Shown here: positions 1 through 34,457 of the stretch, one piece after another | Numbering within the stretch: the stretch's first letter is position 1 | Layout: each line of letters starts with the position of its first letter | From: an uncultured Candidatus Saccharibacteria bacterium | GTDB lineage: Bacteria; Patescibacteriota; Minisyncoccia; UBA6257; UBA9933 | Length of the DNA: 34,457 nucleotides | Assembly (NCBI GenBank): GCA_964488305.1 | Contig: CAZAUC010000001.1 | Span: 3,305 to 37,761 of the forward strand | Direction: 5' to 3' | The notes under the pieces: generated by a model | The model's database searches: none | What the model was told of the DNA's origin: nothing | The model's input: the letters and a program-made list of their open reading frames with translations, nothing else | Position numbers and translations under genes: made by a program

Positions 1-166
1 GACTTAGAAATTTTTCTTTTCATAATTTTAAAATTTATTTTTCGACCTTTATTTTAAAGAACCATTTTCGCTTTTATTTATATATTTTACATCATTCAGC
101 TCGAACCAGCAAAACGCCAATTACAACATCCTTGAGGGTGTCGGAATATTCTGTTAAGATAAAAAT

Positions 167-649
167 ATGTTAGGCGTCAAAAGATCTTTTAGGACCGGTT
201 TTGGATTTGGTTTGACTTCGGGGGTTATTACCACTTTGGGATTGGTGGTTGGTTTATATTCTGGCACGCATTCAAAAATACTGATTATAAGCGGAATTTT
301 ACTTATCGCCATCGCTGATTCACTTTCGGATTCTCTGGGGATTCACGTTTCCGAGGAATTAAAAAAAGAGCGGACGCTAAAAGAAATTTGGGTCGCCACT
401 TTTACCACTTTCTTTTCCAGGTTTTTCGTTGTCCTGTCGCTGGTTATACCGATTTTGTTTTTCGCTTTATCCACGGCGATAATTATAAGTATACTTTGGG
501 GGCTGTTTTTAATAGGGGCCTTTAGCCTTTATATAGCCAAACAAAGAGGGGAGAGTTATTTAAAAGCCGTTTTTAAACATCTCTCTATCGCAATTTTGGT
601 TATTGCCATCACTTATTTTATCGGTGATTTTGTATCAGCTCTTATTTGA
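167..649 (+). CDS. VIT1/CCC1-like (VIT family) integral membrane protein
   Basis: 160-aa ORF with several hydrophobic helices. GLTSGVITTLGLVVGL and IADSLSDSLGIHVSEE resemble conserved VIT-family transporter motifs. Ends in TGA. Confidence 0.45.
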   Translation: MLGVKRSFRTGFGFGLTSGVITTLGLVVGLYSGTHSKILIISGILLIAIADSLSDSLGIHVSEELKKERTLKEIWVATFTTFFSRFFVVLSLVIPILFFALSTAIIISILWGLFLIGAFSLYIAKQRGESYLKAVFKHLSIAILVIAITYFIGDFVSALI

Positions 650-768
650 CGCCGAAGATATTAAAAAATCTTCTCAAGGGCAAATCCTACCTCTGTTTTT
701 GATAAGGCTGGAATGTTTATATTGGGGCGGAAGTTGACTTTTTATGGCGGGGGAATAAGATATCTTAT

Positions 769-1479
769 ATGACTTCAAACGGAAAACAGGAAAAATCCCG
801 GCCGGATATTTTTACGATGAAGAAATCCGAGCAATACGAAACCATAGAGGAGCTTTTCAAGAAGAGTCAGGCCGGCCCAATTTATTACACCCTTTTGTCT
901 TTTTCGTCCGTGATTGTTGCCGCGGGCATATTACTGGCCAACTCTCCCATTGTCATCGGCGGAATGCTGGTGGCGCCCCTTTTAACTCCCATCTTACTGA
1001 TTGCCTTGGGCATTTCCGTGGGCGATATCGGAGCCATCAAGTCGTCAATCATCCTGGTTTTGAAATCCATATTGATTGTAATAGGCATTTCCTTTATTTT
1101 GTCGTTTGTTTTCGGCGGCAGTACGCAGGACATTTATCCTTTCGGAGATTCCTTGCAGGTGGCGGCATTGTATTCCGTGGTGGCTTTCATTTCCGGCGTG
1201 GCGGCCACGTTTGCCTGGGTAAGAAAAGAAGTGGCGGAAATCCTGCCGGGAGTGGCCATTGCCGTTTCTTTAATGCCGCCTTTGAGCGTATTGGGCTTGA
1301 GCTTGGTTGCTTTCAGCTTCAGCGTTTCCCGATTGGCGCTTTTGACTTTCATTCTTAACTTTGCCGGAGTAATTTTGGGCAGTATCGTGGTATTTTCTCT
1401 TTTGAGATTTTACAAAAGCGAGAAAGTCGTTCGTAAAGAAGCGGACAACCAAAACCCAGCTGAAAAATCCCAGCATTAA
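769..1479 (+). CDS. DUF389-family integral membrane protein
   Basis: 236 aa and polytopic. VIGGMLVAPLLTPILLIALGISVGD matches the hallmark DUF389 segment. Confidence 0.5.
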   Translation: MTSNGKQEKSRPDIFTMKKSEQYETIEELFKKSQAGPIYYTLLSFSSVIVAAGILLANSPIVIGGMLVAPLLTPILLIALGISVGDIGAIKSSIILVLKSILIVIGISFILSFVFGGSTQDIYPFGDSLQVAALYSVVAFISGVAATFAWVRKEVAEILPGVAIAVSLMPPLSVLGLSLVAFSFSVSRLALLTFILNFAGVILGSIVVFSLLRFYKSEKVVRKEADNQNPAEKSQH

Positions 1480-1554
1480 TCCCAGCATTAATTCAAGGAT
1501 TAATTCAGGGATTTTGAAATAATTTGACGCTGGCTTAATGTTAATAAAGAGCCC

Positions 1555-1584
1555 TTGACATTTACCGGTCCTTTGCGCTATAAT
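1555..1584 (+). promoter_or_regulatory. sigma70-type promoter (TTGACA, 18-nt spacer, TATAAT)
   Basis: Perfect -35 TTGACA at 1555-1560 and perfect -10 TATAAT at 1579-1584, in a gene-free region. Confidence 0.6.
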
Positions 1585-1590
1585 ACCTTT

Positions 1591-1719
1591 AGTGAGTGTG
1601 AGTTTTCCTTGTCGTCAAGACGCAAGTCGCGATGAAATCCAAGGAAAGCCTTTCCAGTACCCCCACCACTTTGCCCGCAAAATCATACCTGTTGGTAAAG
1701 TGGTGGGGGTTTTTGTTTT
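1591..1719 (+). ncRNA. candidate small RNA of unknown family (promoter to intrinsic terminator)
   Basis: Starts just downstream of the consensus promoter. Contains mutually exclusive hairpins (uuccuug/caaggaa versus ggaaag/cuuucc). Ends in a 13-bp stem (cccccaccacttt 1660-1672 with aaagtggtggggg 1697-1709) followed by a T-run at 1710-1719. No plausible ORF. Confidence 0.35.
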
Positions 1720-1856
1720 AGTTGTTATATTTCAATATATTTGGCATAATTACTTAGGGCAGTTGGCTAATGAAAGCGTCTTAGAGAATAGAAAAAGACA
1801 TTAAAATTGGTTCACCCAAGCGGCCACGAGAGAGAACTCATTTTTTAAGATGAACT

Positions 1857-1929
1857 GTGTCAGCGGCTGCGGGTACGAGCACTCACTAAGTAAAAAAAAC
1901 TGGAGGTCACCAACCGCAGTCGCTGACAC
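1857..1929 (+). other. 16-bp stem / 41-nt loop hairpin in a gene-free region
   Basis: gtgtcagcggctgcgg (1857-1872) pairs with ccgcagtcgctgacac (1914-1929) with a single G-U pair. Function unknown. Confidence 0.4.
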
Positions 1930-1998
1930 CTATTTTCATCTAAAAAAGTTTCCCATAAGCCTTGTTTTTTCCTGCTAAGCGCCACTGCCCCTGTTTTG

Positions 1999-2027
1999 TT
2001 GACAGCAGGTCTTAATTCTGCTATGTT
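1999..2027 (+). promoter_or_regulatory. sigma70-type promoter (TTGACA, 17-nt spacer, TATGTT) upstream of the rplC operon
   Basis: -35 TTGACA at 1999-2004 and -10 TATGTT at 2022-2027. Confidence 0.5.
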
Positions 2028-2260
2028 TTACATTACTGGAATAAATAAAATGACAATGTTTACCCTGCAACTATCCGCGAAAAATGAGCGGTTTAGTTGG
2101 CGAGGGTCCCGTCTATATCCCGAAACAAAGTTTGATAACTTTTCAGATATTGTTTCGCGGAAATACGGGGTCGCGCCCATTAATCTCATTTTATTCGGGA
2201 TATGGGCGGTGATCCCGGGATAAAAAATTTAAATAGAAAGATTTAGCCAATAAAAATCCA

Positions 2261-2293
2261 AAAACAGCCGGCTAAGTCTGGCTGTTTTTGTTG
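2261..2293 (+). terminator. intrinsic terminator / possible attenuator in the rplC leader
   Basis: Stem aaaacagcc / ggctgtttt with loop ggctaagtct, followed by tttttgttg. Lies about 90 nt upstream of the rplC ATG. Confidence 0.55.
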
Positions 2294-2383
2294 ATAGATA
2301 ATGCGAACAATACGAATGATACAAATAAAGCATTTAAAGCATTTGCGGCATTCGCACAATTCGCAGTTTGGCATTATGTGTAT

Positions 2384-2983
2384 ATGGCGTTCATTTTAGG
2401 CAAAAAATTGAAAATGTCGCAGATTTGGAAAGAAGATAAGGTTATTCCGGTAACTTTGATTCAAGCCGGACCGGCCGTGGTCACGCAAATCAGGACGAAA
2501 GAGAAAGACGGCTATGACGCAGTGCAGGTCGGTTTTGACGCAACAAAAAAAAGACTGAACAAGCCAATGAAAGGCCATTTGAAAGATTTGGGAAATTTCA
2601 GGCACCTTAAGGAGTTTAAAGTAGAAAGTTTAAAGTTAAAAGTCGGAGACGTTCTGGACGCCGGCCAGTTTCAGGAAGGCGACAAAGTAAAAGTCAGCGG
2701 TTTAAACAAAGGCAGGGGATTCCAGGGGGTGGTCAAGCGATACGGTTTTCACGGCGGTCCAAAAACTCACGGCCAAAAAGACAGGTTGAGAGCGCCGGGC
2801 TCAATCGGCGCCACTGCTCCGCAAAGGGTAATGCCCGGGAAAAAAATGGCCGGCAGAATGGGACAGGAACGGAAAACAATAAAGAACTTGGAGATAACCG
2901 AAATTGACAAAGAAAAAAACATTTTAACGGTTAAAGGGGCGGTGCCGGGAATGAGAGGCACAATACTGGAGATAAAAAAGTAG
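2384..2983 (+). CDS. rplC: 50S ribosomal protein L3
   Basis: MAFILGKKLKMSQIW... matches the L3 N-terminus. FQGVVKRYGFHGGPKTHGQ is an L3 motif. ATG at 2384 is preferred over the ORF-track start at 2288. Confidence 0.95.
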   Translation: MAFILGKKLKMSQIWKEDKVIPVTLIQAGPAVVTQIRTKEKDGYDAVQVGFDATKKRLNKPMKGHLKDLGNFRHLKEFKVESLKLKVGDVLDAGQFQEGDKVKVSGLNKGRGFQGVVKRYGFHGGPKTHGQKDRLRAPGSIGATAPQRVMPGKKMAGRMGQERKTIKNLEITEIDKEKNILTVKGAVPGMRGTILEIKK

Positions 2984-3062
2984 AAAGTTCATAAGGTTTA
3001 TAAAGCCCATAAAGATTCATTTTACTTTAGAAACTTTATAACTTTATAAACTTTTAACTTTA

Positions 3063-3692
3063 ATGCTTGTTGACGTTTTTGATAAAGAAAATAATAAGGC
3101 AGGTAAGATTGATTTACCGGAAAGAATATTCGGAGTTAAATGGAATCCTGACCTGGTTCATCAGGCGCTTTTAACCCAGATGGCCAACGGCCGTTTGCCT
3201 TGGGCGCATGCCAAAGGACGCGGCGAAGTCAGGGGAGGAGGCAAGAAACCTTGGCGGCAGAAGGGCACGGGCAGGGCCAGACATGGTTCAATCCGCTCGC
3301 CGATTTGGAAAGGCGGCGGCGTGACTTTCGGCCCGCTTAAAGAAAAAATATTCGCCAAGAAAATAAATAAGAAAATGAGACAACTGGCGATTTTCAGCCT
3401 TTTATCAAAGAAATTGAAGGACGGCGAATTAAAAGTGATTGACGAATTTAAAGTTGAAACAAAGAAAACAAAAGAATGGGCCAAAGTTTTAAAAAGCGTA
3501 TTAAACCAGAAACCGTCGGCTTTGTTAGTTCCCGGCACGGCAAAAAAGGAGGTCCATCAGGCAGTTACTAATCTAAAAAACGTTAAAGCCATAAGCCCTC
3601 ATTCTTTGAACGTTTACGATTTGGCGAAATATAAAAACATAATTTTGGAAAAAGAAGCAGTCGCAGAAATGGAAAAACATTATACGAAATAA
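3063..3692 (+). CDS. rplD: 50S ribosomal protein L4
   Basis: KPWRQKGTGRARHGSIRSPIWKGGGVTFGP motif and operon position. Confidence 0.95.
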   Translation: MLVDVFDKENNKAGKIDLPERIFGVKWNPDLVHQALLTQMANGRLPWAHAKGRGEVRGGGKKPWRQKGTGRARHGSIRSPIWKGGGVTFGPLKEKIFAKKINKKMRQLAIFSLLSKKLKDGELKVIDEFKVETKKTKEWAKVLKSVLNQKPSALLVPGTAKKEVHQAVTNLKNVKAISPHSLNVYDLAKYKNIILEKEAVAEMEKHYTK

Positions 3693-3790
3693 TCATACGA
3701 AAATACGAAAACATACGAAATATACGAAAAATAAAATAAAAAACTTTCGTACGTTCGTATAAATTCGTACTTTCGTAAGTAAGCGAAGCG

Positions 3791-4201
3791 ATGACTATTT
3801 TGAACAGATTAAAATCAAAAAAAGATAAAACACAGACGAGAAAGGCGGACAGCTCGGACGAAGCGCGCGGAAAGCAGGGCCCGGCCGTTGTCGCCGAGGG
3901 CGGACAGACAGCTATTCCGCGCCACTCCGCGTTATTGATTAGACAGCCGTGGGTGACGGAAAAGGCGGGTGATTTGTCGGCTTTGGGAAAATACGTTTTC
4001 ATAGCCGACAAGAAAACGAATAAAGCAGAAGCCAAAAGAGCCATTGAATCAATTTACGGCGTAAACGTGGAAAAGGTTAACGTTGTCAATATCAAAGGCA
4101 AGGCAAAGAGATTGGGGCGGAGCTTGGGACGGACTTCAGCCCATAAGAAAATAATTGTGACACTGAAGGAGGGCCAAAAAATTGACATTATGCCAACGTA
4201 A
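3791..4201 (+). CDS. rplW: 50S ribosomal protein L23 with about 45-aa N-terminal extension
   Basis: The C-terminal approximately 90 aa (IRQPWVTEKA...YVFIADKKTNKAEAKRAIESIYGVNVEKVN...KKIIVTL) are L23-like. No internal ATG is available. Confidence 0.85.
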   Translation: MTILNRLKSKKDKTQTRKADSSDEARGKQGPAVVAEGGQTAIPRHSALLIRQPWVTEKAGDLSALGKYVFIADKKTNKAEAKRAIESIYGVNVEKVNVVNIKGKAKRLGRSLGRTSAHKKIIVTLKEGQKIDIMPT

Positions 4202-4327
4202 AAAAATTAAAATTGAAAAATCAAAAATTAAAATGACAATGAAAAATTAAAAATTGGCAAAAGTTAAAATTTTTTCGCCAATGGCGAATACCTAAATTTT
4301 ACATTTTGATATTTACATTTTGAATTT
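4200..4327 (+). repeat. AT-rich MITE-like repeat, copy A (rplW-rplB spacer)
   Basis: About 128 nt, nearly identical to 11756-11888. Contains an internal hairpin (ttcgcc aat ggcgaa) and inverted terminal words (atcaaaatg / cattttgat). Confidence 0.85.
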
Positions 4328-5167
4328 ATGAAGTCCTACAAGCCTACAACTCCATCAAGAAGATTTATGATGGTTCCGACGTATCGGGGTGTTTTGAGCG
4401 CGGTTAAACCGTTGAAAAAATTAGTCAAGAAACTGCCCAAGCGCGCGGGCAGAAACAGTCAGGGCAGAATTACCGTACGCCACCAGGGCGGCGGGAACAA
4501 AAAACTTTATCGGATAATTGATTTTAAACAGAACAAACTGGACATTCCGGCAAAGGTAGAAACCATAGAATATGACCCTTACCGGACCGCTTTTATCGCC
4601 CGCATTTTATACAAAGACGGAGAAAGACGATACATTATCGCTTCAAAAAATATGAAAGCAGGTGACGAATTAATTAATTCAGAAAACGCCCCCTTGAATG
4701 AAGGAAACAGGTTAATGCTGAAAAATATTCCAGTCGGCTATTCGGTTTATAACGTGGAGTTGGCCAAGGGCAAGGGTGGAGAACTGTCAAGGTCAGCCGG
4801 TTCCTATGCCGAGGTTCTGGCGCAGGAGGGCGGCTTCACAAATCTGAAACTTTCTTCGGGCGAGATTAGAAAAATTCACTGGAACAACTTTGCTTCTTTG
4901 GGGCAGGTTTCAAATCAGGAATACAGTTTAATGAAGATTGGCAAAGCGGGCCGAAGCCGCCATTTAGGCATCAGGCCGACGGTCCGCGGCTCGGCGATGA
5001 ATCCGGTAGACCACCCTTACGGCGGCGGCGAAGGAAGAGCCCTTCGCGGCACCAAAAGGCCGAAGACGAAATGGGGTAAAGTGACGGGCGGCAGAAAAAC
5101 CAGAAAAAAGAAGAAATGGAGCAACAAACTGATTATTAAAAGAAGAGTTAAAAAGAAAAGGAAATAA
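4328..5167 (+). CDS. rplB: 50S ribosomal protein L2
   Basis: GRNSQGRITVRHQGGG and RGSAMNPVDHPYGGGEG motifs. Confidence 0.97.
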   Translation: MKSYKPTTPSRRFMMVPTYRGVLSAVKPLKKLVKKLPKRAGRNSQGRITVRHQGGGNKKLYRIIDFKQNKLDIPAKVETIEYDPYRTAFIARILYKDGERRYIIASKNMKAGDELINSENAPLNEGNRLMLKNIPVGYSVYNVELAKGKGGELSRSAGSYAEVLAQEGGFTNLKLSSGEIRKIHWNNFASLGQVSNQEYSLMKIGKAGRSRHLGIRPTVRGSAMNPVDHPYGGGEGRALRGTKRPKTKWGKVTGGRKTRKKKKWSNKLIIKRRVKKKRK

Positions 5168-5259
5168 AATCTCTAATCAATCGCGAATTCTTTTCTAATA
5201 ATCCCGAATAAAATAAATTAGAGACAATTCGTGATGAAATTAGAGATTGATTAGTGATT

Positions 5260-5556
5260 ATGTCACGAAGCAGCAAAAAAGGTCCTTACGTTGACCAAAA
5301 ATTATTAAAGAAAATATCAAAGTTGAAACCCGAGGACAAAACGGTTATTAAAACCTGGTCGCGCGACTCGGAAATTTCACCGGAAATGGTTGGTTTTACT
5401 TTCGGCGTTCATAACGGCAAAGATTTCATTGAAGTGAAAATCGCCGAGGAAATGATTGGCCATCGCCTGGGAGAATTTTCTCAGACCAGAAAGTTCGTCA
5501 GGCACGGAGGAAAAATACAGAGAGAGTTGGAGAAGAAGACAGAGGAGCGGAAATAA
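5260..5556 (+). CDS. rpsS: 30S ribosomal protein S19
   Basis: [12 protein letters not shown]...[21 protein letters not shown] at 5260 is preferred over GTG at 5254. Confidence 0.95.
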
Positions 5557-5577
5557 AGAATTTTAAATTAAACCATT

Positions 5578-6108
5578 ATGGAAACGGGAAAGGAACAAAA
5601 AGCATCTTTAAAACATCTGCACATTGCCCCGCGCAAGGTGCAGTCGGTTGCCAATCTCATTAAAGGATTATCGGTAAATGAAGCCGAGGCGCAGCTTTTA
5701 ACCAATCCGAGAAGGCCGGCCGCGGCCTTACTGGGACTGTTGCGTTCGGCGGCGGCTAACGCAAAGAATAACCAGCAATTAAATGCGGAGCGTCTCTTCG
5801 TCAAGGAAGTCAGGGTGGATAAAGGACCAATACTTAAGAGATATATGCCGCGCGCCATGGGACGGGCGAATCTTATCCAAAAGAAAAGCAGTCACGTAAT
5901 TTTGGTTCTGGCGGAATCGGAGAAAGTAAAGCCGCCGCGATTCAAAATTACTAAGCCGGAAAGAATCAAGAAGCACGTGGCTGAAAAGATGAAAAGACAA
6001 AGAAAGGTGGAGCAAAAGGAAAAAACGAGAGAAGAAGAGGTTAAGGAACCGAGACAAACTAAAGGTCCGGGATTTATTAGAAAAATTTTTAGAAGAAAAA
6101 CGGTGTAG
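5578..6108 (+). CDS. rplV: 50S ribosomal protein L22 with Lys/Glu-rich C-terminal tail
   Basis: L22 core (HIAPRKVQSVANLIKG...VDKGPILKRYMPRAMGRANLIQKKSSHV) followed by a charged tail of about 60 aa. Confidence 0.93.
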   Translation: METGKEQKASLKHLHIAPRKVQSVANLIKGLSVNEAEAQLLTNPRRPAAALLGLLRSAAANAKNNQQLNAERLFVKEVRVDKGPILKRYMPRAMGRANLIQKKSSHVILVLAESEKVKPPRFKITKPERIKKHVAEKMKRQRKVEQKEKTREEEVKEPRQTKGPGFIRKIFRRKTV

Positions 6109-6146
6109 AGGGCTTGGTCCCCGCTAAGCGGGGTTATCAAACCTTT
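6109..6146 (+). repeat. partial copy (first hairpin only) of the post-stop-codon element
   Basis: agggcttggtccccgctaagcggggttatcaaaccttt lies directly after the rplV TAG. A C-to-T change relative to the 214-bp copies keeps the pairing as G-U. Confidence 0.7.
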
Positions 6147-6163
6147 ATTTTAATCACATTGGC

Positions 6164-6835
6164 ATGGGACAAAAAATTAAACCAAATTCATTAAGAACGG
6201 GAGTCAGCCGGGGCTGGTTGACTAATTGGTTTCCAAAGAAAGCCAATTTGAAAGCCATGCTGGAGGAAGACGTTTTAATCAGAAACACAATAAATAAAAA
6301 AATCAGCGCCGCCGGCATTGACAGCATTTTGATAGAAAAGGCCGCCAATAATTATAAGGTTATAATCAAGGCAGCCCGCCCGGGTTTGATTATCGGTCGC
6401 GGCGGAAAAGGCATTGAAGAATTGAGTAAATTATTGGAAAGCAAGCTTAAAGAATTGAGAAGAAAAAAAGGAGTTTTGGAACAGGTCTCTCTCAATGTAA
6501 ATATTGAAGAATTAAAACGCAACGACATTTCAGCCAACGTCGTTGCCCAAAACATTGCCTGGGATTTTGAAAAAAGACTGCCGTACCGCCGGACCATCAA
6601 AAGACATTTGGACCAGATACTACAGAATAAGGAAGTTAAAGGAGCCAAAATTATGGTTAAGGGCAGATTGGACGGAGCGGAGATTGCCAGGGACGAACAT
6701 TTGGAAAAAGGCAAGTTGCCTTTGCAGACGCTTCGGGCTAACATTGATTACGGCACCGCCACCGCGTTTACGACGTACGGGACGGTCGGCATAAAAGTAT
6801 GGATTTACAAAGGAGAAGTGTTCAAGGAAAGTTAA
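6164..6835 (+). CDS. rpsC: 30S ribosomal protein S3
   Basis: MGQKIKPNSLRTGV... and the KH-domain motif ARPGLIIGRGGKGIE. Confidence 0.96.
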   Translation: MGQKIKPNSLRTGVSRGWLTNWFPKKANLKAMLEEDVLIRNTINKKISAAGIDSILIEKAANNYKVIIKAARPGLIIGRGGKGIEELSKLLESKLKELRRKKGVLEQVSLNVNIEELKRNDISANVVAQNIAWDFEKRLPYRRTIKRHLDQILQNKEVKGAKIMVKGRLDGAEIARDEHLEKGKLPLQTLRANIDYGTATAFTTYGTVGIKVWIYKGEVFKES

Positions 6836-6911
6836 AAGTTCATCAGGTTCATAAAGTTTATAAAGTCAACTTTATAAACTTTAAAACTTTACAAACTTTA
6901 TAGACTAATTA

Positions 6912-7322
6912 ATGTTAATACCCAAAAAAGTTAAACATAGAAAATGGCAGAAAGGACGGTCACGTAAGAGAACGAAGGAAACACGAGGCATCACGTTGTC
7001 TTTCGGCAGTTTCGGTTTGCAATCCTTGGAGAACGCCTGGATTAATTCAAGACAAATTGAAGCCGCCCGAAAAACCATTAGCCATTTTACCAAGAGAGGC
7101 GGTAAGGTTTGGTTGAGAATTTTTCCCGACAAACCAATAACTAAACGCCCGCCGGAAACGACAATGGGCGGAGGCAAAGGCAGTGTTGAATACTATGTTT
7201 TTCCGGTCAGGGTCGGAAGAATAATTTTTGAGATTGACGGCGTGTCGGAAGAAATGGCGAAAGAGGCTTTTAGAAGGGCTGGCCATAAATTACCGGTTAA
7301 AACCAGGGTCGTGAGCAAATAA
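6912..7322 (+). CDS. rplP: 50S ribosomal protein L16
   Basis: [11 protein letters not shown]...RMGGGKG-type motif ([14 protein letters not shown]) and operon order. Confidence 0.95.
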
Positions 7323-7342
7323 GTTTTAACGAGGGATAAAAC

Positions 7343-7549
7343 ATGAAAAACAAAGAAATTAAGCAAATTAAAGATAAGCCGGTGCAGGAACTCCAAAAAA
7401 ATTTGGTTGAGTATCGCGAGACGCTGAGAAAGCTTAAATTTGATTTGAGCCAGGGAAAAGTAAAAAACATCAAACAGATTAAAGAAACGAAAAAGATGAT
7501 TGCGCGAATATTAACCATTCTTAACCAACGACAGACGACCAAGGACTAA
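7343..7549 (+). CDS. rpmC: 50S ribosomal protein L29
   Basis: 68 aa. The pattern ...LQKNLVEYRETLRKLKFDLSQGKVKN and the position after rplP fit L29. Confidence 0.9.
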   Translation: MKNKEIKQIKDKPVQELQKNLVEYRETLRKLKFDLSQGKVKNIKQIKETKKMIARILTILNQRQTTKD

Positions 7550-7593
7550 CGACGTTATTATGAGCCATAAGTTATAGGTTCTAAGTTAAAATT

Positions 7594-7842
7594 ATGAGAA
7601 AATTACAAGGAATAATAGTTTCCGACAAAATGGACAAGACAAGAGTCGTGTCAGTTACGCGTCTAAAAAAACATCCCCGCTATAAAAAATATTATAAGGT
7701 GATGCGTAAGTTTAAAGCCCACGACGGCAAAAATGAATATAAAACGGGGGATAAAGTCGTCATTGAGGAAACCAGGCCTTTATCAAAAGATAAAAGATGG
7801 CGCATAGTGAGCAAAGAGCAAAGCGCTAATCGCGAATCATAA
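7594..7842 (+). CDS. rpsQ: 30S ribosomal protein S17
   Basis: [18 protein letters not shown]...KKHPRYKKY...[25 protein letters not shown]. Confidence 0.93.
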
Positions 7843-7886
7843 ATAAAACGATTTGCGCTATGCGATAAGCGATTAGCTTAAATAAC

Positions 7887-8255
7887 ATGATACAAGAACG
7901 TTCAATGTTAAACGTGGCGGATAACAGCGGAGCAAAATTGATTCAATGCTTTCGCGTTTTAGGCGCGACGCGGCGACGCTACGCCCGAATCGGCGATGTC
8001 GTCGTTGCTTCGGTAAAGAAAGCCGAACCGAGAAAAGCCGTTAAGAAAAAAGATATCGTCAGGGCGGTTATAGTCAGGCAAAAGCAGCCATTAAGGCGAA
8101 CGGACGGTTCCTACGTTCGTTTTGACGAGAATGCCGCGGTCTTGGTTGACGCCAAAAAAGAACCGAAAGCTACCAGGATTTTTGGTCCAATTCCCCGGGA
8201 GATAAAAGAAAAGGGTTTTGAGAAAATAATGACAATGGCTCAGGAAATAGTATAA
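7887..8255 (+). CDS. rplN: 50S ribosomal protein L14
   Basis: MIQERSMLNVADNSGAK... is the canonical L14 N-terminus. Confidence 0.96.
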   Translation: MIQERSMLNVADNSGAKLIQCFRVLGATRRRYARIGDVVVASVKKAEPRKAVKKKDIVRAVIVRQKQPLRRTDGSYVRFDENAAVLVDAKKEPKATRIFGPIPREIKEKGFEKIMTMAQEIV

Positions 8256-8349
8256 ACTGACTAACAACTTACAACTAACAACTAACAACTAACGACAAGA
8301 CGGAATTTAAAAAAATCGTAGGTTGTAAGTCGTAAGTCATAAGTTAAAT

Positions 8350-8655
8350 ATGAAGATTCATAAAGGAGACACAATTAAAATAATTAACGGCAAAGACAAA
8401 GGTAAGACGGGAAAAGTGTTGAAAATTTTGATTAAAAAAAACAAGGTCTTGGTTGACGGATTGAATCTTTATAAGAAGCATGTCCGTCCCAAAAACCAGG
8501 GAGAGAAAGGGGAAGTAGTTTCGGTACCGCGGCCGATGGATGTTTCCAATGTTATGATTTTTTGTTCCGCCTGCAGCAAAGCGGTTAAAGTTGGTTATCG
8601 TTCTGATGCGGGAAAAAAGATAAGAATATGTAAAAAGTGCGGTGCGGCCGTATAA
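8350..8655 (+). CDS. rplX: 50S ribosomal protein L24 (KOW domain with C-terminal CxxC...CxxC)
   Basis: MKIHKGDTIKIINGKDKGKTGKVL is a KOW motif. The protein also carries the cysteine pairs CSAC and CKKC. Confidence 0.92.
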   Translation: MKIHKGDTIKIINGKDKGKTGKVLKILIKKNKVLVDGLNLYKKHVRPKNQGEKGEVVSVPRPMDVSNVMIFCSACSKAVKVGYRSDAGKKIRICKKCGAAV

Positions 8656-8664
8656 AAATGCGAT

Positions 8665-9156
8665 ATGAAAAAGAATTCAAACAAAAGCGAAACAATAAAA
8701 AAGATAGTGGTTAATGTCGGCATTGGAAAAATGAGCCAGCAGCCCAATTTTGAAGAGAAAGTTCTGCCGGAACTGACAAAAGAAATTTCTTTGATTACCG
8801 GCCAGAAACCGGCCATCACCAAGGCCAAAAAATCAATTGCCGGATTTAAAACGAGAGAGGGCCAGACGGTTGGTTTGAAAGTTACCCTGAGACGTCAGCG
8901 GATGTTGGATTTCTTGGAAAGATTGAATAAAATTGTCTTACCCAGGCTGAGAGATTTCCGCGGAATCAATTTGAAGAGCGTGGACAATAAGGGAAATTTG
9001 AACATCGGTTTGCGGGAGCAAATGGTCTTTCCAGAAATAAACCCTGAATCTTCCAGGATTGATTTTGGCCTGGAAATCACGATTGTCGGCGACACCAAGA
9101 ACAGGGAAGAGGCAATACAATCATTCAGAAATATGGGAATACCATTAAAAAAGTAA
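8665..9156 (+). CDS. rplE: 50S ribosomal protein L5 (short N-terminus)
   Basis: KKIVVNVGIGK...ITKAKKSIAGFKTREGQTVGLKVTLR...RDFRG motifs. No in-frame start lies further upstream. Confidence 0.92.
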   Translation: MKKNSNKSETIKKIVVNVGIGKMSQQPNFEEKVLPELTKEISLITGQKPAITKAKKSIAGFKTREGQTVGLKVTLRRQRMLDFLERLNKIVLPRLRDFRGINLKSVDNKGNLNIGLREQMVFPEINPESSRIDFGLEITIVGDTKNREEAIQSFRNMGIPLKK

Positions 9157-9317
9157 AGGGCTTGATTTGAATTTTTCAGTTTGCCGAAGGCAAACGGAAA
9201 AATTCAACATTCAAGCCTTTACCGAGCACATAGTATTGTTTTATAACCTTAGTGGTAATTTACAAATAAAACAAACAATTTTAAAGAATTTCTGTTAGAC
9301 AATACTATGTGCTCGGT
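9157..9317 (+). repeat. divergent paralogue of the post-stop element (two long hairpins) in the rplE-rpsN spacer
   Basis: Hairpin 1 spans about 9157-9220 (gggcttgatttgaattttt...aaaaattcaacattcaagccc-like). Hairpin 2 is a perfect 19-bp inverted repeat, accgagcacatagtattgt (9221-9239) with acaatactatgtgctcggt (9299-9317). Confidence 0.75.
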
Positions 9318-9376
9318 GCTCAATCTTATGATAAAATTTATTTCACCAAAGGTTCATAAATTTAAATAACATTGGC

Positions 9377-9562
9377 ATGGCAAAAAAATCAGTTATTGCG
9401 CGAGCAAAGAAAAAACCAAAATATTCCACACGGGTTGTCCGCCGCTGTTTTAAATGCGGTCGCAAACGCGGCTATCTGGGTGATTTCGGGTTGTGTCGGA
9501 TTTGTTTCAGGGAAATGGCAAGTCGCGGAGAGATACCCGGCGTTAAAAAAGCGTCATGGTAA
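9377..9562 (+). CDS. rpsN: 30S ribosomal protein S14, type Z (zinc-binding)
   Basis: 61 aa with [10 protein letters not shown]...CRICFRE, giving two CxxC pairs. Confidence 0.95.
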
Positions 9563-9769
9563 GGGCTTGGTCCCCGCTAAGCGGGGCTACCAAACCTTTA
9601 CCCAGCCCTTTCTATAAAAAACGTCAGAAAGGGCTGGGTGCTCAGTTTTATCACCCCGCCAAAATTTCAACATAATATAATGGTAGATTTTAAGATAAAA
9701 ATATTTTATTGTTTATCGTACCACCCCGCTAAATTCAAAGAAATTTAGGCGGGGATAAAAATGGCATGT
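9556..9769 (+). repeat. 214-bp structured intergenic element, copy 1 (rpsN-rpsH spacer)
   Basis: Read base by base as identical to 10140-10353. It includes the upstream gene's last sense codon (TGG) and TAA stop codon and the downstream gene's ATG. Confidence 0.95.
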
Positions 9770-10146
9770 ATATACAATTATTAACTCAACTTAAGAATGG
9801 CCAGTTGGTGAAAAAAGAAAGCGTTAAAGCCGCTTATTCCGTGATGGATGAAAAAATTTTAAAATTATTGAAAGAAAATGGTTATATTAAAGATTTTGAA
9901 AAAAAAGGAAGGGGAGCGAAGAAAATATTGGACGTTAAACTGAAATATGACAATGGCCAAGGGGTAATCTCCGGAATTAAATTTATCAGCAAACCGTCGT
10001 GCCGGATTTATATAGGTTATAAAGAAATAAAACCGGTTAAACACGGTTATGGATTACTGATAATTTCAACTCCCCGGGGGATTATAACTAATAAACAGGC
10101 GAGAAAAATGAAGGTCGGCGGCGAGGCATTATTTAAAATATGGTAA
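9766..10146 (+). CDS. rpsH: 30S ribosomal protein S8
   Basis: 126 aa. The C-terminus ...GYGLLIISTPRGIITNKQARKMKVGGEALFKIW is a typical S8 end. Confidence 0.93.
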   Translation: MYIQLLTQLKNGQLVKKESVKAAYSVMDEKILKLLKENGYIKDFEKKGRGAKKILDVKLKYDNGQGVISGIKFISKPSCRIYIGYKEIKPVKHGYGLLIISTPRGIITNKQARKMKVGGEALFKIW

Positions 10147-10353
10147 GGGCTTGGTCCCCGCTAAGCGGGGCTACCAAACCTTTACCCAGCCCTTTCTATA
10201 AAAAACGTCAGAAAGGGCTGGGTGCTCAGTTTTATCACCCCGCCAAAATTTCAACATAATATAATGGTAGATTTTAAGATAAAAATATTTTATTGTTTAT
10301 CGTACCACCCCGCTAAATTCAAAGAAATTTAGGCGGGGATAAAAATGGCATGT
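10140..10353 (+). repeat. 214-bp structured intergenic element, copy 2 (rpsH-rplF spacer)
   Basis: Identical to 9556-9769. Confidence 0.95.
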
Positions 10354-10895
10354 CTAAAATAGGAAAAAAACCAATAATTATTCCCGAAAACGTTGAAGTA
10401 AAAATAAACGGCGGATTTTTGGAATTTAAAGGGAATAACGGAAATTTAAGCGTAAAAATTCCCGTTTATATAAAAGCGGAGATAAAAGAAAAGACGCTTT
10501 CGTTTTCTCCGGAAAATAATTCCAAGCAGGCGCGTGCTAATTGGGGCACAATTAGGTCGCTGGCTTATAACGCTATCGTCGGCTTGACCGAAGGTTTCAA
10601 TAAAAATTTAGAAATTGAAGGAGTCGGTTACCGGGCGAATATGGAAGGAGAAACTCTAGTTTTAAATCTAGGGCTATCTCACCCGATTAAATTTACTCCT
10701 CCCCAAGGCATAAAAATTTCGGTCGAAAAAAACGTTATCAAAATTTCCGGCGTTGACAATGCTTTGGTCGGCCAGGTAGCCGCCAAAATTAGGGCTTTTA
10801 AAAAACCCGAACCCTATAAAGGTAAAGGCATTAGATATCAAGGCGAGGTGGTCAGAAGGAAAGCCGGCAAGAAAGTAGCGGGTACGACTGCCTAA
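10350..10895 (+). CDS. rplF: 50S ribosomal protein L6
   Basis: MSKIGKKPIIIPENVEVKING... and ...KPEPYKGKGIRYQGEVVRRKAGK. Confidence 0.95.
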   Translation: MSKIGKKPIIIPENVEVKINGGFLEFKGNNGNLSVKIPVYIKAEIKEKTLSFSPENNSKQARANWGTIRSLAYNAIVGLTEGFNKNLEIEGVGYRANMEGETLVLNLGLSHPIKFTPPQGIKISVEKNVIKISGVDNALVGQVAAKIRAFKKPEPYKGKGIRYQGEVVRRKAGKKVAGTTA

Positions 10896-10914
10896 AAACG
10901 AAAAATTTACTGTT

Positions 10915-11286
10915 ATGGCAAATCAAAAAAAGAAATTAAACAAGACGAGAGAATGCAGAAAGCGGCGGACGCGGGCCAAAATTTTCGGTACGAGCGACAA
11001 ACCCCGCCTGTCGGTTTTTCGGAGCAACCGTTACGTTTACGCGCAGTTGATTGACGATTCAGTCGGTAAAACAATAGTCGGCGTCTCAACGCGGGAGCTG
11101 GAAAAATCGAAAGGCAAAGAGAAAAATTCTAAAGTTATATTATCCGGGCAATTGGGAGAGTTGATTGCTCAAAAAGCCCTTGAAAAAGGCGTGAAAAAAG
11201 CGGTTTTTGACCGGGGTAATTACAAATATCACGGCAGGACTAAAGCGGTGGCCGAAGGCGCCAGAAAAGGCGGGCTACAGTTTTAG
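10915..11286 (+). CDS. rplR: 50S ribosomal protein L18
   Basis: KPRLSVFRSNRYVYAQLIDD...FDRGNYKYHGRTKAVAEGARKGGLQF. Confidence 0.95.
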   Translation: MANQKKKLNKTRECRKRRTRAKIFGTSDKPRLSVFRSNRYVYAQLIDDSVGKTIVGVSTRELEKSKGKEKNSKVILSGQLGELIAQKALEKGVKKAVFDRGNYKYHGRTKAVAEGARKGGLQF

Positions 11287-11325
11287 TTATTTAGTTAATT
11301 AGTTATTAGTTGATTAGTTAATACT

Positions 11326-11808
11326 ATGCGGGAATTAAAAAAACAAAGTGAATTCAAAGAAAAAGTCATTGATTTGAGACGTGTTACGCGGGTGGTGGCA
11401 GGCGGTAAAAGATTTCGTTTTCGGACGACAGTAATTATTGGTGATGAAAAAGGCAGAGTGGGAGTGGGTATTGCCAAGGGAGTTGACGTGGCCCAATCGG
11501 TTGAAAAAGCCAAGGTCAGCGCCAAAAAGAGACTGATGAGGATTCCTCTTAAAGACAGAACCATTCCTTATGAAGTGGAGGCAAAATTCAGCGCCGCCCG
11601 GGTAATGATTAAGCCGGCTCGGAAAGGCCACGGTCTTAAGGCGGGCGGAGCAGTCAGGGCGGTTTTGCTTTTGGCTGGAATAAGAGACGCTACTGCTAAG
11701 TGTTTGGGCGGCACGAAAAATAAACTGACTAATGCGATGGCAACAATGAGAGCGTTAAAAAAATTAAAAATTGAAAAATCAAAAATCAAAATGACAATGA
11801 AAAATTAA
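11326..11808 (+). CDS. rpsE: 30S ribosomal protein S5
   Basis: VIDLRRVTRVVAGGKRFRFRTTVIIGD...GHGLKAGGAVRAVLLLAGI. The last approximately 15 codons lie inside an AT-rich repeat element. Confidence 0.94.
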   Translation: MRELKKQSEFKEKVIDLRRVTRVVAGGKRFRFRTTVIIGDEKGRVGVGIAKGVDVAQSVEKAKVSAKKRLMRIPLKDRTIPYEVEAKFSAARVMIKPARKGHGLKAGGAVRAVLLLAGIRDATAKCLGGTKNKLTNAMATMRALKKLKIEKSKIKMTMKN

Positions 11809-11888
11809 AAATTGGCAAACGTTAAAATATTTTCGCCAATGGCGAAATACCTAAATTTTACATTTTGATATTTACATTTTGAATTTTA
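11756..11888 (+). repeat. AT-rich MITE-like repeat, copy B (rpsE 3' end to rplO)
   Basis: Same element as 4200-4327 apart from a few substitutions and indels. The rpsE stop codon (11806-11808) lies inside it. Confidence 0.85.
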
Positions 11889-11892
11889 TATC

Positions 11893-12318
11893 ATGCAATT
11901 ACACCAAATTAGACCAAAATATAAAATTAAATCAAAAAAACGCATCGGCCGCGGAGGTAAGCGCGGCACTTATTCCGGTAAGGGAATGAAAGGCCAGAAG
12001 TCAAGAGCGGGTCATAGAATCAGGCCTGCCAAAAGGGATTTAATTCAGCGTTTGCCAAAACTGCGCGGTTCTAAATTTAAGCCAATTAAGCCCAAGCCAG
12101 TCATTATAAACATTGATAATTTGGCGGGGAAAATTAAAAGCGATATAATTAACAGAGAAAGTCTGCTTCAAGCCGGCCTAATCAGGAAATCCGATAAGCG
12201 AATAAAAATTTTGGGACCAAAAAAGAGAAAGATAGAAAGAGTTTTTCAGATTGAGGGCTTGGAAATTTCCGGGAAATTAAAAAAGGCGATTGAAGAGGTC
12301 AATGGTAGCGTAAAATAA
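11893..12318 (+). CDS. rplO: 50S ribosomal protein L15
   Basis: RIGRGGKRGTYSGKGMKGQKSRAGH motif. Directly follows rpsE with no L30 gene between them. Confidence 0.94.
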   Translation: MQLHQIRPKYKIKSKKRIGRGGKRGTYSGKGMKGQKSRAGHRIRPAKRDLIQRLPKLRGSKFKPIKPKPVIINIDNLAGKIKSDIINRESLLQAGLIRKSDKRIKILGPKKRKIERVFQIEGLEISGKLKKAIEEVNGSVK

Positions 12319-12434
12319 ACAATTTTTCATCAACCTTTCTCTATCTTTCTCGCGCTAAAGCGCATATCTCAAAAAAGATAAAAATAGAAATAAGCTCGGC
12401 TTAAGCGCCTCGCGAGAAAAATAGAGAAAATTAT

Positions 12435-13703
12435 ATGTCTAAAATACTTCAGCTTTTTAAAATTAAAGACCTCCGCAATAAAATTTTGATGGTGGCTTTT
12501 TTATTGTTGTGTTTCCGGGCTTTGGCGGCCATCCCCATCCCGTCGGTTGACGCTTTAAAGTTGAGTGAATTTTTTTCCAGTAACCAGTTATTCGGCTTCT
12601 TGAACATTTTTTCCGGCGGCGCCCTGGATAATCTGTCCATCGTTATGCTTGGAGTGGCTCCCTACATTACCGCCACCATCATTATGCAGCTTTTAACGAT
12701 GATTTTTCCCGCGCTAAAAGCGATGTATTACGAAGAAGGAGCGGCTGGCCGGGCGAAATTTAACCGTTATTCGCGCTACCTGACGGTTCCTTTAGCCGTG
12801 CTTCAGGGCTACGGATTCCTGAACATTCTGATTTCTCAAGGCGTCATTTCCCAATTATCGCTGTTTGATTTAATCAAGAACGTTGTCATAATCACGGCCG
12901 GAACCATGGTTATGATTTGGATTGGCGAATTAATCAGTGAACGGAAAATAGGCAACGGCATTTCTTTGATAATCTTCGCCGGCATCGTCAGCCGGCTGCC
13001 GGCCAGTTTAAGGCAGGCAATCATTGGTTATACTCCGGAAACCCTGCCTACCTATCTTGTTTTCGCCGTGGTGGCGGTTTTGGTCATTGCCGGAGTGGTG
13101 TTCATCAATGAAGGCGAGCGAAAAATACCGATTGCTTACGCCAAAAGAGTCCGGGGGATGAAAATGTACGGCGGCGCTTCAAGTTATTTGCCGCTTAAGG
13201 TCAATCAGGCCGGAGTCATTCCCATTATTTTTGCCCTGTCCATTTTGCTTTTCCCGCAGTTCATCGCTCAGGCCAGTGCCATTTTCTCGCACGATTTGTC
13301 TTTAAAGCTTAATGATTTGGCGGCTTATCTTTTTAATAACCAATATATTTACAGCTTGTTTTATTTCTTGATGGTGGTGCTTTTTACTTATTTTTATACG
13401 GCGGTTACTTTTGACCCGAAAGAAATATCAAAAAATCTTCAGAGGGCAGGGGGATTCGTGGCCGGCGTCAGACCGGGTGATTCCACTTCAACCTTTCTTT
13501 CTAAAATTCTTAGCCGCTTGACCCTCTCGGGAGCACTGTTTTTGGGTTTGATAGCAATTCTGCCTAACATAACGCGGATGGTCACCGGCGTCGCGATTCT
13601 AACAATCGGCGGTACTGCGATTTTGATTGTCGTTTCAGTGGCTTTGGAAACCATTAAGCAGATAAATTCCCAACTAGTCGTCAGAGAATATGAAGAACTC
13701 TAA
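12435..13703 (+). CDS. secY: preprotein translocase subunit SecY
   Basis: 422-aa polytopic protein with LGVAPYITATIIMQLL and GNGISLIIFAGIVS motifs. Confidence 0.97.
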   Translation: MSKILQLFKIKDLRNKILMVAFLLLCFRALAAIPIPSVDALKLSEFFSSNQLFGFLNIFSGGALDNLSIVMLGVAPYITATIIMQLLTMIFPALKAMYYEEGAAGRAKFNRYSRYLTVPLAVLQGYGFLNILISQGVISQLSLFDLIKNVVIITAGTMVMIWIGELISERKIGNGISLIIFAGIVSRLPASLRQAIIGYTPETLPTYLVFAVVAVLVIAGVVFINEGERKIPIAYAKRVRGMKMYGGASSYLPLKVNQAGVIPIIFALSILLFPQFIAQASAIFSHDLSLKLNDLAAYLFNNQYIYSLFYFLMVVLFTYFYTAVTFDPKEISKNLQRAGGFVAGVRPGDSTSTFLSKILSRLTLSGALFLGLIAILPNITRMVTGVAILTIGGTAILIVVSVALETIKQINSQLVVREYEEL

Positions 13704-14448
13704 CAAAAATGGTAAAATTGGCGTCATGATTTTTGGACCGCAAGGTTCTGGCAAGGGAACGCAGGCAAAATTACTGGCCGATAAATTTGATTTATTTCAA
13801 TTTGATACGGGAGGTTATTTGAGGAAACTGCTGTACGACCCGAAATTTCGAAAAAACAAAATTATCCAGCGGGAAAGGAGATTGAATGAAGCCGGAAAAC
13901 TTAATAGCGAGCTTTGGCTTACGAAAATTGTCGGTAAGAGATTTGAGGAATTAATTAGATTAGGGCAAAGCATTGTCACCGAGGGTTTCCCACGCACTGT
14001 TTTCGAAACTTTTGGCGACCCGCCCGCCTTGACTTCGTCAAGACGAAGTCGGGCAGGTAAAAAAATAAGAGGAGCAATTGATATTTTTAAAAAAGGCTAT
14101 GGCAGGAACAATATCTTTATTTTTCTTTTAGAAATACCGGAAAAAGAATCAATTAAAAGACTTACCCAGCGACTTACATGTTCTGTTTGTAAAGCCCTTT
14201 TATTAAGTCCTAAATTCCAAGCTAAAAATTTCAAATTCAAAATGTGCCCTTTTTGCGGCGGTAAAATAGTCCATCGGGTTGATGATAACAAAAAGACTAT
14301 TTTGGTAAGATTGAAAGAGTATAAAGAGCGGACCCAGCCGATTTTCAAGGAATTAAAAAAGAGGGGATATAAAATTCACAGAATTGACGGCACAGCAATG
14401 CCTTATAAAGTTCACGAGGTCATATGTAAAAAATTAAAACGACTATAA
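13690..14448 (+). CDS. adk: adenylate kinase with 4-Cys zinc lid and an in-frame palindromic segment
   Basis: P-loop GPQGSGKGTQA, the GFPRT motif, and lid cysteines CSVC...CPFCGG. An alternative start is at 13726 (MIFGP...). Overlaps the secY 3' end by 14 nt. Confidence 0.88.
   Translation: MKNSNKNGKIGVMIFGPQGSGKGTQAKLLADKFDLFQFDTGGYLRKLLYDPKFRKNKIIQRERRLNEAGKLNSELWLTKIVGKRFEELIRLGQSIVTEGFPRTVFETFGDPPALTSSRRSRAGKKIRGAIDIFKKGYGRNNIFIFLLEIPEKESIKRLTQRLTCSVCKALLLSPKFQAKNFKFKMCPFCGGKIVHRVDDNKKTILVRLKEYKERTQPIFKELKKRGYKIHRIDGTAMPYKVHEVICKKLKRL
14023..14057 (+). repeat. GC-rich palindrome inside the adk coding sequence
   Basis: cccgccttgacttcgtc aa gacgaagtcgggcagg. It encodes part of GDPPALTSSRRSRAGKK, between the GFPRT motif and the lid. 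Confidence 0.7.
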
Positions 14449-14512
14449 CCCATACGATAATTACCAGTGTTATGCTGTAGCATAACACTATGACGTGTCA
14501 TAGTGATTAGAA

Positions 14513-15277
14513 ATGCCGATTACTTTAAAATCTCAAAAAGAAATTCAAGGTATTGCAGCGGCCGGGAAAATTTTGGCTAAAGTTCTTCAGCGGCTTAAAA
14601 AAGAAGCGAAAGCCGGAATCAAGTTAAGCCAGTTGAACAAATTGGCATATCAATTAACCAGAGAACAAGGAGCCCAGCCGGCTTTTTTGGGTTATAAACC
14701 GGACGGCGCGGCCAAGCCGTTCGGCGCTTCAATTTGCGCTTCCGTTAACGAGGTAGTGGTTCACGGTTTTCCTTCGGATTACAAACTTAAATCAGGCGAT
14801 ATTCTAAAACTTGATTTCGGAGTGGAATATAAAAAATTTTTTGCCGATGCGGCCATAAGCATTGCCATTGGCGCTGTTTCGCAGGAAGCAAAAGTTTTGA
14901 TTAAGGCCACCAATCTGGCTTTAAGAAGAGCGATTAAAATGGCCAGGGCCGGCAATACCTTGGGAGATATTGGCTGGGCAATTAAGAGAACGGCTGAAGC
15001 AAAGAAATTAAAAACAATTAAAGAGCTAACCGGCCACGGCGTTGGCTTTGAACTTCACGAGGAGCCCACTATTTATAATTTTGGCAGAAGGGGCGAGGGA
15101 ATCAAACTGGAGCTGGGAATGGTTTTGGCAATTGAACCAATGCTGGCCATTGGCACGGACAAAATCACTCAGAGGCCGGATGAAAGCTGGGCCACGGCTG
15201 ATAATTCACTTGCGGCTCATTTTGAACACACAATAGCAATTACCAAGAAAGGGCCGTTGGTATTGACAAAAATATAA
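14513..15277 (+). CDS. map: type I methionine aminopeptidase
   Basis: VVHGFP...LKLDFG...GHGVGFELHEEP...LAIEPM...HFEHTI metal-ligand motifs. Confidence 0.95.
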   Translation: MPITLKSQKEIQGIAAAGKILAKVLQRLKKEAKAGIKLSQLNKLAYQLTREQGAQPAFLGYKPDGAAKPFGASICASVNEVVVHGFPSDYKLKSGDILKLDFGVEYKKFFADAAISIAIGAVSQEAKVLIKATNLALRRAIKMARAGNTLGDIGWAIKRTAEAKKLKTIKELTGHGVGFELHEEPTIYNFGRRGEGIKLELGMVLAIEPMLAIGTDKITQRPDESWATADNSLAAHFEHTIAITKKGPLVLTKI

Positions 15278-15383
15278 AGATATGATAATATGAGCTAAAG
15301 GTGAAAGGCTCATTGTGAGCGACCCGTATAGGCGGGGTAATAAAAGAGCCGACGGCTCTTTAAAAAAAGATAGGAGGTATGCC

Positions 15384-16145
15384 ATGAAAAATATGGTGAG
15401 CCGCACCCTGTCGGTGCACAAGGAGCACGAGCTCCTACTGAAACTGGAGACCGCAGGTCTCACAGAACCCCTTGCCCAGAAAGTTATTAGCTCGAAGGGT
15501 AACGAACTCGCTGCGAAAGTGGTGAAGTTCATTCAGAACGGCGGCTTTGAACCGACAACCAGCCAGAAGCGTGCCCGTGAAATTATGGGCAAGAACATGT
15601 TCGGTGTCGAGGAAGCTATCCAGTATTTCGGGGTTAACCCGACCCGCCAGCAAACCCTTGTTTTGTCGGAGATTCCTTTCTCTGAAGACGTACTCCAAAA
15701 AGCAAAGGATACTCACGTTCTGATAGCCGTCTTTCCGCTCTCGGTTCTCGAGATTCGCGGGAAAGTGGATTCCAAGTTGTTCTACAGCCAGTCGTGGTAT
15801 AACAAAGAATCATTCGCCAAGGAACGCGGTGAAATAAGTTGGCAACTGGTTCGCAAGACGCCGGTGGACAACTCCACCTCAAAGAACTGGGAAGAGCAAT
15901 TAGTTTTTATTTCAGAAGAGGACGAAGTTCCGACAGCCCAAGTGATGGTTTATACCATCATCGGTCATTATCTGGATACTGGCGAACGTCTGTTCGAGCA
16001 CATCTACGTCCGAACATCATCTGTGGATTCGGATGGCCGCCGTGTTGACGTCGGCAACTTCGTTTCGTATGGTCTCTATGTCAGCCACTACTGGGATGGC
16101 CTCAGCAGTGACGACATCGGTGTCTCGTCCGCTCGGAAGTTCTGA
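15384..16145 (+). CDS. DGR variable (target) protein with C-terminal CLec-like VR and no signal peptide
   Basis: ATG at 15384 is preceded by AGGAGG at 15373-15378. The ORF track instead starts at GTG 15315. The C-terminus ...YWDGLSSDDIGVSSARKF carries the VR. The gene is visibly more G+C-rich than its neighbours. Confidence 0.8.
   Translation: MKNMVSRTLSVHKEHELLLKLETAGLTEPLAQKVISSKGNELAAKVVKFIQNGGFEPTTSQKRAREIMGKNMFGVEEAIQYFGVNPTRQQTLVLSEIPFSEDVLQKAKDTHVLIAVFPLSVLEIRGKVDSKLFYSQSWYNKESFAKERGEISWQLVRKTPVDNSTSKNWEEQLVFISEEDEVPTAQVMVYTIIGHYLDTGERLFEHIYVRTSSVDSDGRRVDVGNFVSYGLYVSHYWDGLSSDDIGVSSARKF
16022..16143 (+). repeat. DGR variable repeat (VR) including the IMH-like 3' end
   Basis: Matches TR at an offset of 484 nt. 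It differs at 16099, 16101, 16102, 16108 and 16113, where TR has A in every case, and at 16139 (G versus TR C). Confidence 0.9.
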
Positions 16146-16183
16146 ACCTTGAAGACTTGAGAACTTGATTCTCTTGAGTCCTT

Positions 16184-16227
16184 GAGCCTTCGGCGATATT
16201 TTCGCAGGAGGCTCTTTTCTTTTTTTA
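16184..16227 (+). terminator. intrinsic terminator after the target gene
   Basis: gagcct (16184-16189) pairs with aggctc (16209-16214), with an inner gcga/tcgc stem. Followed by a T-rich run at 16215-16227. Confidence 0.6.
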
Positions 16228-16505
16228 AAATATCCTATAAAATACAAACGTCTGCTAATGAAGGTTAGACTACGGTTTAACCTCGCGGGCGTCTCATCTT
16301 TGAGATATCGCCAGAGTATCGTTGTTTACGGATAATGGTAGCGTGTGATAAAAGATGGAGATTGAACTTCTTGCTTGTCTTTAGAGGAGATGTTCTGGAT
16401 TTATTTCAGGGTTGCTCCCGAATAAAATACAGGAATGAGAGGATATAGGTCTTTTAAGGCGGTAAACCTCTATTTCCAGTGACAGGGATGAAGATAGGCA
16501 AATAA

Positions 16506-16627
16506 TGTGGATTCGGATGGCCGCCGTGTTGACGTCGGCAACTTCGTTTCGTATGGTCTCTATGTCAGCCACTACTGGGATGACAACAGCAATGACAACA
16601 TCGGTGTCTCGTCCGCTCGGAACTTCT
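16506..16627 (+). repeat. DGR template repeat (TR)
   Basis: Non-coding copy of the VR. It reads GAC AAC AGC AAT GAC AAC where the VR reads GGC CTC AGC AGT GAC GAC. Confidence 0.9.
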
Positions 16628-16686
16628 TTCTCTGTCTGACCTTTTAATACCCTCCTTATTCGGGGAGTATTTCGTTTATCGTTCAG

Positions 16687-17052
16687 TTATTCTTTTGTTG
16701 ATTTAATCCATCCCCCAAGCATTTTTCCGATTTCCTGCAATTTTTCTTGTAGGATGAGATATTTTTTATTATCCAACGATTTAATTTCATTAGATAATCT
16801 AATTAGTATCTTTAATAAACTGATTTTGGCGTCTATTTTCCTAAGATGCGTTAATTTTTCTTGTTTCGGCAAATAAAAAGTTTTTATTGAAAGTTCTAAG
16901 GTGTCTAAAATTAAATTTTCAATCTTTTGACCCAAAGAATACTTCTCTATTTTCGGGAAAAACCTAACGTAGTCGTGAAATAATTTATAGAATTCACAAA
17001 TCTTATGCACCAACGGCGCATCAAATTTAGAAAATCCTGCGGGGGGGGGCAT
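16687..17052 (-). CDS. avd: Avd-like four-helix-bundle accessory protein (23S rRNA IVS protein family)
   Basis: 121 aa. FPKIEKYSLGQKIENLILDTLE...IGKMLGGWIK matches the four-helix-bundle / DGR accessory variability determinant pattern. The start is ATG followed by C9. Confidence 0.8.
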   Translation of the reverse strand: MPPPAGFSKFDAPLVHKICEFYKLFHDYVRFFPKIEKYSLGQKIENLILDTLELSIKTFYLPKQEKLTHLRKIDAKISLLKILIRLSNEIKSLDNKKYLILQEKLQEIGKMLGGWIKSTKE

Positions 17053-17113
17053 TCATAGAAATAAATTTAAAATTCAAAAATCAAAATGTAAAATTTATGA
17101 CCGAATAATTTCA

Positions 17114-17584
17114 TTGGAAAATTTATTTTTAGCTTGGCAAGAATTCCGGCAAGGTAAAAGAAATAAACAGGATGTTCAAGAATTTGAATTCAATTTGGAA
17201 GACAACCTTTTTAACCTTCACCGAGAATTAAAAGCCAAAATATACCGACATTCTAATTATACCGCATTTTCAATATGTGATCCAAAGCCGCGGCGTATTC
17301 ATAAAGCCTGCGTTCGCGACCGAATATTACACCACGCCGTTTTCCGAATTCTATACCAGATTTTTGACAAAAATTTTATTTTTGATTCATATTCGTGCCG
17401 CTTAGCTAAAGGGACGCACCGCGCAGTAAATAGATTAGGAAAATTTTGCCGCCAAATAAGCAAAAACAATCGCCAAAACATTTTTGCCTTGAAATGCGAC
17501 ATTAAAAAGTTTTTTGATTCAGTTAGCCAAAATATTTTATTAGAACTTATTAAGAGCAAAATCCGAGACGAGAACACTTTATGA
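17114..17584 (+). CDS. DGR reverse transcriptase, N-terminal fragment (ends at the in-frame TGA 17582-17584)
   Basis: ENLFLAWQEFRQGKRNK...DPKPRRIHKACVRDRILHHAV...KCDIKKFFDSV correspond to RT motifs 1-3. The TTG start is uncertain, because the frame stays open and conserved-looking (KIYDRIISL) upstream back to 16991. Confidence 0.85.
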   Translation: MENLFLAWQEFRQGKRNKQDVQEFEFNLEDNLFNLHRELKAKIYRHSNYTAFSICDPKPRRIHKACVRDRILHHAVFRILYQIFDKNFIFDSYSCRLAKGTHRAVNRLGKFCRQISKNNRQNIFALKCDIKKFFDSVSQNILLELIKSKIRDENTL

Positions 17585-17632
17585 TTAATTACGAAAATTG
17601 TTAAAAGTTTTGAAAAAACTAGAAATCAAGGT

Positions 17633-18151
17633 TTGCCTTTGGGCAATGTCACCAGCCAATTATTTGCCAATATCTATTTAAATGAATTAGATCAATTTAT
17701 TAAACATAAATTAAAAATTAAATATTATCTTCGCTATTGCGACGATTTCGTGATTTTAAGCGAAAATAAAAAATATTTAATTGACCTAATTCCTTTGATT
17801 AGTAATTTTCTAAAAGATAAATTGAAATTGATGCTTCATCTTGATAAAATAATTATCAGGAAATACCATCAGGGCATTGATTTTCTTGGCTACGTTATAT
17901 TGCCGCATTACCGCGTTCTGCGGACAAAAACAAAAAGGAAGATATTAAGGAAAATTATCGGAAAAAACAGGGATTTTCAAGACAACCTGATATTCGAAGA
18001 ATCTTTTAACCAAACTTTACAATCTTATTTTGGCGTTTTAAAACATTGTCAGGGATATAAGATTAGACAGAGAATCCTATATTGTTTAAAACAACAAAGT
18101 AGTGGACATTCTCAACAAGATAACCTAAAATTAAACATTGATAATAATTAA
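17633..18151 (+). CDS. DGR reverse transcriptase, C-terminal fragment (same frame as 17114-17584)
   Basis: Contains LPLGNVTSQLFANIYL (the DGR-typical SQ motif 4), RYCDDFVIL (YxDD catalytic motif) and GIDFLGY. The frame is open back to 17585, immediately after the TGA. Confidence 0.85.
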   Translation: MPLGNVTSQLFANIYLNELDQFIKHKLKIKYYLRYCDDFVILSENKKYLIDLIPLISNFLKDKLKLMLHLDKIIIRKYHQGIDFLGYVILPHYRVLRTKTKRKILRKIIGKNRDFQDNLIFEESFNQTLQSYFGVLKHCQGYKIRQRILYCLKQQSSGHSQQDNLKLNIDNN

Positions 18152-18196
18152 GTTAATTCGTATATTTATATAAAATTCGTAATTCGTAGACAAATT

Positions 18197-18946
18197 ATGA
18201 AGCCCTATCTTTCAATCATTATCCCCGCTTATAACGAATACAAAAGATTACCAATGACTTTGACGGATGTTAATAAGCATTTGGCGGATTTTGATTTTCC
18301 CTGCGAAGTTCTTGTAGTGGACGACGGTTCAAAAGATGCCACCGAAGACGTGGTCAGGCGTTTTTCTCATCTGATGCAGAACTTGCGCTTGATTGACAAC
18401 AAGCAAAATCACGGCAAGGGCTGGGTAGTGCGCCAGGGAATGCTTGAAGCCAAAGGTGAAATCCGGCTTTTTATGGACGCTGATAATTCCACCTCCATTG
18501 ACCAATTCAAAAATATGATTCCTTATTTCAAGCAAGGATATGACGTAGTGATTGGTTCACGAGACGTCAAAGGCGCCAAACTGGTGCCGCCCCAGCCGTG
18601 GTACAAGCGATTAGCCGGTAATATTGGAAATCTAATAATTCAAATTCTACTTTTGCCGGGAATGTGGGATACCCAGTGCGGCTTCAAGGCGTTTACCGAA
18701 GAGGCAGCCAAGAAAATTTTCCCCTTGATGAAAATAGACCGCTGGGCCTTTGACGTTGAGTCCCTGGTTCTGGCGAAAAAACTCGGTTATAAAATAAAAG
18801 AAATGCCGGTTACTTGGGTTAACAGCCCGGAATCAAAAGTAAAATTATCCGGCTACGTTAATTTTTTCTCGGAAGTTTTGAAAATAAAAAGGTGGATGAT
18901 GACAGATAAGTATAATTTAAAATTAAAAAATCAAAATACAAAATGA
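18197..18946 (+). CDS. family 2 glycosyltransferase (dolichyl/polyprenyl-phosphate beta-glucosyltransferase-like)
   Basis: LSIIIPAYNE...VLVVDDGSKDAT...NHGKG...FMDADNS motifs. Confidence 0.85.
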   Translation: MKPYLSIIIPAYNEYKRLPMTLTDVNKHLADFDFPCEVLVVDDGSKDATEDVVRRFSHLMQNLRLIDNKQNHGKGWVVRQGMLEAKGEIRLFMDADNSTSIDQFKNMIPYFKQGYDVVIGSRDVKGAKLVPPQPWYKRLAGNIGNLIIQILLLPGMWDTQCGFKAFTEEAAKKIFPLMKIDRWAFDVESLVLAKKLGYKIKEMPVTWVNSPESKVKLSGYVNFFSEVLKIKRWMMTDKYNLKLKNQNTK

Positions 18947-18981
18947 CCCGCCTGACTTCGCCTGAGGCGAAATCAGGCGGG
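18947..18981 (+). repeat. GC-rich palindromic (REP-like) hairpin immediately after the GT2 stop codon
   Basis: cccgcctgacttcgcc tga ggcgaaatcaggcggg. No T-run follows. The arms resemble the palindrome inside adk (14023-14057). Confidence 0.6.
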
Positions 18982-19127
18982 CGGGTAACGCAAGGTCTAA
19001 TGCTGGGGACATCCGATATCCAAAATATTAACGTTAATTTTGGGACATTGGATGTTCAAAAGTTAATAATTTTAACACTTTAAATTGTCATTTTAATCTT
19101 TGATTTTTGCATTTTGTATTTATTATT

Positions 19128-19583
19128 ATGGTTCACCATCTTACCAAGGAAGGATTTGAAGAGCTGAAAAGAGAGCTTGAAACCCTTAAGAAAGAGGGCC
19201 GGGCGGAAATTGCCGAACAACTTAGGCGTGCCAAAGAATACGGCGACCTTTCCGAAAATTCCGAATACGCCGACGCCAAAGAAGCGCAAAGTAAGCTGGA
19301 AAGCCGCATTTTTGAATTGGAAGAAATTATCAGGAATGCCGTTTTAATCAGGAAAAGCCAGCAGAAAGACGTGGTTAACGTCGGCTCAACGATTGAGGTT
19401 CAGAGAGGGGCTAAAAATTTTAAATATACGATTGTCGGTTCACGCGAGGCCAAGCCGGAAGCGAATTTGATTTCCAATGAATCGCCTTTGGGCCAGGCGT
19501 TTCTGGGCAAGCGGGCGGGCGATACAGTGGAAATAGAAACTCCCAACGGCAAGGCAAAATATAAAATATTAAAAATAGAATAA
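19128..19583 (+). CDS. greA: transcription elongation factor GreA
   Basis: LTKEGFEELKRELETLK...AKEYGDLSENSEYADAKEAQ...NLISNESPLGQAFLGKRAGD. ATG at 19128 is preferred over TTG at 19107. Confidence 0.93.
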   Translation: MVHHLTKEGFEELKRELETLKKEGRAEIAEQLRRAKEYGDLSENSEYADAKEAQSKLESRIFELEEIIRNAVLIRKSQQKDVVNVGSTIEVQRGAKNFKYTIVGSREAKPEANLISNESPLGQAFLGKRAGDTVEIETPNGKAKYKILKIE

Positions 19584-19591
19584 AAATTTTT

Positions 19592-21178
19592 ATGTTTTGG
19601 GCGGATAGATTAATTAAAGAAATAAAAGAAAAATATAAAAAGAAAATAGATTTCAAAAAACCTCTTATTATTCGCGATGAAAAAACCGCCTCGGGCAGGG
19701 TTCACGTTGGTTCACTTCGCGGAGTCGTCATTCACGGAATTATTTCCGAAATCCTAAAAGAAAAGGGTATTACCAACTCTTTTCTTTTTGAGATAAATGA
19801 TTTTGACCTTTTAGACAATTTGCCGGCTTATCTGGATGAGAAAAAATTCACGCCTTATTTAGGTAGACTCCTTTATTTGACGCCTTCACCTGATGGAAAA
19901 GCGAAAAATTATGCTGAATATTTCGGTCAGGAATTCGTTAACGTCATAAAAGAAATCGGTTTCTCGCCGGAATTTTATCGCTCAAGTGAAATATACAAAT
20001 CCGGCAAATTTAATGATTTAATAAGAATTGCCATAGAGAGAACAGATGATATTAGAGAGATCTACCGCCGCGTTTCCGGCTCAGTTAAAGAAAAGGACTG
20101 GTACCCTTTTAACGTTGTTTGCGAGAAATGCCAAAAGATTGCTACCACCAGAGTAACCTCGTTTGACGGGGAAGAAGTTGAATACGTCTGCGAAAAGGAT
20201 GCCGTTGAGTGGACCAAGGGCTGCGGCTTTAAAGGAAAAATTTCTCCTTTTAACGGCAATGGTAAGTTACCATGGAAAGTTGAATGGGCGGCAAAATTCA
20301 AATTATTCGGAGTGGATATTGAAGGCGCGGGCAAAGACCATTCCACCAAAGGCGGCGCCAGAGAAGTGGCTGACGCCATCAGCCGCGAAATTTTTGGTTA
20401 CGAACCGCCTTTTAATATACCATACGAATTTTTTCATGTGGCTGGCAGAAAAATGTCTTCGTCAAAAGGCGCTGGTTCTTCAGCCAGAGAAATTGCGGAT
20501 TTACTGCCGCCGGAACTTTTCCGATTCCTAATTTTACATAAAGAGCCGAAAAAGGTTATAGATTTCGTGCCCGATGGCGATACTGTTCCAGTCATTTACG
20601 ATTTATACGATAAAATGGCTGATTTTTATTTCAAAAAAGCAGAAGGCGATTATGGCCGGCTTTTTTACCTTTCTCATTTACCGGAGGAACGCGATAAGAT
20701 AAAGGAAAGATTTTTGCCGCGTTTTTCGCAAATCGCTTTTCTCGCGCAGATGCCGCATTTGAATACGGAAGAAGAAGTGGAAAAAATGAAAGGTTCAGGG
20801 TTAACGGCCGACGATAAAAAAGAAATTTCTCTGCGCTCCCGTTATGCCTTAAATTGGATTAATGCTTATGCGCCGGAAGATTACAAATACGAATTGCAGG
20901 AAAAAGAAATTCCGGTAGCCGCGAAAAAATTTAATCCAAAACAGAAAGAAGCGTTAAAAGAAATTTTGGCTTACGTGAAATCACAAAAATCTCTTGACGG
21001 CCAGGCGCTTCACACAAAAATTCATGAAATCAAAAAACAGCTTGAAATTGAGCCGCGCGAACTTTTTAGCGCGATTTATTTGAGTTTCTTGGGTAAAGAA
21101 AGTGGTCCGAAAGCCGGTTGGTTTTTGAGCATTTTGGATAAAAAATTCTTGGAAAAAAGATTGAGTGAAGTCATTTAA
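19592..21178 (+). CDS. lysK: class I lysyl-tRNA synthetase
   Basis: 528 aa with the HVGSLRG (HIGH-like) and KMSSSKG (KMSKS) motifs. The overall architecture matches archaeal-type LysRS. Confidence 0.88.
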   Translation: MFWADRLIKEIKEKYKKKIDFKKPLIIRDEKTASGRVHVGSLRGVVIHGIISEILKEKGITNSFLFEINDFDLLDNLPAYLDEKKFTPYLGRLLYLTPSPDGKAKNYAEYFGQEFVNVIKEIGFSPEFYRSSEIYKSGKFNDLIRIAIERTDDIREIYRRVSGSVKEKDWYPFNVVCEKCQKIATTRVTSFDGEEVEYVCEKDAVEWTKGCGFKGKISPFNGNGKLPWKVEWAAKFKLFGVDIEGAGKDHSTKGGAREVADAISREIFGYEPPFNIPYEFFHVAGRKMSSSKGAGSSAREIADLLPPELFRFLILHKEPKKVIDFVPDGDTVPVIYDLYDKMADFYFKKAEGDYGRLFYLSHLPEERDKIKERFLPRFSQIAFLAQMPHLNTEEEVEKMKGSGLTADDKKEISLRSRYALNWINAYAPEDYKYELQEKEIPVAAKKFNPKQKEALKEILAYVKSQKSLDGQALHTKIHEIKKQLEIEPRELFSAIYLSFLGKESGPKAGWFLSILDKKFLEKRLSEVI

Positions 21179-21239
21179 GCTGAAATGCGGATGTGTTATT
21201 ATTAAATAAACTAGTGGCTAGTCGTTAGCGGCTAAACTT

Positions 21240-22475
21240 ATGCTTGATATTAATTTAATTCGTCAAAATCGCGATAAGGTTAAAAAAGGCATTGCTTCAA
21301 AAAACGCCGATTTTAAATTAGTGGATAAATTTTTGGGTTTGGACGAAGAATGGCGAAAATTAACAAAGGAAATTGACGATTTGAGAGCTGAGCAGAAAAA
21401 ATTAAGTAACCAAAGAGAGATTCAAGAAGCATCACAAATAAAAAATAAGATTCAGCTTATAGAGAAAGATTTGAGAAATATTGAGAAAAAAAGAGAAGAA
21501 ATTTTATACCAAATGCCGAATTTGCCGTTGGATAACGTTCCTGCGGGCAAAGACGAAAAAGACAACGTTGTTGTTCACGAGGCGGGCAATAAACCGAAAT
21601 TTGATTTTGAACCAAAGGATTATCTGGAACTTGCCGAAAAACTGGATTTGATCGACGTTGAGAGAGCAGCTAAGGTCAGCGGCAGCCGTTTCGGCTATTT
21701 GAAAAACCAGGCGGCTCTTTTGGAATTCGGTCTCGTAAAATTGGCAATGGACACCGCAATTAAAGAGGGATTTGTACCGGTAGTCCCGCCAGTGATGATT
21801 AGGGAAGAAATGATGAAAGCGATGGGTTACGTTGATTCGCAGAAGGATAGAGAAGAAAGTTATTTTTCGGAAAAAGACAAACAATACCTCGTCGGCACTT
21901 CCGAGCAGTCAATCGGGCCGATGCATTCCGATGAAATTTTTAATGAAAAAGATTTGCCCAAAAGATACATTGCCTTTTCTTCTTGTTTTCGTCGTGAAGC
22001 CGGTTCCTATGGTAAGGACACCAAAGGTATTTTAAGAGTTCATCAGTTTGATAAAGTGGAGATGTTTAGCTTTGTTAAACCCGGAGATTCAGAGAAAGAA
22101 CATCAATTATTTTTGGAAATTGAAGAGAAATTAATGAAAGACTTGGATTTGCCTTACCAGGTAGTCCAGCTTTGCACTGGCGACCTATCCGTCCCTTCGG
22201 CTAACACTTTTGACATCGAAACTTGGATTCCCAGCGAAAACAAATATCGTGAAACTCACTCCACCTCCAACTGTACTGATTTTCAGGCTAGGAGGTTAAA
22301 TATTCGCTATCGGGATAAATCCGGGCAATTAAATTTCGTTCATACTCTTAACGGAACCGCTTTTGCCATTGGTAGAATGCTTATTGCCATCTTAGAAAAC
22401 TATCAGCAAAAAGACGGCTCAATTTTGGTACCCAAGGTTCTCCGAAAATACTTAAACTTCAAAAAAATCGGATAA
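21240..22475 (+). CDS. serS: seryl-tRNA synthetase
   Basis: N-terminal coiled coil (MLDINLIRQN...) and class II motifs (FRREAGSYGKDTKGILRVHQF, GTAFAIGRMLIAILENYQ). Confidence 0.95.
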   Translation: MLDINLIRQNRDKVKKGIASKNADFKLVDKFLGLDEEWRKLTKEIDDLRAEQKKLSNQREIQEASQIKNKIQLIEKDLRNIEKKREEILYQMPNLPLDNVPAGKDEKDNVVVHEAGNKPKFDFEPKDYLELAEKLDLIDVERAAKVSGSRFGYLKNQAALLEFGLVKLAMDTAIKEGFVPVVPPVMIREEMMKAMGYVDSQKDREESYFSEKDKQYLVGTSEQSIGPMHSDEIFNEKDLPKRYIAFSSCFRREAGSYGKDTKGILRVHQFDKVEMFSFVKPGDSEKEHQLFLEIEEKLMKDLDLPYQVVQLCTGDLSVPSANTFDIETWIPSENKYRETHSTSNCTDFQARRLNIRYRDKSGQLNFVHTLNGTAFAIGRMLIAILENYQQKDGSILVPKVLRKYLNFKKIG

Positions 22476-22479
22476 TTAT

Positions 22480-22514
22480 AAAAGGGCTGACTTGATGTAA
22501 GTCAGCCCTTTTTA
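22480..22514. terminator. bidirectional intrinsic terminator between convergent genes
   Basis: gggctgac (22484-22491) pairs with gtcagccc (22501-22508). An A-run lies upstream and a T-run downstream. Confidence 0.75.
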
Positions 22515-22520
22515 TTGTGA

Positions 22521-23201
22521 TTAAAAATACTTTGTGATTTTAAGGCCTAATCCGTCGGTATTGAGCCCTTTGTCGTAGTCGGGAAATGATGAGGCGTGCT
22601 TGAAACGGATATCGGTTTCAAAATAGAAACCATTACCCAATGAAAAATTGGCTCCTAAACCATAAGTGAGTAATCCTATGGGACTGTGCCCGATTAATTT
22701 TTCATCCGGAGTTCCACTGTAATAGCCGATACCAGCTCCGCCTTCTGCAAAAATGTTTATTTCTTCAAACTCGACCACAAAAAAATTCACCTTTTTAAAC
22801 CTCAGAAAATCATAACTTGTCATTACTTGAATTTCAGAAGCGAAAACATCACCTCCGTGGTTAAAAGCGATATAACCTAGCCCTCCTTCAAACCAAACCC
22901 GCCATCGGTCACTAAATCTGTTCATTCGCCAGCCATATATTACTTGGACTGATCCGTATTCCCACCTGTACCCGTCTTTATTACCCCAGAAACAATTAGC
23001 GGACCACTCTTCTGTTCGTGCTCCGCCATATACTCCAAGACCAAAAAATCGTCGGTTCTTTACAACGTTTGTATCTGTGTTTTTTTGTTGCTCTTCGGCG
23101 TTAACCTGTTCCCCGGCTAAAACCAAGAAAGAAGAAAAATTTATTAGACTGATTACCACGAACACCAACAGCGCCAAGTCAAAAGGTTTTTTTCTGATCA
23201 T
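22521..23201 (-). CDS. secreted 8-stranded beta-barrel-like protein (PagL/acyloxyacyl-hydrolase or OmpX-like; tentative)
   Basis: N-terminal signal/anchor, about eight amphipathic beta-strand segments, KHASS (an H-x-S motif) near the C-terminus, and the C-terminal sequence ...LKITKYF ending in Phe. Confidence 0.4.
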   Translation of the reverse strand: MIRKKPFDLALLVFVVISLINFSSFLVLAGEQVNAEEQQKNTDTNVVKNRRFFGLGVYGGARTEEWSANCFWGNKDGYRWEYGSVQVIYGWRMNRFSDRWRVWFEGGLGYIAFNHGGDVFASEIQVMTSYDFLRFKKVNFFVVEFEEINIFAEGGAGIGYYSGTPDEKLIGHSPIGLLTYGLGANFSLGNGFYFETDIRFKHASSFPDYDKGLNTDGLGLKITKYF

Positions 23202-23390
23202 AGCCTCAATTCCTCCTTTTTTAATGTTTTTTTAAATAACCAATTATTGCTAATCTATAACATTCTAAAAAATTTGTCAATAAATAACTAAAGTGATAAA
23301 TTTATTCTCAATAATTGACAGAATAACATATGTATGATATTTTGTTTTTGGTTTCATTGTAAAAATAAATAAGGAGGGGAGAAGGGTATT

Positions 23391-23651
23391 ATGAATATTA
23401 TATTAGAGGTTAGGACACTTACCGGAAGACTTAGAGTCAATAAGTCCAACGAAGTTTGCGCCCCGTTTGGATTCTTGCACGGTGATAAAGTTATCACTCC
23501 GTTTGGGCAAAAGGCGACTATTATGGGCGTTGCTCCGGCTCCGCAAGGAAGCAGGTTTGCGGGACAAAATGTCCTTTGGTACCAAAAAGAAGATGGATTT
23601 ACTTATTATTTTGGAGCTGGCAACCTAAAGGAGCTGGGTTTTGGGGCTTAA
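23391..23651 (+). CDS. hypothetical small protein
   Basis: 86 aa. A strong RBS (aaggagggga) lies upstream of the ATG. No recognisable family. Confidence 0.55.
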   Translation: MNIILEVRTLTGRLRVNKSNEVCAPFGFLHGDKVITPFGQKATIMGVAPAPQGSRFAGQNVLWYQKEDGFTYYFGAGNLKELGFGA

Positions 23652-23679
23652 TAAGCCTTACTAAGAAAGGAGGGAAACT

Positions 23680-23751
23680 ATGGCCTGCCAGGTGAGACAA
23701 CTTGAAATCGCTTTTAATCTGTTTTCGGTTCGGATTACGGCACAGGCCTAG
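23680..23751 (+). CDS. possible 23-aa micro-ORF (MACQVRQLEIAFNLFSVRITAQA)
   Basis: aaaggaggg lies 5 nt upstream of the ATG. A terminator follows at 23775-23805. It could instead be an RNA structure, because ggcctg and caggcc flank it. Confidence 0.2.
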   Translation: MACQVRQLEIAFNLFSVRITAQA

Positions 23752-23774
23752 CTTTAAATAAAATTTTAAAATCT

Positions 23775-23805
23775 AAAGAGCTAACTAGCGTTAGCTCTTT
23801 TTATT
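23775..23805 (+). terminator. intrinsic terminator
   Basis: aaagagctaac / gttagctcttt stem with loop tagc, followed by a T-run. Confidence 0.7.
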
Positions 23806-23892
23806 ATTTGCCAATTTCATCGGAGCGTTTTTATTTAAAATTCATAATTTGCCAACATCGGCAGAAAGAAGTAAAATAAAATTAATAAACAT

Positions 23893-24288
23893 ATGCCGAC
23901 TTACGAATGGTATCAACAGTTAATTAAGCCGGTCTGGGCGCCGCCAAGCTGGCTTTTTGGTCCGGTTTGGACAGGGCTTTACATATTAATTGCTTTGAGC
24001 TTCGGCTATGTTGGTTGGCTTTTTATAAAAAAGAAAATTCCGCTTATTGTTTTTACGCCTTTTGTCTTAAACCTTGTTTTTAACCTTGCTTTTACGCCCA
24101 TTCAGTTCGGGTTAAAAAATAACGTTCTGGCGGCGTTAGATATTTTACTGGTGCTTGGAACCCTTGTTTGGGCTATTATTGCCATTTACCCCCGCGCCAA
24201 ATGGATAAGTTTTATAAACGTTCCATATTTGTTATGGGTAGGCTTTGCCACCGTTCTTCAACTTACAATTACTTATCTGAATATTTGA
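23893..24288 (+). CDS. tspO: TspO/MBR family (tryptophan-rich sensory) protein, short form
   Basis: WYQQLIKPVWAPPSWLFGPVWTGLYILIALSF is the TspO signature. Confidence 0.85.
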   Translation: MPTYEWYQQLIKPVWAPPSWLFGPVWTGLYILIALSFGYVGWLFIKKKIPLIVFTPFVLNLVFNLAFTPIQFGLKNNVLAALDILLVLGTLVWAIIAIYPRAKWISFINVPYLLWVGFATVLQLTITYLNI

Positions 24289-24402
24289 ATGAAAAACAGT
24301 GCAAACTTAGTTGTGTATAGCTAAGTTTCATAAAAATAATTAAAAGTGTATAATGGATATAAAAGGTCGAGATAATAATTTTTTAAACATTTTTAAATTA
24401 TT

Positions 24403-24618
24403 ATGAAAGTTTTAAAAGCCATAGCTTTAATTTTAGTTATTGTTGGAGCTTTGAACTGGGGATTGGTTGGCTTGCTTAACCTTGATTTGGTGGCGGCTAT
24501 TTTTGGAGATATGTCCACTGTTTCAAGGGTGGTATACGTTTTGGTTGGTTTGTCAGCGGTCTATTTAGCCGTTGCTTCTTCAATGAAGCCGAAAGCGCCT
24601 AAGATGCCGCAGATGTAG
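24403..24618 (+). CDS. DUF378 domain membrane protein
   Basis: 71 aa. LVIVGALNWGLVGLLNLDLVAAIFG matches the DUF378 signature. Confidence 0.8.
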   Translation: MKVLKAIALILVIVGALNWGLVGLLNLDLVAAIFGDMSTVSRVVYVLVGLSAVYLAVASSMKPKAPKMPQM

Positions 24619-24733
24619 AAATTACAGTAAAAAGCTTTTTATTGTGATTAATTTTTAATCTGCCCGCCGCTAATAGGATGGATTATTTTAGGTTTGGGGA
24701 GGCTTGGATTAATTACGTTAAAATAGACACAAT

Positions 24734-25414
24734 ATGGGGAATAAACTTTTAATTATTATCGTTATAGTGGTTTTAGCGCTTGTTGGCGGTGGAATTGCCA
24801 TTTATTTTACGTTGAAAGCAGATAAGTCGGTTGATAATGAGTCAGCGCCGACGACCGAATCTTACGAGCCAACACATACGGAAACAGGTCAATTAGAAGA
24901 AACGGAATCGGTAGATATTGGATTAACGGATGAACAAAATGATGAATTTGGACGGCTGGTTACGAAAGATAAATTTTCTCTGCGGGCGCCAGAAGAATGG
25001 TTGGAGGCTCAAGATATCCCCGCGGGCACTTTACTTATAATGGTAAACGACGGCGAACAGGTAAATAATGCGACGGCAAAACAAATTGGCTTTAGAAGTT
25101 ATTTCTCCATAGTTTATGACAACTCAGGACAAGTCCCCCAAGAAAATTATTTAGATGCCCTGAAGGACGGCTTGAAACAGGTATTTTCCGGTGTTGTTTT
25201 TTCCGAAAAAGATTCAATTTCAATAGACGGTAAGCAGGCGAAAGTTTTGGAATCCAGCCTTTCCCAGCAGGGAATTGATTTCAAGATTTTGATGTTCGTA
25301 TTTAGCGGTAAAAATAAGGATATGTGGGTGGTATCTTTTAATACTCTGCCGGAAAAGTGGAATGACTATCAGGGCCTTTTTTATCAGATGGCCGAGAGTT
25401 TCAAGTTGAAATAA
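24734..25414 (+). CDS. membrane-anchored hypothetical protein
   Basis: N-terminal TM helix, an acidic linker, then a globular domain. No family recognised. Confidence 0.6.
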   Translation: MGNKLLIIIVIVVLALVGGGIAIYFTLKADKSVDNESAPTTESYEPTHTETGQLEETESVDIGLTDEQNDEFGRLVTKDKFSLRAPEEWLEAQDIPAGTLLIMVNDGEQVNNATAKQIGFRSYFSIVYDNSGQVPQENYLDALKDGLKQVFSGVVFSEKDSISIDGKQAKVLESSLSQQGIDFKILMFVFSGKNKDMWVVSFNTLPEKWNDYQGLFYQMAESFKLK

Positions 25415-25429
25415 CTAAGGTTTCTAAAT

Positions 25430-26128
25430 ATGAAATTAAAAATAACTTATTTAGTTATAATAGTGGTTTTAGTTGTCGGAGCGACCATTTATTTAATGGG
25501 TTATTTAATGAGTCAGAAAGCCGAAAAACCAACCGGACAAACCGGTAGTCAGGAAGAGCCGGCTGAACAAGCGCAAAATCAGATGGATAACAAAATTAGT
25601 AATCAAAATCAAGAAGTGTCTAAAACGATGAAGCACTTAATAACCATAAAAACAAATTTGGGCGACATCCAATTTGAAACTTATGACGCCGACGCGCCCA
25701 AAACAGTTGAAAATTTCATTAGTTTGGCCAATAAAGGATTCTATAACGGCCTGATTTTCCATCGCGTGATTAAAGGATTTATGATTCAGGGAGGAGACCC
25801 GAATTGCAGTTCTCCATCCGGCTCGGGAATGTGCGGCGCCGGCGGACCAGGATATCAATTTGAGGATGAATTGAACCCGGAAACAGCATCCTATCAGGCC
25901 GGTTATCAAAAAGGAGTGGTGGCGATGGCTAATGCCGGTCCGAATACGAACGGCAGCCAATTTTTCATTATGCTTGAAAATAATTCCTTGCCTCATAATT
26001 ACACGATTTTCGGAAAAGTCTTGAAGGGTCAGGACGTGGTTGATAAGATAGGCAATGCGCAAACCGATTCCAATGATAAACCATTGACTCCGATAATGAT
26101 GGAAAAAGTTGCAGTGGAAGAAATGTAA
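25430..26128 (+). CDS. membrane-anchored cyclophilin-type peptidyl-prolyl isomerase
   Basis: FHRVIKGFMIQGGDP...GVVAMANAGPNTNGSQFFI motifs after an N-terminal TM helix and a Gln/Glu-rich linker. Confidence 0.92.
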   Translation: MKLKITYLVIIVVLVVGATIYLMGYLMSQKAEKPTGQTGSQEEPAEQAQNQMDNKISNQNQEVSKTMKHLITIKTNLGDIQFETYDADAPKTVENFISLANKGFYNGLIFHRVIKGFMIQGGDPNCSSPSGSGMCGAGGPGYQFEDELNPETASYQAGYQKGVVAMANAGPNTNGSQFFIMLENNSLPHNYTIFGKVLKGQDVVDKIGNAQTDSNDKPLTPIMMEKVAVEEM

Positions 26129-26130
26129 AA

Positions 26131-26349
26131 ATGAGAATCTTCGTTAAGGCAAAACCGTTGGCGAAAAAAGAGAGCGTGGAAAAAATTGACGAAATCCATT
26201 TTGCGGTTTCGGTAAAAGAGCCGCCTAAAAATGGCCAAGCCAATCAAGCGATTATCAAAGCGCTGGCAGGATATTTTAATACTTCTCCTTCAACAATCCG
26301 GCTTATTGCCGGCTTTTCTTCCAAACAAAAAATTTTTGAGATTCTATAA
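26131..26349 (+). CDS. DUF167 (YggU-like) protein
   Basis: 72 aa. VKAKPLAKKESV...VKEPPKNGQANQAIIKALAGYF...GFSSKQKIFEI matches the DUF167 pattern. Confidence 0.8.
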   Translation: MRIFVKAKPLAKKESVEKIDEIHFAVSVKEPPKNGQANQAIIKALAGYFNTSPSTIRLIAGFSSKQKIFEIL

Positions 26350-26359
26350 AATAACAAAC

Positions 26360-26395
26360 GAGGCTGCCGGCTAAGTCGGCGGCCTCTCATTTTCT
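26360..26395 (+). terminator. intrinsic terminator
   Basis: gaggctgccg (26360-26369) pairs with cggcggcctc (26377-26386), followed by a T-rich tail. Confidence 0.55.
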
Positions 26396-26433
26396 CCTTG
26401 TTTTAGGGCTTCTATAGTTATAAAATTTAGCTA

Positions 26434-27318
26434 ATGAGGGGCGATATTTACATTGATGAGAGAGAACGAAGAAAACGTCGGCGGTTTTTGAAGTTTAAAA
26501 TTTACGCCGTTGTATTTCTTTTTTCTATTTTGCTGGTAGGTGTTGCTTACGTAATCATTTACTCGCAACTTTTTCAGATTAAAAACATAATACAAGTTAA
26601 TGGCGATTTAACGCCGGCCGACGCAGACCAATTAATCGGCAATCTTAAAAACTTTTTCGTCAGCCAGTCAAAAATCGCCGGATTTTTAGGCTCGGACAAC
26701 ATTTTGATTTGGAATAAAGAAATATTGGCAAAATTTCCAAAAGCCCCGGAAATCGCCGAATTAACAATTGAAAAAGATTATTTCAAGCGGGAAATAAAAA
26801 TTAACGTTAAAAAGAGAGAAAAATTCGGCGTTTGGTGCGTCACAGCGCAGAAATATGCAGAATTTACGCAGAATAACGCAGAAGTTCCGCGCGATTCTGA
26901 GTCTAGTCAGCGAGAGTCAGCGGAGCAATGCTCATGGTTTGACAAGAAAGGCGTGATTTTTGCCGAAACACCGCAACTTGAAGGCCAACTTATTAATAGG
27001 GTTGAAGATTTTTCCAGCCGGACTTTAGAACTTGGAGATTTAGTATTGGAGGAAAAATTTTTACCCAATCTTATTAAAATTTTTGACGTTTTGGATAAAT
27101 CCGGTTTAAAAATAAAATCTCTGAGATTGGAAGATTTGCAATTTCAGGAGATTATAGCAGATTCGCTTTCTGATTCACTGCCGAAAATTTATTTTAGCTT
27201 GAGGTTTGACCCGACCTCTAACTTAGTCGCAGTTGAATCCTTAAAAAGCTTCGGCTTGGAAAAAATTGAGTACGTTGATTTACGGGTAGAGAACAGAGCG
27301 TACTACAAAATAAAATAA
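26434..27318 (+). CDS. FtsQ/DivIB-like single-pass membrane protein (tentative)
   Basis: Basic N-terminus and one TM helix, then a POTRA-like segment (LFQIKNIIQVNGDL...). Contains a low-complexity segment at about 26856-26935. Confidence 0.4.
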   Translation: MRGDIYIDERERRKRRRFLKFKIYAVVFLFSILLVGVAYVIIYSQLFQIKNIIQVNGDLTPADADQLIGNLKNFFVSQSKIAGFLGSDNILIWNKEILAKFPKAPEIAELTIEKDYFKREIKINVKKREKFGVWCVTAQKYAEFTQNNAEVPRDSESSQRESAEQCSWFDKKGVIFAETPQLEGQLINRVEDFSSRTLELGDLVLEEKFLPNLIKIFDVLDKSGLKIKSLRLEDLQFQEIIADSLSDSLPKIYFSLRFDPTSNLVAVESLKSFGLEKIEYVDLRVENRAYYKIK

Positions 27319-27343
27319 AAGTTTAAAAATCAAATTGAATTTT

Positions 27344-29281
27344 CTATAATTTATAGATAAAGATTGACTTCCCGGCGCGGGCATAAGGTTGGGGAACTTG
27401 TCCTGAGCCTGCCGAAGGATTTAGCCATTGATATTCGTCTTCGGGGTTTCTTTGCTGACCGGGATGCAATTTACCCAAGGCGTTTTGCAGGGAATTAACT
27501 GAAATTGCCAACCACTCAATTCCTTCTTCGTCAGGATTGCCCTTGGCTGACCACCAATATTCCACTTTGTTTCCCAAATAATATCTTGGGTTGCCGCCGC
27601 CAAAATAATCAACGGCGATTTTATCAATGTTTTTCTCTTTAACCCATTGAGTTAATCTTTTGAGGTCCTGACCCCAATCATAATTGGAATCCGTTACGTA
27701 TTTATAACCATTATCGGTTCCGTCGCCGAATTGATTGAAATAAGAAAGAAAGTGGGGAGCCGTAAACAGGGTTTCCGATAAGAACCAAATCAATAAAAGG
27801 CTAATTACAGCGCCCTTGAGCGAAAGTTTTAAAACATTGAAAAGCGAAACAAATAAATTTTTAAAGAAATTAATCCCGCTAACCATTTTACCGGTCACCC
27901 ATTTCTTTATACTGCTGGTAGCCAGAATGTAGATGAAGGGTAGGGTGGGCAGGATGTGGCGAACGCCGATGTTTAAAGGACTATTAATGCTATAAAGCCA
28001 ATACAAAATTACGAAAACAATCATTGAAAATTCTGCAAAGTGGGTGCCCAGATAGTCGGAAAGATGGGAAATTAGACGTGAGAAGCGTAATTTCTTAATA
28101 ATTCTCCAGAGTGCCAAAATCAATGCCAGAACGATTAGAATCAGCGAAGGCAACGGCTCTTTTAACAGAAAAACCACCGGGAAATAATACCACCAGCCGC
28201 TGGCCGAAACTTCACCCAGGAAGTAAGCCGTGTTACCGCCGCTTGAACGCTGCATCACCATTAAAACTCCAAGCATATATTCTCCGAGCGGCCGCATAAT
28301 TTTATTGCCGGCCATCCATATGTTTATTTCTGCCAGGCATCTTGTTCGGCGGCCAAAAGAAACGCCGGAATTCAATTTACAGCTTTCCCAATTTTGGTCA
28401 GGACCGCCACTAAAAGAAGATAAGATGAATGCCGTATCAGCTTTTTGTCTTTGGACGGGATAATTGATGGTAAAGACGAAATAAACGAAATAAACCAGCA
28501 GGTAGCCGACGACGAAAATGAGAATTAGGGAGAGGAGGTAGCGGAAAAATGTTTTGAAAAACTGACCCAAGCCGCTGAAAAAACCAGACCATTTGTTTCT
28601 TATCTTCCAAAAACAGATAACAATAATCAGAAATCCAAAAAAAGGAATGAGTAGGACCGTAGAAAATTTTATCAATTGAGCGACGCCGAAAGTCAGGCCG
28701 GCCAAAACCAAATTATTCCTTGAAGGCCAGAGAATGAATTTGACGAAATAATAAGAAGCAATAAATATACCCAAAGCCGCGCCTAAGTCCGTGGTGACGT
28801 AATGTCCGTGAGCCAGAACCGTAGGGGAAAAAGAGAAAAGGAAGGTCGGCAATAGTGCCCACCACCGGCCCATTAATTCATTGGCCCAGATATAAATGAA
28901 GATAATTAAAAGGAGGGTCAAAAGCATCGGGCCTAAACGCGCCCATTGAATAATGTTGTCGGCGTCATTACCGGATTCGTAAAGAAATTGCGCGCCCGCC
29001 TCCCACTGGCCGTTGATATCCGTTTGCCAGCTTGATTTATCGGTGGGAAATTTAAGATTTTGAAATAACAAAGGTAAGGCGGCTAATGCCTTGACCAAGG
29101 GCGGATGCTCCGGGTTTAAGCGGTAATCCAGATATTTGACGTAGCCGTAGCCGGCCGGAATGTGGGCTAATTCATCCATGGTGGCTGACTCCTGCGAAGA
29201 GGCGTAGAGCATTAAAATAAAAGCGGTCAATGTCATCAGACAGACCAAAAACCAAGGAGCAGCTTTTTTAATGATATTCAT
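27344..29281 (-). CDS. family 39 (ArnT/PMT-like) polytopic glycosyltransferase
   Basis: ATMDELAHIPAGYGYV...NPEHPPLVKALAALPL is the GT39 loop-1 motif, and there are many TM helices. The ATG at 29281 (MNIIKK...) is preferred over the ORF-track start at 29383. Confidence 0.85.
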   Translation of the reverse strand: MNIIKKAAPWFLVCLMTLTAFILMLYASSQESATMDELAHIPAGYGYVKYLDYRLNPEHPPLVKALAALPLLFQNLKFPTDKSSWQTDINGQWEAGAQFLYESGNDADNIIQWARLGPMLLTLLLIIFIYIWANELMGRWWALLPTFLFSFSPTVLAHGHYVTTDLGAALGIFIASYYFVKFILWPSRNNLVLAGLTFGVAQLIKFSTVLLIPFFGFLIIVICFWKIRNKWSGFFSGLGQFFKTFFRYLLSLILIFVVGYLLVYFVYFVFTINYPVQRQKADTAFILSSFSGGPDQNWESCKLNSGVSFGRRTRCLAEINIWMAGNKIMRPLGEYMLGVLMVMQRSSGGNTAYFLGEVSASGWWYYFPVVFLLKEPLPSLILIVLALILALWRIIKKLRFSRLISHLSDYLGTHFAEFSMIVFVILYWLYSINSPLNIGVRHILPTLPFIYILATSSIKKWVTGKMVSGINFFKNLFVSLFNVLKLSLKGAVISLLLIWFLSETLFTAPHFLSYFNQFGDGTDNGYKYVTDSNYDWGQDLKRLTQWVKEKNIDKIAVDYFGGGNPRYYLGNKVEYWWSAKGNPDEEGIEWLAISVNSLQNALGKLHPGQQRNPEDEYQWLNPSAGSGQVPQPYARAGKSIFIYKL

Positions 29282-29351
29282 GGCGGTTTTAATGTTATTC
29301 AAATAATAGCAAATTCGTAATAGAATAAGAAGTGGAAAACTGAAATTCAAT

Positions 29352-29663
29352 ATGACAAAACGTCTTGTTCCATTTTGGACCAAACACTGCCAGGATAAAA
29401 TGAGATTTTACCGTCTTTCCAAACAGCGAGTGTTGAGGGTTTTAAATTCGCCCAAAAGAATTGAGGAGGGGATTGCGCCGGATACCATCGCGATGATGCA
29501 GTCGGCCGGCAGTCAGAAACATCCTTATGAAATTTGGGTAATGATTCAGGAAACCAAAACCAGGCGGAAAATTATTTCGGCCTGGCGTTATCCTGGGAGA
29601 ACCAAATTAGGGGAGCAGTTACCGGAAGAAATTTTAAGAGAAATGCGGGAAATAAGATATTAA
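29352..29663 (+). CDS. hypothetical protein
   Basis: 103-aa ORF divergent from the GT39 gene. No confident family; weak resemblance to small DUF4258-type proteins. Confidence 0.45.
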   Translation: MTKRLVPFWTKHCQDKMRFYRLSKQRVLRVLNSPKRIEEGIAPDTIAMMQSAGSQKHPYEIWVMIQETKTRRKIISAWRYPGRTKLGEQLPEEILREMREIRY

Positions 29664-29675
29664 TACTTATTTTAG

Positions 29676-29843
29676 TTATTGTGACTCCCTCCACCAATCT
29701 GGATGGTCTTTTCGCCTTTTTTTCTCTTGCTCTTTCTCTTTTGGCGTCCAAAGTGGGCCCTCTGGCATTTTTTCGCCGATTTTGGGCGAACCTGACGGCG
29801 GCGCCATTTCTCGAGGAATTTCAGGTGTTTCAAATGATGGCAT
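29676..29843 (-). CDS. possible 55-aa charged protein (MPSFETPEIPREMAPPSGSPKIGEKMPEGPLWTPKEKEQEKKRRKDHPDWWRESQ)
   Basis: Hand-translated ORF below the length cutoff of the ORF track. The region is more G+C-rich than true spacers here. No clear RBS. Confidence 0.25.
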   Translation of the reverse strand: MPSFETPEIPREMAPPSGSPKIGEKMPEGPLWTPKEKEQEKKRRKDHPDWWRESQ

Positions 29844-29983
29844 AGATTAAATTAATTTTTTAAACGCCCTTTTTAATATTATAACTTATTTTTATAAATC
29901 TATCAATTTATGAAGTTATCAACAGTTGTTATTTTTTAATTTATTATATATTGTATAATGTAGATAAGAAAAGTCAAATTTCT

Positions 29984-30718
29984 ATGAAAAAAATTAATCT
30001 AACTCTTTTAATATTTAGTATTTTGATTGGTGGTATTTTTATTGTCAAAGCAGAAACACTTTTTACCAGAAACCTTTATTTTGGAATAAGCAATGACCCG
30101 GAAGTTACCCAGCTTCAGAATTTTCTGACAGAACAAGGATTTTACTCCGGGCCGGTTACGGGAAACTTTTTTTCGCTTACTCTTGAAGGAGTAAAAAGAT
30201 TTCAGCAAAATTACGGCATAACTCCGGTGGCCGGCTATTTCGGTCCGATTACCAGAACCAAGGCGAATGAAATTCTTTCATCGCAATCTGGTGGAATCAA
30301 AGGACAGCCGACTGGCCAGACCGGCGTTGTCGGCTCGGTTCAGTCTCAATTGGACGCCTTACTTCAGCAGTTATTGTTATTACAGCAGCAGCTTCAGACG
30401 GCAACCTCGGGTTCCGCCTCATCAACTTCCCCGGACATTACTCCGCCGGTAATTTCAAACGTTAAAGTTTCTTATCTCGGGTCTTATTCAGCCGCCGTCA
30501 GTTGGGATACTGACGAATTGACGAAGTCAGTTTTATATTATGACACCAGCAACGATTTTCTGTCAGCCAAATCAGTCAATATAGAAAGCTTTCAGAAGAG
30601 TCACGGATACGTTATCAGCGGTTTGGTTAAGGGCATTAAATATTACTGCAAGATTGAGGCGACGGATGAAAGCGGAAATACTAAAACTTCCGACCCATTT
30701 TGGTTTACTCTGAATTAG
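29984..30718 (+). CDS. secreted peptidoglycan-binding-domain protein with C-terminal FN3/Ig-like domain
   Basis: Signal/anchor MKKINLTLLIFSILIGG, the PG_binding_1 motif (VTQLQNFLTEQGFYSGPVTGNFFSLTLEGVKRFQQNYGI), and a Gln/Leu linker. ATG at 29984 is preferred over TTG at 29951. Confidence 0.8.
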   Translation: MKKINLTLLIFSILIGGIFIVKAETLFTRNLYFGISNDPEVTQLQNFLTEQGFYSGPVTGNFFSLTLEGVKRFQQNYGITPVAGYFGPITRTKANEILSSQSGGIKGQPTGQTGVVGSVQSQLDALLQQLLLLQQQLQTATSGSASSTSPDITPPVISNVKVSYLGSYSAAVSWDTDELTKSVLYYDTSNDFLSAKSVNIESFQKSHGYVISGLVKGIKYYCKIEATDESGNTKTSDPFWFTLN

Positions 30719-31334
30719 GCTTATTATTCTTAAAATTTTTTCTCCACCTCGCGATATTTCGCCAAAATAAAACAGCTATTAATATAACTAACGCGGCGCC
30801 CGCGATTTTACTTGCGCCGGTTATTTGTTGGGCAATTTCCTGCCAATACGGACCGGCGATGTGGCCGGCAATTACGTAGCCGCCGCTCCATGTAATGGCG
30901 GAAAGAAAAACCATCAGTAGAAATTTTCTCGGAGAAAATTCCAAAAGCCCGGCCGCGGCCGAAACATACCCTCTTAAATAAGGAATTAGACGCCCCAGAT
31001 AGACGCCCCATAAACCTTTAGAGGAGACAAAATTACTTAGACGTTCAATGTTGCGTTTGCTTATGGGCAGCCATTTCGGTTTTCTCGCCAGAAGTTGGGC
31101 GCCGAAGAAATAAAAAACAAAAAAGAGTACTGACGTACCGATAAAATCACCGGAGATGGCGGCCAGCAAAACCAAAGGGAAATTTAAAACGCCTTGCGTT
31201 GAAAGATAACCGGAAAAGAGAAGAACGAATTCATTGGGCACCGGATTAGGTACGCCTATCTCCTGAAGAAAAACAAGCGAAAATATCGCAAGGTACCCGT
31301 ACTTCGTAATATATAAAGCAAGTTCGGCGGGCAT
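30705..31334 (-). CDS. DedA/VTT-domain membrane protein
   Basis: YGYLAIFSLVFLQEIGVPNPVPNEFVLLFSGYL is the DedA signature. Confidence 0.85.
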   Translation of the reverse strand: MPAELALYITKYGYLAIFSLVFLQEIGVPNPVPNEFVLLFSGYLSTQGVLNFPLVLLAAISGDFIGTSVLFFVFYFFGAQLLARKPKWLPISKRNIERLSNFVSSKGLWGVYLGRLIPYLRGYVSAAAGLLEFSPRKFLLMVFLSAITWSGGYVIAGHIAGPYWQEIAQQITGASKIAGAALVILIAVLFWRNIARWRKNFKNNKPNSE

Positions 31335-31412
31335 AGAAATAAGTATACTAAATTCATTTTATATGGCAAAGTGTAATTTTGACAATGTTTCTTTGGGAGG
31401 TAAAATTGGATT

Positions 31413-32444
31413 ATGAAACTTTCAATCGGCATCGTTGGTTTGCCCAATGTCGGCAAGTCCACTCTTTTTAAGGCGCTGACAGAGCAGGAAATAAACATCG
31501 CTAATTATCCTTTTGCCACCATTGACCCGAACGTCGGCGTGGTTGTAGTACCAGATGAACGGCTTAAAAAGTTGGCTGATTTAAGTCATTCTCAAAAAAT
31601 AGTTCCGGCAGTAGTTGAATTTTACGATATCGCCGGTTTGGTTAAAGGTGCCAACAAAGGAGAAGGATTGGGCAACCAGTTTTTGGCGCACATCCGCGAG
31701 GTGAGCACGATCGTTCAGGTGGTGAGATGTTTTGAAAGCCAAGAAATTATTCACGTTGAAAACGGCATTGACCCGGCAAGAGACATAGAGATTATTAATA
31801 CGGAACTTATTTTTAAAGATTTGGAAACGATTGAAAAACGATTAAATAAACTTGAAGGCGAGGCAAAAACCGGAGATAAACAAAAAAATAGAGAATGGGA
31901 AGCGATTAAAAAAATCAGAGACGGCCTGAATAAGAATATTTTAGCTTATAATTTGGTGGATAAGATTCAGCGTGAGTCTGCGTCTAATCTGCGCGATTCT
32001 GCGCTGTTAAAAGAACTATCTCTTTTAACGGATAAGCCGCAGATTTATCTTTTAAACGGTAAGGAATCCGACGTGAGCGATAAATTGAAAAGCAAAATTA
32101 AAGAGTTAAACGCTGATTACGTAGTTGCCGATTTATCACAGTCGGTTGATTTAAATTTATTGATTAAAAAAGCCTACGAAGTTTTAGGCTTGATAAGTTT
32201 TTTGACGACCGGTGAAGATGAGACTCGCGCTTGGACCATTAAAAAAGGCGCCAAAGCGCCCGAGGCGGCCGGCGTAATCCACACTGATTTTGAAAATAAA
32301 TTCATTAAAGCTGAAGTAATAGACTGGCAAAAATTGTTGGAAGTTGGTTCGTGGAATAATGCCAAGCAGAGAGGATTAATACGGCTGGAAGGCAGGGAAT
32401 ACGAGGTACAAGACGGGGATGTTATGGTTATTAAGCATGGTTAG
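31413..32444 (+). CDS. ychF: redox-regulated ATPase YchF
   Basis: IGIVGLPNVGKSTLFKALT, ANYPFATIDPNVG, and the TGS-like C-terminus ...EGREYEVQDGDVMVIKH. Confidence 0.95.
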   Translation: MKLSIGIVGLPNVGKSTLFKALTEQEINIANYPFATIDPNVGVVVVPDERLKKLADLSHSQKIVPAVVEFYDIAGLVKGANKGEGLGNQFLAHIREVSTIVQVVRCFESQEIIHVENGIDPARDIEIINTELIFKDLETIEKRLNKLEGEAKTGDKQKNREWEAIKKIRDGLNKNILAYNLVDKIQRESASNLRDSALLKELSLLTDKPQIYLLNGKESDVSDKLKSKIKELNADYVVADLSQSVDLNLLIKKAYEVLGLISFLTTGEDETRAWTIKKGAKAPEAAGVIHTDFENKFIKAEVIDWQKLLEVGSWNNAKQRGLIRLEGREYEVQDGDVMVIKHG

Positions 32445-32611
32445 TGGAGCGGCGATGCCTGCTTCATAATTAAACGAAGCTTGTACTACTGGGGTGATAG
32501 TCATCAAATATGGATAAGCATATTTAGTTTTATAGTAAGGTTTTAGTCATATAGTACGGTTTAGTTATATAATTTATTTATTATATAATTTATTTATATA
32601 ATATAATCACG

Positions 32612-32658
32612 AAATTTAGTCATATATGATGCGATCGCATCGTAATATGACTAAATTT
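32612..32658. repeat. 47-nt near-perfect palindrome
   Basis: aaatttagtcatat (32612-32625) pairs with atatgactaaattt (32645-32658). These arms enclose the palindrome gatgcgatcgcatc (32628-32641). A third copy of the word tttagtcatata is at 32542-32553. Confidence 0.85.
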
Positions 32659-32783
32659 TTATTTCACTATTTTTTCCGCCATTTTATTTTTTGAGGCGAG
32701 AAATTATAATTAATTATAATTAATTAAGATTTTAACGCCGGGTTTACGCTGGATTACGGCATTTATTAATTAAATAAATTTTT

Positions 32784-34043
32784 ATGTATAGAAGTGGCGT
32801 AGCTACATTTACTTTAGATTACGGCAAATGCCCGCCGTGGCTTTTTGAGCGGATGGTTAAGCTTGGCCGGGAAATGACGCGCGTGCTGATTGACGAATAC
32901 GGGCCGGACGAATTCATCAAGAGAATTGCCGACCCGGTCTGGTTTCAGTCATTAGGTACGGTTTTGGCTTTTGACTGGAACGCTTCGGGTTTGACCACAA
33001 TTTTAACCGCCGCTTTAAAAGAAGCGATTCGCGGCCAGGAAAAAGATTTAGGGATTTTTATTACCGGCGGCAAAGGAAAAACATCGCGTAAGACGCCGGA
33101 TGAAATTGTTAACTGGGGAGGTAAACTTGGCTTGCCTGAGCAAAAAACCAATTCGCTTGTTTACAATTCAAAAATGGCGGCCAAAGTTGACAGCGCTTTA
33201 ATTCAGGACGGATTCCAGATTTATCACCACAGCTTTTTCTTCGCCGTTTCTAAGAAGCGGCGCCCTGAGCCCGTCGAAGGGTCCAATCCCTCGATGAACT
33301 CGGGAGTGAATGACCGTCAGAATATTTCATGGACGGTCATTCAACAGGGGATGAACACGCAAAGTCAGACTGCCCGGCGTTATCACTGGCATTCGGAAAA
33401 CATCCCCTTTGACCCCGCTCGGGGCGAGAAGGACTTTGTTTGTGAACCGCACACCGGCATTGTTTCGCAAGCCAGGGAAAAAACCGTTTTGAATTTAACC
33501 GCCGAAGAAAGCGGGAAGAATCGGGAAACAAGTACGGAATTGGTAGCCAGTGGTTATAACGCTTTAATCAAAGATATTCAACTTTTGCGCAAACATTCTT
33601 CGGAGTTGCACAAAATGCTGGCTTTTAAAATAAATTCGCCTCACGGACAAGGCGATTTAGTTAAATTATTAAAATTAGAAAATATTGAATTTGAGCATCA
33701 TCCGGTGGAATTGGAAGATTTCAGTAAAAGTCGCTATCTGGAAAAAATTCTTTGGCAGGTTTGTGAGCAACAGCCGGAAAATTATGAAAGACTTTTGGCC
33801 ATTCAGGGCGTTGGTCCGAAAACCATGCGGGCCCTGGCCTTGGTTTCGGAAATAATTTACGGCGCTCAACCCTCTTATGATGACCCGGCCAGATATTCTT
33901 TTGCGCATGGCGGCAAAGACGCCACGCCTTATCCCATTGACAAAACGACTTACGACCAGACGATTAGCATAATGAAAAACGCTGTTCAAAAAACCAGACT
34001 GCCGTTTAGCGAAAAAAAGAAAATAATTTCCAAGCTTGTTTGA
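32784..34043 (+). CDS. DUF763 family protein (HhH-containing) with an internal insertion
   Basis: PPWLFERMVKLGREM...YGPDEF...DPVWFQSLGTVLAFDWNASGLTT and QQGMN...ARRYHW are DUF763 hallmarks. LAIQGVGPKTMRAL is a helix-hairpin-helix motif. Confidence 0.8.
   Translation: MYRSGVATFTLDYGKCPPWLFERMVKLGREMTRVLIDEYGPDEFIKRIADPVWFQSLGTVLAFDWNASGLTTILTAALKEAIRGQEKDLGIFITGGKGKTSRKTPDEIVNWGGKLGLPEQKTNSLVYNSKMAAKVDSALIQDGFQIYHHSFFFAVSKKRRPEPVEGSNPSMNSGVNDRQNISWTVIQQGMNTQSQTARRYHWHSENIPFDPARGEKDFVCEPHTGIVSQAREKTVLNLTAEESGKNRETSTELVASGYNALIKDIQLLRKHSSELHKMLAFKINSPHGQGDLVKLLKLENIEFEHHPVELEDFSKSRYLEKILWQVCEQQPENYERLLAIQGVGPKTMRALALVSEIIYGAQPSYDDPARYSFAHGGKDATPYPIDKTTYDQTISIMKNAVQKTRLPFSEKKKIISKLV
33307..33343 (+). 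repeat. perfect 12-bp inverted repeat inside the DUF763 coding sequence
   Basis: tgaatgaccgtc (33307-33318) pairs with gacggtcattca (33332-33343) across a 13-nt loop. Confidence 0.8.
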
Positions 34044-34150
34044 TTCTCTCGGGATAATATTATGATGGGTCATAGTGTAGTGATTAATCACTACACTCGG
34101 TTGCTATGATGTGTTATAGCGGGTTTTATAATATATCATAAAACCTGATT

Positions 34151-34457
34151 TTATTTCAGGGTTGTCACATAACTGCCAGCCGGAATCTGGTTGATTTGCT
34201 CTGGCAAAAGATAAAAAATATTTTTCTCTTTTTGTTTTTCGGGCGTGAATGTATCGGTAATAAACATTAAAGTTTGCGCCGGCATTGGAATACCGCGCAC
34301 ATCAATGCCCTGGGCTTCAACTACCACGTATTTTGGCAGTTCTTTGGGTAGTTCGTTTAATCCTTTGGCCATAATAACGTAGTCGCCGCTGAAAGCGTCA
34401 AAAGTATTATTATTTTTACCCCAAAGAATAAAGTAAGTATAATAGGCCTCAAAAATT
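34151..34457 (-). CDS. hypothetical protein, 5'-truncated by the window edge
   Basis: The frame is open from the window end down to the TAA at 34151-34153. No family recognised. Confidence 0.5.
   Translation of the reverse strand, partial: IFEAYYTYFILWGKNNNTFDAFSGDYVIMAKGLNELPKELPKYVVVEAQGIDVRGIPMPAQTLMFITDTFTPEKQKEKNIFYLLPEQINQIPAGSYVTTLK

Follow-up and report, generated by a model that had tools for sequence, protein, structure and literature searches.

The spacers of one ribosomal protein operon open, directly after the stop codons, into hairpins that resemble one another, and this raises the question of whether such hairpins are RNA structures selected by the host or repeats with a life of their own. 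We examined a 34,457-nucleotide stretch of DNA (hereafter, the window) that belongs to a 477-kb Wolfebacteria-like CPR genome.

Four spacers built from three hairpins

We found that the four r-protein spacers after rplV, rplE, rpsN and rpsH are copies (A to D) of one modular three-hairpin element, copy A being truncated. The element has the anatomy [TAAAGG..H1..CCTTTA][CC..H2..GG]T[GC(T)CAAT..H3..ATTGGC]ATG and spans the interval from upstream stop to downstream ATG, with the stop codon paired into the base of H1 and the end of H3 flush with the start codon, whose A is paired into H3. Gene-less copies in the window were 60-220 nt long, and all features of the window given below are on the forward strand. 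An earlier note on this DNA had placed hairpins directly after the stops of these four genes and a shared ..ATTGGC/ATGGC-ATG context before the next gene; the coordinates of both were confirmed (ATG at 6164, 9377, 9766 and 10350). The third hairpin up to the ATG, the pairing of the stop codon in H1 and about 16 more copies go beyond that note.

Copy A adjoins the rplV stop codon TAG (6106..6108) and begins with an H1 (AGGGCTTGG..CAAACCTTTA, 6109..6147) in which a single stem pair differs from copies C and D in being G-U. It is followed by a remnant of the H3 3' strand (TTTTAATCACATTGGC, 6148..6163), recognized by comparison with the H3 ends of other copies (..AAATTTTAATCACATTGGC), and then by the flush rpsC start codon (6164..6166). 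H2 and the 5' half of H3 appear to have been deleted between two TTTA repeats. In copy B, the rplE stop TAA (9154..9156) is paired into the base of a long H1 variant (9157..9221; fold z = -8.2; covariance model match at C1:12458-12527). Its 95-nt H2 (9222..9316; arms CCGAGCACATAGTATTGT / ACAATACTATGTGCTCGG) is also present on contigs C10 and C19, and its H3 (GCTCAAT..ATTGGC, 9318..9376) ends with its 3' strand at the rpsN start codon (9377..9379). The rplE-rpsN spacer thus has the layout of the 214-bp element described below, as had been claimed: the common flanks CCTTTACC (before) and GGTGCTCA (after) enclose an unrelated stem.

Copy C follows the rpsN stop TAA (9560..9562), which pairs with the TTA of the CCTTTA linker. 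It consists of a short H1 variant (9563..9600; apex CCCCGC-TAA-GCGGGG), a 38-nt H2 (9601..9638; arms CCCAGCCCTTTC / GAAAGGGCTGGG) that is related to the nuclease-bearing H2 of contig C20 but has no ORF, and a long 126-nt H3 variant (9640..9765; z = -4.4) also found on contig C14, and it ends at the rpsH start codon (9766..9768). Copy D, between the rpsH stop TAA (10144..10146) and the rplF start codon (10350..10352), is identical to copy C in H1 (10147..10184), H2 (10185..10222) and H3 (10224..10349), the identity of the two spacers extending over 214 nt (9556-9769 = 10140-10353). Both 214-nt copies were present in independent assemblies from six samples and are therefore no assembly artefact. 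Other spacers of this operon, also in sister genomes, are hairpins too.

Copies beyond the window and the gene in H2

The genome contains approximately 20 copies of the element, some 16 of them beyond the window on other contigs, and variants of H1, H2 and H3 reassort between loci of the same genome. Among 52 canonical copies, 34 directly follow a long ORF, which ends in TAA in 33 of the 34 cases compared with 67% genome-wide (p = 2e-5). Most copies end on the right in ..TTGGC-ATG. Orientation is always that of the downstream gene, including one divergent pair of copies, and this strict link shows that something at the expression level matters. Each hairpin is its own palindrome; the unit has no terminal inverted repeats, its ends TAAAGGGCTT.. 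and ..ATTGGCATG not being complementary. An H1 covariance model matched 87 of the 301 genomes sampled from the same order in a patchy pattern, and gave one marginal match in 400 genomes drawn across the phylum outside this order. Orthologous junctions in 29 sister genomes of the family were mostly 0-12 nt long.

Six copies carry an intact ORF for a 75-85-aa GIY-YIG nuclease within the H2 loop. In the gene-bearing copy, the two H2 arms enclose the ORF and are themselves preceded by H1 and followed by H3. For example, the ORF at C20:3465-3730 is intact and fills the loop; its product matched Pfam PF01541 over residues 1-60 (E = 2e-12) with no second domain, gave only a sub-threshold match to NCBIfam, and found its best PDB sequence match in the UPF0213 protein BH0048 (entry 1zg2, E = 0.002). 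Sister genomes provided five more intact H2-loop ORFs, and the H2 on contig C14 holds a truncated nuclease ORF. Within a genome, shorter ORF-less copies and the ORF-bearing one have arms in common; G052, for example, has ten H2 copies of 54 nt and one of 284 nt. A pattern search of G046, G050 and G012, each with many copies, found no ORF-bearing copy. A search with the C20 protein also found homologues of the nuclease, bracketed by similar arms, in other CPR bacteria, where they are located within 16S rRNA genes or adjacent to genes for RNase P RNA and tRNA.

Two congeneric genomes, G052 and G017, were compared locus by locus, and six loci proved to be filled in only one of them, the counterpart being empty. 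In these pairs the native spacer of 4-60 nt is missing from the filled allele, i.e., the interval from stop to ATG is replaced, and no target-site duplication was found. In one pair the stop codon itself differs, being TAA in the filled and TAG in the empty allele; in another, TAA-ATTGGC-ATG, the terminal sequence of the element itself, occupies the "empty" site. The ORF-bearing element of G017 shares 90% identity with that of G052, exactly from H1 to ATG (410 nt). The two lie at different loci, and G017 has an empty junction at the locus used in G052. At one orthologous locus both genomes have the element, with different H2 interiors. All contigs of the window's own species were filled, and no strain-level insertion polymorphism was found among them. 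To judge from sequence comparison, these alleles show that H1, H2 and H3 turn up together, as one unit, at new gene junctions, that the arriving trio replaces the entire native spacer, and that modules are exchanged between copies at conserved joints. A classical IS or MITE was rejected: the unit has no terminal inverted repeats, and the six pairs show no target-site duplication. We found no published description of the three-hairpin cassette.

Stem changes and competing explanations

Fold energies were scored against 200 shuffles. Whole elements (z = -9.7 and -7.4), H2 (z = -6.6 and -7.9) and the long H1 fold clearly better than shuffled sequence, and the short H1 hairpins only marginally so (z = -2.0 and -2.7). 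Covariation was strong in all three stems, with 93.8% of cells paired compared with 77% in shuffles and double changes in 18 of 31 stem pairs. Both further copies and covariation, which the earlier note had proposed to look for in related genomes, were thus found, and its view that structure is kept while sequence changes was borne out. That note had also read a C-to-T change in copy A, turning a G-C pair into G-U, as the signature of an RNA structure under selection, as opposed to a junk repeat. We confirmed the change but attach no statistical weight to it. Copy A has two C-to-T differences, of which one produces the G-U pair and the other lies in a bulge. At the level of the family the signature fails. 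In the basal 12 bp of H2, 65 distinct copies contain 16 G·U and 20 A·C cells (15 and 13, respectively, as independent events), and H3 mismatches comprise 7 G·U and 8 A·C. G·U is as frequent as A·C across the family, and therefore no sense-strand RNA signature is present; this is the pattern expected of palindromic DNA or either-strand hairpins, unlike that of sense-strand RNA. Nor is the opposition to junk repeats supported in a mosaic multi-copy family whose presence varies and whose full-length members encode a nuclease.

H1 has conserved unpaired nucleotides and G-N-A or G-N-N-A apical loops, which could equally be compatible with an RNA or RNA-protein function. None of H1, H2 and H3 was called as an intrinsic terminator (G+C-rich stem and T run), H1 being followed only by TTTA. 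Rfam models found no family at gathering score in the window and gave only chance-level miRNA-like matches (E up to 5); no ribozyme core, as expected of a group I or group II intron with a homing endonuclease, was detected there by these models. The H2 stems are near-perfect over 12-27 bp, and an RNase III ORF with the motif ERLEFLGD is located on contig C4 of the same genome. H2 and this ORF thus supply the long near-perfect stem and host gene of RNase III-processed stems, cleavage itself being predicted. RNA-level effects, such as processing, stabilization or preserved coupling, are a plausible reason why the insert is tolerated.

One explanation, essentially that of the earlier note, is host-selected operon punctuation, in which H1 would guard the upstream 3' end, H2 would be an RNase III site and H3 a 5' hairpin or initiation region, with a role in processing, stabilization or coupling. 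The covariation of all three stems, the orientation, always that of the downstream gene, and the ends flush with stop and start codons are consistent with it, as are the pairing of the stop codon into H1 and the A of ATG into H3, the conserved unpaired bases of H1, the encoded RNase III and the hairpins in other operon spacers here and in sister genomes. We nevertheless consider it unlikely: most orthologous junctions in sister genomes are without the element, presence differs at 6 loci between congeneric genomes, identical or mosaic copies occupy unrelated loci, master copies contain a nuclease gene, G·U is no commoner than A·C, and the spread across the order is patchy. Our best reading is that the cassette is not primarily a host-evolved regulatory RNA.

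Mobility might also be restricted to H2, a GIY-YIG cassette homing into the CTTTA / TGCTCA joint of a pre-existing repeated landing pad, or host leader, made of H1 and H3. The H2 arms vary widely between the constant flanks CTTTA and TGCTCA, the orthologous filled locus differs in the H2 interior only, copies with H1 and tail but no H2 exist, and homologous cassettes occur without H1 and H3 in rRNA, RNase P RNA and tRNA contexts of other CPR bacteria. This explanation appears quite improbable, however, given that H1 and H3 are also missing from empty alleles, and that ORF-bearing copies at different loci are homologous over the whole trio with homology ending at its ends. Besides, the lack of H2 in copy A of the window resembles the outcome of a deletion between two TTTA repeats, and the six filled/empty pairs point to the gain of complete trios with no prior H1/H3 backbone. 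The idea of REP/BIME-type palindromes or IS200/IS605-type miniature elements mobilized by an HUH-Y1 transposase (RAYT or TnpA) has largely failed and is very improbable. Clustered intergenic hairpins with asymmetric ends, the absence of target duplication and insertion beside the fixed short sequence TAA(A) would suit it, but Y1_Tnp (PF01797) had 0 matches in the 95.6%-complete genome, the same search being positive in 6 of 14 control genomes, and GIY-YIG was the only nuclease gene found inside the elements.

A probable nuclease-linked mobile cassette and its relation to known systems

We regard it as reasonably probable that the spacers are a selfish, modular, nuclease-linked mobile DNA cassette specific to one order (CPR relatives of Wolfebacteria, Paceibacteria). 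Master copies of about 400 nt would carry the single-domain GIY-YIG gene of 75-85 aa in the H2 loop, and the window copies would be derivatives that lack the gene or have internal deletions. The nuclease may act like the Ssn family, reading the hairpins as single-stranded DNA and nicking beside them; repair of the break would then use another copy as its template, by gene conversion or template switching, and would resolve at the TAA and ATG ends. Stem pairing would be preserved because hairpin formation is required, presumably for recognition as single-stranded DNA and, secondarily, for folding the insert out of the way in the transcript. With a compact stack of hairpins that presumably has the stop codon at one end and the start codon at the other, and a long H2 stem that host RNase III could cut, operon expression would therefore survive, and self-folding probably makes the cassette harmless inside operons. 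A role of the nuclease in mobility is proposed from its association with the element. DNA hydrolysis by GIY-YIG enzymes involves no covalent intermediate, so that strand transfer is beyond these enzymes on their own. To our knowledge, exact stop-to-start replacement without target duplication fits no known transposition chemistry, and the recombination model is therefore a guess. It is possible, and we propose it tentatively, that the cassette represents an undescribed class: a minimal autonomous element of about 0.4 kb, with its own stop and start at its ends, that swaps in for a stop-to-start spacer without target duplication. An 80-aa GIY-YIG nuclease, whose gene lies in the middle hairpin's loop, would drive it, and three stacked transcript hairpins would keep it harmless.

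Ssn nucleases are single-domain GIY-YIG proteins of approximately 80-94 aa (CDD family cd10448) that cleave single-stranded DNA only, site-specifically; their gene is bracketed by NTS/SRM hairpin repeats, directional repeats amplified in intergenic DNA, and an IS-like "repeat-gene-repeat" architecture was noted (Chenal et al., Nat Commun 2025, PMC11893778). Similarly, the cassette protein is tiny and single-domain, and its gene is flanked on both sides by genome-amplified, directional hairpin repeats, an Ssn-like DNA activity being predicted here. In contrast to the Ssn gene, which lies between separate hairpins, the cassette gene is inside the loop of one hairpin; the cassette unit has three hairpins with fixed joints, and it fills the exact stop-to-start interval, replacing the spacer. 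The SRM motif, HGTCWYN(0-2)YYVSBRHN(0-5)WNVSBRGN(0-2)RNCYNB (Chenal et al., PMC11893778), was not enriched, with one match in the genome, outside the elements, compared with a mean of 0.75 in 20 dinucleotide shuffles.

With REP/BIME-RAYT and IS200/IS605 systems the cassette shares extragenic palindromes in mosaic clusters inside operons, the lack of target duplication and presumed recognition as hairpins; REP hairpins are also known to affect mRNA stability. It differs from these systems in a genome without Y1 transposase, in a gene for a GIY-YIG nuclease and in having a stop codon and a start codon exactly at its ends. Bacterial MITEs (Correia/NEMIS, RUP, ERIC) are likewise short gene-less derivatives of a coding master that form hairpins and are transcribed within operons, but the two composite ends of the cassette are not mutual inverted repeats, and it replaces the spacer rather than interrupting it, without target-site duplication.

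It has been reported that CPR rRNA genes contain non-intron insertion sequences encoding GIY-YIG proteins, a report in which arms, intergenic copies, an H1/H3 backbone and gene-less derivatives are not described (Tsurumaki et al., J Bacteriol 2024, PMC11270868). These inserts, together with the classical rRNA intervening sequences excised by RNase III, match H2 in nuclease family and style of hairpin arms, and, as in intervening sequences, the long stem could allow host RNase III to remove the insert. The CPR rRNA inserts differ in being single hairpin cassettes within RNA genes. If the tentatively proposed class of minimal element is real, the same nuclease-hairpin module would also account for non-intron GIY-YIG insertions in the rRNA, RNase P RNA and tRNA genes of CPR bacteria, which had lacked an explanation.

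Anatomy and boundaries of the three-hairpin element

Four ribosomal protein genes of the window are followed directly after their stop codons by hairpins, all on the forward strand. The rplV gene ends with TAG at 6106–6108 and is followed by AGGGCTTGG..CAAACCTTTA at 6109–6147, and rplE (TAA at 9154–9156), rpsN (TAA at 9560–9562) and rpsH (TAA at 10144–10146) are followed by (A)GGGCTTG(R). The ATG codons of the downstream genes (6164, 9377, 9766 and 10350) are preceded by ..ATTGGC or ..ATGGC. An earlier note, made by a model from the sequence only, proposed four selected RNA hairpins at these stop codons, and its coordinates were all correct on re-check. Based on about 70 copies read in 25 genomes of the same family, we found that the unit has not two but three abutting hairpins, H1, H2 and H3, [TAAAGG-H1-CCTTTA][CC-H2-GG]T[GC(T)CAAT-H3-ATTGGC]ATG.

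The element is bounded by stop and start codons. The TAA stop pairs with TTA in the CCTTTA linker. At the other end, H3 has a 3′ strand that terminates at the start codon, and the T preceding GC of H3 is able to pair with the A of ATG; a bulged T was invariant in the H3 comparison (41 of 41 copies). H1 starts canonically in 52 copies. In 34 of these, a long ORF upstream ends with its stop codon directly at the element, and this stop is TAA in 33 of the 34, versus 67% genome-wide (p = 2e-5). Copies that have no upstream gene still start with TAAAGGGCTT. On the right, most copies end in ..TTGGC-ATG, whereas ..TTGGCA-ATG and ..TTGGCAT-ATG are rare. All parsed copies are followed by the ATG of a long ORF on the same strand; an additional copy of this genome, located on contig C7, has no ATG behind it. 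At one locus two copies face apart, each upstream of its own gene, so that orientation is tied to the gene instead of the replication strand. The H1 apex is mostly C-(GNA)-G, e.g. GCGAAGC, a very stable DNA mini-hairpin motif, and this is a weak hint of DNA-level recognition.

Several copies had unusual features. In the C7 copy (18559–18700) H1 and H2 are present, H3 is replaced by TTGAAAGTTTGGATATAATTAGT, and what comes next is not an ATG but an apparent structured non-coding RNA. On the reverse strand of contig C2 (reverse-strand coordinates 26636–26663, just downstream of H2) the usual ..GGCATG end reads ..GGCAGG, and a prepilin-like gene (MNKFLSLNSKIYKKSAG/QSLVEILIA..) seems to begin at an ATG within H3, so that its leader peptide would be element-encoded. 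Runs of N at C13:9783–9882 (in H2 of one copy) and C15:~12630–12730 (in a neighbouring gene) are masked or unassembled stretches inside repeats.

Within the window, the spacer between rpsN and rpsH and that between rpsH and rplF share an identical stretch of 214 nt. Both copies were found again in independent assemblies from six metagenome samples, and the repeat is therefore not an assembly artefact. The copy in the rplV-rpsC spacer (6109–6163) consists of H1 and the terminal 16 nt of H3, and looks like the probable product of a deletion between two TTTA repeats. Folding energies, which the earlier note had proposed to compare with shuffled sequence, were clearly better for whole elements (z = -9.7 and -7.4), H2 (z = -6.6 and -7.9) and the long H1 (z = -8.2), and only marginally so for the short H1 (z = -2.0 and -2.7). 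No strain-level presence/absence polymorphism was observed, as same-species contigs from up to 10 samples were filled at all three loci compared. This species occurs in salt-marsh or estuary samples (JGI 33000312xx–33000316xx). Strain variants of the window's copies were seen in a same-species locus (L042, JGI sample 3300031364): in one, an A-to-G change converts the conserved C·A mismatch of H1 into a C-G pair, and in another, a 50-nt deletion between CCC repeats removes H2.

A second, unrelated class of hairpin spacers, low-complexity palindromes of short repeated words extending from stop to start (for example, ataaagtt/aactttat and atacgaaa/tttcgtat), occurs in the r-protein operon of the window at 6836–6911 and 8256–8349 and at sister S14/S8/L6 junctions (loci L012–L037). 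Besides, an 89-nt A/T-rich direct repeat (4200–4288 and 11758–11846, 94% identical) is located upstream of two genes, and arms related to it are present at 17054–17097 and 19079–19130.

Copy number, module exchange and the nuclease gene

The element is repeated and mosaic. BLAST and motif scans detected approximately 20 copies on 13 contigs of this 477-kb genome, and BLAST showed that H1, H2 and H3 modules reassort among loci. For example, a copy on C14 has H3 in common with the rpsN copy (97% over 136 nt), a copy on C8 combines the H1 of the rplE copy with the H2 of the rpsN copy, and copies on C19 and C10 share H2 with the rplE copy.

The element is also linked to a nuclease gene. In one copy (C20:3465–3730) an intact 79-aa ORF with a Pfam GIY-YIG match (E = 2e-12) occupies the H2 loop from stem to stem, and a truncated relative is present on C14. 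Sister genomes contained five more H2 loops with intact GIY-YIG ORFs of 75–85 aa (85 aa in G052), in which Tyr, Tyr, Arg, His and Glu are conserved at the catalytic positions. Copies lacking an ORF share arm sequences with the ORF-bearing copy of their own genome; for example, sister genome G052 has ten 54-nt H2 copies and one of 284 nt, all with CCCAGCACC(T/A)TTTT arms.

Five more small GIY-YIG ORFs were found in the genome outside the three-hairpin element, at C6:19228–19485 (reverse strand), C25:914–1120 (forward), C12:17995–18192 (reverse), C15:1615–1812 (forward) and C4:6335–6424 (forward). Those on C6, C15 and C4 adjoin tRNA genes, and upstream of the C6 and C15 ORFs there is a duplicate of part of the tRNA 5′ half. 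They look like free-standing nucleases targeting tRNA genes.

Occurrence of the element among genomes

The presence of the element is polymorphic between genomes. Most of the L5/S14, S14/S8 and S8/L6 junctions examined in 29 genomes of the family had a length of 0–12 nt (e.g., TAA-a-ATG); a few carried unrelated hairpins made of short repeated words, and H1-type copies were found at these junctions in 2 of the 29. Two genomes of one genus, G052 and G017, whose flanks are 83–98% identical, provided six clean pairs of junctions with and without the element. In all six, the filled allele reads TAA-(A)GGGCTT...TTGGC(AT)-ATG and the native 4–60-nt spacer is wholly replaced. In one pair the stop codon is TAG where the element is missing and TAA where it is present, and in one pair the “empty” spacer is ATTGGC, i.e., the right end of the element, a footprint left by an earlier copy. 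No target-site duplication was found in the six pairs; TTTA and TAA, considered as candidate duplications, were inconsistent among copies and contradicted by these pairs. Spacer replacement was also observed between G046 and G008, but with flanks only ~76% identical and a fuzzy junction.

The ORF-bearing elements of G017 and G052 show 90% identity that covers precisely the 410 nt from H1 to ATG, and they are located at different loci, that of G052 being empty in G017. One orthologous locus is filled in both genomes, with an H2 of 54 nt versus 112 nt. Thus, the whole trio moves as a unit, and H2 is additionally swapped among trios.

The covariance-model scan of related genomes suggested in the earlier note did reveal further copies: the H1 model matched 87 of 301 sampled genomes of the order (68 of 197 genera), with at most 17 scored matches per genome and a patchy occurrence even inside families. 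Across the phylum it gave one marginal match in 400 genomes. A collection-wide scan for CTTTACC-N-GGTGCTCA yielded chance matches only, the pattern being too short for 596 Gb. The nearest named relatives were Candidatus Wolfebacteria and Paceibacterota MAGs. H2-style arms around the nuclease, with the consensus (A)CCCCGCACCTTT../..AAAGGTGCGGGG(T), are spread across the phylum and bracket about 45 of 80 fetched homologues of the C20 nuclease. In other CPR MAGs, homologues with CCCCGCACCTTT-type arms lie within 16S rRNA genes (L169, L181 and L203), and arm-bracketed homologues immediately adjoin the 5′ edge of RNase P RNA genes (L183 and L184) and of tRNA genes (L178, L185 and L194); these RNA genes were confirmed with Rfam. 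Insertions that encode GIY-YIG proteins and are unlike either class of intron have been mentioned, without further analysis, in CPR rRNA genes (Tsurumaki et al., PMC11270868), and the homologues in 16S rRNA genes match these non-intron insertions.

Folding molecule, mobility and known systems

In a fixed-register skeleton alignment of 30 distinct copies (basal 10–12 bp per hairpin), 93.8% of cells were paired, versus 77.3% in shuffles, and the observed value was reached in none of 500 shuffles. Both sides had changed in 18 of 31 pairs, and the covariation score was 0.393, versus at most 0.071 with partners slid. Similarly, RNAalifold found compensatory changes in 13 of 23 pairs for 28 full H1 sequences. 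The view of the earlier note that structure is conserved while sequence is not was therefore right. Covariation by itself, however, does not identify the folding molecule. A sense-strand RNA is expected to tolerate G·U far better than A·C, whereas a DNA palindrome or a hairpin on either strand should have no such preference. We found no sense-strand bias among mismatches of H2 or H3: for 65 distinct copies, the basal 12 bp of the H2 stem had 16 G·U and 20 A·C cells (p = 0.62), or 15 and 13 independent events (p = 0.85), and H3 had 7 and 8. The G-C to G-U change in the rplV-rpsC copy, taken in the note as the signature of a selected RNA, is not diagnostic because the two mismatches are equally frequent family-wide. 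An RNA regulator is thus supported in part by structure and covariation, but not by the G·U signature or by the mobile and mosaic nature of the family, and covariation alone should not be taken as proof of functional RNA.

Other known classes were also considered. The genome has no Y1 transposase, as would be needed for REP/RAYT or IS200/IS605, and classical MITEs fail with regard to terminal inverted repeats and target duplication. Rfam gave nothing that would indicate introns or known RNA families. Terminators were rejected because a T-run is lacking and no terminator call fell on the hairpins, and promoter-like matches were at shuffle level. Integron attC sites were rejected because RYYYAAC / GTTRRRY cores are missing, the unit has three hairpins, and the genes on either side are ribosomal and essential.

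Directional hairpins in single-stranded DNA are bound by Ssn nucleases, which cleave next to them (PMC11893778). By analogy, the GIY-YIG protein of the element may act in the same way, and the break would be repaired by copying another copy of the element. Resolution at the TAA and ATG ends would lead to spacer replacement, and resolution at the conserved joints CCTTTA|CC and GG|TGCTCA to module shuffling. The transcript is predicted to fold into three stacked hairpins with UAA at one end and AUG at the other; together with the RNase III encoded in the genome, this is a plausible reason why insertion in essential operons is tolerated, and it is here that the RNA roles proposed in the earlier note may still apply.

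Hairpin cassettes that extend from stop to start were not found described for CPR bacteria in literature searches. If mobilised by its 80-aa nuclease, the cassette would rank with the smallest known self-contained mobile elements, and would be the first whose insertion logic is set by gene boundaries, stop to start, and not by sequence duplication. It explains the 60–400-nt structured spacers within essential operons of streamlined CPR genomes, would place the Ssn-type single-stranded-DNA nucleases, a recent discovery, in the concrete setting of a selfish element of ultra-small bacteria, and would connect them with the puzzling non-intron GIY-YIG insertions found in rRNA genes of CPR bacteria. 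As candidate enzyme-substrate pairs, the nuclease and its hairpins are directly testable and are potential single-stranded-DNA cutting tools. The closest known kind is Ssn/SRM, which likewise combines a small GIY-YIG protein with flanking amplified hairpins but differs in that the published SRM motif is not enriched here (1 match versus 0.75 expected). The data are best explained by a mobile cassette of three hairpins with a linked GIY-YIG nuclease, which would be a variant of the nuclease-plus-hairpin-repeat kind.

What the first reader, a model, noticed from the sequence alone, without database searches (positions are those of the whole stretch)
9556..10353. Perfect 214-bp direct repeat brackets rpsH inside the spc operon
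Segments 9556-9769 and 10140-10353 read as identical base for base. Each runs from the last Trp codon (TGG) and TAA stop codon of the upstream gene (rpsN, then rpsH) to the ATG and the following base of the downstream gene (rpsH, then rplF). An essential gene is therefore flanked by 100% identical direct repeats.

Such repeats would be substrates for deletion or duplication by recombination. Perfect identity implies very recent duplication, ongoing gene conversion or strong selection. Assembly artefact must also be excluded.

Each copy folds into at least three strong hairpins: ggtccccgc-taa-gcggggctacc, cccagccctttc/gaaagggctggg, and ccccgctaaatt/aaatttaggcgggg. Alternative pairing partners (three ccccgc segments versus two gcgggg segments) overlap the only SD-like sequence (ggcgggga) upstream of each ATG. 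That resembles a translational switch or an r-protein autoregulatory site. In E. coli, S8 regulates the spc operon by binding its mRNA.
Basis: seen in the sequence. Interest (0 to 1): 0.65.

Follow-up and report, generated by a model that had tools for sequence, protein, structure and literature searches.

The report
Transplanted rplE leader cassettes bracketing rpsH
The two identical 214-base segments around the essential S8 gene are real copies of a folded RNA leader that originally sat in front of the neighbouring L5 gene; in this group of tiny uncultured bacteria it has repeatedly been copied in front of other ribosomal-protein genes.

Summary
Window 9556-9769 and 10140-10353 are identical over 214 nt, and independent metagenome assemblies rule out an artefact.

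The repeat belongs to a family found in Wolfebacteria-like Patescibacteria. Each member fills a whole spacer from stop codon to start codon. It lies in the sense orientation and folds into three abutting helices, P1, P2 and P3. The window holds four members: rplE>rpsN, rpsN>rpsH, rpsH>rplF and a truncated rplV>rpsC.

The backbone is the leader between rplX and rplE plus the first nine codons of rplE. In relatives it sits at that native site, where P3 pairs the leader with codons 2-9. Copies in front of other genes keep these codons, at up to 22 of 24 identity. Two copies fused them in frame, which gave chimeric S5 and L24 N-termini.

P3 shows strong covariation. Another species has 242 identical nt on both sides of rpsH, so re-copying or gene conversion recurs.

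Function is inferred. The most likely role is a cis-acting, Shine-Dalgarno-independent module that controls translation initiation. The canonical S8 binding motif is absent, no Rfam family matches, and the element has no MITE features.

The parts
9556..9769 (+). Exact repeat, copy 1. It covers the last base of the penultimate codon, then TGG and TAA of rpsN, the 203-nt cassette A1 and ATG+T of rpsH.
10140..10353 (+). Exact repeat, copy 2. It covers the end of rpsH, the 203-nt cassette A2 and ATG+T of rplF. This is the derived copy: the closest relative, L022, has only 9 nt at this junction.
9560..9600 (+). P1 of A1. The base helix TAAGGGCTTGG/CCAAACCTTTA includes the rpsN stop codon. The apical hairpin is GTCCCCGC-TAA-GCGGGG. 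The C.A mismatch in the helix is conserved across the family. The equivalent in A2 is 10144-10184.
9601..9638 (+). P2 of A1, a perfect 13-bp stem CCCAGCCCTTTCT/AGAAAGGGCTGGG with a 12-nt loop, abutting P1 with no linker. The equivalent in A2 is 10185-10222. Relative to CCCCGCCC/GGGCGGGG in L022 it carries a compensatory G-C to A-T change.
9639..9766 (+). P3 of A1. Box 1 is at 9637-9644 (GGTGCTCA). The 5' arm is 9652-9668 and the 3' arm 9740-9754. The last 11 nt, ATAAAAATGGC (9755-9765), are a remnant of rplE codons. The A of the rpsH AUG (9766) closes the helix. The equivalent in A2 is 10223-10350.
9722..9736 (+). Internal duplicate of the P3 5' arm (CACCCCGCTAAATTC). This is the minor alternative (-76.1 against -80.5 kcal/mol). 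The equivalent in A2 is 10306-10320.
9157..9376 (+). Paralogous cassette EN, filling the rplE>rpsN spacer. P1 is 9156-9220, P2 is 9221-9317 (a 21-bp stem of unrelated sequence) and P3 is 9318-9376. The stretch 9353-9376, TTCATAAATTTAAATAACATTGGC, matches rplE codons 2-9 of relatives at 22 of 24 positions.
6109..6163 (+). Truncated cassette filling the rplV>rpsC spacer. It has only P1 (6109-6147), which is 95% identical to P1 of A1/A2 in the window and 100% identical in strain L021. It ends with CATTGGC directly before the rpsC ATG.
9377..9562 (+). rpsN (S14, 61 aa)
9766..10146 (+). rpsH (S8, 126 aa), bracketed by the repeats
10350..10895 (+). rplF (L6, 181 aa)
8665..9156 (+). rplE (L5, 163 aa). 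In this genome it has no leader cassette: the rplX>rplE spacer is 9 nt. Its N-terminus MKKNSNKSE is homologous to the MFKNLNKIG encoded by the cassette's 3' arm.

Best explanation
**What it is (shown).** The two 214-nt segments are paralogous copies of a roughly 203-nt structured intercistronic cassette. The cassette belongs to a family restricted to Wolfebacteria-like Patescibacteria, meaning relatives with at least about 71% S8 identity.

The family's backbone is the leader between rplX and rplE plus the first nine codons of rplE. The layout runs in this order:
- the stop codon;
- P1, which is AAGGGCTT, a variable apex, then AAACCTTT;
- P2, which is ACCC, a variable perfect stem of 10-23 bp, then GGGT;
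- P3, in which box 1 (GCTCAAT followed by an AAATTT stretch) pairs with rplE codons 2-9 (TTCAAAAATTTAAATAAAATTGGC).

At the native site the rplE AUG lies in the P3 loop.

This unit has been copied into other junctions of the S10-spc cluster. Every copy is in the sense orientation and runs exactly from stop codon to start codon. Nested palindromes are swapped in and out of the P1 apex and P2.

In most copies the loop AUG is lost and the recipient gene's AUG abuts the 3' foot of P3. In two copies the rplE AUG and nine codons were fused in frame to the recipient gene.

In the window genome the copy at rpsN>rpsH, which is shared with the nearest relative, was re-copied or converted into rpsH>rplF. 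That event produced the perfect repeat.

**How it works (inferred).** On the polycistronic mRNA the three abutting helices form a compact cis-acting module. In an organism that lacks Shine-Dalgarno sequences, this module probably sets or regulates translation initiation of the downstream cistron. It acts as a portable initiation region or operator, with the start codon held at the foot of P3. The factor that binds it, if any, is unknown.

Recombination between the direct repeats would delete rpsH. Only conversion products survive.
For: **The repeat is real.**

**A family with a shared architecture.** Fourteen members come from ten genomes. The linkers between stop, P1, P2, P3 and ATG are 0 nt in 11 of the 14.

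**Covariation**
- P3 across 11 distinct sequences: 94.9% of cells are paired, against 82.4 +/- 1.4 in shuffles (0 of 500 reach it).
- 12 of the 24 P3 pairs show compensatory changes, against 6.2 +/- 1.3 in shuffles (0 of 500).
- Pairing falls to 27-47% when the partners are slid.
- P2 has at least eight unrelated stem sequences, all perfectly paired.
- The P1 base varies as TTGGT/ACCAA, TTTGT/ACAAA and TTTCT/AGAAA.

**Origin from rplE**
- Native rplE begins ATG TTC AAA AAT TTA AAT AAA ATT GGC in L027, L025, L100, L102 and L103.
- The 24 nt before the recipient ATG match this at 22 of 24 (win_EN, L022) and at 18-19 of 24 (L102, L100, L025).
- At least 13 L5 protein clusters share this N-terminus, so the codons are native to rplE.
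- L103 has a compact operon whose one large spacer is the complete cassette at rplX>rplE.
- Chimeras: L023 S5 begins MFKNSNKIG+KNEYKEK, where its sister genome has MEPKR+KNEYKEK. L104 L24 begins MFKKSNKIR+KGDIVKII, where relatives have MKIH+KGDTIKII.

**Mobility and turnover**
- L023 and L025 are 94-97% identical in their genes but carry the cassette at different junctions, and the P2 loop is flipped between them.
- L022 (87% S8 identity) has a 9-nt spacer where the window has copy 2.

**Concerted evolution**
- The two rpsH-flanking copies in L102 are 100% identical over 242 nt, with 13 differences confined to P1.
- The P1 of the rplV>rpsC copy is 95% identical to A in the window strain and 100% identical in strain L021.

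**Other points**
- SD cores precede only 2 of 35 window genes.
- The single-base population variants avoid breaking predicted pairs, and A39G repairs the C.A mismatch in P1.
Against: - Function is not demonstrated. No expression, processing or binding data exist.
- Sense and antisense folding energies and G.U counts show no strand bias in this family. Selection for DNA palindromes cannot be separated from selection for RNA helices on that test.
- Strain L002 tolerates a 49-nt deletion that removes half of P2 and box 1 from copy 2. At least that copy is partly dispensable.
- A start codon held at the foot of a long helix would normally inhibit initiation rather than promote it.
- The 'zero exterior nucleotides' measure discriminates only weakly from shuffles, whose median is about 10.
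- Distribution outside ribosomal clusters could not be tested genome-wide, because the metagenome scan returned only the same locus.
- The rpsH-flanking copies in L104 are only 72-81% alike, so homogenisation is not universal.
Confidence: 0.6

Rival explanations
1. Selfish or neutral palindromic DNA. The cassettes are non-autonomous mosaic repeats, similar to REP/BIME or MITE elements, that spread by recombination or by an unknown transposase. They persist in the operon only because they fold back and cause no polar effect, and they have no regulatory role.
For: - Nested palindromes with recurring CCCAG...CTGGG ends appear in different positions.
- A P2 loop is inverted between sister genomes, which is a DNA-level event.
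- There is no sense/antisense bias.
- Turnover between 95%-identical genomes is rapid.
- Strain L002 tolerates a deletion in copy 2.
- Nearly every spacer in these operons holds some hairpin.
Against: - All independent placements are in the sense orientation and run exactly from stop to start.
- There are no terminal inverted repeats and no target-site duplications.
- No transposase or RAYT gene lies in the window.
- The backbone is a gene's own leader plus its first codons.
- P3 pairing is kept by compensatory changes after the 3' arm is released from coding constraint.
- None was found outside ribosomal clusters in about 227 kb held.
Confidence: 0.2
2. Autogenous operator bound by a ribosomal protein (S8 as in E. 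coli, or L5). The rplE operator was duplicated so that each cistron is repressed directly.
For: - The native position is the rplE start, the same place as the E. coli S8 operator (PMC4176348).
- The helix is conserved and covarying, and it involves the start region.
- A conserved 2-nt purine bulge in P3 and a conserved C.A mismatch in P1 could be recognition features.
Against: - The canonical S8 seven-nucleotide loop is absent from all cassettes. There was 1 relaxed hit against 1.25 expected by chance, and the positive control was recovered.
- No Rfam leader family matches.
- Only architecture and short boxes are conserved; the rest of the sequence turns over.
- No 16S or 5S rRNA of this organism was available to test mimicry.
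Confidence: 0.15
3. Transcriptional insulator. Each cassette ends the upstream transcript or marks a processing site at P1/P2, and restarts transcription from an internal -10-like element in the 5' arm of P3. Transcripts that start inside the cassette lack that arm and so have a free start codon.
For: - -10-like sequences lie just after box 1: TGATAAAAT in EN and L022, TATAAT in L027, TAAAAT in L023 and L103.
- The geometry TAAAAT, then 9 nt, then ATG occurs at native and chimeric starts.
- A weak TTATCA-17-CATAAT lies at 9648-9676 and 10232-10260.
Against: - Promoter-like sites are not more frequent than in shuffles (22 against 17.1 +/- 4.7), and there is no -35 element.
- No terminator-like hairpin followed by a T-run lies in the element.
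- The only clear promoter in the window has both hexamers (1555-1584).
- The -10-like stretch is explained by its complementarity to rplE codons.
- It is not conserved as TAnnnT in all members.
Confidence: 0.1
4. Assembly artefact: a single spacer was wrongly placed twice.
For: Several contigs from other samples break inside the repeat.
Against: - Two independent contigs span both copies.
- Copy-specific variants and a copy-specific deletion exist.
- All four junctions are covered by contigs.
- The same arrangement occurs in L102 and L104, which are other species from other samples.
Confidence: 0.01

Closest known systems
E. coli spc-operon translational operator for S8 at the rplE start
   Same: - The native location is the leader and start of rplE inside the spc operon.
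- It is a helix that involves early rplE nucleotides.
- It lies in an operon where downstream cistrons depend on translational coupling (PMC4176348).
   Different: - The conserved seven-nucleotide S8 loop (A595 A596 G597 / U641 A642 C643 U644) is absent.
- There are three abutting hairpins rather than one interrupted helix.
- The unit has been duplicated in front of six other cistrons.
- The effector is unknown.
- The E. coli element is reported to be confined to Gammaproteobacteria. I know this from the title of PMC3616713 and from memory; I did not read the text of that paper.
rpsA (S1) leader of Gammaproteobacteria: an SD-less initiation region built from three successive hairpins (from my own knowledge)
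   Same: A highly structured leader of three consecutive hairpins drives or regulates initiation without a Shine-Dalgarno sequence, with the start codon beside the last hairpin.
   Different: There is no sequence or Rfam similarity. The rpsA leader is not known to be duplicated within operons. The resemblance is recalled from memory, not tested.
REP/BIME, ERIC/IRU and Correia elements: intercistronic palindromic repeats (PMC2817692 for REP/RAYT; the rest from my own knowledge)
   Same: - Short non-coding palindromic repeats inside transcribed operons.
- Mosaic, nested composition.
- Copies within a genome resemble each other more than copies between genomes.
- Possible effects on mRNA stability or translation.
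   Different: - The backbone derives from a gene's own leader plus coding sequence.
- Orientation is strictly sense and the boundaries run from stop to start.
- There are a few copies clustered in one operon rather than hundreds.
- There are no TIRs or TSDs.
- No RAYT gene was seen.
Mycobacterial interspersed repetitive units, MIRU (from my own knowledge)
   Same: Intercistronic repeats within operons, oriented with transcription, whose ends coincide with the stop and start codons of the flanking genes.
   Different: MIRUs are 40-100-bp tandem units that carry small coupled ORFs. Here there is no conserved ORF, no tandem array, and a large conserved secondary structure instead.

Membership tests
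Ribosomal-protein autoregulatory leader (generic) | Lies in the 5' leader or start region of a ribosomal-protein gene | tested here: met
   The native copies sit at rplX>rplE in L027, L100, L103 and L105. Transplanted copies abut the starts of rplX, rpsN, rpsH, rplF and rpsE.
Ribosomal-protein autoregulatory leader (generic) | Conserved secondary structure supported by covariation | tested here: met
   In P3, 12 of 24 pairs are compensatory and 94.9% of cells are paired; 0 of 500 shuffles reach either value. P2 has at least 8 different perfect stems. Caveat: the alignment was fitted to the model, and the sequences are related.
Ribosomal-protein autoregulatory leader (generic) | Mimics the rRNA site of the regulating protein and is bound by it | not testable with these tools
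   No rRNA of this lineage was available and no binding assay is possible. Only the S8 motif could be tested (see the rows below).
E. coli-type S8 operator of the spc operon | Helix interrupted by the seven conserved nucleotides AAG / UACU, with A596-U644 and G597-C643 paired and A642 invariant (PMC4176348) | tested here: not met
   The motif search over 11 cassettes gave one relaxed hit against 1.25 expected by chance. The E. coli h21 positive control was recovered.
E. coli-type S8 operator of the spc operon | Matches a curated RNA family | tested here: not met
   Rfam at gathering threshold gave 0 hits in the window. The E-value scan of 9100-10400 gave only microRNA-like noise far below threshold.
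MITE | Terminal inverted repeats | tested here: not met
   The first 30 nt against the reverse complement of the last 30 nt gave 10-18 of 30 matches, which is chance level for AT-rich sequence.
MITE | Target-site duplication flanking the insert | tested here: not met
   Comparing filled and empty junctions (window against L022 and L007) shows that the cassette replaces the whole spacer between stop and start, with no duplicated flank.
MITE / REP-type dispersed repeat | Many copies dispersed around the genome in either orientation | tested here: inconclusive
   No copy lies outside ribosomal clusters in the window or in about 227 kb of loci. However, no complete genome was available, and the one metagenome scan returned only the same locus.
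REP/BIME | Associated RAYT (tyrosine transposase) gene | tested here: inconclusive
   No transposase or RAYT was found among the 20 window ORFs scanned with Pfam. The rest of the genome was not seen.
MIRU | Small ORF within the unit whose ends overlap the flanking stop and start codons, and tandem 40-100-bp units | tested here: not met
   The longest internal ORFs are 26-63 codons and are not conserved between members. No tandem units were found.
Intrinsic terminator | G+C-rich hairpin followed directly by a T-run | tested here: not met
   No terminator-like site falls in 9556-9769 or 10140-10353 on the + strand.
Sigma-70 promoter | -35 and -10 hexamers at 16-18 nt spacing | tested here: inconclusive
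   There is a weak TTATCA-17-CATAAT (9 of 12) at 9648-9676 and 10232-10260. Counts over the region are not above shuffles.
Integron attC site | RYYYAAC and GTTRRRY core sites at the two ends | tested here: not met
   Both core sites are absent in all 9 members tested. One member (L023_RE) has only the 5' core, RYYYAAC.
Segmental duplication with concerted evolution (gene conversion) | Paralogues within a genome are more alike than orthologous positions between genomes, and identity tracts are mosaic | tested here: met
   In the window the two copies are identical at 214 of 214 positions. In L102 the copies are identical at 242 of 242 positions, next to 13 differences in 60 nt. The orthologous rpsN>rpsH spacers of the window and L022 align only in patches, while the flanking genes are 85-89% identical. 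The rplV>rpsC P1 switches between 95% and 100% identity to A among strains.

The most novel reading that the evidence does not exclude
A structured, Shine-Dalgarno-independent translational operator or initiation region native to rplE has been duplicated in front of several other cistrons of the S10-spc cluster in a CPR lineage. Each cistron thereby gained its own copy of the same control element, in place of the tight translational coupling seen in compact relatives. In two cases the transfer rewrote the N-terminus of another ribosomal protein. The copies are kept alike by gene conversion. This would be operon-wide regulation that evolved by copy-and-paste of an operator, with one trans-acting factor (a ribosomal protein or an initiation factor) reading all copies.
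Probability: 0.3. Interest if true: 0.8.

Novelty: new variant of a known kind. Interest (0 to 1): 0.65.

Why it matters
- It identifies a previously undescribed conserved RNA structure at the rplE start in Patescibacteria. No Rfam family matches it, and my literature searches found nothing similar.
- It shows a rare evolutionary process. A gene's leader, start codon and first codons were transplanted as a unit in front of other essential genes, and twice this produced chimeric ribosomal-protein N-termini.
- It explains how perfect direct repeats can flank an essential gene: only conversion products survive, because a deletion would be lethal.
- It gives a concrete handle on how translation starts and is balanced within operons in organisms that almost entirely lack Shine-Dalgarno sequences.
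- For annotators: these cassettes cause contig breaks, wrong start-codon calls and spurious ORFs in CPR ribosomal-protein operons, which are the standard phylogenetic markers. In L005 an 81-aa overlapping ORF was called in place of S14.

Tried and rejected
- **Metagenome scan.** A search with the 24-mer of hairpin 1 returned only L021, the same locus from another sample. The collection is a subset, so genome-wide dispersal stayed untested.
- **Viral-contig scan.** A 15-mer of P2 plus box 1 gave 71 hits. All lack the partner arm and have a median GC of 64%, so they are chance matches.
- **Sense against antisense folding and G.U counts.** There is no bias in this family. Many of the other hairpin spacers actually fold better as antisense.
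- **'Effective stop-to-start distance' (exterior nucleotides).** Shuffles also give small values, so the test is weak. It separates only the full-length family members.
- **tRNA-like or tmRNA features.** None were found.
- **boxA/nut-like antiterminator.** Only the pentamer TGCTC is shared with the E. coli boxA as I recall it, and that segment is base-paired in P3. I did not pursue it.
- **Link to the neighbouring diversity-generating retroelement.** L099 has the same retroelement but no cassettes, so there is no association.
- **Literature.** Searches for intercistronic repeats in CPR, for MIRU and for REP elements near stop codons gave nothing directly applicable.
Full report
**1. The observation**

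Window 9556-9769 and 10140-10353 are identical over 214 nt. The identity stops exactly at both ends. Each copy begins A-TGG-TAA, the end of rpsN and of rpsH. Each ends ATG-T, the start of rpsH at 9766 and of rplF at 10350. The two intergenic spacers are 203 nt each. The terminal identities are the conserved Trp-stop and start codons plus one base on each side. They may be coincidence or microhomology.

The element folds at -82.4 kcal/mol, against -49.1 +/- 4.3 for shuffles (z = -7.85).

**2. Not an artefact**

The identical S8 protein is encoded on six independent JGI contigs.
- L005 spans both copies and matches the window exactly.
- L002 spans both copies. Its copy 1 has A39G, and its copy 2 has a 49-nt deletion that removes the 3' half of P2 and the GGTGCTCA box.
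- L001 and L006 have C116A in copy 1 only.
- L003 has C32T in copy 2 only.
- L006 has a 1-nt deletion in copy 2.

Several contigs start or stop inside the repeat, as expected when a true repeat is longer than the assembler's k-mer. Three of the four substitutions lie at unpaired positions. The fourth turns the C.A mismatch of P1 into a C-G pair.

**3. The repeat is one of several cassettes**

A self-comparison of the window and a listing of all spacers in the cluster show the following.
- A third, partial copy sits directly after the rplV stop codon (6109-6147, 95%; 100% in strain L021).
- The rplE>rpsN spacer (9157-9376) has the same framework with entirely different stem sequences. It runs: stop, AGGGCTTG, apical hairpin, CAAGCCTTT, ACC-[stem]...[stem]-GGT, GCTCAAT, an AT-rich helix, then ATTGGC and ATG.
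- Other repeat families also occupy spacers (see the items noticed in passing).

**4. Organism and relatives**

The genome scan with S8 places the window among Patescibacteria, near Candidatus Wolfebacteria and Paceibacterota. The best species representative has 71% identity. In 11 of those 14 genomes the rpsN-rpsH-rplF genes are 1-25 nt apart.

Closer relatives were reached through the protein database at 87% and about 72-75% identity, and their contigs were fetched. The signature boxes occur only in relatives with at least about 71% S8 identity, and never in the more distant ones.

**5. The family**

Fourteen members from ten genomes share one architecture, and it is recovered by independent minimum-free-energy folds of each sequence.
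- P1 is AAGGGCTT, a variable apex, then AAACCTTT. Its base overlaps the upstream stop codon, and it has a conserved C.A mismatch.
- P2 is ACCC, a perfect stem of 10-23 bp in at least eight unrelated sequences with loops of 9-137 nt, then GGGT.
- P3 is GCTCAAT, an AAATTT-rich helix that closes a variable insert, then ATTGGC.
- The linkers between stop, P1, P2, P3 and ATG are 0 nt in 11 of the 14 members.

The junctions occupied are:
- rplN>rplX (L104);
- rplX>rplE (L027, L100, L103, L104, L105);
- rplE>rpsN (window);
- rpsN>rpsH (window, L022, L102, L104);
- rpsH>rplF (window, L025/L026, L100, L102, L104);
- rplR>rpsE (L023/L024, L101, L102);
- rplV>rpsC (window, truncated).

All members lie in the sense orientation.

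**6. Covariation**

A consensus fold of five P3 sequences gave 24 pairs, 8 of them with compensatory changes. The outermost pair joins the U of box 1 to the A of the AUG.

A covariance model built from these five sequences recovered members that were not used to build it:
- L023 at 60 bits;
- L022 at 56 bits;
- L103 at 51 bits;
- three copies in L104 at 48-60 bits.

On the resulting alignment of 11 distinct sequences:
- 94.9% of cells pair, against 82.4 +/- 1.4 in shuffles (0 of 500 reach it);
- 12 of 24 pairs have changes on both sides, against 6.2 +/- 1.3 (0 of 500);
- sliding the partners drops pairing to 27-47%.

The caveats are that the alignment is fitted to the model and that the sequences are related.

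The base of P1 varies as TTGGT/ACCAA, TTTGT/ACAAA and TTTCT/AGAAA. The window's P2 (CCCAGCCC/GGGCTGGG) differs from CCCCGCCC/GGGCGGGG in L022 by a compensated pair.

**7. Origin from the rplE leader**

The L023 hit of the model ran past the annotated start. That stretch matched the 5' end of rplE in L025.
- Native rplE in L027, L025, L100, L102 and L103 begins ATG TTC AAA AAT TTA AAT AAA ATT GGC (MFKNLNKIG).
- The 24 nt before the recipient ATG match codons 2-9 at 22 of 24 in the window's rplE>rpsN cassette and in L022. They match at 18-19 of 24 in L102, L100 and L025.
- The 214-nt element keeps TTCAAAG-AAATTTA-[GGCGGGG]-ATAAAAATGGC.
- At least 13 L5 protein clusters begin M(F/I/L)KN(L/S)(N/D)KI(G/D/S)K. 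They diverge as a protein does and align with the MDKxLIKKIKEKFGY N-terminus of sister clades. The codons are therefore native to rplE.
- L103 has overlapping genes throughout. Its one large spacer is a complete cassette at rplX>rplE, where P3 pairs the leader with codons 2-9 and the AUG lies in the apical loop. This looks like the ancestral state.
- Two transplants kept the rplE AUG and fused the nine codons in frame. S5 in L023 begins MFKNSNKIG-KNEYKEK, against MEPKR-KNEYKEK in its sister L025. L24 in L104 begins MFKKSNKIR-KGDIVKII, against MKIH-KGDTIKII in relatives.

**8. Turnover and concerted evolution**

- L023 and L025 are 94-97% identical in their genes but carry the cassette at different junctions. 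The roughly 80-nt P2 loop is inverted between them.
- L022, the nearest relative at 87%, has the cassette only at rpsN>rpsH. It has 5 nt at rplE>rpsN and 9 nt at rpsH>rplF. The window's copy 2 is therefore the derived one.
- The cassette in L022 is a mosaic. Its P1 base and P2 resemble the 214-nt element, and its P3 resembles the window's rplE>rpsN cassette.
- In L102, another species from another sample, the two rpsH-flanking cassettes are identical over the last 242 nt and differ at 13 positions within P1. The P1 of its rpsH>rplF copy equals that of a third copy after rplR.
- In L104 the corresponding copies are only 72-81% alike.

Cassettes on both sides of rpsH are therefore older than the perfect identity seen here. 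That identity reflects recent re-copying or gene conversion. Crossing-over between the copies would delete rpsH and be lethal.

**9. What it is not**

- No Rfam family matches.
- There are no tRNA-like features.
- There are no terminal inverted repeats, no attC core sites and no conserved ORF.
- There is no target-site duplication.
- There is no terminator in the element, and promoter-like matches are no more frequent than in shuffles.
- No transposase lies in the window.
- The canonical S8 recognition loop, as defined in PMC4176348, is absent, while the E. coli positive control is found.
- Only 2 of 35 window genes have a Shine-Dalgarno core, so GGCGGGGA is not a meaningful ribosome-binding site.
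In the ensemble the 3' arm pairs with the upstream arm with probability close to 1.

**10. Mechanism**

Shown:
- the cassette is a copy of the rplE leader plus early codons;
- it forms a three-helix fold conserved by compensatory change;
- it is always in the sense orientation, from stop to start;
- copies are exchanged and homogenised.

Inferred: the fold acts on the mRNA as a portable, SD-independent module that initiates or regulates translation of the downstream cistron.

The unit that moves is exactly what P3 needs, namely the leader arm plus codons 2-9. That argues the helix, and not just any palindrome, is what is retained.

I could not discriminate between activation, repression by a protein, processing and mere tolerance. 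The strand-bias test was neutral, and strain L002 tolerates a partial deletion of copy 2.

My confidence is about 0.85 for the identity and evolutionary account and about 0.35 for the functional account. The stated 0.6 is a blend of the two.

**11. Novelty**

Structured ribosomal-protein leaders and intercistronic palindromic repeats are both known kinds. What I could not find described is this combination:
- a leader that carries the first codons of its gene;
- transplanted to other cistrons of the same operon;
- producing chimeric N-termini;
- kept identical by conversion around an essential gene.

I rate it a new variant of a known kind, with interest 0.65.

Noticed in passing
window 15315-18151: A diversity-generating retroelement. 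The target gene is 15315-16145 (276 aa, no Pfam hit), with the variable repeat at 16022-16143. The template repeat is at 16506-16627, and 5 of the 6 mismatches fall at template adenines. A bAvd gene lies at 16687-17052 on the minus strand. The reverse transcriptase is split into two ORFs (17114-17584 and 17633-18151), so it may be frameshifted or inactivated. L099 has a similar element at the same place after the map gene.
   Followed up: partly
window 4199-4327 and 11756-11886: A second intergenic repeat family (131 nt, 96% identical) fills the rplW>rplB spacer and the rpsE>rplO junction. At rpsE it supplies the last 16 codons and the stop codon. The rpsE>rplO copy is present in L022 at 91.6% identity, which is higher than the flanking coding DNA at about 85%. 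Partial inverted matches lie near 17061-17097 and 19068-19124.
   Followed up: partly
window spacers 2984-3062, 3693-3790, 5168-5253, 6836-6911, 8256-8349, 12319-12434; also L008, L012, L014, L023, L025, L027: Nearly every other spacer of the S10-spc cluster holds a long hairpin whose arms are tandem 7-8-nt units, for example TACGAAA/TTTCGTA, CATAAAG/CTTTATA and TAACAAC/GTTGTAA. The same TACGAAAA hairpin lies at rplD>rplW in the window and at rpsH>rplF in L008. Many of these fold better as the antisense strand, because the sense strand has A.C mismatches. A further type has a conserved base, GCGATTC...GGCATCG(G/A)TT.
   Followed up: partly
window 1480-2287: An 808-nt stretch with no convincing gene lies upstream of rplC. 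It contains a perfect sigma-70 promoter, TTGACA-17-TATAAT, at 1555-1584. rpsJ and tuf, which precede rplC in relative L100, are absent here. No Rfam match was found. The TTG start listed for rplC at 2288 is probably too far upstream.
   Followed up: partly
window, all genes: Only 2 of 35 genes have a GGAG, GAGG or AGGA core within 20 nt upstream of the start codon. The organism appears to initiate translation largely without Shine-Dalgarno pairing.
   Followed up: partly
L023:6785-6814 and L104:2896-2925: Chimeric ribosomal proteins. S5 in L023 and L24 in L104 begin with the first nine codons of L5 (MFKNSNKIG and MFKKSNKIR) in place of their own first 4-5 residues.
   Followed up: yes
window 8665-9156; L025:61-555; L100:9172-9666: L5 of the window, L025 and L100 (163-164 aa) lacks a roughly 17-residue N-terminal segment, KIKEKFGYKNDLEIPRM, that is present in L027, L102 and most relatives. 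The conserved N-terminal nonapeptide is joined directly to (K/T)(L/I)(E/K)KIVVNVG.
   Followed up: no
L100:9020-9171, L025:1-60: An extra roughly 150-nt palindrome (CCCAGTAGTGAG...CTACTACTGGG) sits between a first ATG and the rplE ATG, flanked by TATG on both sides. Similar CCCAG...CTGGG ends recur in P2 and P1-apex inserts of several cassettes, which suggests a separate small hairpin element that nests inside the cassettes.
   Followed up: no
L104:3291-3419: A 42-aa ORF with a weak GIY-YIG match lies inside the 784-nt rplX>rplE spacer of L104. It may be a remnant of a homing endonuclease.
   Followed up: no
L005:354-599 (= window 9372-9617): In one public assembly the gene caller reported an 81-aa ORF in another frame that runs into the cassette, in place of the 61-aa S14 gene. 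This is an example of how these cassettes disturb annotation.
   Followed up: no

Follow-up and report, generated by a model that had tools for sequence, protein, structure and literature searches.

In the window, a 34,457-nt stretch of DNA from an uncultured Candidatus Saccharibacteria bacterium, we found a genuine diversity-generating retroelement (DGR), and it is quite probably a chromosomal element of the target-VR/TR/(avd)/RT layout typical of CPR bacteria in which the machinery is most likely dead or nearly so. The locus is assigned to the DGRs because its Avd scores above the model cut-off, its reverse transcriptase (RT) carries the corresponding motifs and matches the Bordetella phage enzyme, the mismatches between its repeats are adenine-specific, and an IMH-type mismatch recurs in its relatives. 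An earlier sequence-only reading had already called a DGR here, and this call is borne out by Avd, RT, adenine bias and IMH-type mismatch alike. The features of the locus are collected in the table.

Features of the DGR locus (positions are those of the window)
Feature	Position	Strand	Basis or remarks
DGR target gene (253 aa)	15384-16145	+	ORF; Shine-Dalgarno GGAGG at 15373-15377; TGA stop
VR	16022-16143	+	covers the final 40 codons of the 15384-16145 gene plus the first two bases of its TGA stop
GC-rich 3′ VR block (IMH-like)	16116-16143	+	differs from TR block 16600-16627 only at G16139/C16623
CTTGA-repeat stretch after VR, candidate target-site element	16146-16183	+	conserved in 16 loci
Intrinsic terminator of target gene	16184-16226	+	stem-loop 16184-16214, then T-run; conserved, pairs kept in relatives
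Putative -10 box ahead of RNA domain	16236-16241	+	
Structured non-coding RNA domain, 10 helices, fused 5′ to TR	16251-16501	+	covariation
TR	16506-16627	+	non-coding; 5′ 65 nt eroded towards VR sequence
9-bp stem-loop 20 nt past TR, then U-rich tract	16647-16670	+	terminator-like site; compensatory changes in relatives
avd (121 aa), intact	16687-17052	-	NCBIfam, Pfam and PHROG matches
DGR reverse transcriptase, disrupted	17086-18151	+	motifs, homology, ORF comparison
RT motif LPLGNVTSQ	17633-17659	+	DGR-type LGxxxSQ
RT motif YCDD	17735-17746	+	

VR and TR constitute a 122-nt direct repeat with 95% identity and a 484-nt spacing, and divergence begins immediately on both sides of it; a repeat search of the window returned the very coordinates, length and offset that the sequence-only reading had given, exact to the base. 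The 20-mer GGTGTCTCGTCCGCTCGGAA is present in the window only in its VR and TR copies, against a chance expectation of 0. Base-by-base comparison reproduced all six mismatches listed earlier, together with the codon changes: five are found where TR has A (TR A16583/VR G16099, A16585/C16101, A16586/T16102, A16592/G16108 and A16597/G16113), while TR C16623/VR G16139, within the GC-rich block, is the sole non-A mismatch. The mismatch region translates as D N S N D N in TR and as G L S S D D in VR. With 23 adenines per 122-nt TR, the hypergeometric probability that at least five of the six mismatches would fall on A is 8.5e-4, and the scatter of non-adenine mismatches through the repeat, named earlier as evidence that would speak against a DGR, was not seen. 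All five A-mismatches are confined to one 15-nt stretch of the repeat, and over the initial 77 nt TR and VR agree at each of the 11 TR adenines (Fisher P = 0.04). The 13 clean VR/TR pairs obtained from related loci have 10-25 mismatches each, nearly all at TR adenines, and 12 of these 13 same-architecture relatives also display a C>G or C>A non-A mismatch at the same or an adjacent site of the 3′ block. The suggestion that the sixth mismatch separates IMH from IMH* is thus supported by recurrence of a difference of the same type, and G16139/C16623 is, judging from the aligned repeats, an IMH/IMH*-type distinction at the repeat 3′ ends.

The Avd-like flanking gene noted before, for which the minus strand had not been stated, was confirmed by the equivalog-level NCBIfam model NF033474 DivGenRetAVD (88.2 bits, with a cut-off of 80), and is also matched by Pfam bAvd (4e-21) and by the PHROG annotated as “Avd protein of DGR” (6e-24). 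Conservation of the segment 16687-16792 as a 3′ RNA spacer was ruled out, its 3-nt periodicity and GKMLGGWI motif being those of avd coding constraint. In the RT, both motifs singled out by the earlier reading were verified, and the best match among solved structures is 8ub7, the Bordetella phage DGR RT (bRT), at 137 bits (1e-38), against no more than 65 bits for group II intron and retron-type RTs; phrog_1423 is matched at 1e-102. By its sequence, the RT is of the DGR type, with the motif [LIV]GxxxSQ rather than QGxxxSP and closer proximity to bRT than to the RTs of group II introns or retrons. It is hardly credible that we are dealing with an ordinary duplicated gene 3′ end adjacent to an unrelated RT from a group II intron, a retron or a defence system: such a reading could draw on the small number of mismatches, six in total, and on weak partial NCBIfam matches to group II intron, retron and Drt models, but every one of those matches falls well short of its cut-off, the closest solved structure is that of a DGR RT, a DGR-specific Avd is encoded at the locus, the adenine bias is replicated across 13 relatives, and Rfam found neither an intron RNA nor a retron msr/msd family.

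The gene order is common to about 15 related Patescibacteria loci, and the order TR-(avd)-RT with avd on the reverse strand corresponds to the definition of architecture B3 (PMC5758913, Figure 5 legend), which has a 90% share in the CPR set (PMC5758913). DGRs combining this layout with domain-less targets have previously been described in CPR bacteria (PMC5758913, PMC8144416), and the CPR B3 DGRs of Wu et al. 2018 (PMC5758913) correspond to “DGR clade 2” of Roux et al. 2021 (PMC8144416). The window element resembles them in gene order, strands and host group, in having a target with neither a transmembrane segment nor a recognisable domain, and in its chromosomal position adjoining ribosomal-protein genes, an association noted by those authors as well; it differs from them in its disrupted RT and adenine-depleted TR. 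Like the DGR of Bordetella phage BPP-1 (mtd-VR, avd, TR, brt), it has an RT homologous to bRT (1e-38) and an Avd homologue; its TR and VR show A-to-N differences along with a single non-A difference (IMH versus IMH*) in the GC-rich 3′ block, and TR is closely followed by a 9-bp stem-loop comparable to the Avd-binding one. In contrast to BPP-1, avd is inverted and placed between TR and RT, the region upstream of TR is a large structured RNA domain instead of avd coding sequence, about 60 nt separate TR from the convergent avd where BPP-1 has a 140-nt spacer (Sp), the target is a soluble cellular protein and not a phage tail-fibre protein, and the element does not reside in a phage.

The target belongs, as do more than 1000 homologues (67-90% identity) with a hypervariable C-terminus, to a very large family of soluble, unannotated proteins that forms 3625 clusters at 50% identity. 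Sequence and profile searches gave no match in Pfam (FGE-sulfatase and DUF1566 included), NCBIfam, PHROGs or any PDB chain, and hydropathy revealed no signal peptide and no transmembrane segment, in agreement with the earlier statements that the protein has no signal peptide and that its N-terminal approximately 200 aa match no recognised family. An AF2 model, for which the alignment was deepened with divergent paralogues beyond the homologues of at least 67% identity, reached a pLDDT of 89 and a pTM of 0.82. The proposal of a C-type-lectin-like (CLec) or FGE-like fold is weakly supported by the model: the Foldseek matches are weak and enriched for FGE, EgtB, SenA, CarF, PorK and TvpA, together with a C-type lectin of snake venom; none has an E below 0.3 or a TM above 0.29, and neither PDB nor BFVD yielded a significant match (best E 0.3). 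The core of about 200 aa appears to be a family of its own. As in the CLec/FGE-like variable proteins Mtd and TvpA (2y3c), VR is at the extreme C-terminus, and AAY-encoded variable codons are interleaved with conserved G, W, R and D residues; the difference is that the target has no significant structural or sequence match.

The RT gene carries two lesions. Its ORF is interrupted by an in-frame TGA at 17582-17584 (codon 157), which was missed by the sequence-only reading; at this site, Trp is found in 13 of the 21 relatives translated there, including the two with the closest RTs (L025 and L013). In addition, one inserted T has put the ancestral ATG (17086) out of frame, so that the start reads ATG-T-AAAATTTAT where relatives read ATGAAAATTTAT, and the first canonical in-frame start is TTG at 17114; L013 is likewise without an obvious in-frame ATG. 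L068/L069 represents an intact relative, and the RTs of L024, L034 and L050 contain a (GA)n tract that may be a site of phase variation. Past the TGA, 172 codons are still open, in DNA of 28-36% GC. Recoding of TGA (genetic code 4 or 25) was ruled out, as TGA terminates 5 of the 33 window ORFs, the target gene among them, at the normal end of its family. An independent Logan contig, L063, shows 100% identity over 16553-21682, TGA included. An exact-protein look-up yielded no record for the two RT fragments or for P0244.

Comparison of TR with the consensus of the closest TRs shows 11 differences, and at all 11 positions the window TR is identical to the window VR. Eight of them are at a consensus A, all within 16522-16570, and the adenine count is lowered from 30 in the consensus to 23, with 8 of about 30 ancestral adenines lost. 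Between VR and the same TR consensus there are 17 differences, 13 at A, as is usual for a VR of this family. Two point changes in TR outside the eroded tract, at 16588 and 16593, are common to VR, indicating that homing continued after TR drift had begun. In L066, a relative without avd and RT, TR is also partly VR-like. Repeats are error-prone for assemblers, and contigs from this population frequently end at TR or close to it (L002, L006); nonetheless, repeat-induced errors of assembly or sequencing are a very unlikely source of the VR-like 5′ part of TR or of the RT TGA, since the same TR with its own unique flanks was recovered in independently assembled JGI contigs from several samples, the TGA is present in the separate Logan assembly, which was possibly derived from the same reads as the window, and a de Bruijn path switch would need a longer common prefix than the TR and VR flanks have.

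One and the same VR is carried by 7 independent contigs from several samples, which are distinguished by SNPs elsewhere, although the exact-sequence look-up by which they were retrieved is biased towards identical VRs. Contigs from six JGI samples (L001-L006) share 99.7-100% identity and carry as many as 18 SNPs elsewhere, and both VR and TR are unchanged wherever the contig reaches them. A metagenome pattern scan with N at every TR adenine returned no VR variants beyond the known contig. These comparisons are between consensus contigs and not reads, and minority VR variants are possible. Sister lineages, on the other hand, have identical first ~210 residues of the target combined with very different VRs.

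The view of a currently hypervariable system is not supported for this copy, given the TGA in RT, the displaced ATG, the loss of 8 adenines and a VR fixed in 7 contigs. The window element is most likely inactive and decaying, having died recently; this reading of the sequence is based on the RT TGA at a Trp, the out-of-frame ATG, the loss of TR adenines to VR bases, and VR fixation in every population sampled. Against decay, the five TR-A/VR-N differences show past mutagenic homing in this lineage, and the locus retains an intact avd, 5′ RNA domain, IMH-like block and 3′ stem-loop; a leaky element could likewise account for these intact parts and for the open RT codons past the TGA, UGA being, of all stop codons, the one most easily read through as Trp. 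A DGR active at a low or regulated level, with the UGA at codon 157 read through as Trp or suppressed, with a start at TTG 17114 or at a non-canonical codon, and with a TR that merely offers fewer diversifiable codons, nevertheless seems improbable to us, while deserving more weight than the artefact considered above. In its favor, the RT ORF continues open before and after the TGA, which falls exactly on a Trp codon, avd and all RNA and DNA elements are intact, the five A-specific mismatches do exist, and an obvious in-frame ATG is missing from the relative L013 as well. However, TGA is a normal stop in this genome, the RT gene has accumulated two independent lesions, TR is eroded, and the 7 contigs from several samples have a single VR, in contrast to the variation among sister lineages.

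The RNA domain fused to TR is predicted by RNAalifold to form 67 pairs, with compensatory changes in 35, and a pair count shows 96.8% of the cells in the alignment to be paired. Double changes were found at 36 pairs, in comparison with 10-13 in slid controls, and none of 500 shuffles reached 36. In an nhmmer search, which gave more than 30 leader sequences, the domain was located directly upstream of TR in every TR-bearing locus matched, and truncated remnants of the TR-leader RNA are present in L065, L012, L032 and L044. An Rfam scan of 15000-18500 assigned no family to it (E ≤ 1), and in the accessible literature on CPR DGRs we found no mention of a covarying leader of about 250 nt 5′ of TR. 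The stem-loop downstream of TR is a candidate for the Avd-binding stem-loop and/or the terminator of the TR RNA (the source for comparison of 9-bp stem-loops downstream of TR is 10.1101/2023.10.23.563531). A candidate “cPRT-stop”-like duplex, 16481-16493/16623-16636, recurs in relatives; it competes with a well-supported helix and is without clean covariation. Covariation is also weak for the small hairpin 16159-16173 inside the CTTGA-repeat stretch.

By analogy with BPP-1, in a working relative a transcript starting near 16250 would carry the structured 5′ domain, TR and the 3′ stem-loop; an RT-Avd complex would bind this transcript and reverse-transcribe TR, misincorporating opposite adenines, and the resulting cDNA would replace VR up to the IMH-like block. 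The outcome would be that some 11 AAY codons are recoded within the last 40 residues of the soluble 253-aa target. In the simplest history of the window lineage, VR would have been written from a full-adenine ancestral TR, after which VR sequence would have overwritten the 5′ two-thirds of TR, either via gene conversion between the nearby repeats or, less likely, through cDNA homing into TR, as the sequence fits either. The RT lesions would have arisen recently, because the rest of the RT ORF is still open.

As a DGR, the locus adds little, CPR bacteria being known to abound in DGRs that have such a gene order and domain-less targets. It does constitute a clear, datable case of DGR death, in which a nonsense codon at a conserved Trp and loss of the start are combined with a TR overwritten by its own VR, and which bears on surveys where a TR/VR pair by itself suffices for a DGR to be counted as active. 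The very large unannotated target family now has a confident structure model, and the covarying RNA domain attached to TR, being absent from Rfam, could guide biochemistry of CPR DGR ribonucleoproteins. We tentatively put forward a joint reading, plausible to us yet with the balance tilted somewhat against it, in which the RNA domain would be an undescribed obligatory RNA part of CPR B3 elements that, with the 3′ stem-loop, replaces the scaffolding, priming and stop functions of Sp in the Bordetella phage DGR, and in which RT failure would be followed by VR-to-TR transfer that erodes TR, as at this locus and in L066. If this is true, the reverse-transcription RNP would be organised differently in the branch of life richest in DGRs, and VR-to-TR erosion after RT failure would represent a previously undocumented route of DGR decay.

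A repeat search of the window returned a single 122-nt direct repeat (spacing 484 nt, identity 95%), made up of the variable repeat (VR) at the 3′ end of the target gene and the non-coding template repeat (TR). Base-by-base comparison reproduced exactly the six mismatches listed in the sequence-only reading: TR A at 16583, 16585, 16586, 16592 and 16597 corresponds to VR G, C, T, G and G, and the sixth is a C/G difference (TR 16623, VR 16139). With adenines occupying 23 of the 122 TR nucleotides, at least five of six mismatches would fall on A with P = 8.5e-4. VR extends as far as the second base of the target gene's TGA stop, and the sequences flanking the two copies are unrelated. A conserved 20-mer from the 3′ block occurs only twice in the window, once per repeat. 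The earlier interpretation of the 3′-block mismatch as IMH versus IMH* gains support, since a non-adenine mismatch recurs there in relatives, either C>G at this very position or C>A at an adjacent one. Directly after VR and the stop, 16146-16183 carries five CTTGA motifs in 38 nt, kept in 16 of 16 loci compared, with a small hairpin of weak covariation at 16159-16173; by analogy with the BPP-1 hairpin downstream of IMH, this stretch is a possible target-site element.

Features of the retroelement locus (window coordinates)
Feature	Coordinates	Strand	Remarks
Target gene	15384-16145		253 aa
VR	16022-16143		
Target-gene terminator	16184-16226		followed by a TATAAT-like box
Leader	16251-16501	TR strand	ten-helix RNA domain, ~250 nt; ends 4 nt 5′ of TR
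TR	16506-16627		non-coding
Stem-loop	16647-16670		9 bp, 20 nt 3′ of TR; compensatory changes, U-rich tail
avd	16687-17052	minus	NCBIfam ‘DivGenRetAVD’ 88.2 bits (cut-off 80); Pfam bAvd; PHROG ‘Avd protein of DGR’
RT	17086-18151	plus	

The reverse transcriptase (RT) contains both motifs noted from the sequence (GLPLGNVTSQ and YCDD), and its best relative of solved structure, when searched with its stop codon read as W, is the Bordetella phage DGR RT 8ub7 (E 1e-38, 137 bits). No group II intron or retron-type RT exceeded 65 bits. Phage tblastn matches include Bordetella phages and ANMV-1. Retron, Drt and group II identities were rejected, the model matches lying far under their cut-offs. The locus is a real diversity-generating retroelement (DGR), as had been proposed, and belongs to a type previously reported from CPR bacteria. 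The co-orientation of avd with its neighbors implied by that proposal was not borne out, and the order target-VR, TR, (avd), RT coincides exactly with the architecture that Wu et al. named B3 (PMC5758913), seen in 90% of their CPR set. CPR DGRs form a clade of their own in Roux et al., with targets devoid of transmembrane or known domains (PMC8144416).

The target belongs to a very large, unannotated family, with 3625 clusters at 50% identity (E <= 1e-3) when 1.84 billion representatives were searched with a profile; over 1000 homologs are 67-90% identical, and none has a Pfam domain. Its conserved core spans window residues ~57-253, and many members, at ~200 aa, consist of the core alone. A scan taking one genome per species yielded 55 loci, most with record titles naming Patescibacteria lineages (Paceibacterota, Nealson-, Giovannoni-, Uhr-, Jorgensen-, Veblen-, Komeili- and Lloydbacteria), a few being labelled otherwise, e.g. 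‘uncultured Gammaproteobacteria’ or ‘Candidatus Angelobacter’; about 15 of them share the target-TR-(avd)-RT order. Tandem paralogs with differing N-termini adjoin some DGRs (L017, L019, L035, L038, L049). Three relatives from different Patescibacteria lineages (L024:7200-7225, L034:7210-7228, L050:6646-6666) share a (GA)6-9 tract at one position of RT, about nt 512 and just upstream of LGxxxSQ, and each of the three assemblies loses the reading frame at this point; it could be a slipped-strand ON/OFF switch of the DGR RT, or else a recurrent assembly error.

No signal peptide or transmembrane segment was found in the target, in agreement with the earlier reading (the maximal 19-residue Kyte-Doolittle mean is 1.22). 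The AlphaFold model, which rose from pLDDT 52.7 on a shallow alignment to pLDDT 89 and pTM 0.82 once divergent paralogs were added, is helical towards the N-terminus (residues 10-107), and its C-terminal domain is alpha/beta, with the VR strands at the end. As to the suggested C-type-lectin (CLec) fold, Foldseek gave no significant match in PDB or the viral library, and profile searches against PDB and Pfam gave none at all, but the top PDB hits, though weak, are nearly all of the FGE-sulfatase/CLec type (CarF, EgtB, SenA, FGE, PorK, TvpA 2y3c and a snake-venom C-type lectin), and those in the viral library are a C-type lectin and a SUMF-like protein (E > 1). A CLec fold is a plausible candidate.

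The cassette lies between map, the last gene of the L6-L18-S5-L15-SecY-Adk-Map operon, and genes for a GT2 glycosyltransferase, greA and class I lysS. Nucleotide homology to relatives sets in abruptly at 15362 and extends to about 16792, a point within the 3′ end of avd. Over this interval DNA identity to L007, L068 and L069 is ~90%, whereas the RT protein is only 52-53% identical to theirs, its closest relative being that of L025 (66%); the close relatives occupy different genomic contexts, L069 adjoining a serine recombinase. On these grounds the target-leader-TR module, together with the avd 3′ end, has recombined with the avd/RT module, and the element is a mosaic. GC content is ~45-49% in the former module versus 28-36% in the latter. 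The remainder of avd plus RT (16793-18151) shows ~52% protein identity to the same three loci. Elsewhere, the ribosomal-protein operon holds a perfect 217-nt direct repeat (9556-9772 and 10140-10356, 584 nt apart), inside which L001, a contig from another sample, begins; either a genuine duplication or an error of assembly could account for it. An AT-rich repeat (AAATTAAAATTGAAAAATCAAAAATTAAAATG...) recurs in several intergenic spots (4200-4288, 11758-11846), with related motifs at 17064-17094 in the avd-RT spacer, 18914-18944 and 19090-19130(-). Candidate identities are a promoter or UP-like element and a small mobile repeat.

This copy is damaged. RT carries an in-frame TGA at 17582-17584 (ENTL*LITKIV), where W occurs in 13 of 21 relatives translated at this site, among them L025 and L013, which have the closest RTs; the lesion is therefore a single TGG-to-TGA transition. 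Recoding of TGA was ruled out because it terminates 5 of 33 window ORFs, the target gene among them. L063, assembled separately by Logan, matches the window without a difference across 16553-21682, TGA included. In addition, ATG 17086, which aligns with the start codon of relatives, is followed by an extra T (ATG-T-AAAATTTAT in the window versus ATGAAAATTTAT in relatives) and therefore lies out of frame; in frame, the first canonical start is TTG 17114. The 172 codons past the TGA are still open in DNA of 28-36% GC, which suggests that the lesion is recent.

The TR is eroded as well. In 13 clean VR/TR pairs from relatives, TR has 25-33 adenines and the 10-25 mismatches per pair lie nearly all on them; the family C-terminal consensus is SSVDSDGxRVxVGxFDSxGLxVxxxWDxxRxDxLGVSSARKF, where x marks AAY codons in TRs. 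L068, L069 and L015, the closest relatives, have TRs that are near-identical to one another, with AAC or AAT at every variable codon. The window TR departs from their consensus at 11 positions, and at 11 of 11 it equals the window VR. Eight of the positions are consensus adenines, and these eight lie within 16522-16570. The number of adenines drops from 30 to 23. At 17 positions, 13 of them A, the window VR departs from this ancestral-like TR, as an ordinary VR of the family does. Six JGI contigs, each 99.7-100% identical to the window, come from different samples. They carry up to 18 SNPs in other places, and VR and TR are unchanged wherever the contigs extend to them; when metagenomes were scanned for a pattern in which N replaced each TR adenine, no VR variants turned up. 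The hypervariability read from the sequence is not supported for this copy. Sister-lineage target proteins P0245, P0246, P0248, P0249 and P0253 have very different VRs despite identical first ~210 residues, as do P0001 and P0242. Taken together, the RT stop, the out-of-frame ATG, the eroded TR, the invariant VR and the variable sister VRs speak for active DGRs in the family and for a window copy that is fixed and decaying, most likely a recent fossil.

The simplest history would be gene conversion from VR to TR over ~65-77 nt at the 5′ end of the repeat: in this part the two copies do not differ, even at the 11 adenines that remain, and the five A-mismatches are clustered within the final 45 nt (Fisher P = 0.04). 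Alternatively, mutagenised cDNA may have integrated into TR itself, with partial homing taking place afterwards; gene conversion would account for both features by one event. A second case, L066:6122-6244, in which avd and RT are gone, the leader is kept and the 3′ part of TR is now VR-like, supports recurrence of TR erosion. Truncated leader remnants without TR lie 3′ of target genes lacking avd and RT (L065:5857-6053, L012:5899-6031, L032:5852-5994, L044:5875-5955), and with L066 they indicate that DGR loss is frequent; loss and TR erosion thus seem to recur in the family.

The 360 nt between target gene and TR are strongly conserved in relatives that share only 40-55% identity in RT and Avd. 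RNAalifold gave the leader 67 pairs, 35 with compensatory changes; in the named structure, paired cells make up 96.8% and 36 of 67 pairs show changes on both sides, compared with 10-13 double-change pairs when the structure was slid, and 0 of 500 shuffles attained the observed value. Invariant G-U pairs assign its strand. By nhmmer, the leader lies directly upstream of TR in every TR-bearing locus matched, whatever the gene order. It has no Rfam match, and among the DGR papers that could be read, which do not include Paul et al. 2017, we found no description of a large TR leader; Handa et al. examined just 40 nt upstream of TR (10.1101/2023.10.23.563531). The stem-loop downstream of TR resembles the Avd-binding stem-loops that they describe in this position, including in CPR DGRs. 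A purine-rich stretch just 5′ of TR (16481-16493) is predicted to pair with the pyrimidine-rich TR end and 3′ flank (16623-16636; dG -16 kcal/mol), resembling the ‘cPRT stop’ duplex of Bordetella DGR RNA; similar duplexes are predicted in relatives and would compete with leader helix 6. The pathway of decay and the RNA domain attached to TR are the main sources of interest in this locus.

Follow-up and report, generated by a model that had tools for sequence, protein, structure and literature searches.

At the junction of two divergent genes of a chromosomal diversity-generating retroelement (DGR), avd and the reverse transcriptase (RT) gene, the DNA analysed here (the window, 34,457 bases) carries a single G9/C9 homopolymer whose length decides which start codons are in frame with the two proteins, and comparable runs recur at the same junction in many related DGRs. 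The best explanation, which we consider reasonably probable, is a slipped-strand contingency switch that would gate the RT and, in most loci, also the long form of Avd. To the broader proposition that, in a large clade of Patescibacteria DGRs, targeted hypermutation is itself phase-variable, with cells stochastically entering and leaving the diversifying state and one slipped base controlling both proteins, we give an even chance.

The element comprises, in this order, a target gene with the variable repeat (VR), the template repeat (TR), avd on the minus strand and the RT gene on the plus strand, and is located between map and a GT2 glycosyltransferase gene, downstream of a ribosomal-protein/secY/adk cluster. 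Its host is a Patescibacteria (CPR) bacterium, and the relatives found are all Patescibacteria (CPR) MAGs. The features referred to below are the following, with positions counted along the window.

15315/15384-16145, plus strand: target gene ORF with the VR at its 3′ end; the VR ends 2 nt before the stop codon
16022-16143, plus strand: VR, delimited by comparison with the TR, at the 3′ end of the target ORF
16506-16627, plus strand: TR, located between avd (antisense) and the target gene; 95% identity with the VR
16687-17052, minus strand: avd at C9, 121 aa, MPPPAGF..., full start MPPPAGFSKFDAPLVHK
16986-16993, plus strand: -10-like box TATAGAAT, 12 nt upstream of the RT ATG; TATAAA/TATAAT in relatives
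17005-17007, plus strand: ancestral RT start codon, in the RT frame only at G8 or G11
17005-17058, plus strand: short ORF at G9, 17 codons, MHQRRIKFRKSCGGGHS, ending at TAG 17056-17058
17041-17049, no strand assigned: G9/C9 homopolymer, Gly-Gly-Gly in the RT frame and Pro-Pro-Pro in Avd; the proposed switch
17054-17056, minus strand: upstream one of the two avd ATGs, which C8 would place in frame (MNAPPAGF...); it corresponds by homology to where Avd begins in sister loci (MSYNAPPNRF...)
17057-17584, plus strand: N-terminal half of the RT in the RT frame, RNKFKIQKSKCKIYDRIISLENLFLAW..., RVT_1, ending at TGA 17582-17584
17585-18151, plus strand: C-terminal half of the RT with LPLGNVTSQ and YCDD, a separate gene call of 170 aa

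The VR differs from the TR at six positions, five of which are TR adenines, the sixth being a C>G difference near the 3′ end. Avd scores 88.2 bits with the NCBIfam profile NF033474 (DivGenRetAVD; cut-off 80), which begins at residue 13, as well as 75.8 bits with Pfam bAvd (cut-off 40). The RT is recognized by Pfam RVT_1 (E=4e-22), a general rather than DGR-specific RT profile, together with the motifs LPLGNVTSQ and YCDD; thousands of CPR RTs adjoining Avd share 50-77% identity with it. The window therefore holds a DGR-type RT, a TR/VR pair with adenine differences, a VR at the 3′ end of the target gene and Avd, but no intact RT ORF and no sign of current diversification. The prototype DGR, that of Bordetella phage BPP-1 (mtd-avd-TR-brt), has avd, TR and brt on a single strand. 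The window element shares with it the GxxxSQ-type RT motif, Avd, the adenine-specific TR/VR differences and the position of the VR at the 3′ end of the target, but departs from it in that avd is divergent from the RT gene and overlaps its 5′ end, and in that the TR lies upstream of the antisense avd, possibly as a transcription unit of its own; we know of no homopolymer or antisense gene overlap described for BPP-1. On the plus strand, the TR is flanked by a promoter-like site (16479-16506) on one side and by a hairpin resembling a terminator, with a T-run (16652-16677), on the other, and the TR may form a separate small transcription unit that is not co-transcribed with the RT. Promoter scanning returned weak consensus matches only, and scans of the window for tRNAs and against Rfam at the gathering threshold gave no match.

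The G9 tract is the sole G or C run of at least six bases in the window, which has a GC content of 40.5% and a next longest G or C run of five. It is preceded on the plus strand by ..AATCCTGC and followed by CATTCATAG..; it is found 36 nt downstream of the RT ATG, immediately follows the avd ATG and is about 1 kb from the VR. Two hallmarks of SSR contingency loci are found here, namely, a slippable and over-represented homopolymer in the 5′ coding region and a geometry in which the length of the tract changes the reading frame. A sequence-only reading of this DNA had proposed that the tract couples both start codons to its own length, and the frame relations on which it relied are borne out. 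On the minus strand, the junction reads ATGAATG followed by C9: at C9, it is the second ATG (17052) that opens the 121-aa avd ORF, at C8 the first one (17056) would be in frame instead, and at C7 or C10 neither is. On the plus strand, the ATG at 17005 opens only the short ORF listed above, and the RT frame is open from about position 16991 and RT-like (KIYDRIISLENLFLAW; longer, ..GGGIHRNKFKIQKSKCKIYDRIISLENLFLAW) upstream of the annotated start, TTG 17114, with no ATG, GTG or TTG preceding that codon. Removal of one G joins the ATG at 17005 to the RT frame, and the resulting fusion is the homologous RT N-terminus (MHQRRIKF..GGG..). The second avd ATG owes its existence to the use of AAT as the Asn codon (AAT GCC), a synonymous variant of the AAC GCC found in sister loci. 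As regards frame geometry, the proposal that one tract sets both the avd start and the availability of an RT ATG stands, with the qualification that, given the two avd ATGs, the tract would gate the RT more than Avd in the window. Avd may depend on the tract less than the RT does also because a TTG or GTG just after the run may serve as its start.

The N-terminus of RT homologues is consistent with this geometry. Gene calls of homologues with up to 77% identity often begin with MHQR(R/H)(I/F)K...GGG..., as the G8 fusion predicts, and in the RT alignment A1 the initial methionine (M1) is invariant, with Q3, G14 and G15 conserved in at least 90% of the sequences. Other homologues are called from MENLFLAW or MAWREF, a gene-caller fallback that recurs in the window as TTG 17114, inside the conserved motif IISLENLFLAW. 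A hidden start created by deletion of T17089 and beginning at ATG 17086 (MKIYDRI..) was considered and dropped, as homologues extend N-terminally through the tract.

The sequence-only reading had left the choice between a phase-variable switch and a homopolymer sequencing error, of which the first is partly supported, whereas the second fails because G9 is reproducible across independent assemblies. Beyond the window, the same length was found in four independent assemblies, SRR9700687, SRR9710542, JGI 3300031360 and JGI 3300031537. Given that an exact look-up of the Avd protein is biased towards G9, it was replaced by look-ups through neighbouring genes; SRR9710542 (L087) and JGI 3300031537 (L089) were retrieved through neighbouring proteins and are hence unbiased by the tract, whereas SRR9700687 and JGI 3300031360 were retrieved through Avd. 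G9 beside an identical CATTCAT flank is found in the closest relative as well (L195, GCA_975960955.1), whose RT likewise needs G8. One contig of the window species (L098, JGI 3300031652), from a strain 99.7% identical, carries G10 with the tract 2 nt from the contig end, a weak sign of length polymorphism within the species. Contigs L089, L090 and L098 start or stop within 5 nt of the tract (17036, 17050 and 17051), and L195 begins 26 nt upstream of it; such ends may reflect length heterogeneity or a drop in coverage at the run. If the true length were G8 and the RT start merely hidden by an error of sequencing or assembly, these contig ends would find a ready explanation, and G runs are indeed error-prone on some platforms. 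Nevertheless, such an error would have to recur in the window, in the four further assemblies and in the closest relative, and independent assemblies of a sister species (see below) agree among themselves on G9 in eight cases and on G7 in five. Furthermore, differences of two to three bases, as among G6, G7 and G9, are untypical of consensus errors, so that we attach hardly any credence to this account.

The comparison with homologous DGR loci to which the sequence-only reading had pointed confirms that the tract is widespread. We fetched 160 related loci, of which 154 were usable, and sought a tract within 130 nt upstream of the conserved RT motif. Avd is divergent from, and immediately upstream of, the RT in nearly all fetched loci, and a run of G7-G11 is present at the avd/RT junction in 86 of the 154 usable ones (seven with G7, five with G8, 36 with G9, 26 with G10 and 12 with G11). 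G/C runs of at least eight bases number 91 in the 798 kb of related loci, and 78 of them are at this junction. In group A, defined as the 68 non-redundant loci without an RT ATG between the tract and the motif, the RT ATG is found ~23-39 nt upstream of the tract and, on the other strand, the Avd ATG lies ~6-25 nt beyond it, with the pattern M-x(2-8)-PP(P)-x(5-9)-P(L/I)(V/I)HK; the 5′ ends of avd and RT therefore overlap in antisense, with the tract inside both. In group B relatives, the RT has its own ATG downstream of the tract. One locus (L026:1800-2003) displays G13, C15 and G11 runs close together at the junction, beside a stretch of N, and may represent an extreme or a misassembled tract.

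The overlap spans ~50-80 nt, and the tract, located at its middle, provides RT codons 13-15 (Gly) and Avd codons 2-5 (Pro). Codons that read as stops in the reverse complement (TTA, CTA and TCA) were counted in the RT segment from the tract to the His codon, where they account for only 2 of 306 codons compared to 6.0% in the rest of the RT (p=4e-6); in the matching segment of Avd, the count is 1 of 521 compared to 8.7% (p=3e-18). Opposite the Avd ATG, the RT invariably uses CAT for its His codon (58 of 58), against a background of 68% elsewhere (p=2e-10). The avd/RT overlap is hence dual-coding, with the tract inside both coding regions. The length class that places RT in frame agrees with that for Avd in 55 of 57 loci, a concordance that geometry partly imposes, given that either gene's ATG lies antisense to a His codon read in frame in its partner; it was accordingly set aside as strong proof in favour of the antisense-stop and CAT tests. 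Relatives with interrupted tracts, L118 and L122 (MNQRRFNFTYSGGK..), L146 and L021, have the same overlapping N-termini, in frame, and the start codons of tract-less relatives abut (-5 to +2 nt).

These observations bear on an arrangement without any overlap, in which Avd would start after the tract (TTG/GTG at ..PLVH..) and the RT downstream of it, the run being a spacer in a shared intergenic region whose length would tune the divergent promoters, much as in phase variation of the classical promoter-located type. Such an arrangement would suit the group B RTs with their downstream ATG, the 111-aa Avd that gene callers start after the tract and the conservation of a -10-like box near the RT ATG. 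However, 30 of the 68 group A loci have no ATG, GTG or TTG in the RT frame upstream of the conserved motif, whereas the avoidance of antisense stops and the invariant CAT show coding constraint on both strands; in addition, the start codons of tract-less relatives abut or overlap, so that promoters are inside the partner gene anyway. We therefore regard the absence of an overlap as very unlikely. The -10-like box itself (16986-16993) is only a candidate RT promoter inside avd, because it is also the antisense of conserved Avd codons.

Sixty-six tract loci could be classified by frame: the tract exceeds the in-frame length by one G in 34, the state of the window, falls short of it by one in 19 and matches it in 13. 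In-frame loci are thus the smallest class, and those with one G too many are more frequent than expected (chi-square p=0.005), a skew that a simple neutral switch does not predict. An RT ATG in frame, found at 13 of these 66 loci, is present in 60 of 68 tract-less loci (Fisher p=3e-16). L018 (G7) and L127 (G9), whose local flanks are nearly identical, lie one base either side of the in-frame length, G8; the pN/pS between their RTs is 0.09 at a pS of 0.31 (pairs with L133 were left out owing to indels). Accordingly, the RT is under purifying selection in out-of-frame lineages. This pattern is difficult to reconcile with a run that is a non-regulatory Gly3/Pro3 linker in two N-terminal tails and with frameshifted copies, that of the window included, that are being lost. 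The window copy does look like a case of decay, with a TGA in its RT and a VR identical in all five contigs that cover it, and the relatives with interrupted tracts are always in frame, as a linker would have it. Yet the RT ORF is uninterrupted in 79 of the 82 tract loci, with the window among the three exceptions, despite an out-of-frame state in 53 of 66; the low pN/pS separates two lineages that are both out of frame; and antisense stops are still avoided in the overlap with ~80% of loci out of frame. An out-of-frame-dominated population, moreover, still diversifies its VR (see below). Finally, non-slippery coding of the same Gly/Pro residues (GGT GGA GGC, cf. GGTGGAGGC) is easily reached, and yet pure runs of 9-11 persist across RTs of only 50-76% identity. 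Taken as a linker in decaying copies, the tract would be poorly explained, and we consider this reading quite unlikely.

The most informative population is that of a sister species with an RT 73% identical to that of the window (proteins P0061 and P0135), which is represented by contigs from many JGI samples. With identical flanks, the tract is G9 in eight assembled contigs, G7 in five, G8 in one and G6 in one, and the third hallmark of SSR contingency loci, length polymorphism in a population or among near-identical genomes, is hence found both in this species (G6-G9) and between L018 and L127. The Avd call changes from 111 aa at G9 to 125 aa at G8, and at G8 the sequence ATG..TGG GGG GGG CTT reads into the RT. 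Cluster members from two other species have alternative N-termini that fit different tract lengths, and a look-up with P0109 for added population replicates provided one usable contig. The VR of the sister species (L184:533-645) shows 17-24 differences between samples, nearly all of which have a VR of their own, and TR adenines account for at least 88% of the VR-TR differences. Given that the VR varies between samples while the remaining ~4 kb are identical, this DGR is active and, because it diversifies while the out-of-frame G9 predominates, the 'off' state must be leaky or rapidly reversible. Identical VR alleles occur on G9 and G7 backgrounds (L184=L199 and L188=L196), an indirect hint at reversible switching. 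In the same population, L190 carries a 1-nt T insertion in avd (position 1318 in L184 coordinates) that cuts the Avd call to 74 aa and may be a second slippage-type variant of the element. In L184-L200, the RT ORF (P0061, 443-465 aa) continues into RuvX (PF03652), resulting in a fused RT-RuvX call, and other members of the P0061 cluster are stand-alone RuvX proteins of 123-124 aa.

The tract might alternatively serve as a throttle, with recoding at the RNA level, by polymerase slippage or ribosomal +1 frameshifting on GGG_G and CCC_C, as the main route of expression. A copy with one G too many would then steadily yield a small in-frame fraction of RT and Avd from a run of about the length of the RNA-DNA hybrid. 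The commonest state is indeed the in-frame length plus one (34/66), a single minus-one correction would mend both genes, and both the diversification of the sister-species VR under a predominant G9 and the purifying selection on the RT in out-of-frame lineages would follow. Programmed slippage and +1 frameshifting are known from dnaX, IS elements and prfB, where, as would be the case here, the full-length protein needs a one-nucleotide change at a slippery run. However, programmed recoding sites normally keep a constant frame relation, whereas the one observed here is inconstant among relatives, with 13 loci in frame, 34 in need of minus one and 19 in need of plus one, and length alleles clearly exist at the DNA level. 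Furthermore, bacterial slippage sites are mostly A/T runs, and slippage by bacterial RNA polymerase is best documented at these rather than at G/C runs. As the main route, recoding thus seems to us rather unlikely.

In the contingency switch that we favour, slipped-strand mispairing during replication would change the run by one or more bases, and each change of length would shift the RT and Avd ORFs relative to their start codons. One length class (G8 or G11 in the window) would place the RT, and normally Avd too, in frame, and the others would place them out of frame; at the G9 of the window, the RT is cut off from its ATG and Avd remains in frame through its second ATG. Because tract length shifts the frame, the tract could act as a heritable and reversible switch that gates mutagenic retrohoming. 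We infer that replication slippage is the source of the length changes, that these can be reversed at a high rate and that the reading frame controls the level of RT protein. The rarity of the in-frame state and the activity of the mostly 'off' sister population might be accounted for in two ways, either by fast switching combined with selection for leaving the mutagenic state, which would lock in a variant, or by RNA-level slippage or +1 frameshifting that would provide a trickle of product.

In the window itself, the tract is not the sole block. The RT contains an in-frame TGA (17582-17584; ..DENTL*LITKIV..) upstream of the catalytic YCDD, which the sequence-only reading had missed. The TGA is found in every contig of the same species that covers the site; this position is Cys in the closest relative and Trp in the majority of homologues. 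An alternative genetic code for this TGA was considered and rejected in favour of the standard one, as 35 long ORFs are intact under table 11 and five of them end in TGA. Among the five window-species contigs covering the VR, which come from different samples and show 1-18 SNPs in the flanks, neither the VR nor any other part of the target gene differs. Given the nonsense codon and the unchanged VR, the window copy of the DGR is probably inactive, and a return to G8 alone would not reactivate it. Consequently, the value of the finding lies in the clade-wide pattern rather than in this particular element.

The tract resembles the poly-G/C contingency loci of Campylobacter jejuni, Neisseria and Haemophilus in being a G/C run of ~8-11 bases in the 5′ coding region within an AT-rich genome, over-represented relative to base composition, with length alleles that coexist and a frame that shifts with a change of one base in either direction. 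It differs from them in that it would gate a hypermutation apparatus (RT and Avd), where theirs act on surface or restriction-modification genes, in that the run is located in two antisense-overlapping genes of uncultured Patescibacteria, and in being known from sequence. There is also a parallel with switchable mutators, in which repeat-mediated on/off switching of mismatch-repair genes raises mutation genome-wide through loss of repair. In both cases, a mutagenic state would be turned on and off by a reversible genetic change, a second-order control of evolvability, but the DGR switch would target the mutagenesis of one gene segment.

To our knowledge, little has been described of how DGRs are regulated. 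The proposed switch would be a contingency locus applied to a hypermutation element by way of a shared antisense overlap. In the full-text literature, we found no report linking DGRs with homopolymers, phase variation or frameshifting, but the main study of CPR DGRs (Paul et al. 2017) was outside this coverage and might contain an earlier mention. Surveys class DGRs as 'active' or 'inactive' from VR diversity only (PMC8144416), and a run that decides the translation of RT and Avd would offer a simple, testable mechanism for many silent-looking DGRs. It would also explain how a lineage stops mutating once it holds a good variant. If the switch is real, leaving the diversifying state would lock in a useful receptor variant, amounting to two-tier bet-hedging, and this would be the earliest description of a genetic on/off (or throttle) control acting on DGR activity. 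The clade also poses a problem for annotation: its RTs are systematically cut short by gene callers, to MENLFLAW.. or MAWREF.., as is Avd, so that pipelines may take working elements for broken ones. Two genes that overlap in antisense at their 5′ ends and share one repeat are, in addition, an unusual case of dual coding.

Two further repeats were observed in the ribosomal-protein region of the window, upstream of the DGR. A perfect direct repeat of 217 nt occurs within the ribosomal-protein cluster at 9556-9772 and 10140-10356, with the copies 584 nt apart, and could be either a genuine duplication or an assembly artefact. An A-rich intergenic repeat of ~89-130 nt, 94-96% identical between its copies (4200-4288 and 11758-11846), ends in a short GC hairpin (TTCGCCAATGGCGAA).

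Follow-up and report, generated by a model that had tools for sequence, protein, structure and literature searches.

A consensus in-frame TGA in the reverse transcriptase gene of a DGR from an uncultured Candidatus Saccharibacteria bacterium: a probable nonsense allele with a static VR

The stretch of DNA analysed here (the window, 34,457 nucleotides) comes from an uncultured Candidatus Saccharibacteria bacterium and carries a compact DGR cassette flanked by a map gene on one side and a GT2 glycosyltransferase gene on the other (Table 1). The protein encoded by the target gene was found by exact-protein look-up to be identical in seven JGI samples and in the NCBI MAG. The TR and the VR at the end of the target gene differ at six of 122 nt; five of these mismatches are A-to-N changes at TR adenines (16583, 16585, 16586, 16592, and 16597), and the sixth is a C/G mismatch at 16623. 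The product of avd matches the Pfam family bAvd (E 4.4e-21, residues 15–118). The cassette thus shows the features by which a DGR is recognized, namely the motifs [LIV]GxxxSQ and YxDD in the RT, an A-specific TR/VR pair in the 3' end of the target gene, and Avd. It departs from a regular DGR in that the RT frame is interrupted by one in-frame TGA and has no canonical start before the conserved core, and in that the consensus VR shows no ongoing diversification across eight assemblies.

Table 1. Positions of the DGR features within the window
Feature	Position	Strand	Description
Target gene	15384..16145	+	253 aa from ATG 15384; alternative GTG start 15315; stop is TGA
VR	16022..16143	+	C-terminus of the target gene, its last 40 codons
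TR	16506..16627	+	Non-coding; 122-nt direct repeat of the VR at an offset of 484 nt
avd	16687..17052	-	Inverted, between TR and RT; called ORF of 121 aa
Upstream ATG	17005..17007	+	Conserved; antisense to an Avd His codon; +1 out of RT frame
Poly-G tract	17041..17049	+	G9; Gly-Gly-Gly in RT frame; G10 in L001
RT, N-terminal part	17090..17581	+	Conserved core residues 1–164; first canonical in-frame start is TTG 17114
RT, first catalytic Asp motif	17486..17521	+	ALKCDIKKFFDS
In-frame TGA	17582..17584	+	Column is Trp in most relatives
RT, C-terminal part	17585..18151	+	Same frame; thumb; stop TAA 18149–18151; invariant residues all kept
RT, DGR motif	17633..17659	+	LPLGNVTSQ, in the C-terminal part
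RT, active-site motif	17735..17746	+	YCDD, in the C-terminal part

The called Avd ORF begins with ATG-CCC-CCC-CCC on the poly-C side of the poly-G tract. As the bAvd match starts only at residue 15 and the ATG adjoining the tract is absent from avd in most relatives, the true start of Avd is probably a TTG or GTG at 17013–17008, near the onset of the conserved core.

Within the open RT frame, which extends from 16991 to 18151, the sole stop is the TGA (...RDENTL*LITKIVKSFEKTRNQGLPLGNVTSQ...), which is the only interruption of an otherwise continuous DGR RT frame of 353 codons. The two called ORFs, 17114–17584 and 17633–18151, share this one frame, and a single Pfam RVT_1 match (E 2.3e-22, residues 68–270) bridges the TGA. 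The original prediction had described two RT ORFs separated by one TGA, with codons that still resemble RT sequence past the stop; the coordinates, the shared frame, and the peptide context that it gave were all confirmed.

The residue that homologues hold at the stop column, which the original prediction had named as a check, was determined by alignment. Among the 208 closest proteins, with up to 79% identity, the column holds Trp in 188, Arg in 10, and other residues in 10, and it is Trp in 53 of 80 genome loci from species-representative genomes, all of them Patescibacteria MAGs. The relatives are single continuous proteins of about 290–440 aa, and no stop was found at this column in any of the 208 proteins, the 80 loci, or about 100 genome matches. 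The bRT of Bordetella (8ub7) has Arg at the aligned position. Since the column is Trp in 188 of the 208 proteins, and all 208 proteins and the 80 loci read through it, the TGA almost certainly arose from TGG by a third-position G-to-A transition at 17584, a change from CGA to TGA being less likely. No near-identical intact RT was found, in that nothing of more than 79% identity spans the site, and the genus of the window genome has no other species representative.

Further assemblies of the population were located by exact-protein look-ups, and the alleles reported here are those of the assembly consensus. The same TGA is present in five further assemblies from other samples or runs, making six in all with the window (JGI 3300031274 for L001; Logan for SRR9700687, L002/L112, for SRR9709000, L113, for SRR8556602, L114, and for SRR8557363, L115). 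All five further contigs over the site read ...ACTTTATGATTAATT..., and L001 is an independent assembly, since it differs from the window by one SNP (16777) and by G10 in place of G9 at 17041–17049. No sense allele was found in JGI metagenome contigs, among which a pattern with the codon left free (GAGAACACTTTANNNTTAATTACGAAAATTG) returned only the known contig. The TGA is thus the consensus allele in several samples and not an assembly error, which is ruled out by its presence in separate assemblies, one of them (L001) differing elsewhere. The population polymorphism and the assembly error that the original prediction had entertained therefore find no support at the consensus level.

TGA serves as an ordinary stop in this genome. 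In the genome assembly (477 kb, 36 contigs, 95.6% complete), 69 of the 339 ORFs of at least 150 aa (20%) end in TGA, with a median of six codons to the next in-frame stop; in the window, five of 30 genes terminate in TGA, among them the DGR target and the GT2 neighbour of the RT. Contig C27 carries an RF2-like ORF with SPF and GGQ motifs, and no tRNA with a UCA anticodon was detected in the genome assembly by ARAGORN. No gene other than the RT contains an internal TGA; two further candidates for TGA-split genes, C13 and C18, were rejected as merely adjacent unrelated genes in one frame. A gene for tRNA-Trp was not recovered from the 95.6%-complete assembly at sensible ARAGORN thresholds, and a very relaxed run gave noise only. 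The tRNAs for Asn and Asp and several others were likewise not found in this assembly. A tRNA-Phe(GAA) whose anticodon loop is interrupted by a 245-nt insertion is predicted on contig C2 (22332–22649) when ARAGORN is run with introns allowed.

Apart from the stop, which was set aside in the count, the RT of the window is well preserved. When columns at least 90% conserved among 120 homologues were considered, it deviates at two of 146 columns (P90Q and R284K), compared to a mean of 3.8 in the others. One deviation lies in each half of the RT, both halves being equally intact, and the catalytic motifs are all kept. The lack of decay elsewhere in the RT implies either that the mutation is recent or that the downstream half is still under selection; with the undecayed RT, a very recent mutation and ongoing selection on a read-through product are equally compatible.

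Stops are also present in other members of this RT family. In species-representative genomes, a single in-frame stop interrupts about 5% of the related RT copies, at varied columns and with TAA, TAG, and TGA alike (L017, L047, L093 in G224, and L095 in G324; also G262 and G179). The contexts in L017, L047, L093, and L095 comprise FDSYSC*SEKG, FIA*SFSCR, CDIR*FFDS (TAG), and a TGA after the YxDD region. Judged from their sequences, these stops at unrelated columns are a background of sporadic pseudogenes.

The VR is letter-identical in eight assemblies, seven from JGI (L100–L106) and the MAG, although as many as 21 SNPs in 6.2 kb (0.34%; L101) separate their flanks. The same six VR/TR mismatches are found in every contig. 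A sister lineage with approximately 90% DNA identity is represented by two Logan contigs, L098 (SRR27205362) and L099 (SRR27205364). Outside the VR these two contigs are separated by 1 nt in 660 nt, whereas their VRs show at least 17 substitutions and a 12-nt indel. The sister VRs lie at 821–942 in L098 and at 1647–1756 in L099, the 12-nt deletion being in L099. All nine TR-to-VR differences in L098 are A-to-N, and the pattern of these sequences indicates recent DGR activity in the sister lineage. The shortness of both sister contigs is what would be expected if heterogeneity in the VR interrupts assembly.

Compared to this sister lineage, the DGR of the window looks frozen, its VR appearing static at the consensus level. 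The 95.6%-complete genome contains no second RT that could act as a backup and no further TR/VR copy. The invariance of the VR could instead reflect a near-clonal population or purifying selection. We infer that the freeze of the VR is due to loss of the RT; it is not attributable to the TGA specifically, since the upstream ATG is additionally put out of frame by the poly-G tract. A recent inactivating nonsense mutation that left a frozen DGR, one of three readings among which the original prediction had made no choice, accords with the Trp found in 188 of the 208 relatives, with the otherwise undecayed RT, and with a VR that is fixed while that of the sister lineage varies.

The TR has also changed. 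In comparison with the TR of the sister lineage (L098 1305–1381), the TR of the window shows 11 differences in 77 nt, eight of which are at sister adenines, so that the adenine count in the 77 nt falls from 19 in the sister to 11 in the window (binomial p = 0.001 for adenine loss from the TR). At all 11 differing sites the TR of the window equals the VR of the window, and the eight lost adenines lie within 16522–16570. This suggests that the 5' 77 nt of the TR were overwritten by VR-type sequence through VR-to-TR gene conversion, and such conversion would strip most of the mutable AAY codons from the template.

The poly-G tract lies 40 nt before the conserved RT core, and a comparable tract (G7–G14) is present in 55 of 80 related CPR loci; wherever the tract occurs, it encodes Gly-Gly-Gly in the RT frame. 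The ATG at 17005 is +1 out of frame across G9, and G8 or G11 would bring it in frame. Furthermore, the RT has no in-frame ATG, GTG, or TTG between the upstream stop and the conserved N-terminal block. In the related loci, the phase of the ATG relative to the RT is 0 in 14, +1 in 24, and +2 in 12 loci, the ATG being in phase in only 14 of 53, and about half of the tract-bearing loci are without a canonical in-frame start. The tract looks like a slippage switch. The possibility that it represents a second genome-specific lesion was rejected, a tract with an out-of-frame ATG being normal in the clade across the 80 loci. A literature search found no relevant publication on poly-G or homopolymer tracts in DGRs. 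In two of the JGI contigs (L102 and L104), the sequence breaks off within or at the poly-G tract.

Considering these observations together, we favour, with a probability of roughly 75%, a genuine TGG-to-TGA nonsense allele that is fixed at the consensus level, with a dead RT and a static VR. The following course of events may be envisaged. A G-to-A change at 17584 would have converted the Trp codon TGG of the DGR RT into TGA, and RF2 would end translation once the fingers and the motif of the first catalytic Asp (CDIKKFFDS) have been made, at about residue 164–165 of the conserved core. The truncated product would be without the template-binding LGxxxSQ motif (LGNVTSQ), the YCDD active site, and the thumb, and, as predicted from this loss, it would be inactive and would not polymerise. 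Without RT, no adenine-mutagenised cDNA would be made from the TR, and the VR would no longer be rewritten. Without selection for diversification, the TR would begin to homogenise with the VR. The element would be further silenced by G9/G10, which leaves the sole upstream ATG out of frame, and by the loss of the 5' TR adenines.

Readthrough of the TGA, which the original prediction had also proposed, is the alternative that fares best, though only in part. Programmed readthrough or recoding is unsupported, because TGA is a normal stop in this genome, RF2 is present, relatives have no stop at the column, and no stabilising RNA structure lies 3' of the stop, where the MFE fold of 17570–17700 is no better than that of shuffled sequences (z = +1.12). 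Selenocysteine was rejected, the column being Trp and not Cys and no hairpin following the stop. The base after the TGA, the fourth base, is U, which is reportedly the most efficient termination context in E. coli (Poole, Brown, and Tate 1995). What stands of the proposal is a basal leak through tRNA-Trp, whereby near-cognate tRNA-Trp would read the TGA at a low rate and yield wild-type RT with very low mutagenesis, acting on top of the poly-G switch, and the TGA would be tolerated or even useful. The ancestral Trp is exactly the residue that readthrough by tRNA-Trp would insert, the half downstream of the TGA keeps every invariant residue and motif, and tRNA-Trp(CCA) is known to read UGA at a background level in E. 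coli (PMC13092985). However, a stop at this column is absent from the 208 proteins, the 80 loci, and the approximately 100 genome matches, and the sporadic stops of other relatives fall at other columns, irrespective of the stop codon. There is no downstream structure, the fourth base is U, and RF2 is present; furthermore, the VR is invariant in eight assemblies and the TR is eroded. We regard a leak that maintains function in this way as unlikely.

In a more elaborate and more doubtful version, the TGA would be a second leaky gate, in which about 0.1–1% readthrough by tRNA-Trp combined with poly-G slippage would produce few native RT molecules, and these only rarely. Were this true, the target would be hypermutated in infrequent bursts that consensus assemblies would not reveal. 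If low-level readthrough did keep the RT active, this would be informative about the stringency with which cells limit a self-mutagenic enzyme, but none of the present observations argues for it.

A functional split RT, in which the two halves would be made separately, with re-initiation at TTG 17633 or 17639, and would form an active assembly, is very improbable. These TTG codons lie 16–18 codons past the stop, and eight relatives have their RT in two frames, with the break 10–20 codons downstream of the column (L084–L091, in the genomes G036, G078, G069, G148, G390, G282, G085, and G016). However, in all eight the break falls in a (GA)n or (CA)n microsatellite, the shift occurs in both directions, and the second part is often without a start, so that they are frame-shifted single genes and not two-gene systems. 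In addition, all 208 close homologues are single chains, the cut at the TGA parts the first catalytic Asp from YCDD, and no convincing ribosome-binding site precedes TTG 17633. The two halves are not normally separate proteins at this column, which the original prediction had allowed for, as 208 of 208 homologues are continuous. The repeat in these relatives, which is (CA)n in L085, encodes RERERE and lies between the KSF helix and the G[IL]P[IL]GN motif. The corresponding site carries insertions that preserve the frame in other relatives and no repeat in the window.

It is just as improbable that the TGA is an artefact or a minority allele caught by assembly, with a sense codon in the real population: the source samples may share one site or study, and the assemblies would then share one population, but six separate assemblies from different runs or samples and two pipelines (JGI and Logan) all carry the TGA, L001 is a separate assembly by its SNP and G10, and the free-codon scan revealed no other allele. 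Some CPR classes (Gracilibacteria and Absconditabacteria) use table 25. Nevertheless, a code change by which this lineage would read TGA as Trp (table 4) or Gly (table 25), leaving the RT intact, is scarcely credible and is effectively refuted by genome-wide use of TGA as a stop: although the tRNA-Trp gene is missing from the assembly, 20% of long ORFs end in TGA with other stops soon after, table 11 yields full-length genes, the assembly contains an RF2-like gene, a search for UCA tRNAs gave none, and the RT alone has an internal TGA.

Schillinger et al. (2012) reported in the DiGReF survey that some DGR RTs are truncated by a nonsense mutation, a frameshift, or an IS insertion, and that the VR/TR pairs of these DGRs still differ at adenines only, which was read as recent inactivation or possible sequencing error (PMC3521204). 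The nearest case is the DGR of Ruminococcus gnavus ATCC 29149, which, like that of the window, has a premature stop in an otherwise normal RT together with near-pure adenine mismatches (PMC3521204). The window differs from it in that the allele is present in six assemblies, the VR is static in comparison with a varying sister lineage, and the TR appears partly converted to VR sequence; furthermore, the host is a Patescibacteria (CPR) bacterium, avd is inverted, and a poly-G tract lies at the 5' end.

Among solved structures, the best relative is the bRT of the bRT-Avd complex of Bordetella phage BPP-1 (PDB 8ub7), whose DGR has Mtd as its target. The RT of the window is homologous to it (phmmer E 3.3e-40, residues 2–294), and the two systems share Avd, an A-specific TR/VR pair, and the motifs LGxxxSQ and YxDD. 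However, the order in BPP-1 is avd-TR-brt on one strand, whereas in the window avd sits in the opposite orientation between the TR and the RT. At the stop column bRT has Arg, whereas the RT of the window is interrupted, and the host of the window DGR is cellular.

The simple-sequence switches of CPR relatives, the 5' poly-G tract and the internal (GA)n, resemble the present case in that RTs of the same family are off in assembled genomes. In contrast to these readily reversible length changes, the TGA is a point substitution outside repeats, is unique to the lineage, and would be reversible only by back-mutation. UGA readthrough by tRNA-Trp, either of the Hirsh type or with a tRNA-Trp(CCA) that has a 4-bp anticodon stem (PMC13092985), likewise involves UGA where Trp is expected, and reading through would yield the native protein. 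However, the stop of the window is not conserved and has no favourable context or structure, and the genome has RF2 and uses TGA normally for termination.

Cases of this type have been on record since 2012, and the present one amounts to an ordinary loss of function in a mobile accessory element. What is new is the exclusion of sequencing error by six assemblies, the static VR set against an active sister lineage, and the erosion of the TR. A lineage that bears the stop, has an invariant VR, and appears to have an overwritten TR can thus be compared naturally with a sister of approximately 90% identity whose VR is changing. The first steps in the death of a DGR may be on view here, namely a nonsense mutation, the loss of TR adenines via conversion, and a switch tract in the off position. 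For annotation, the locus serves as a warning that interrupted RT genes will be called as two ORFs.
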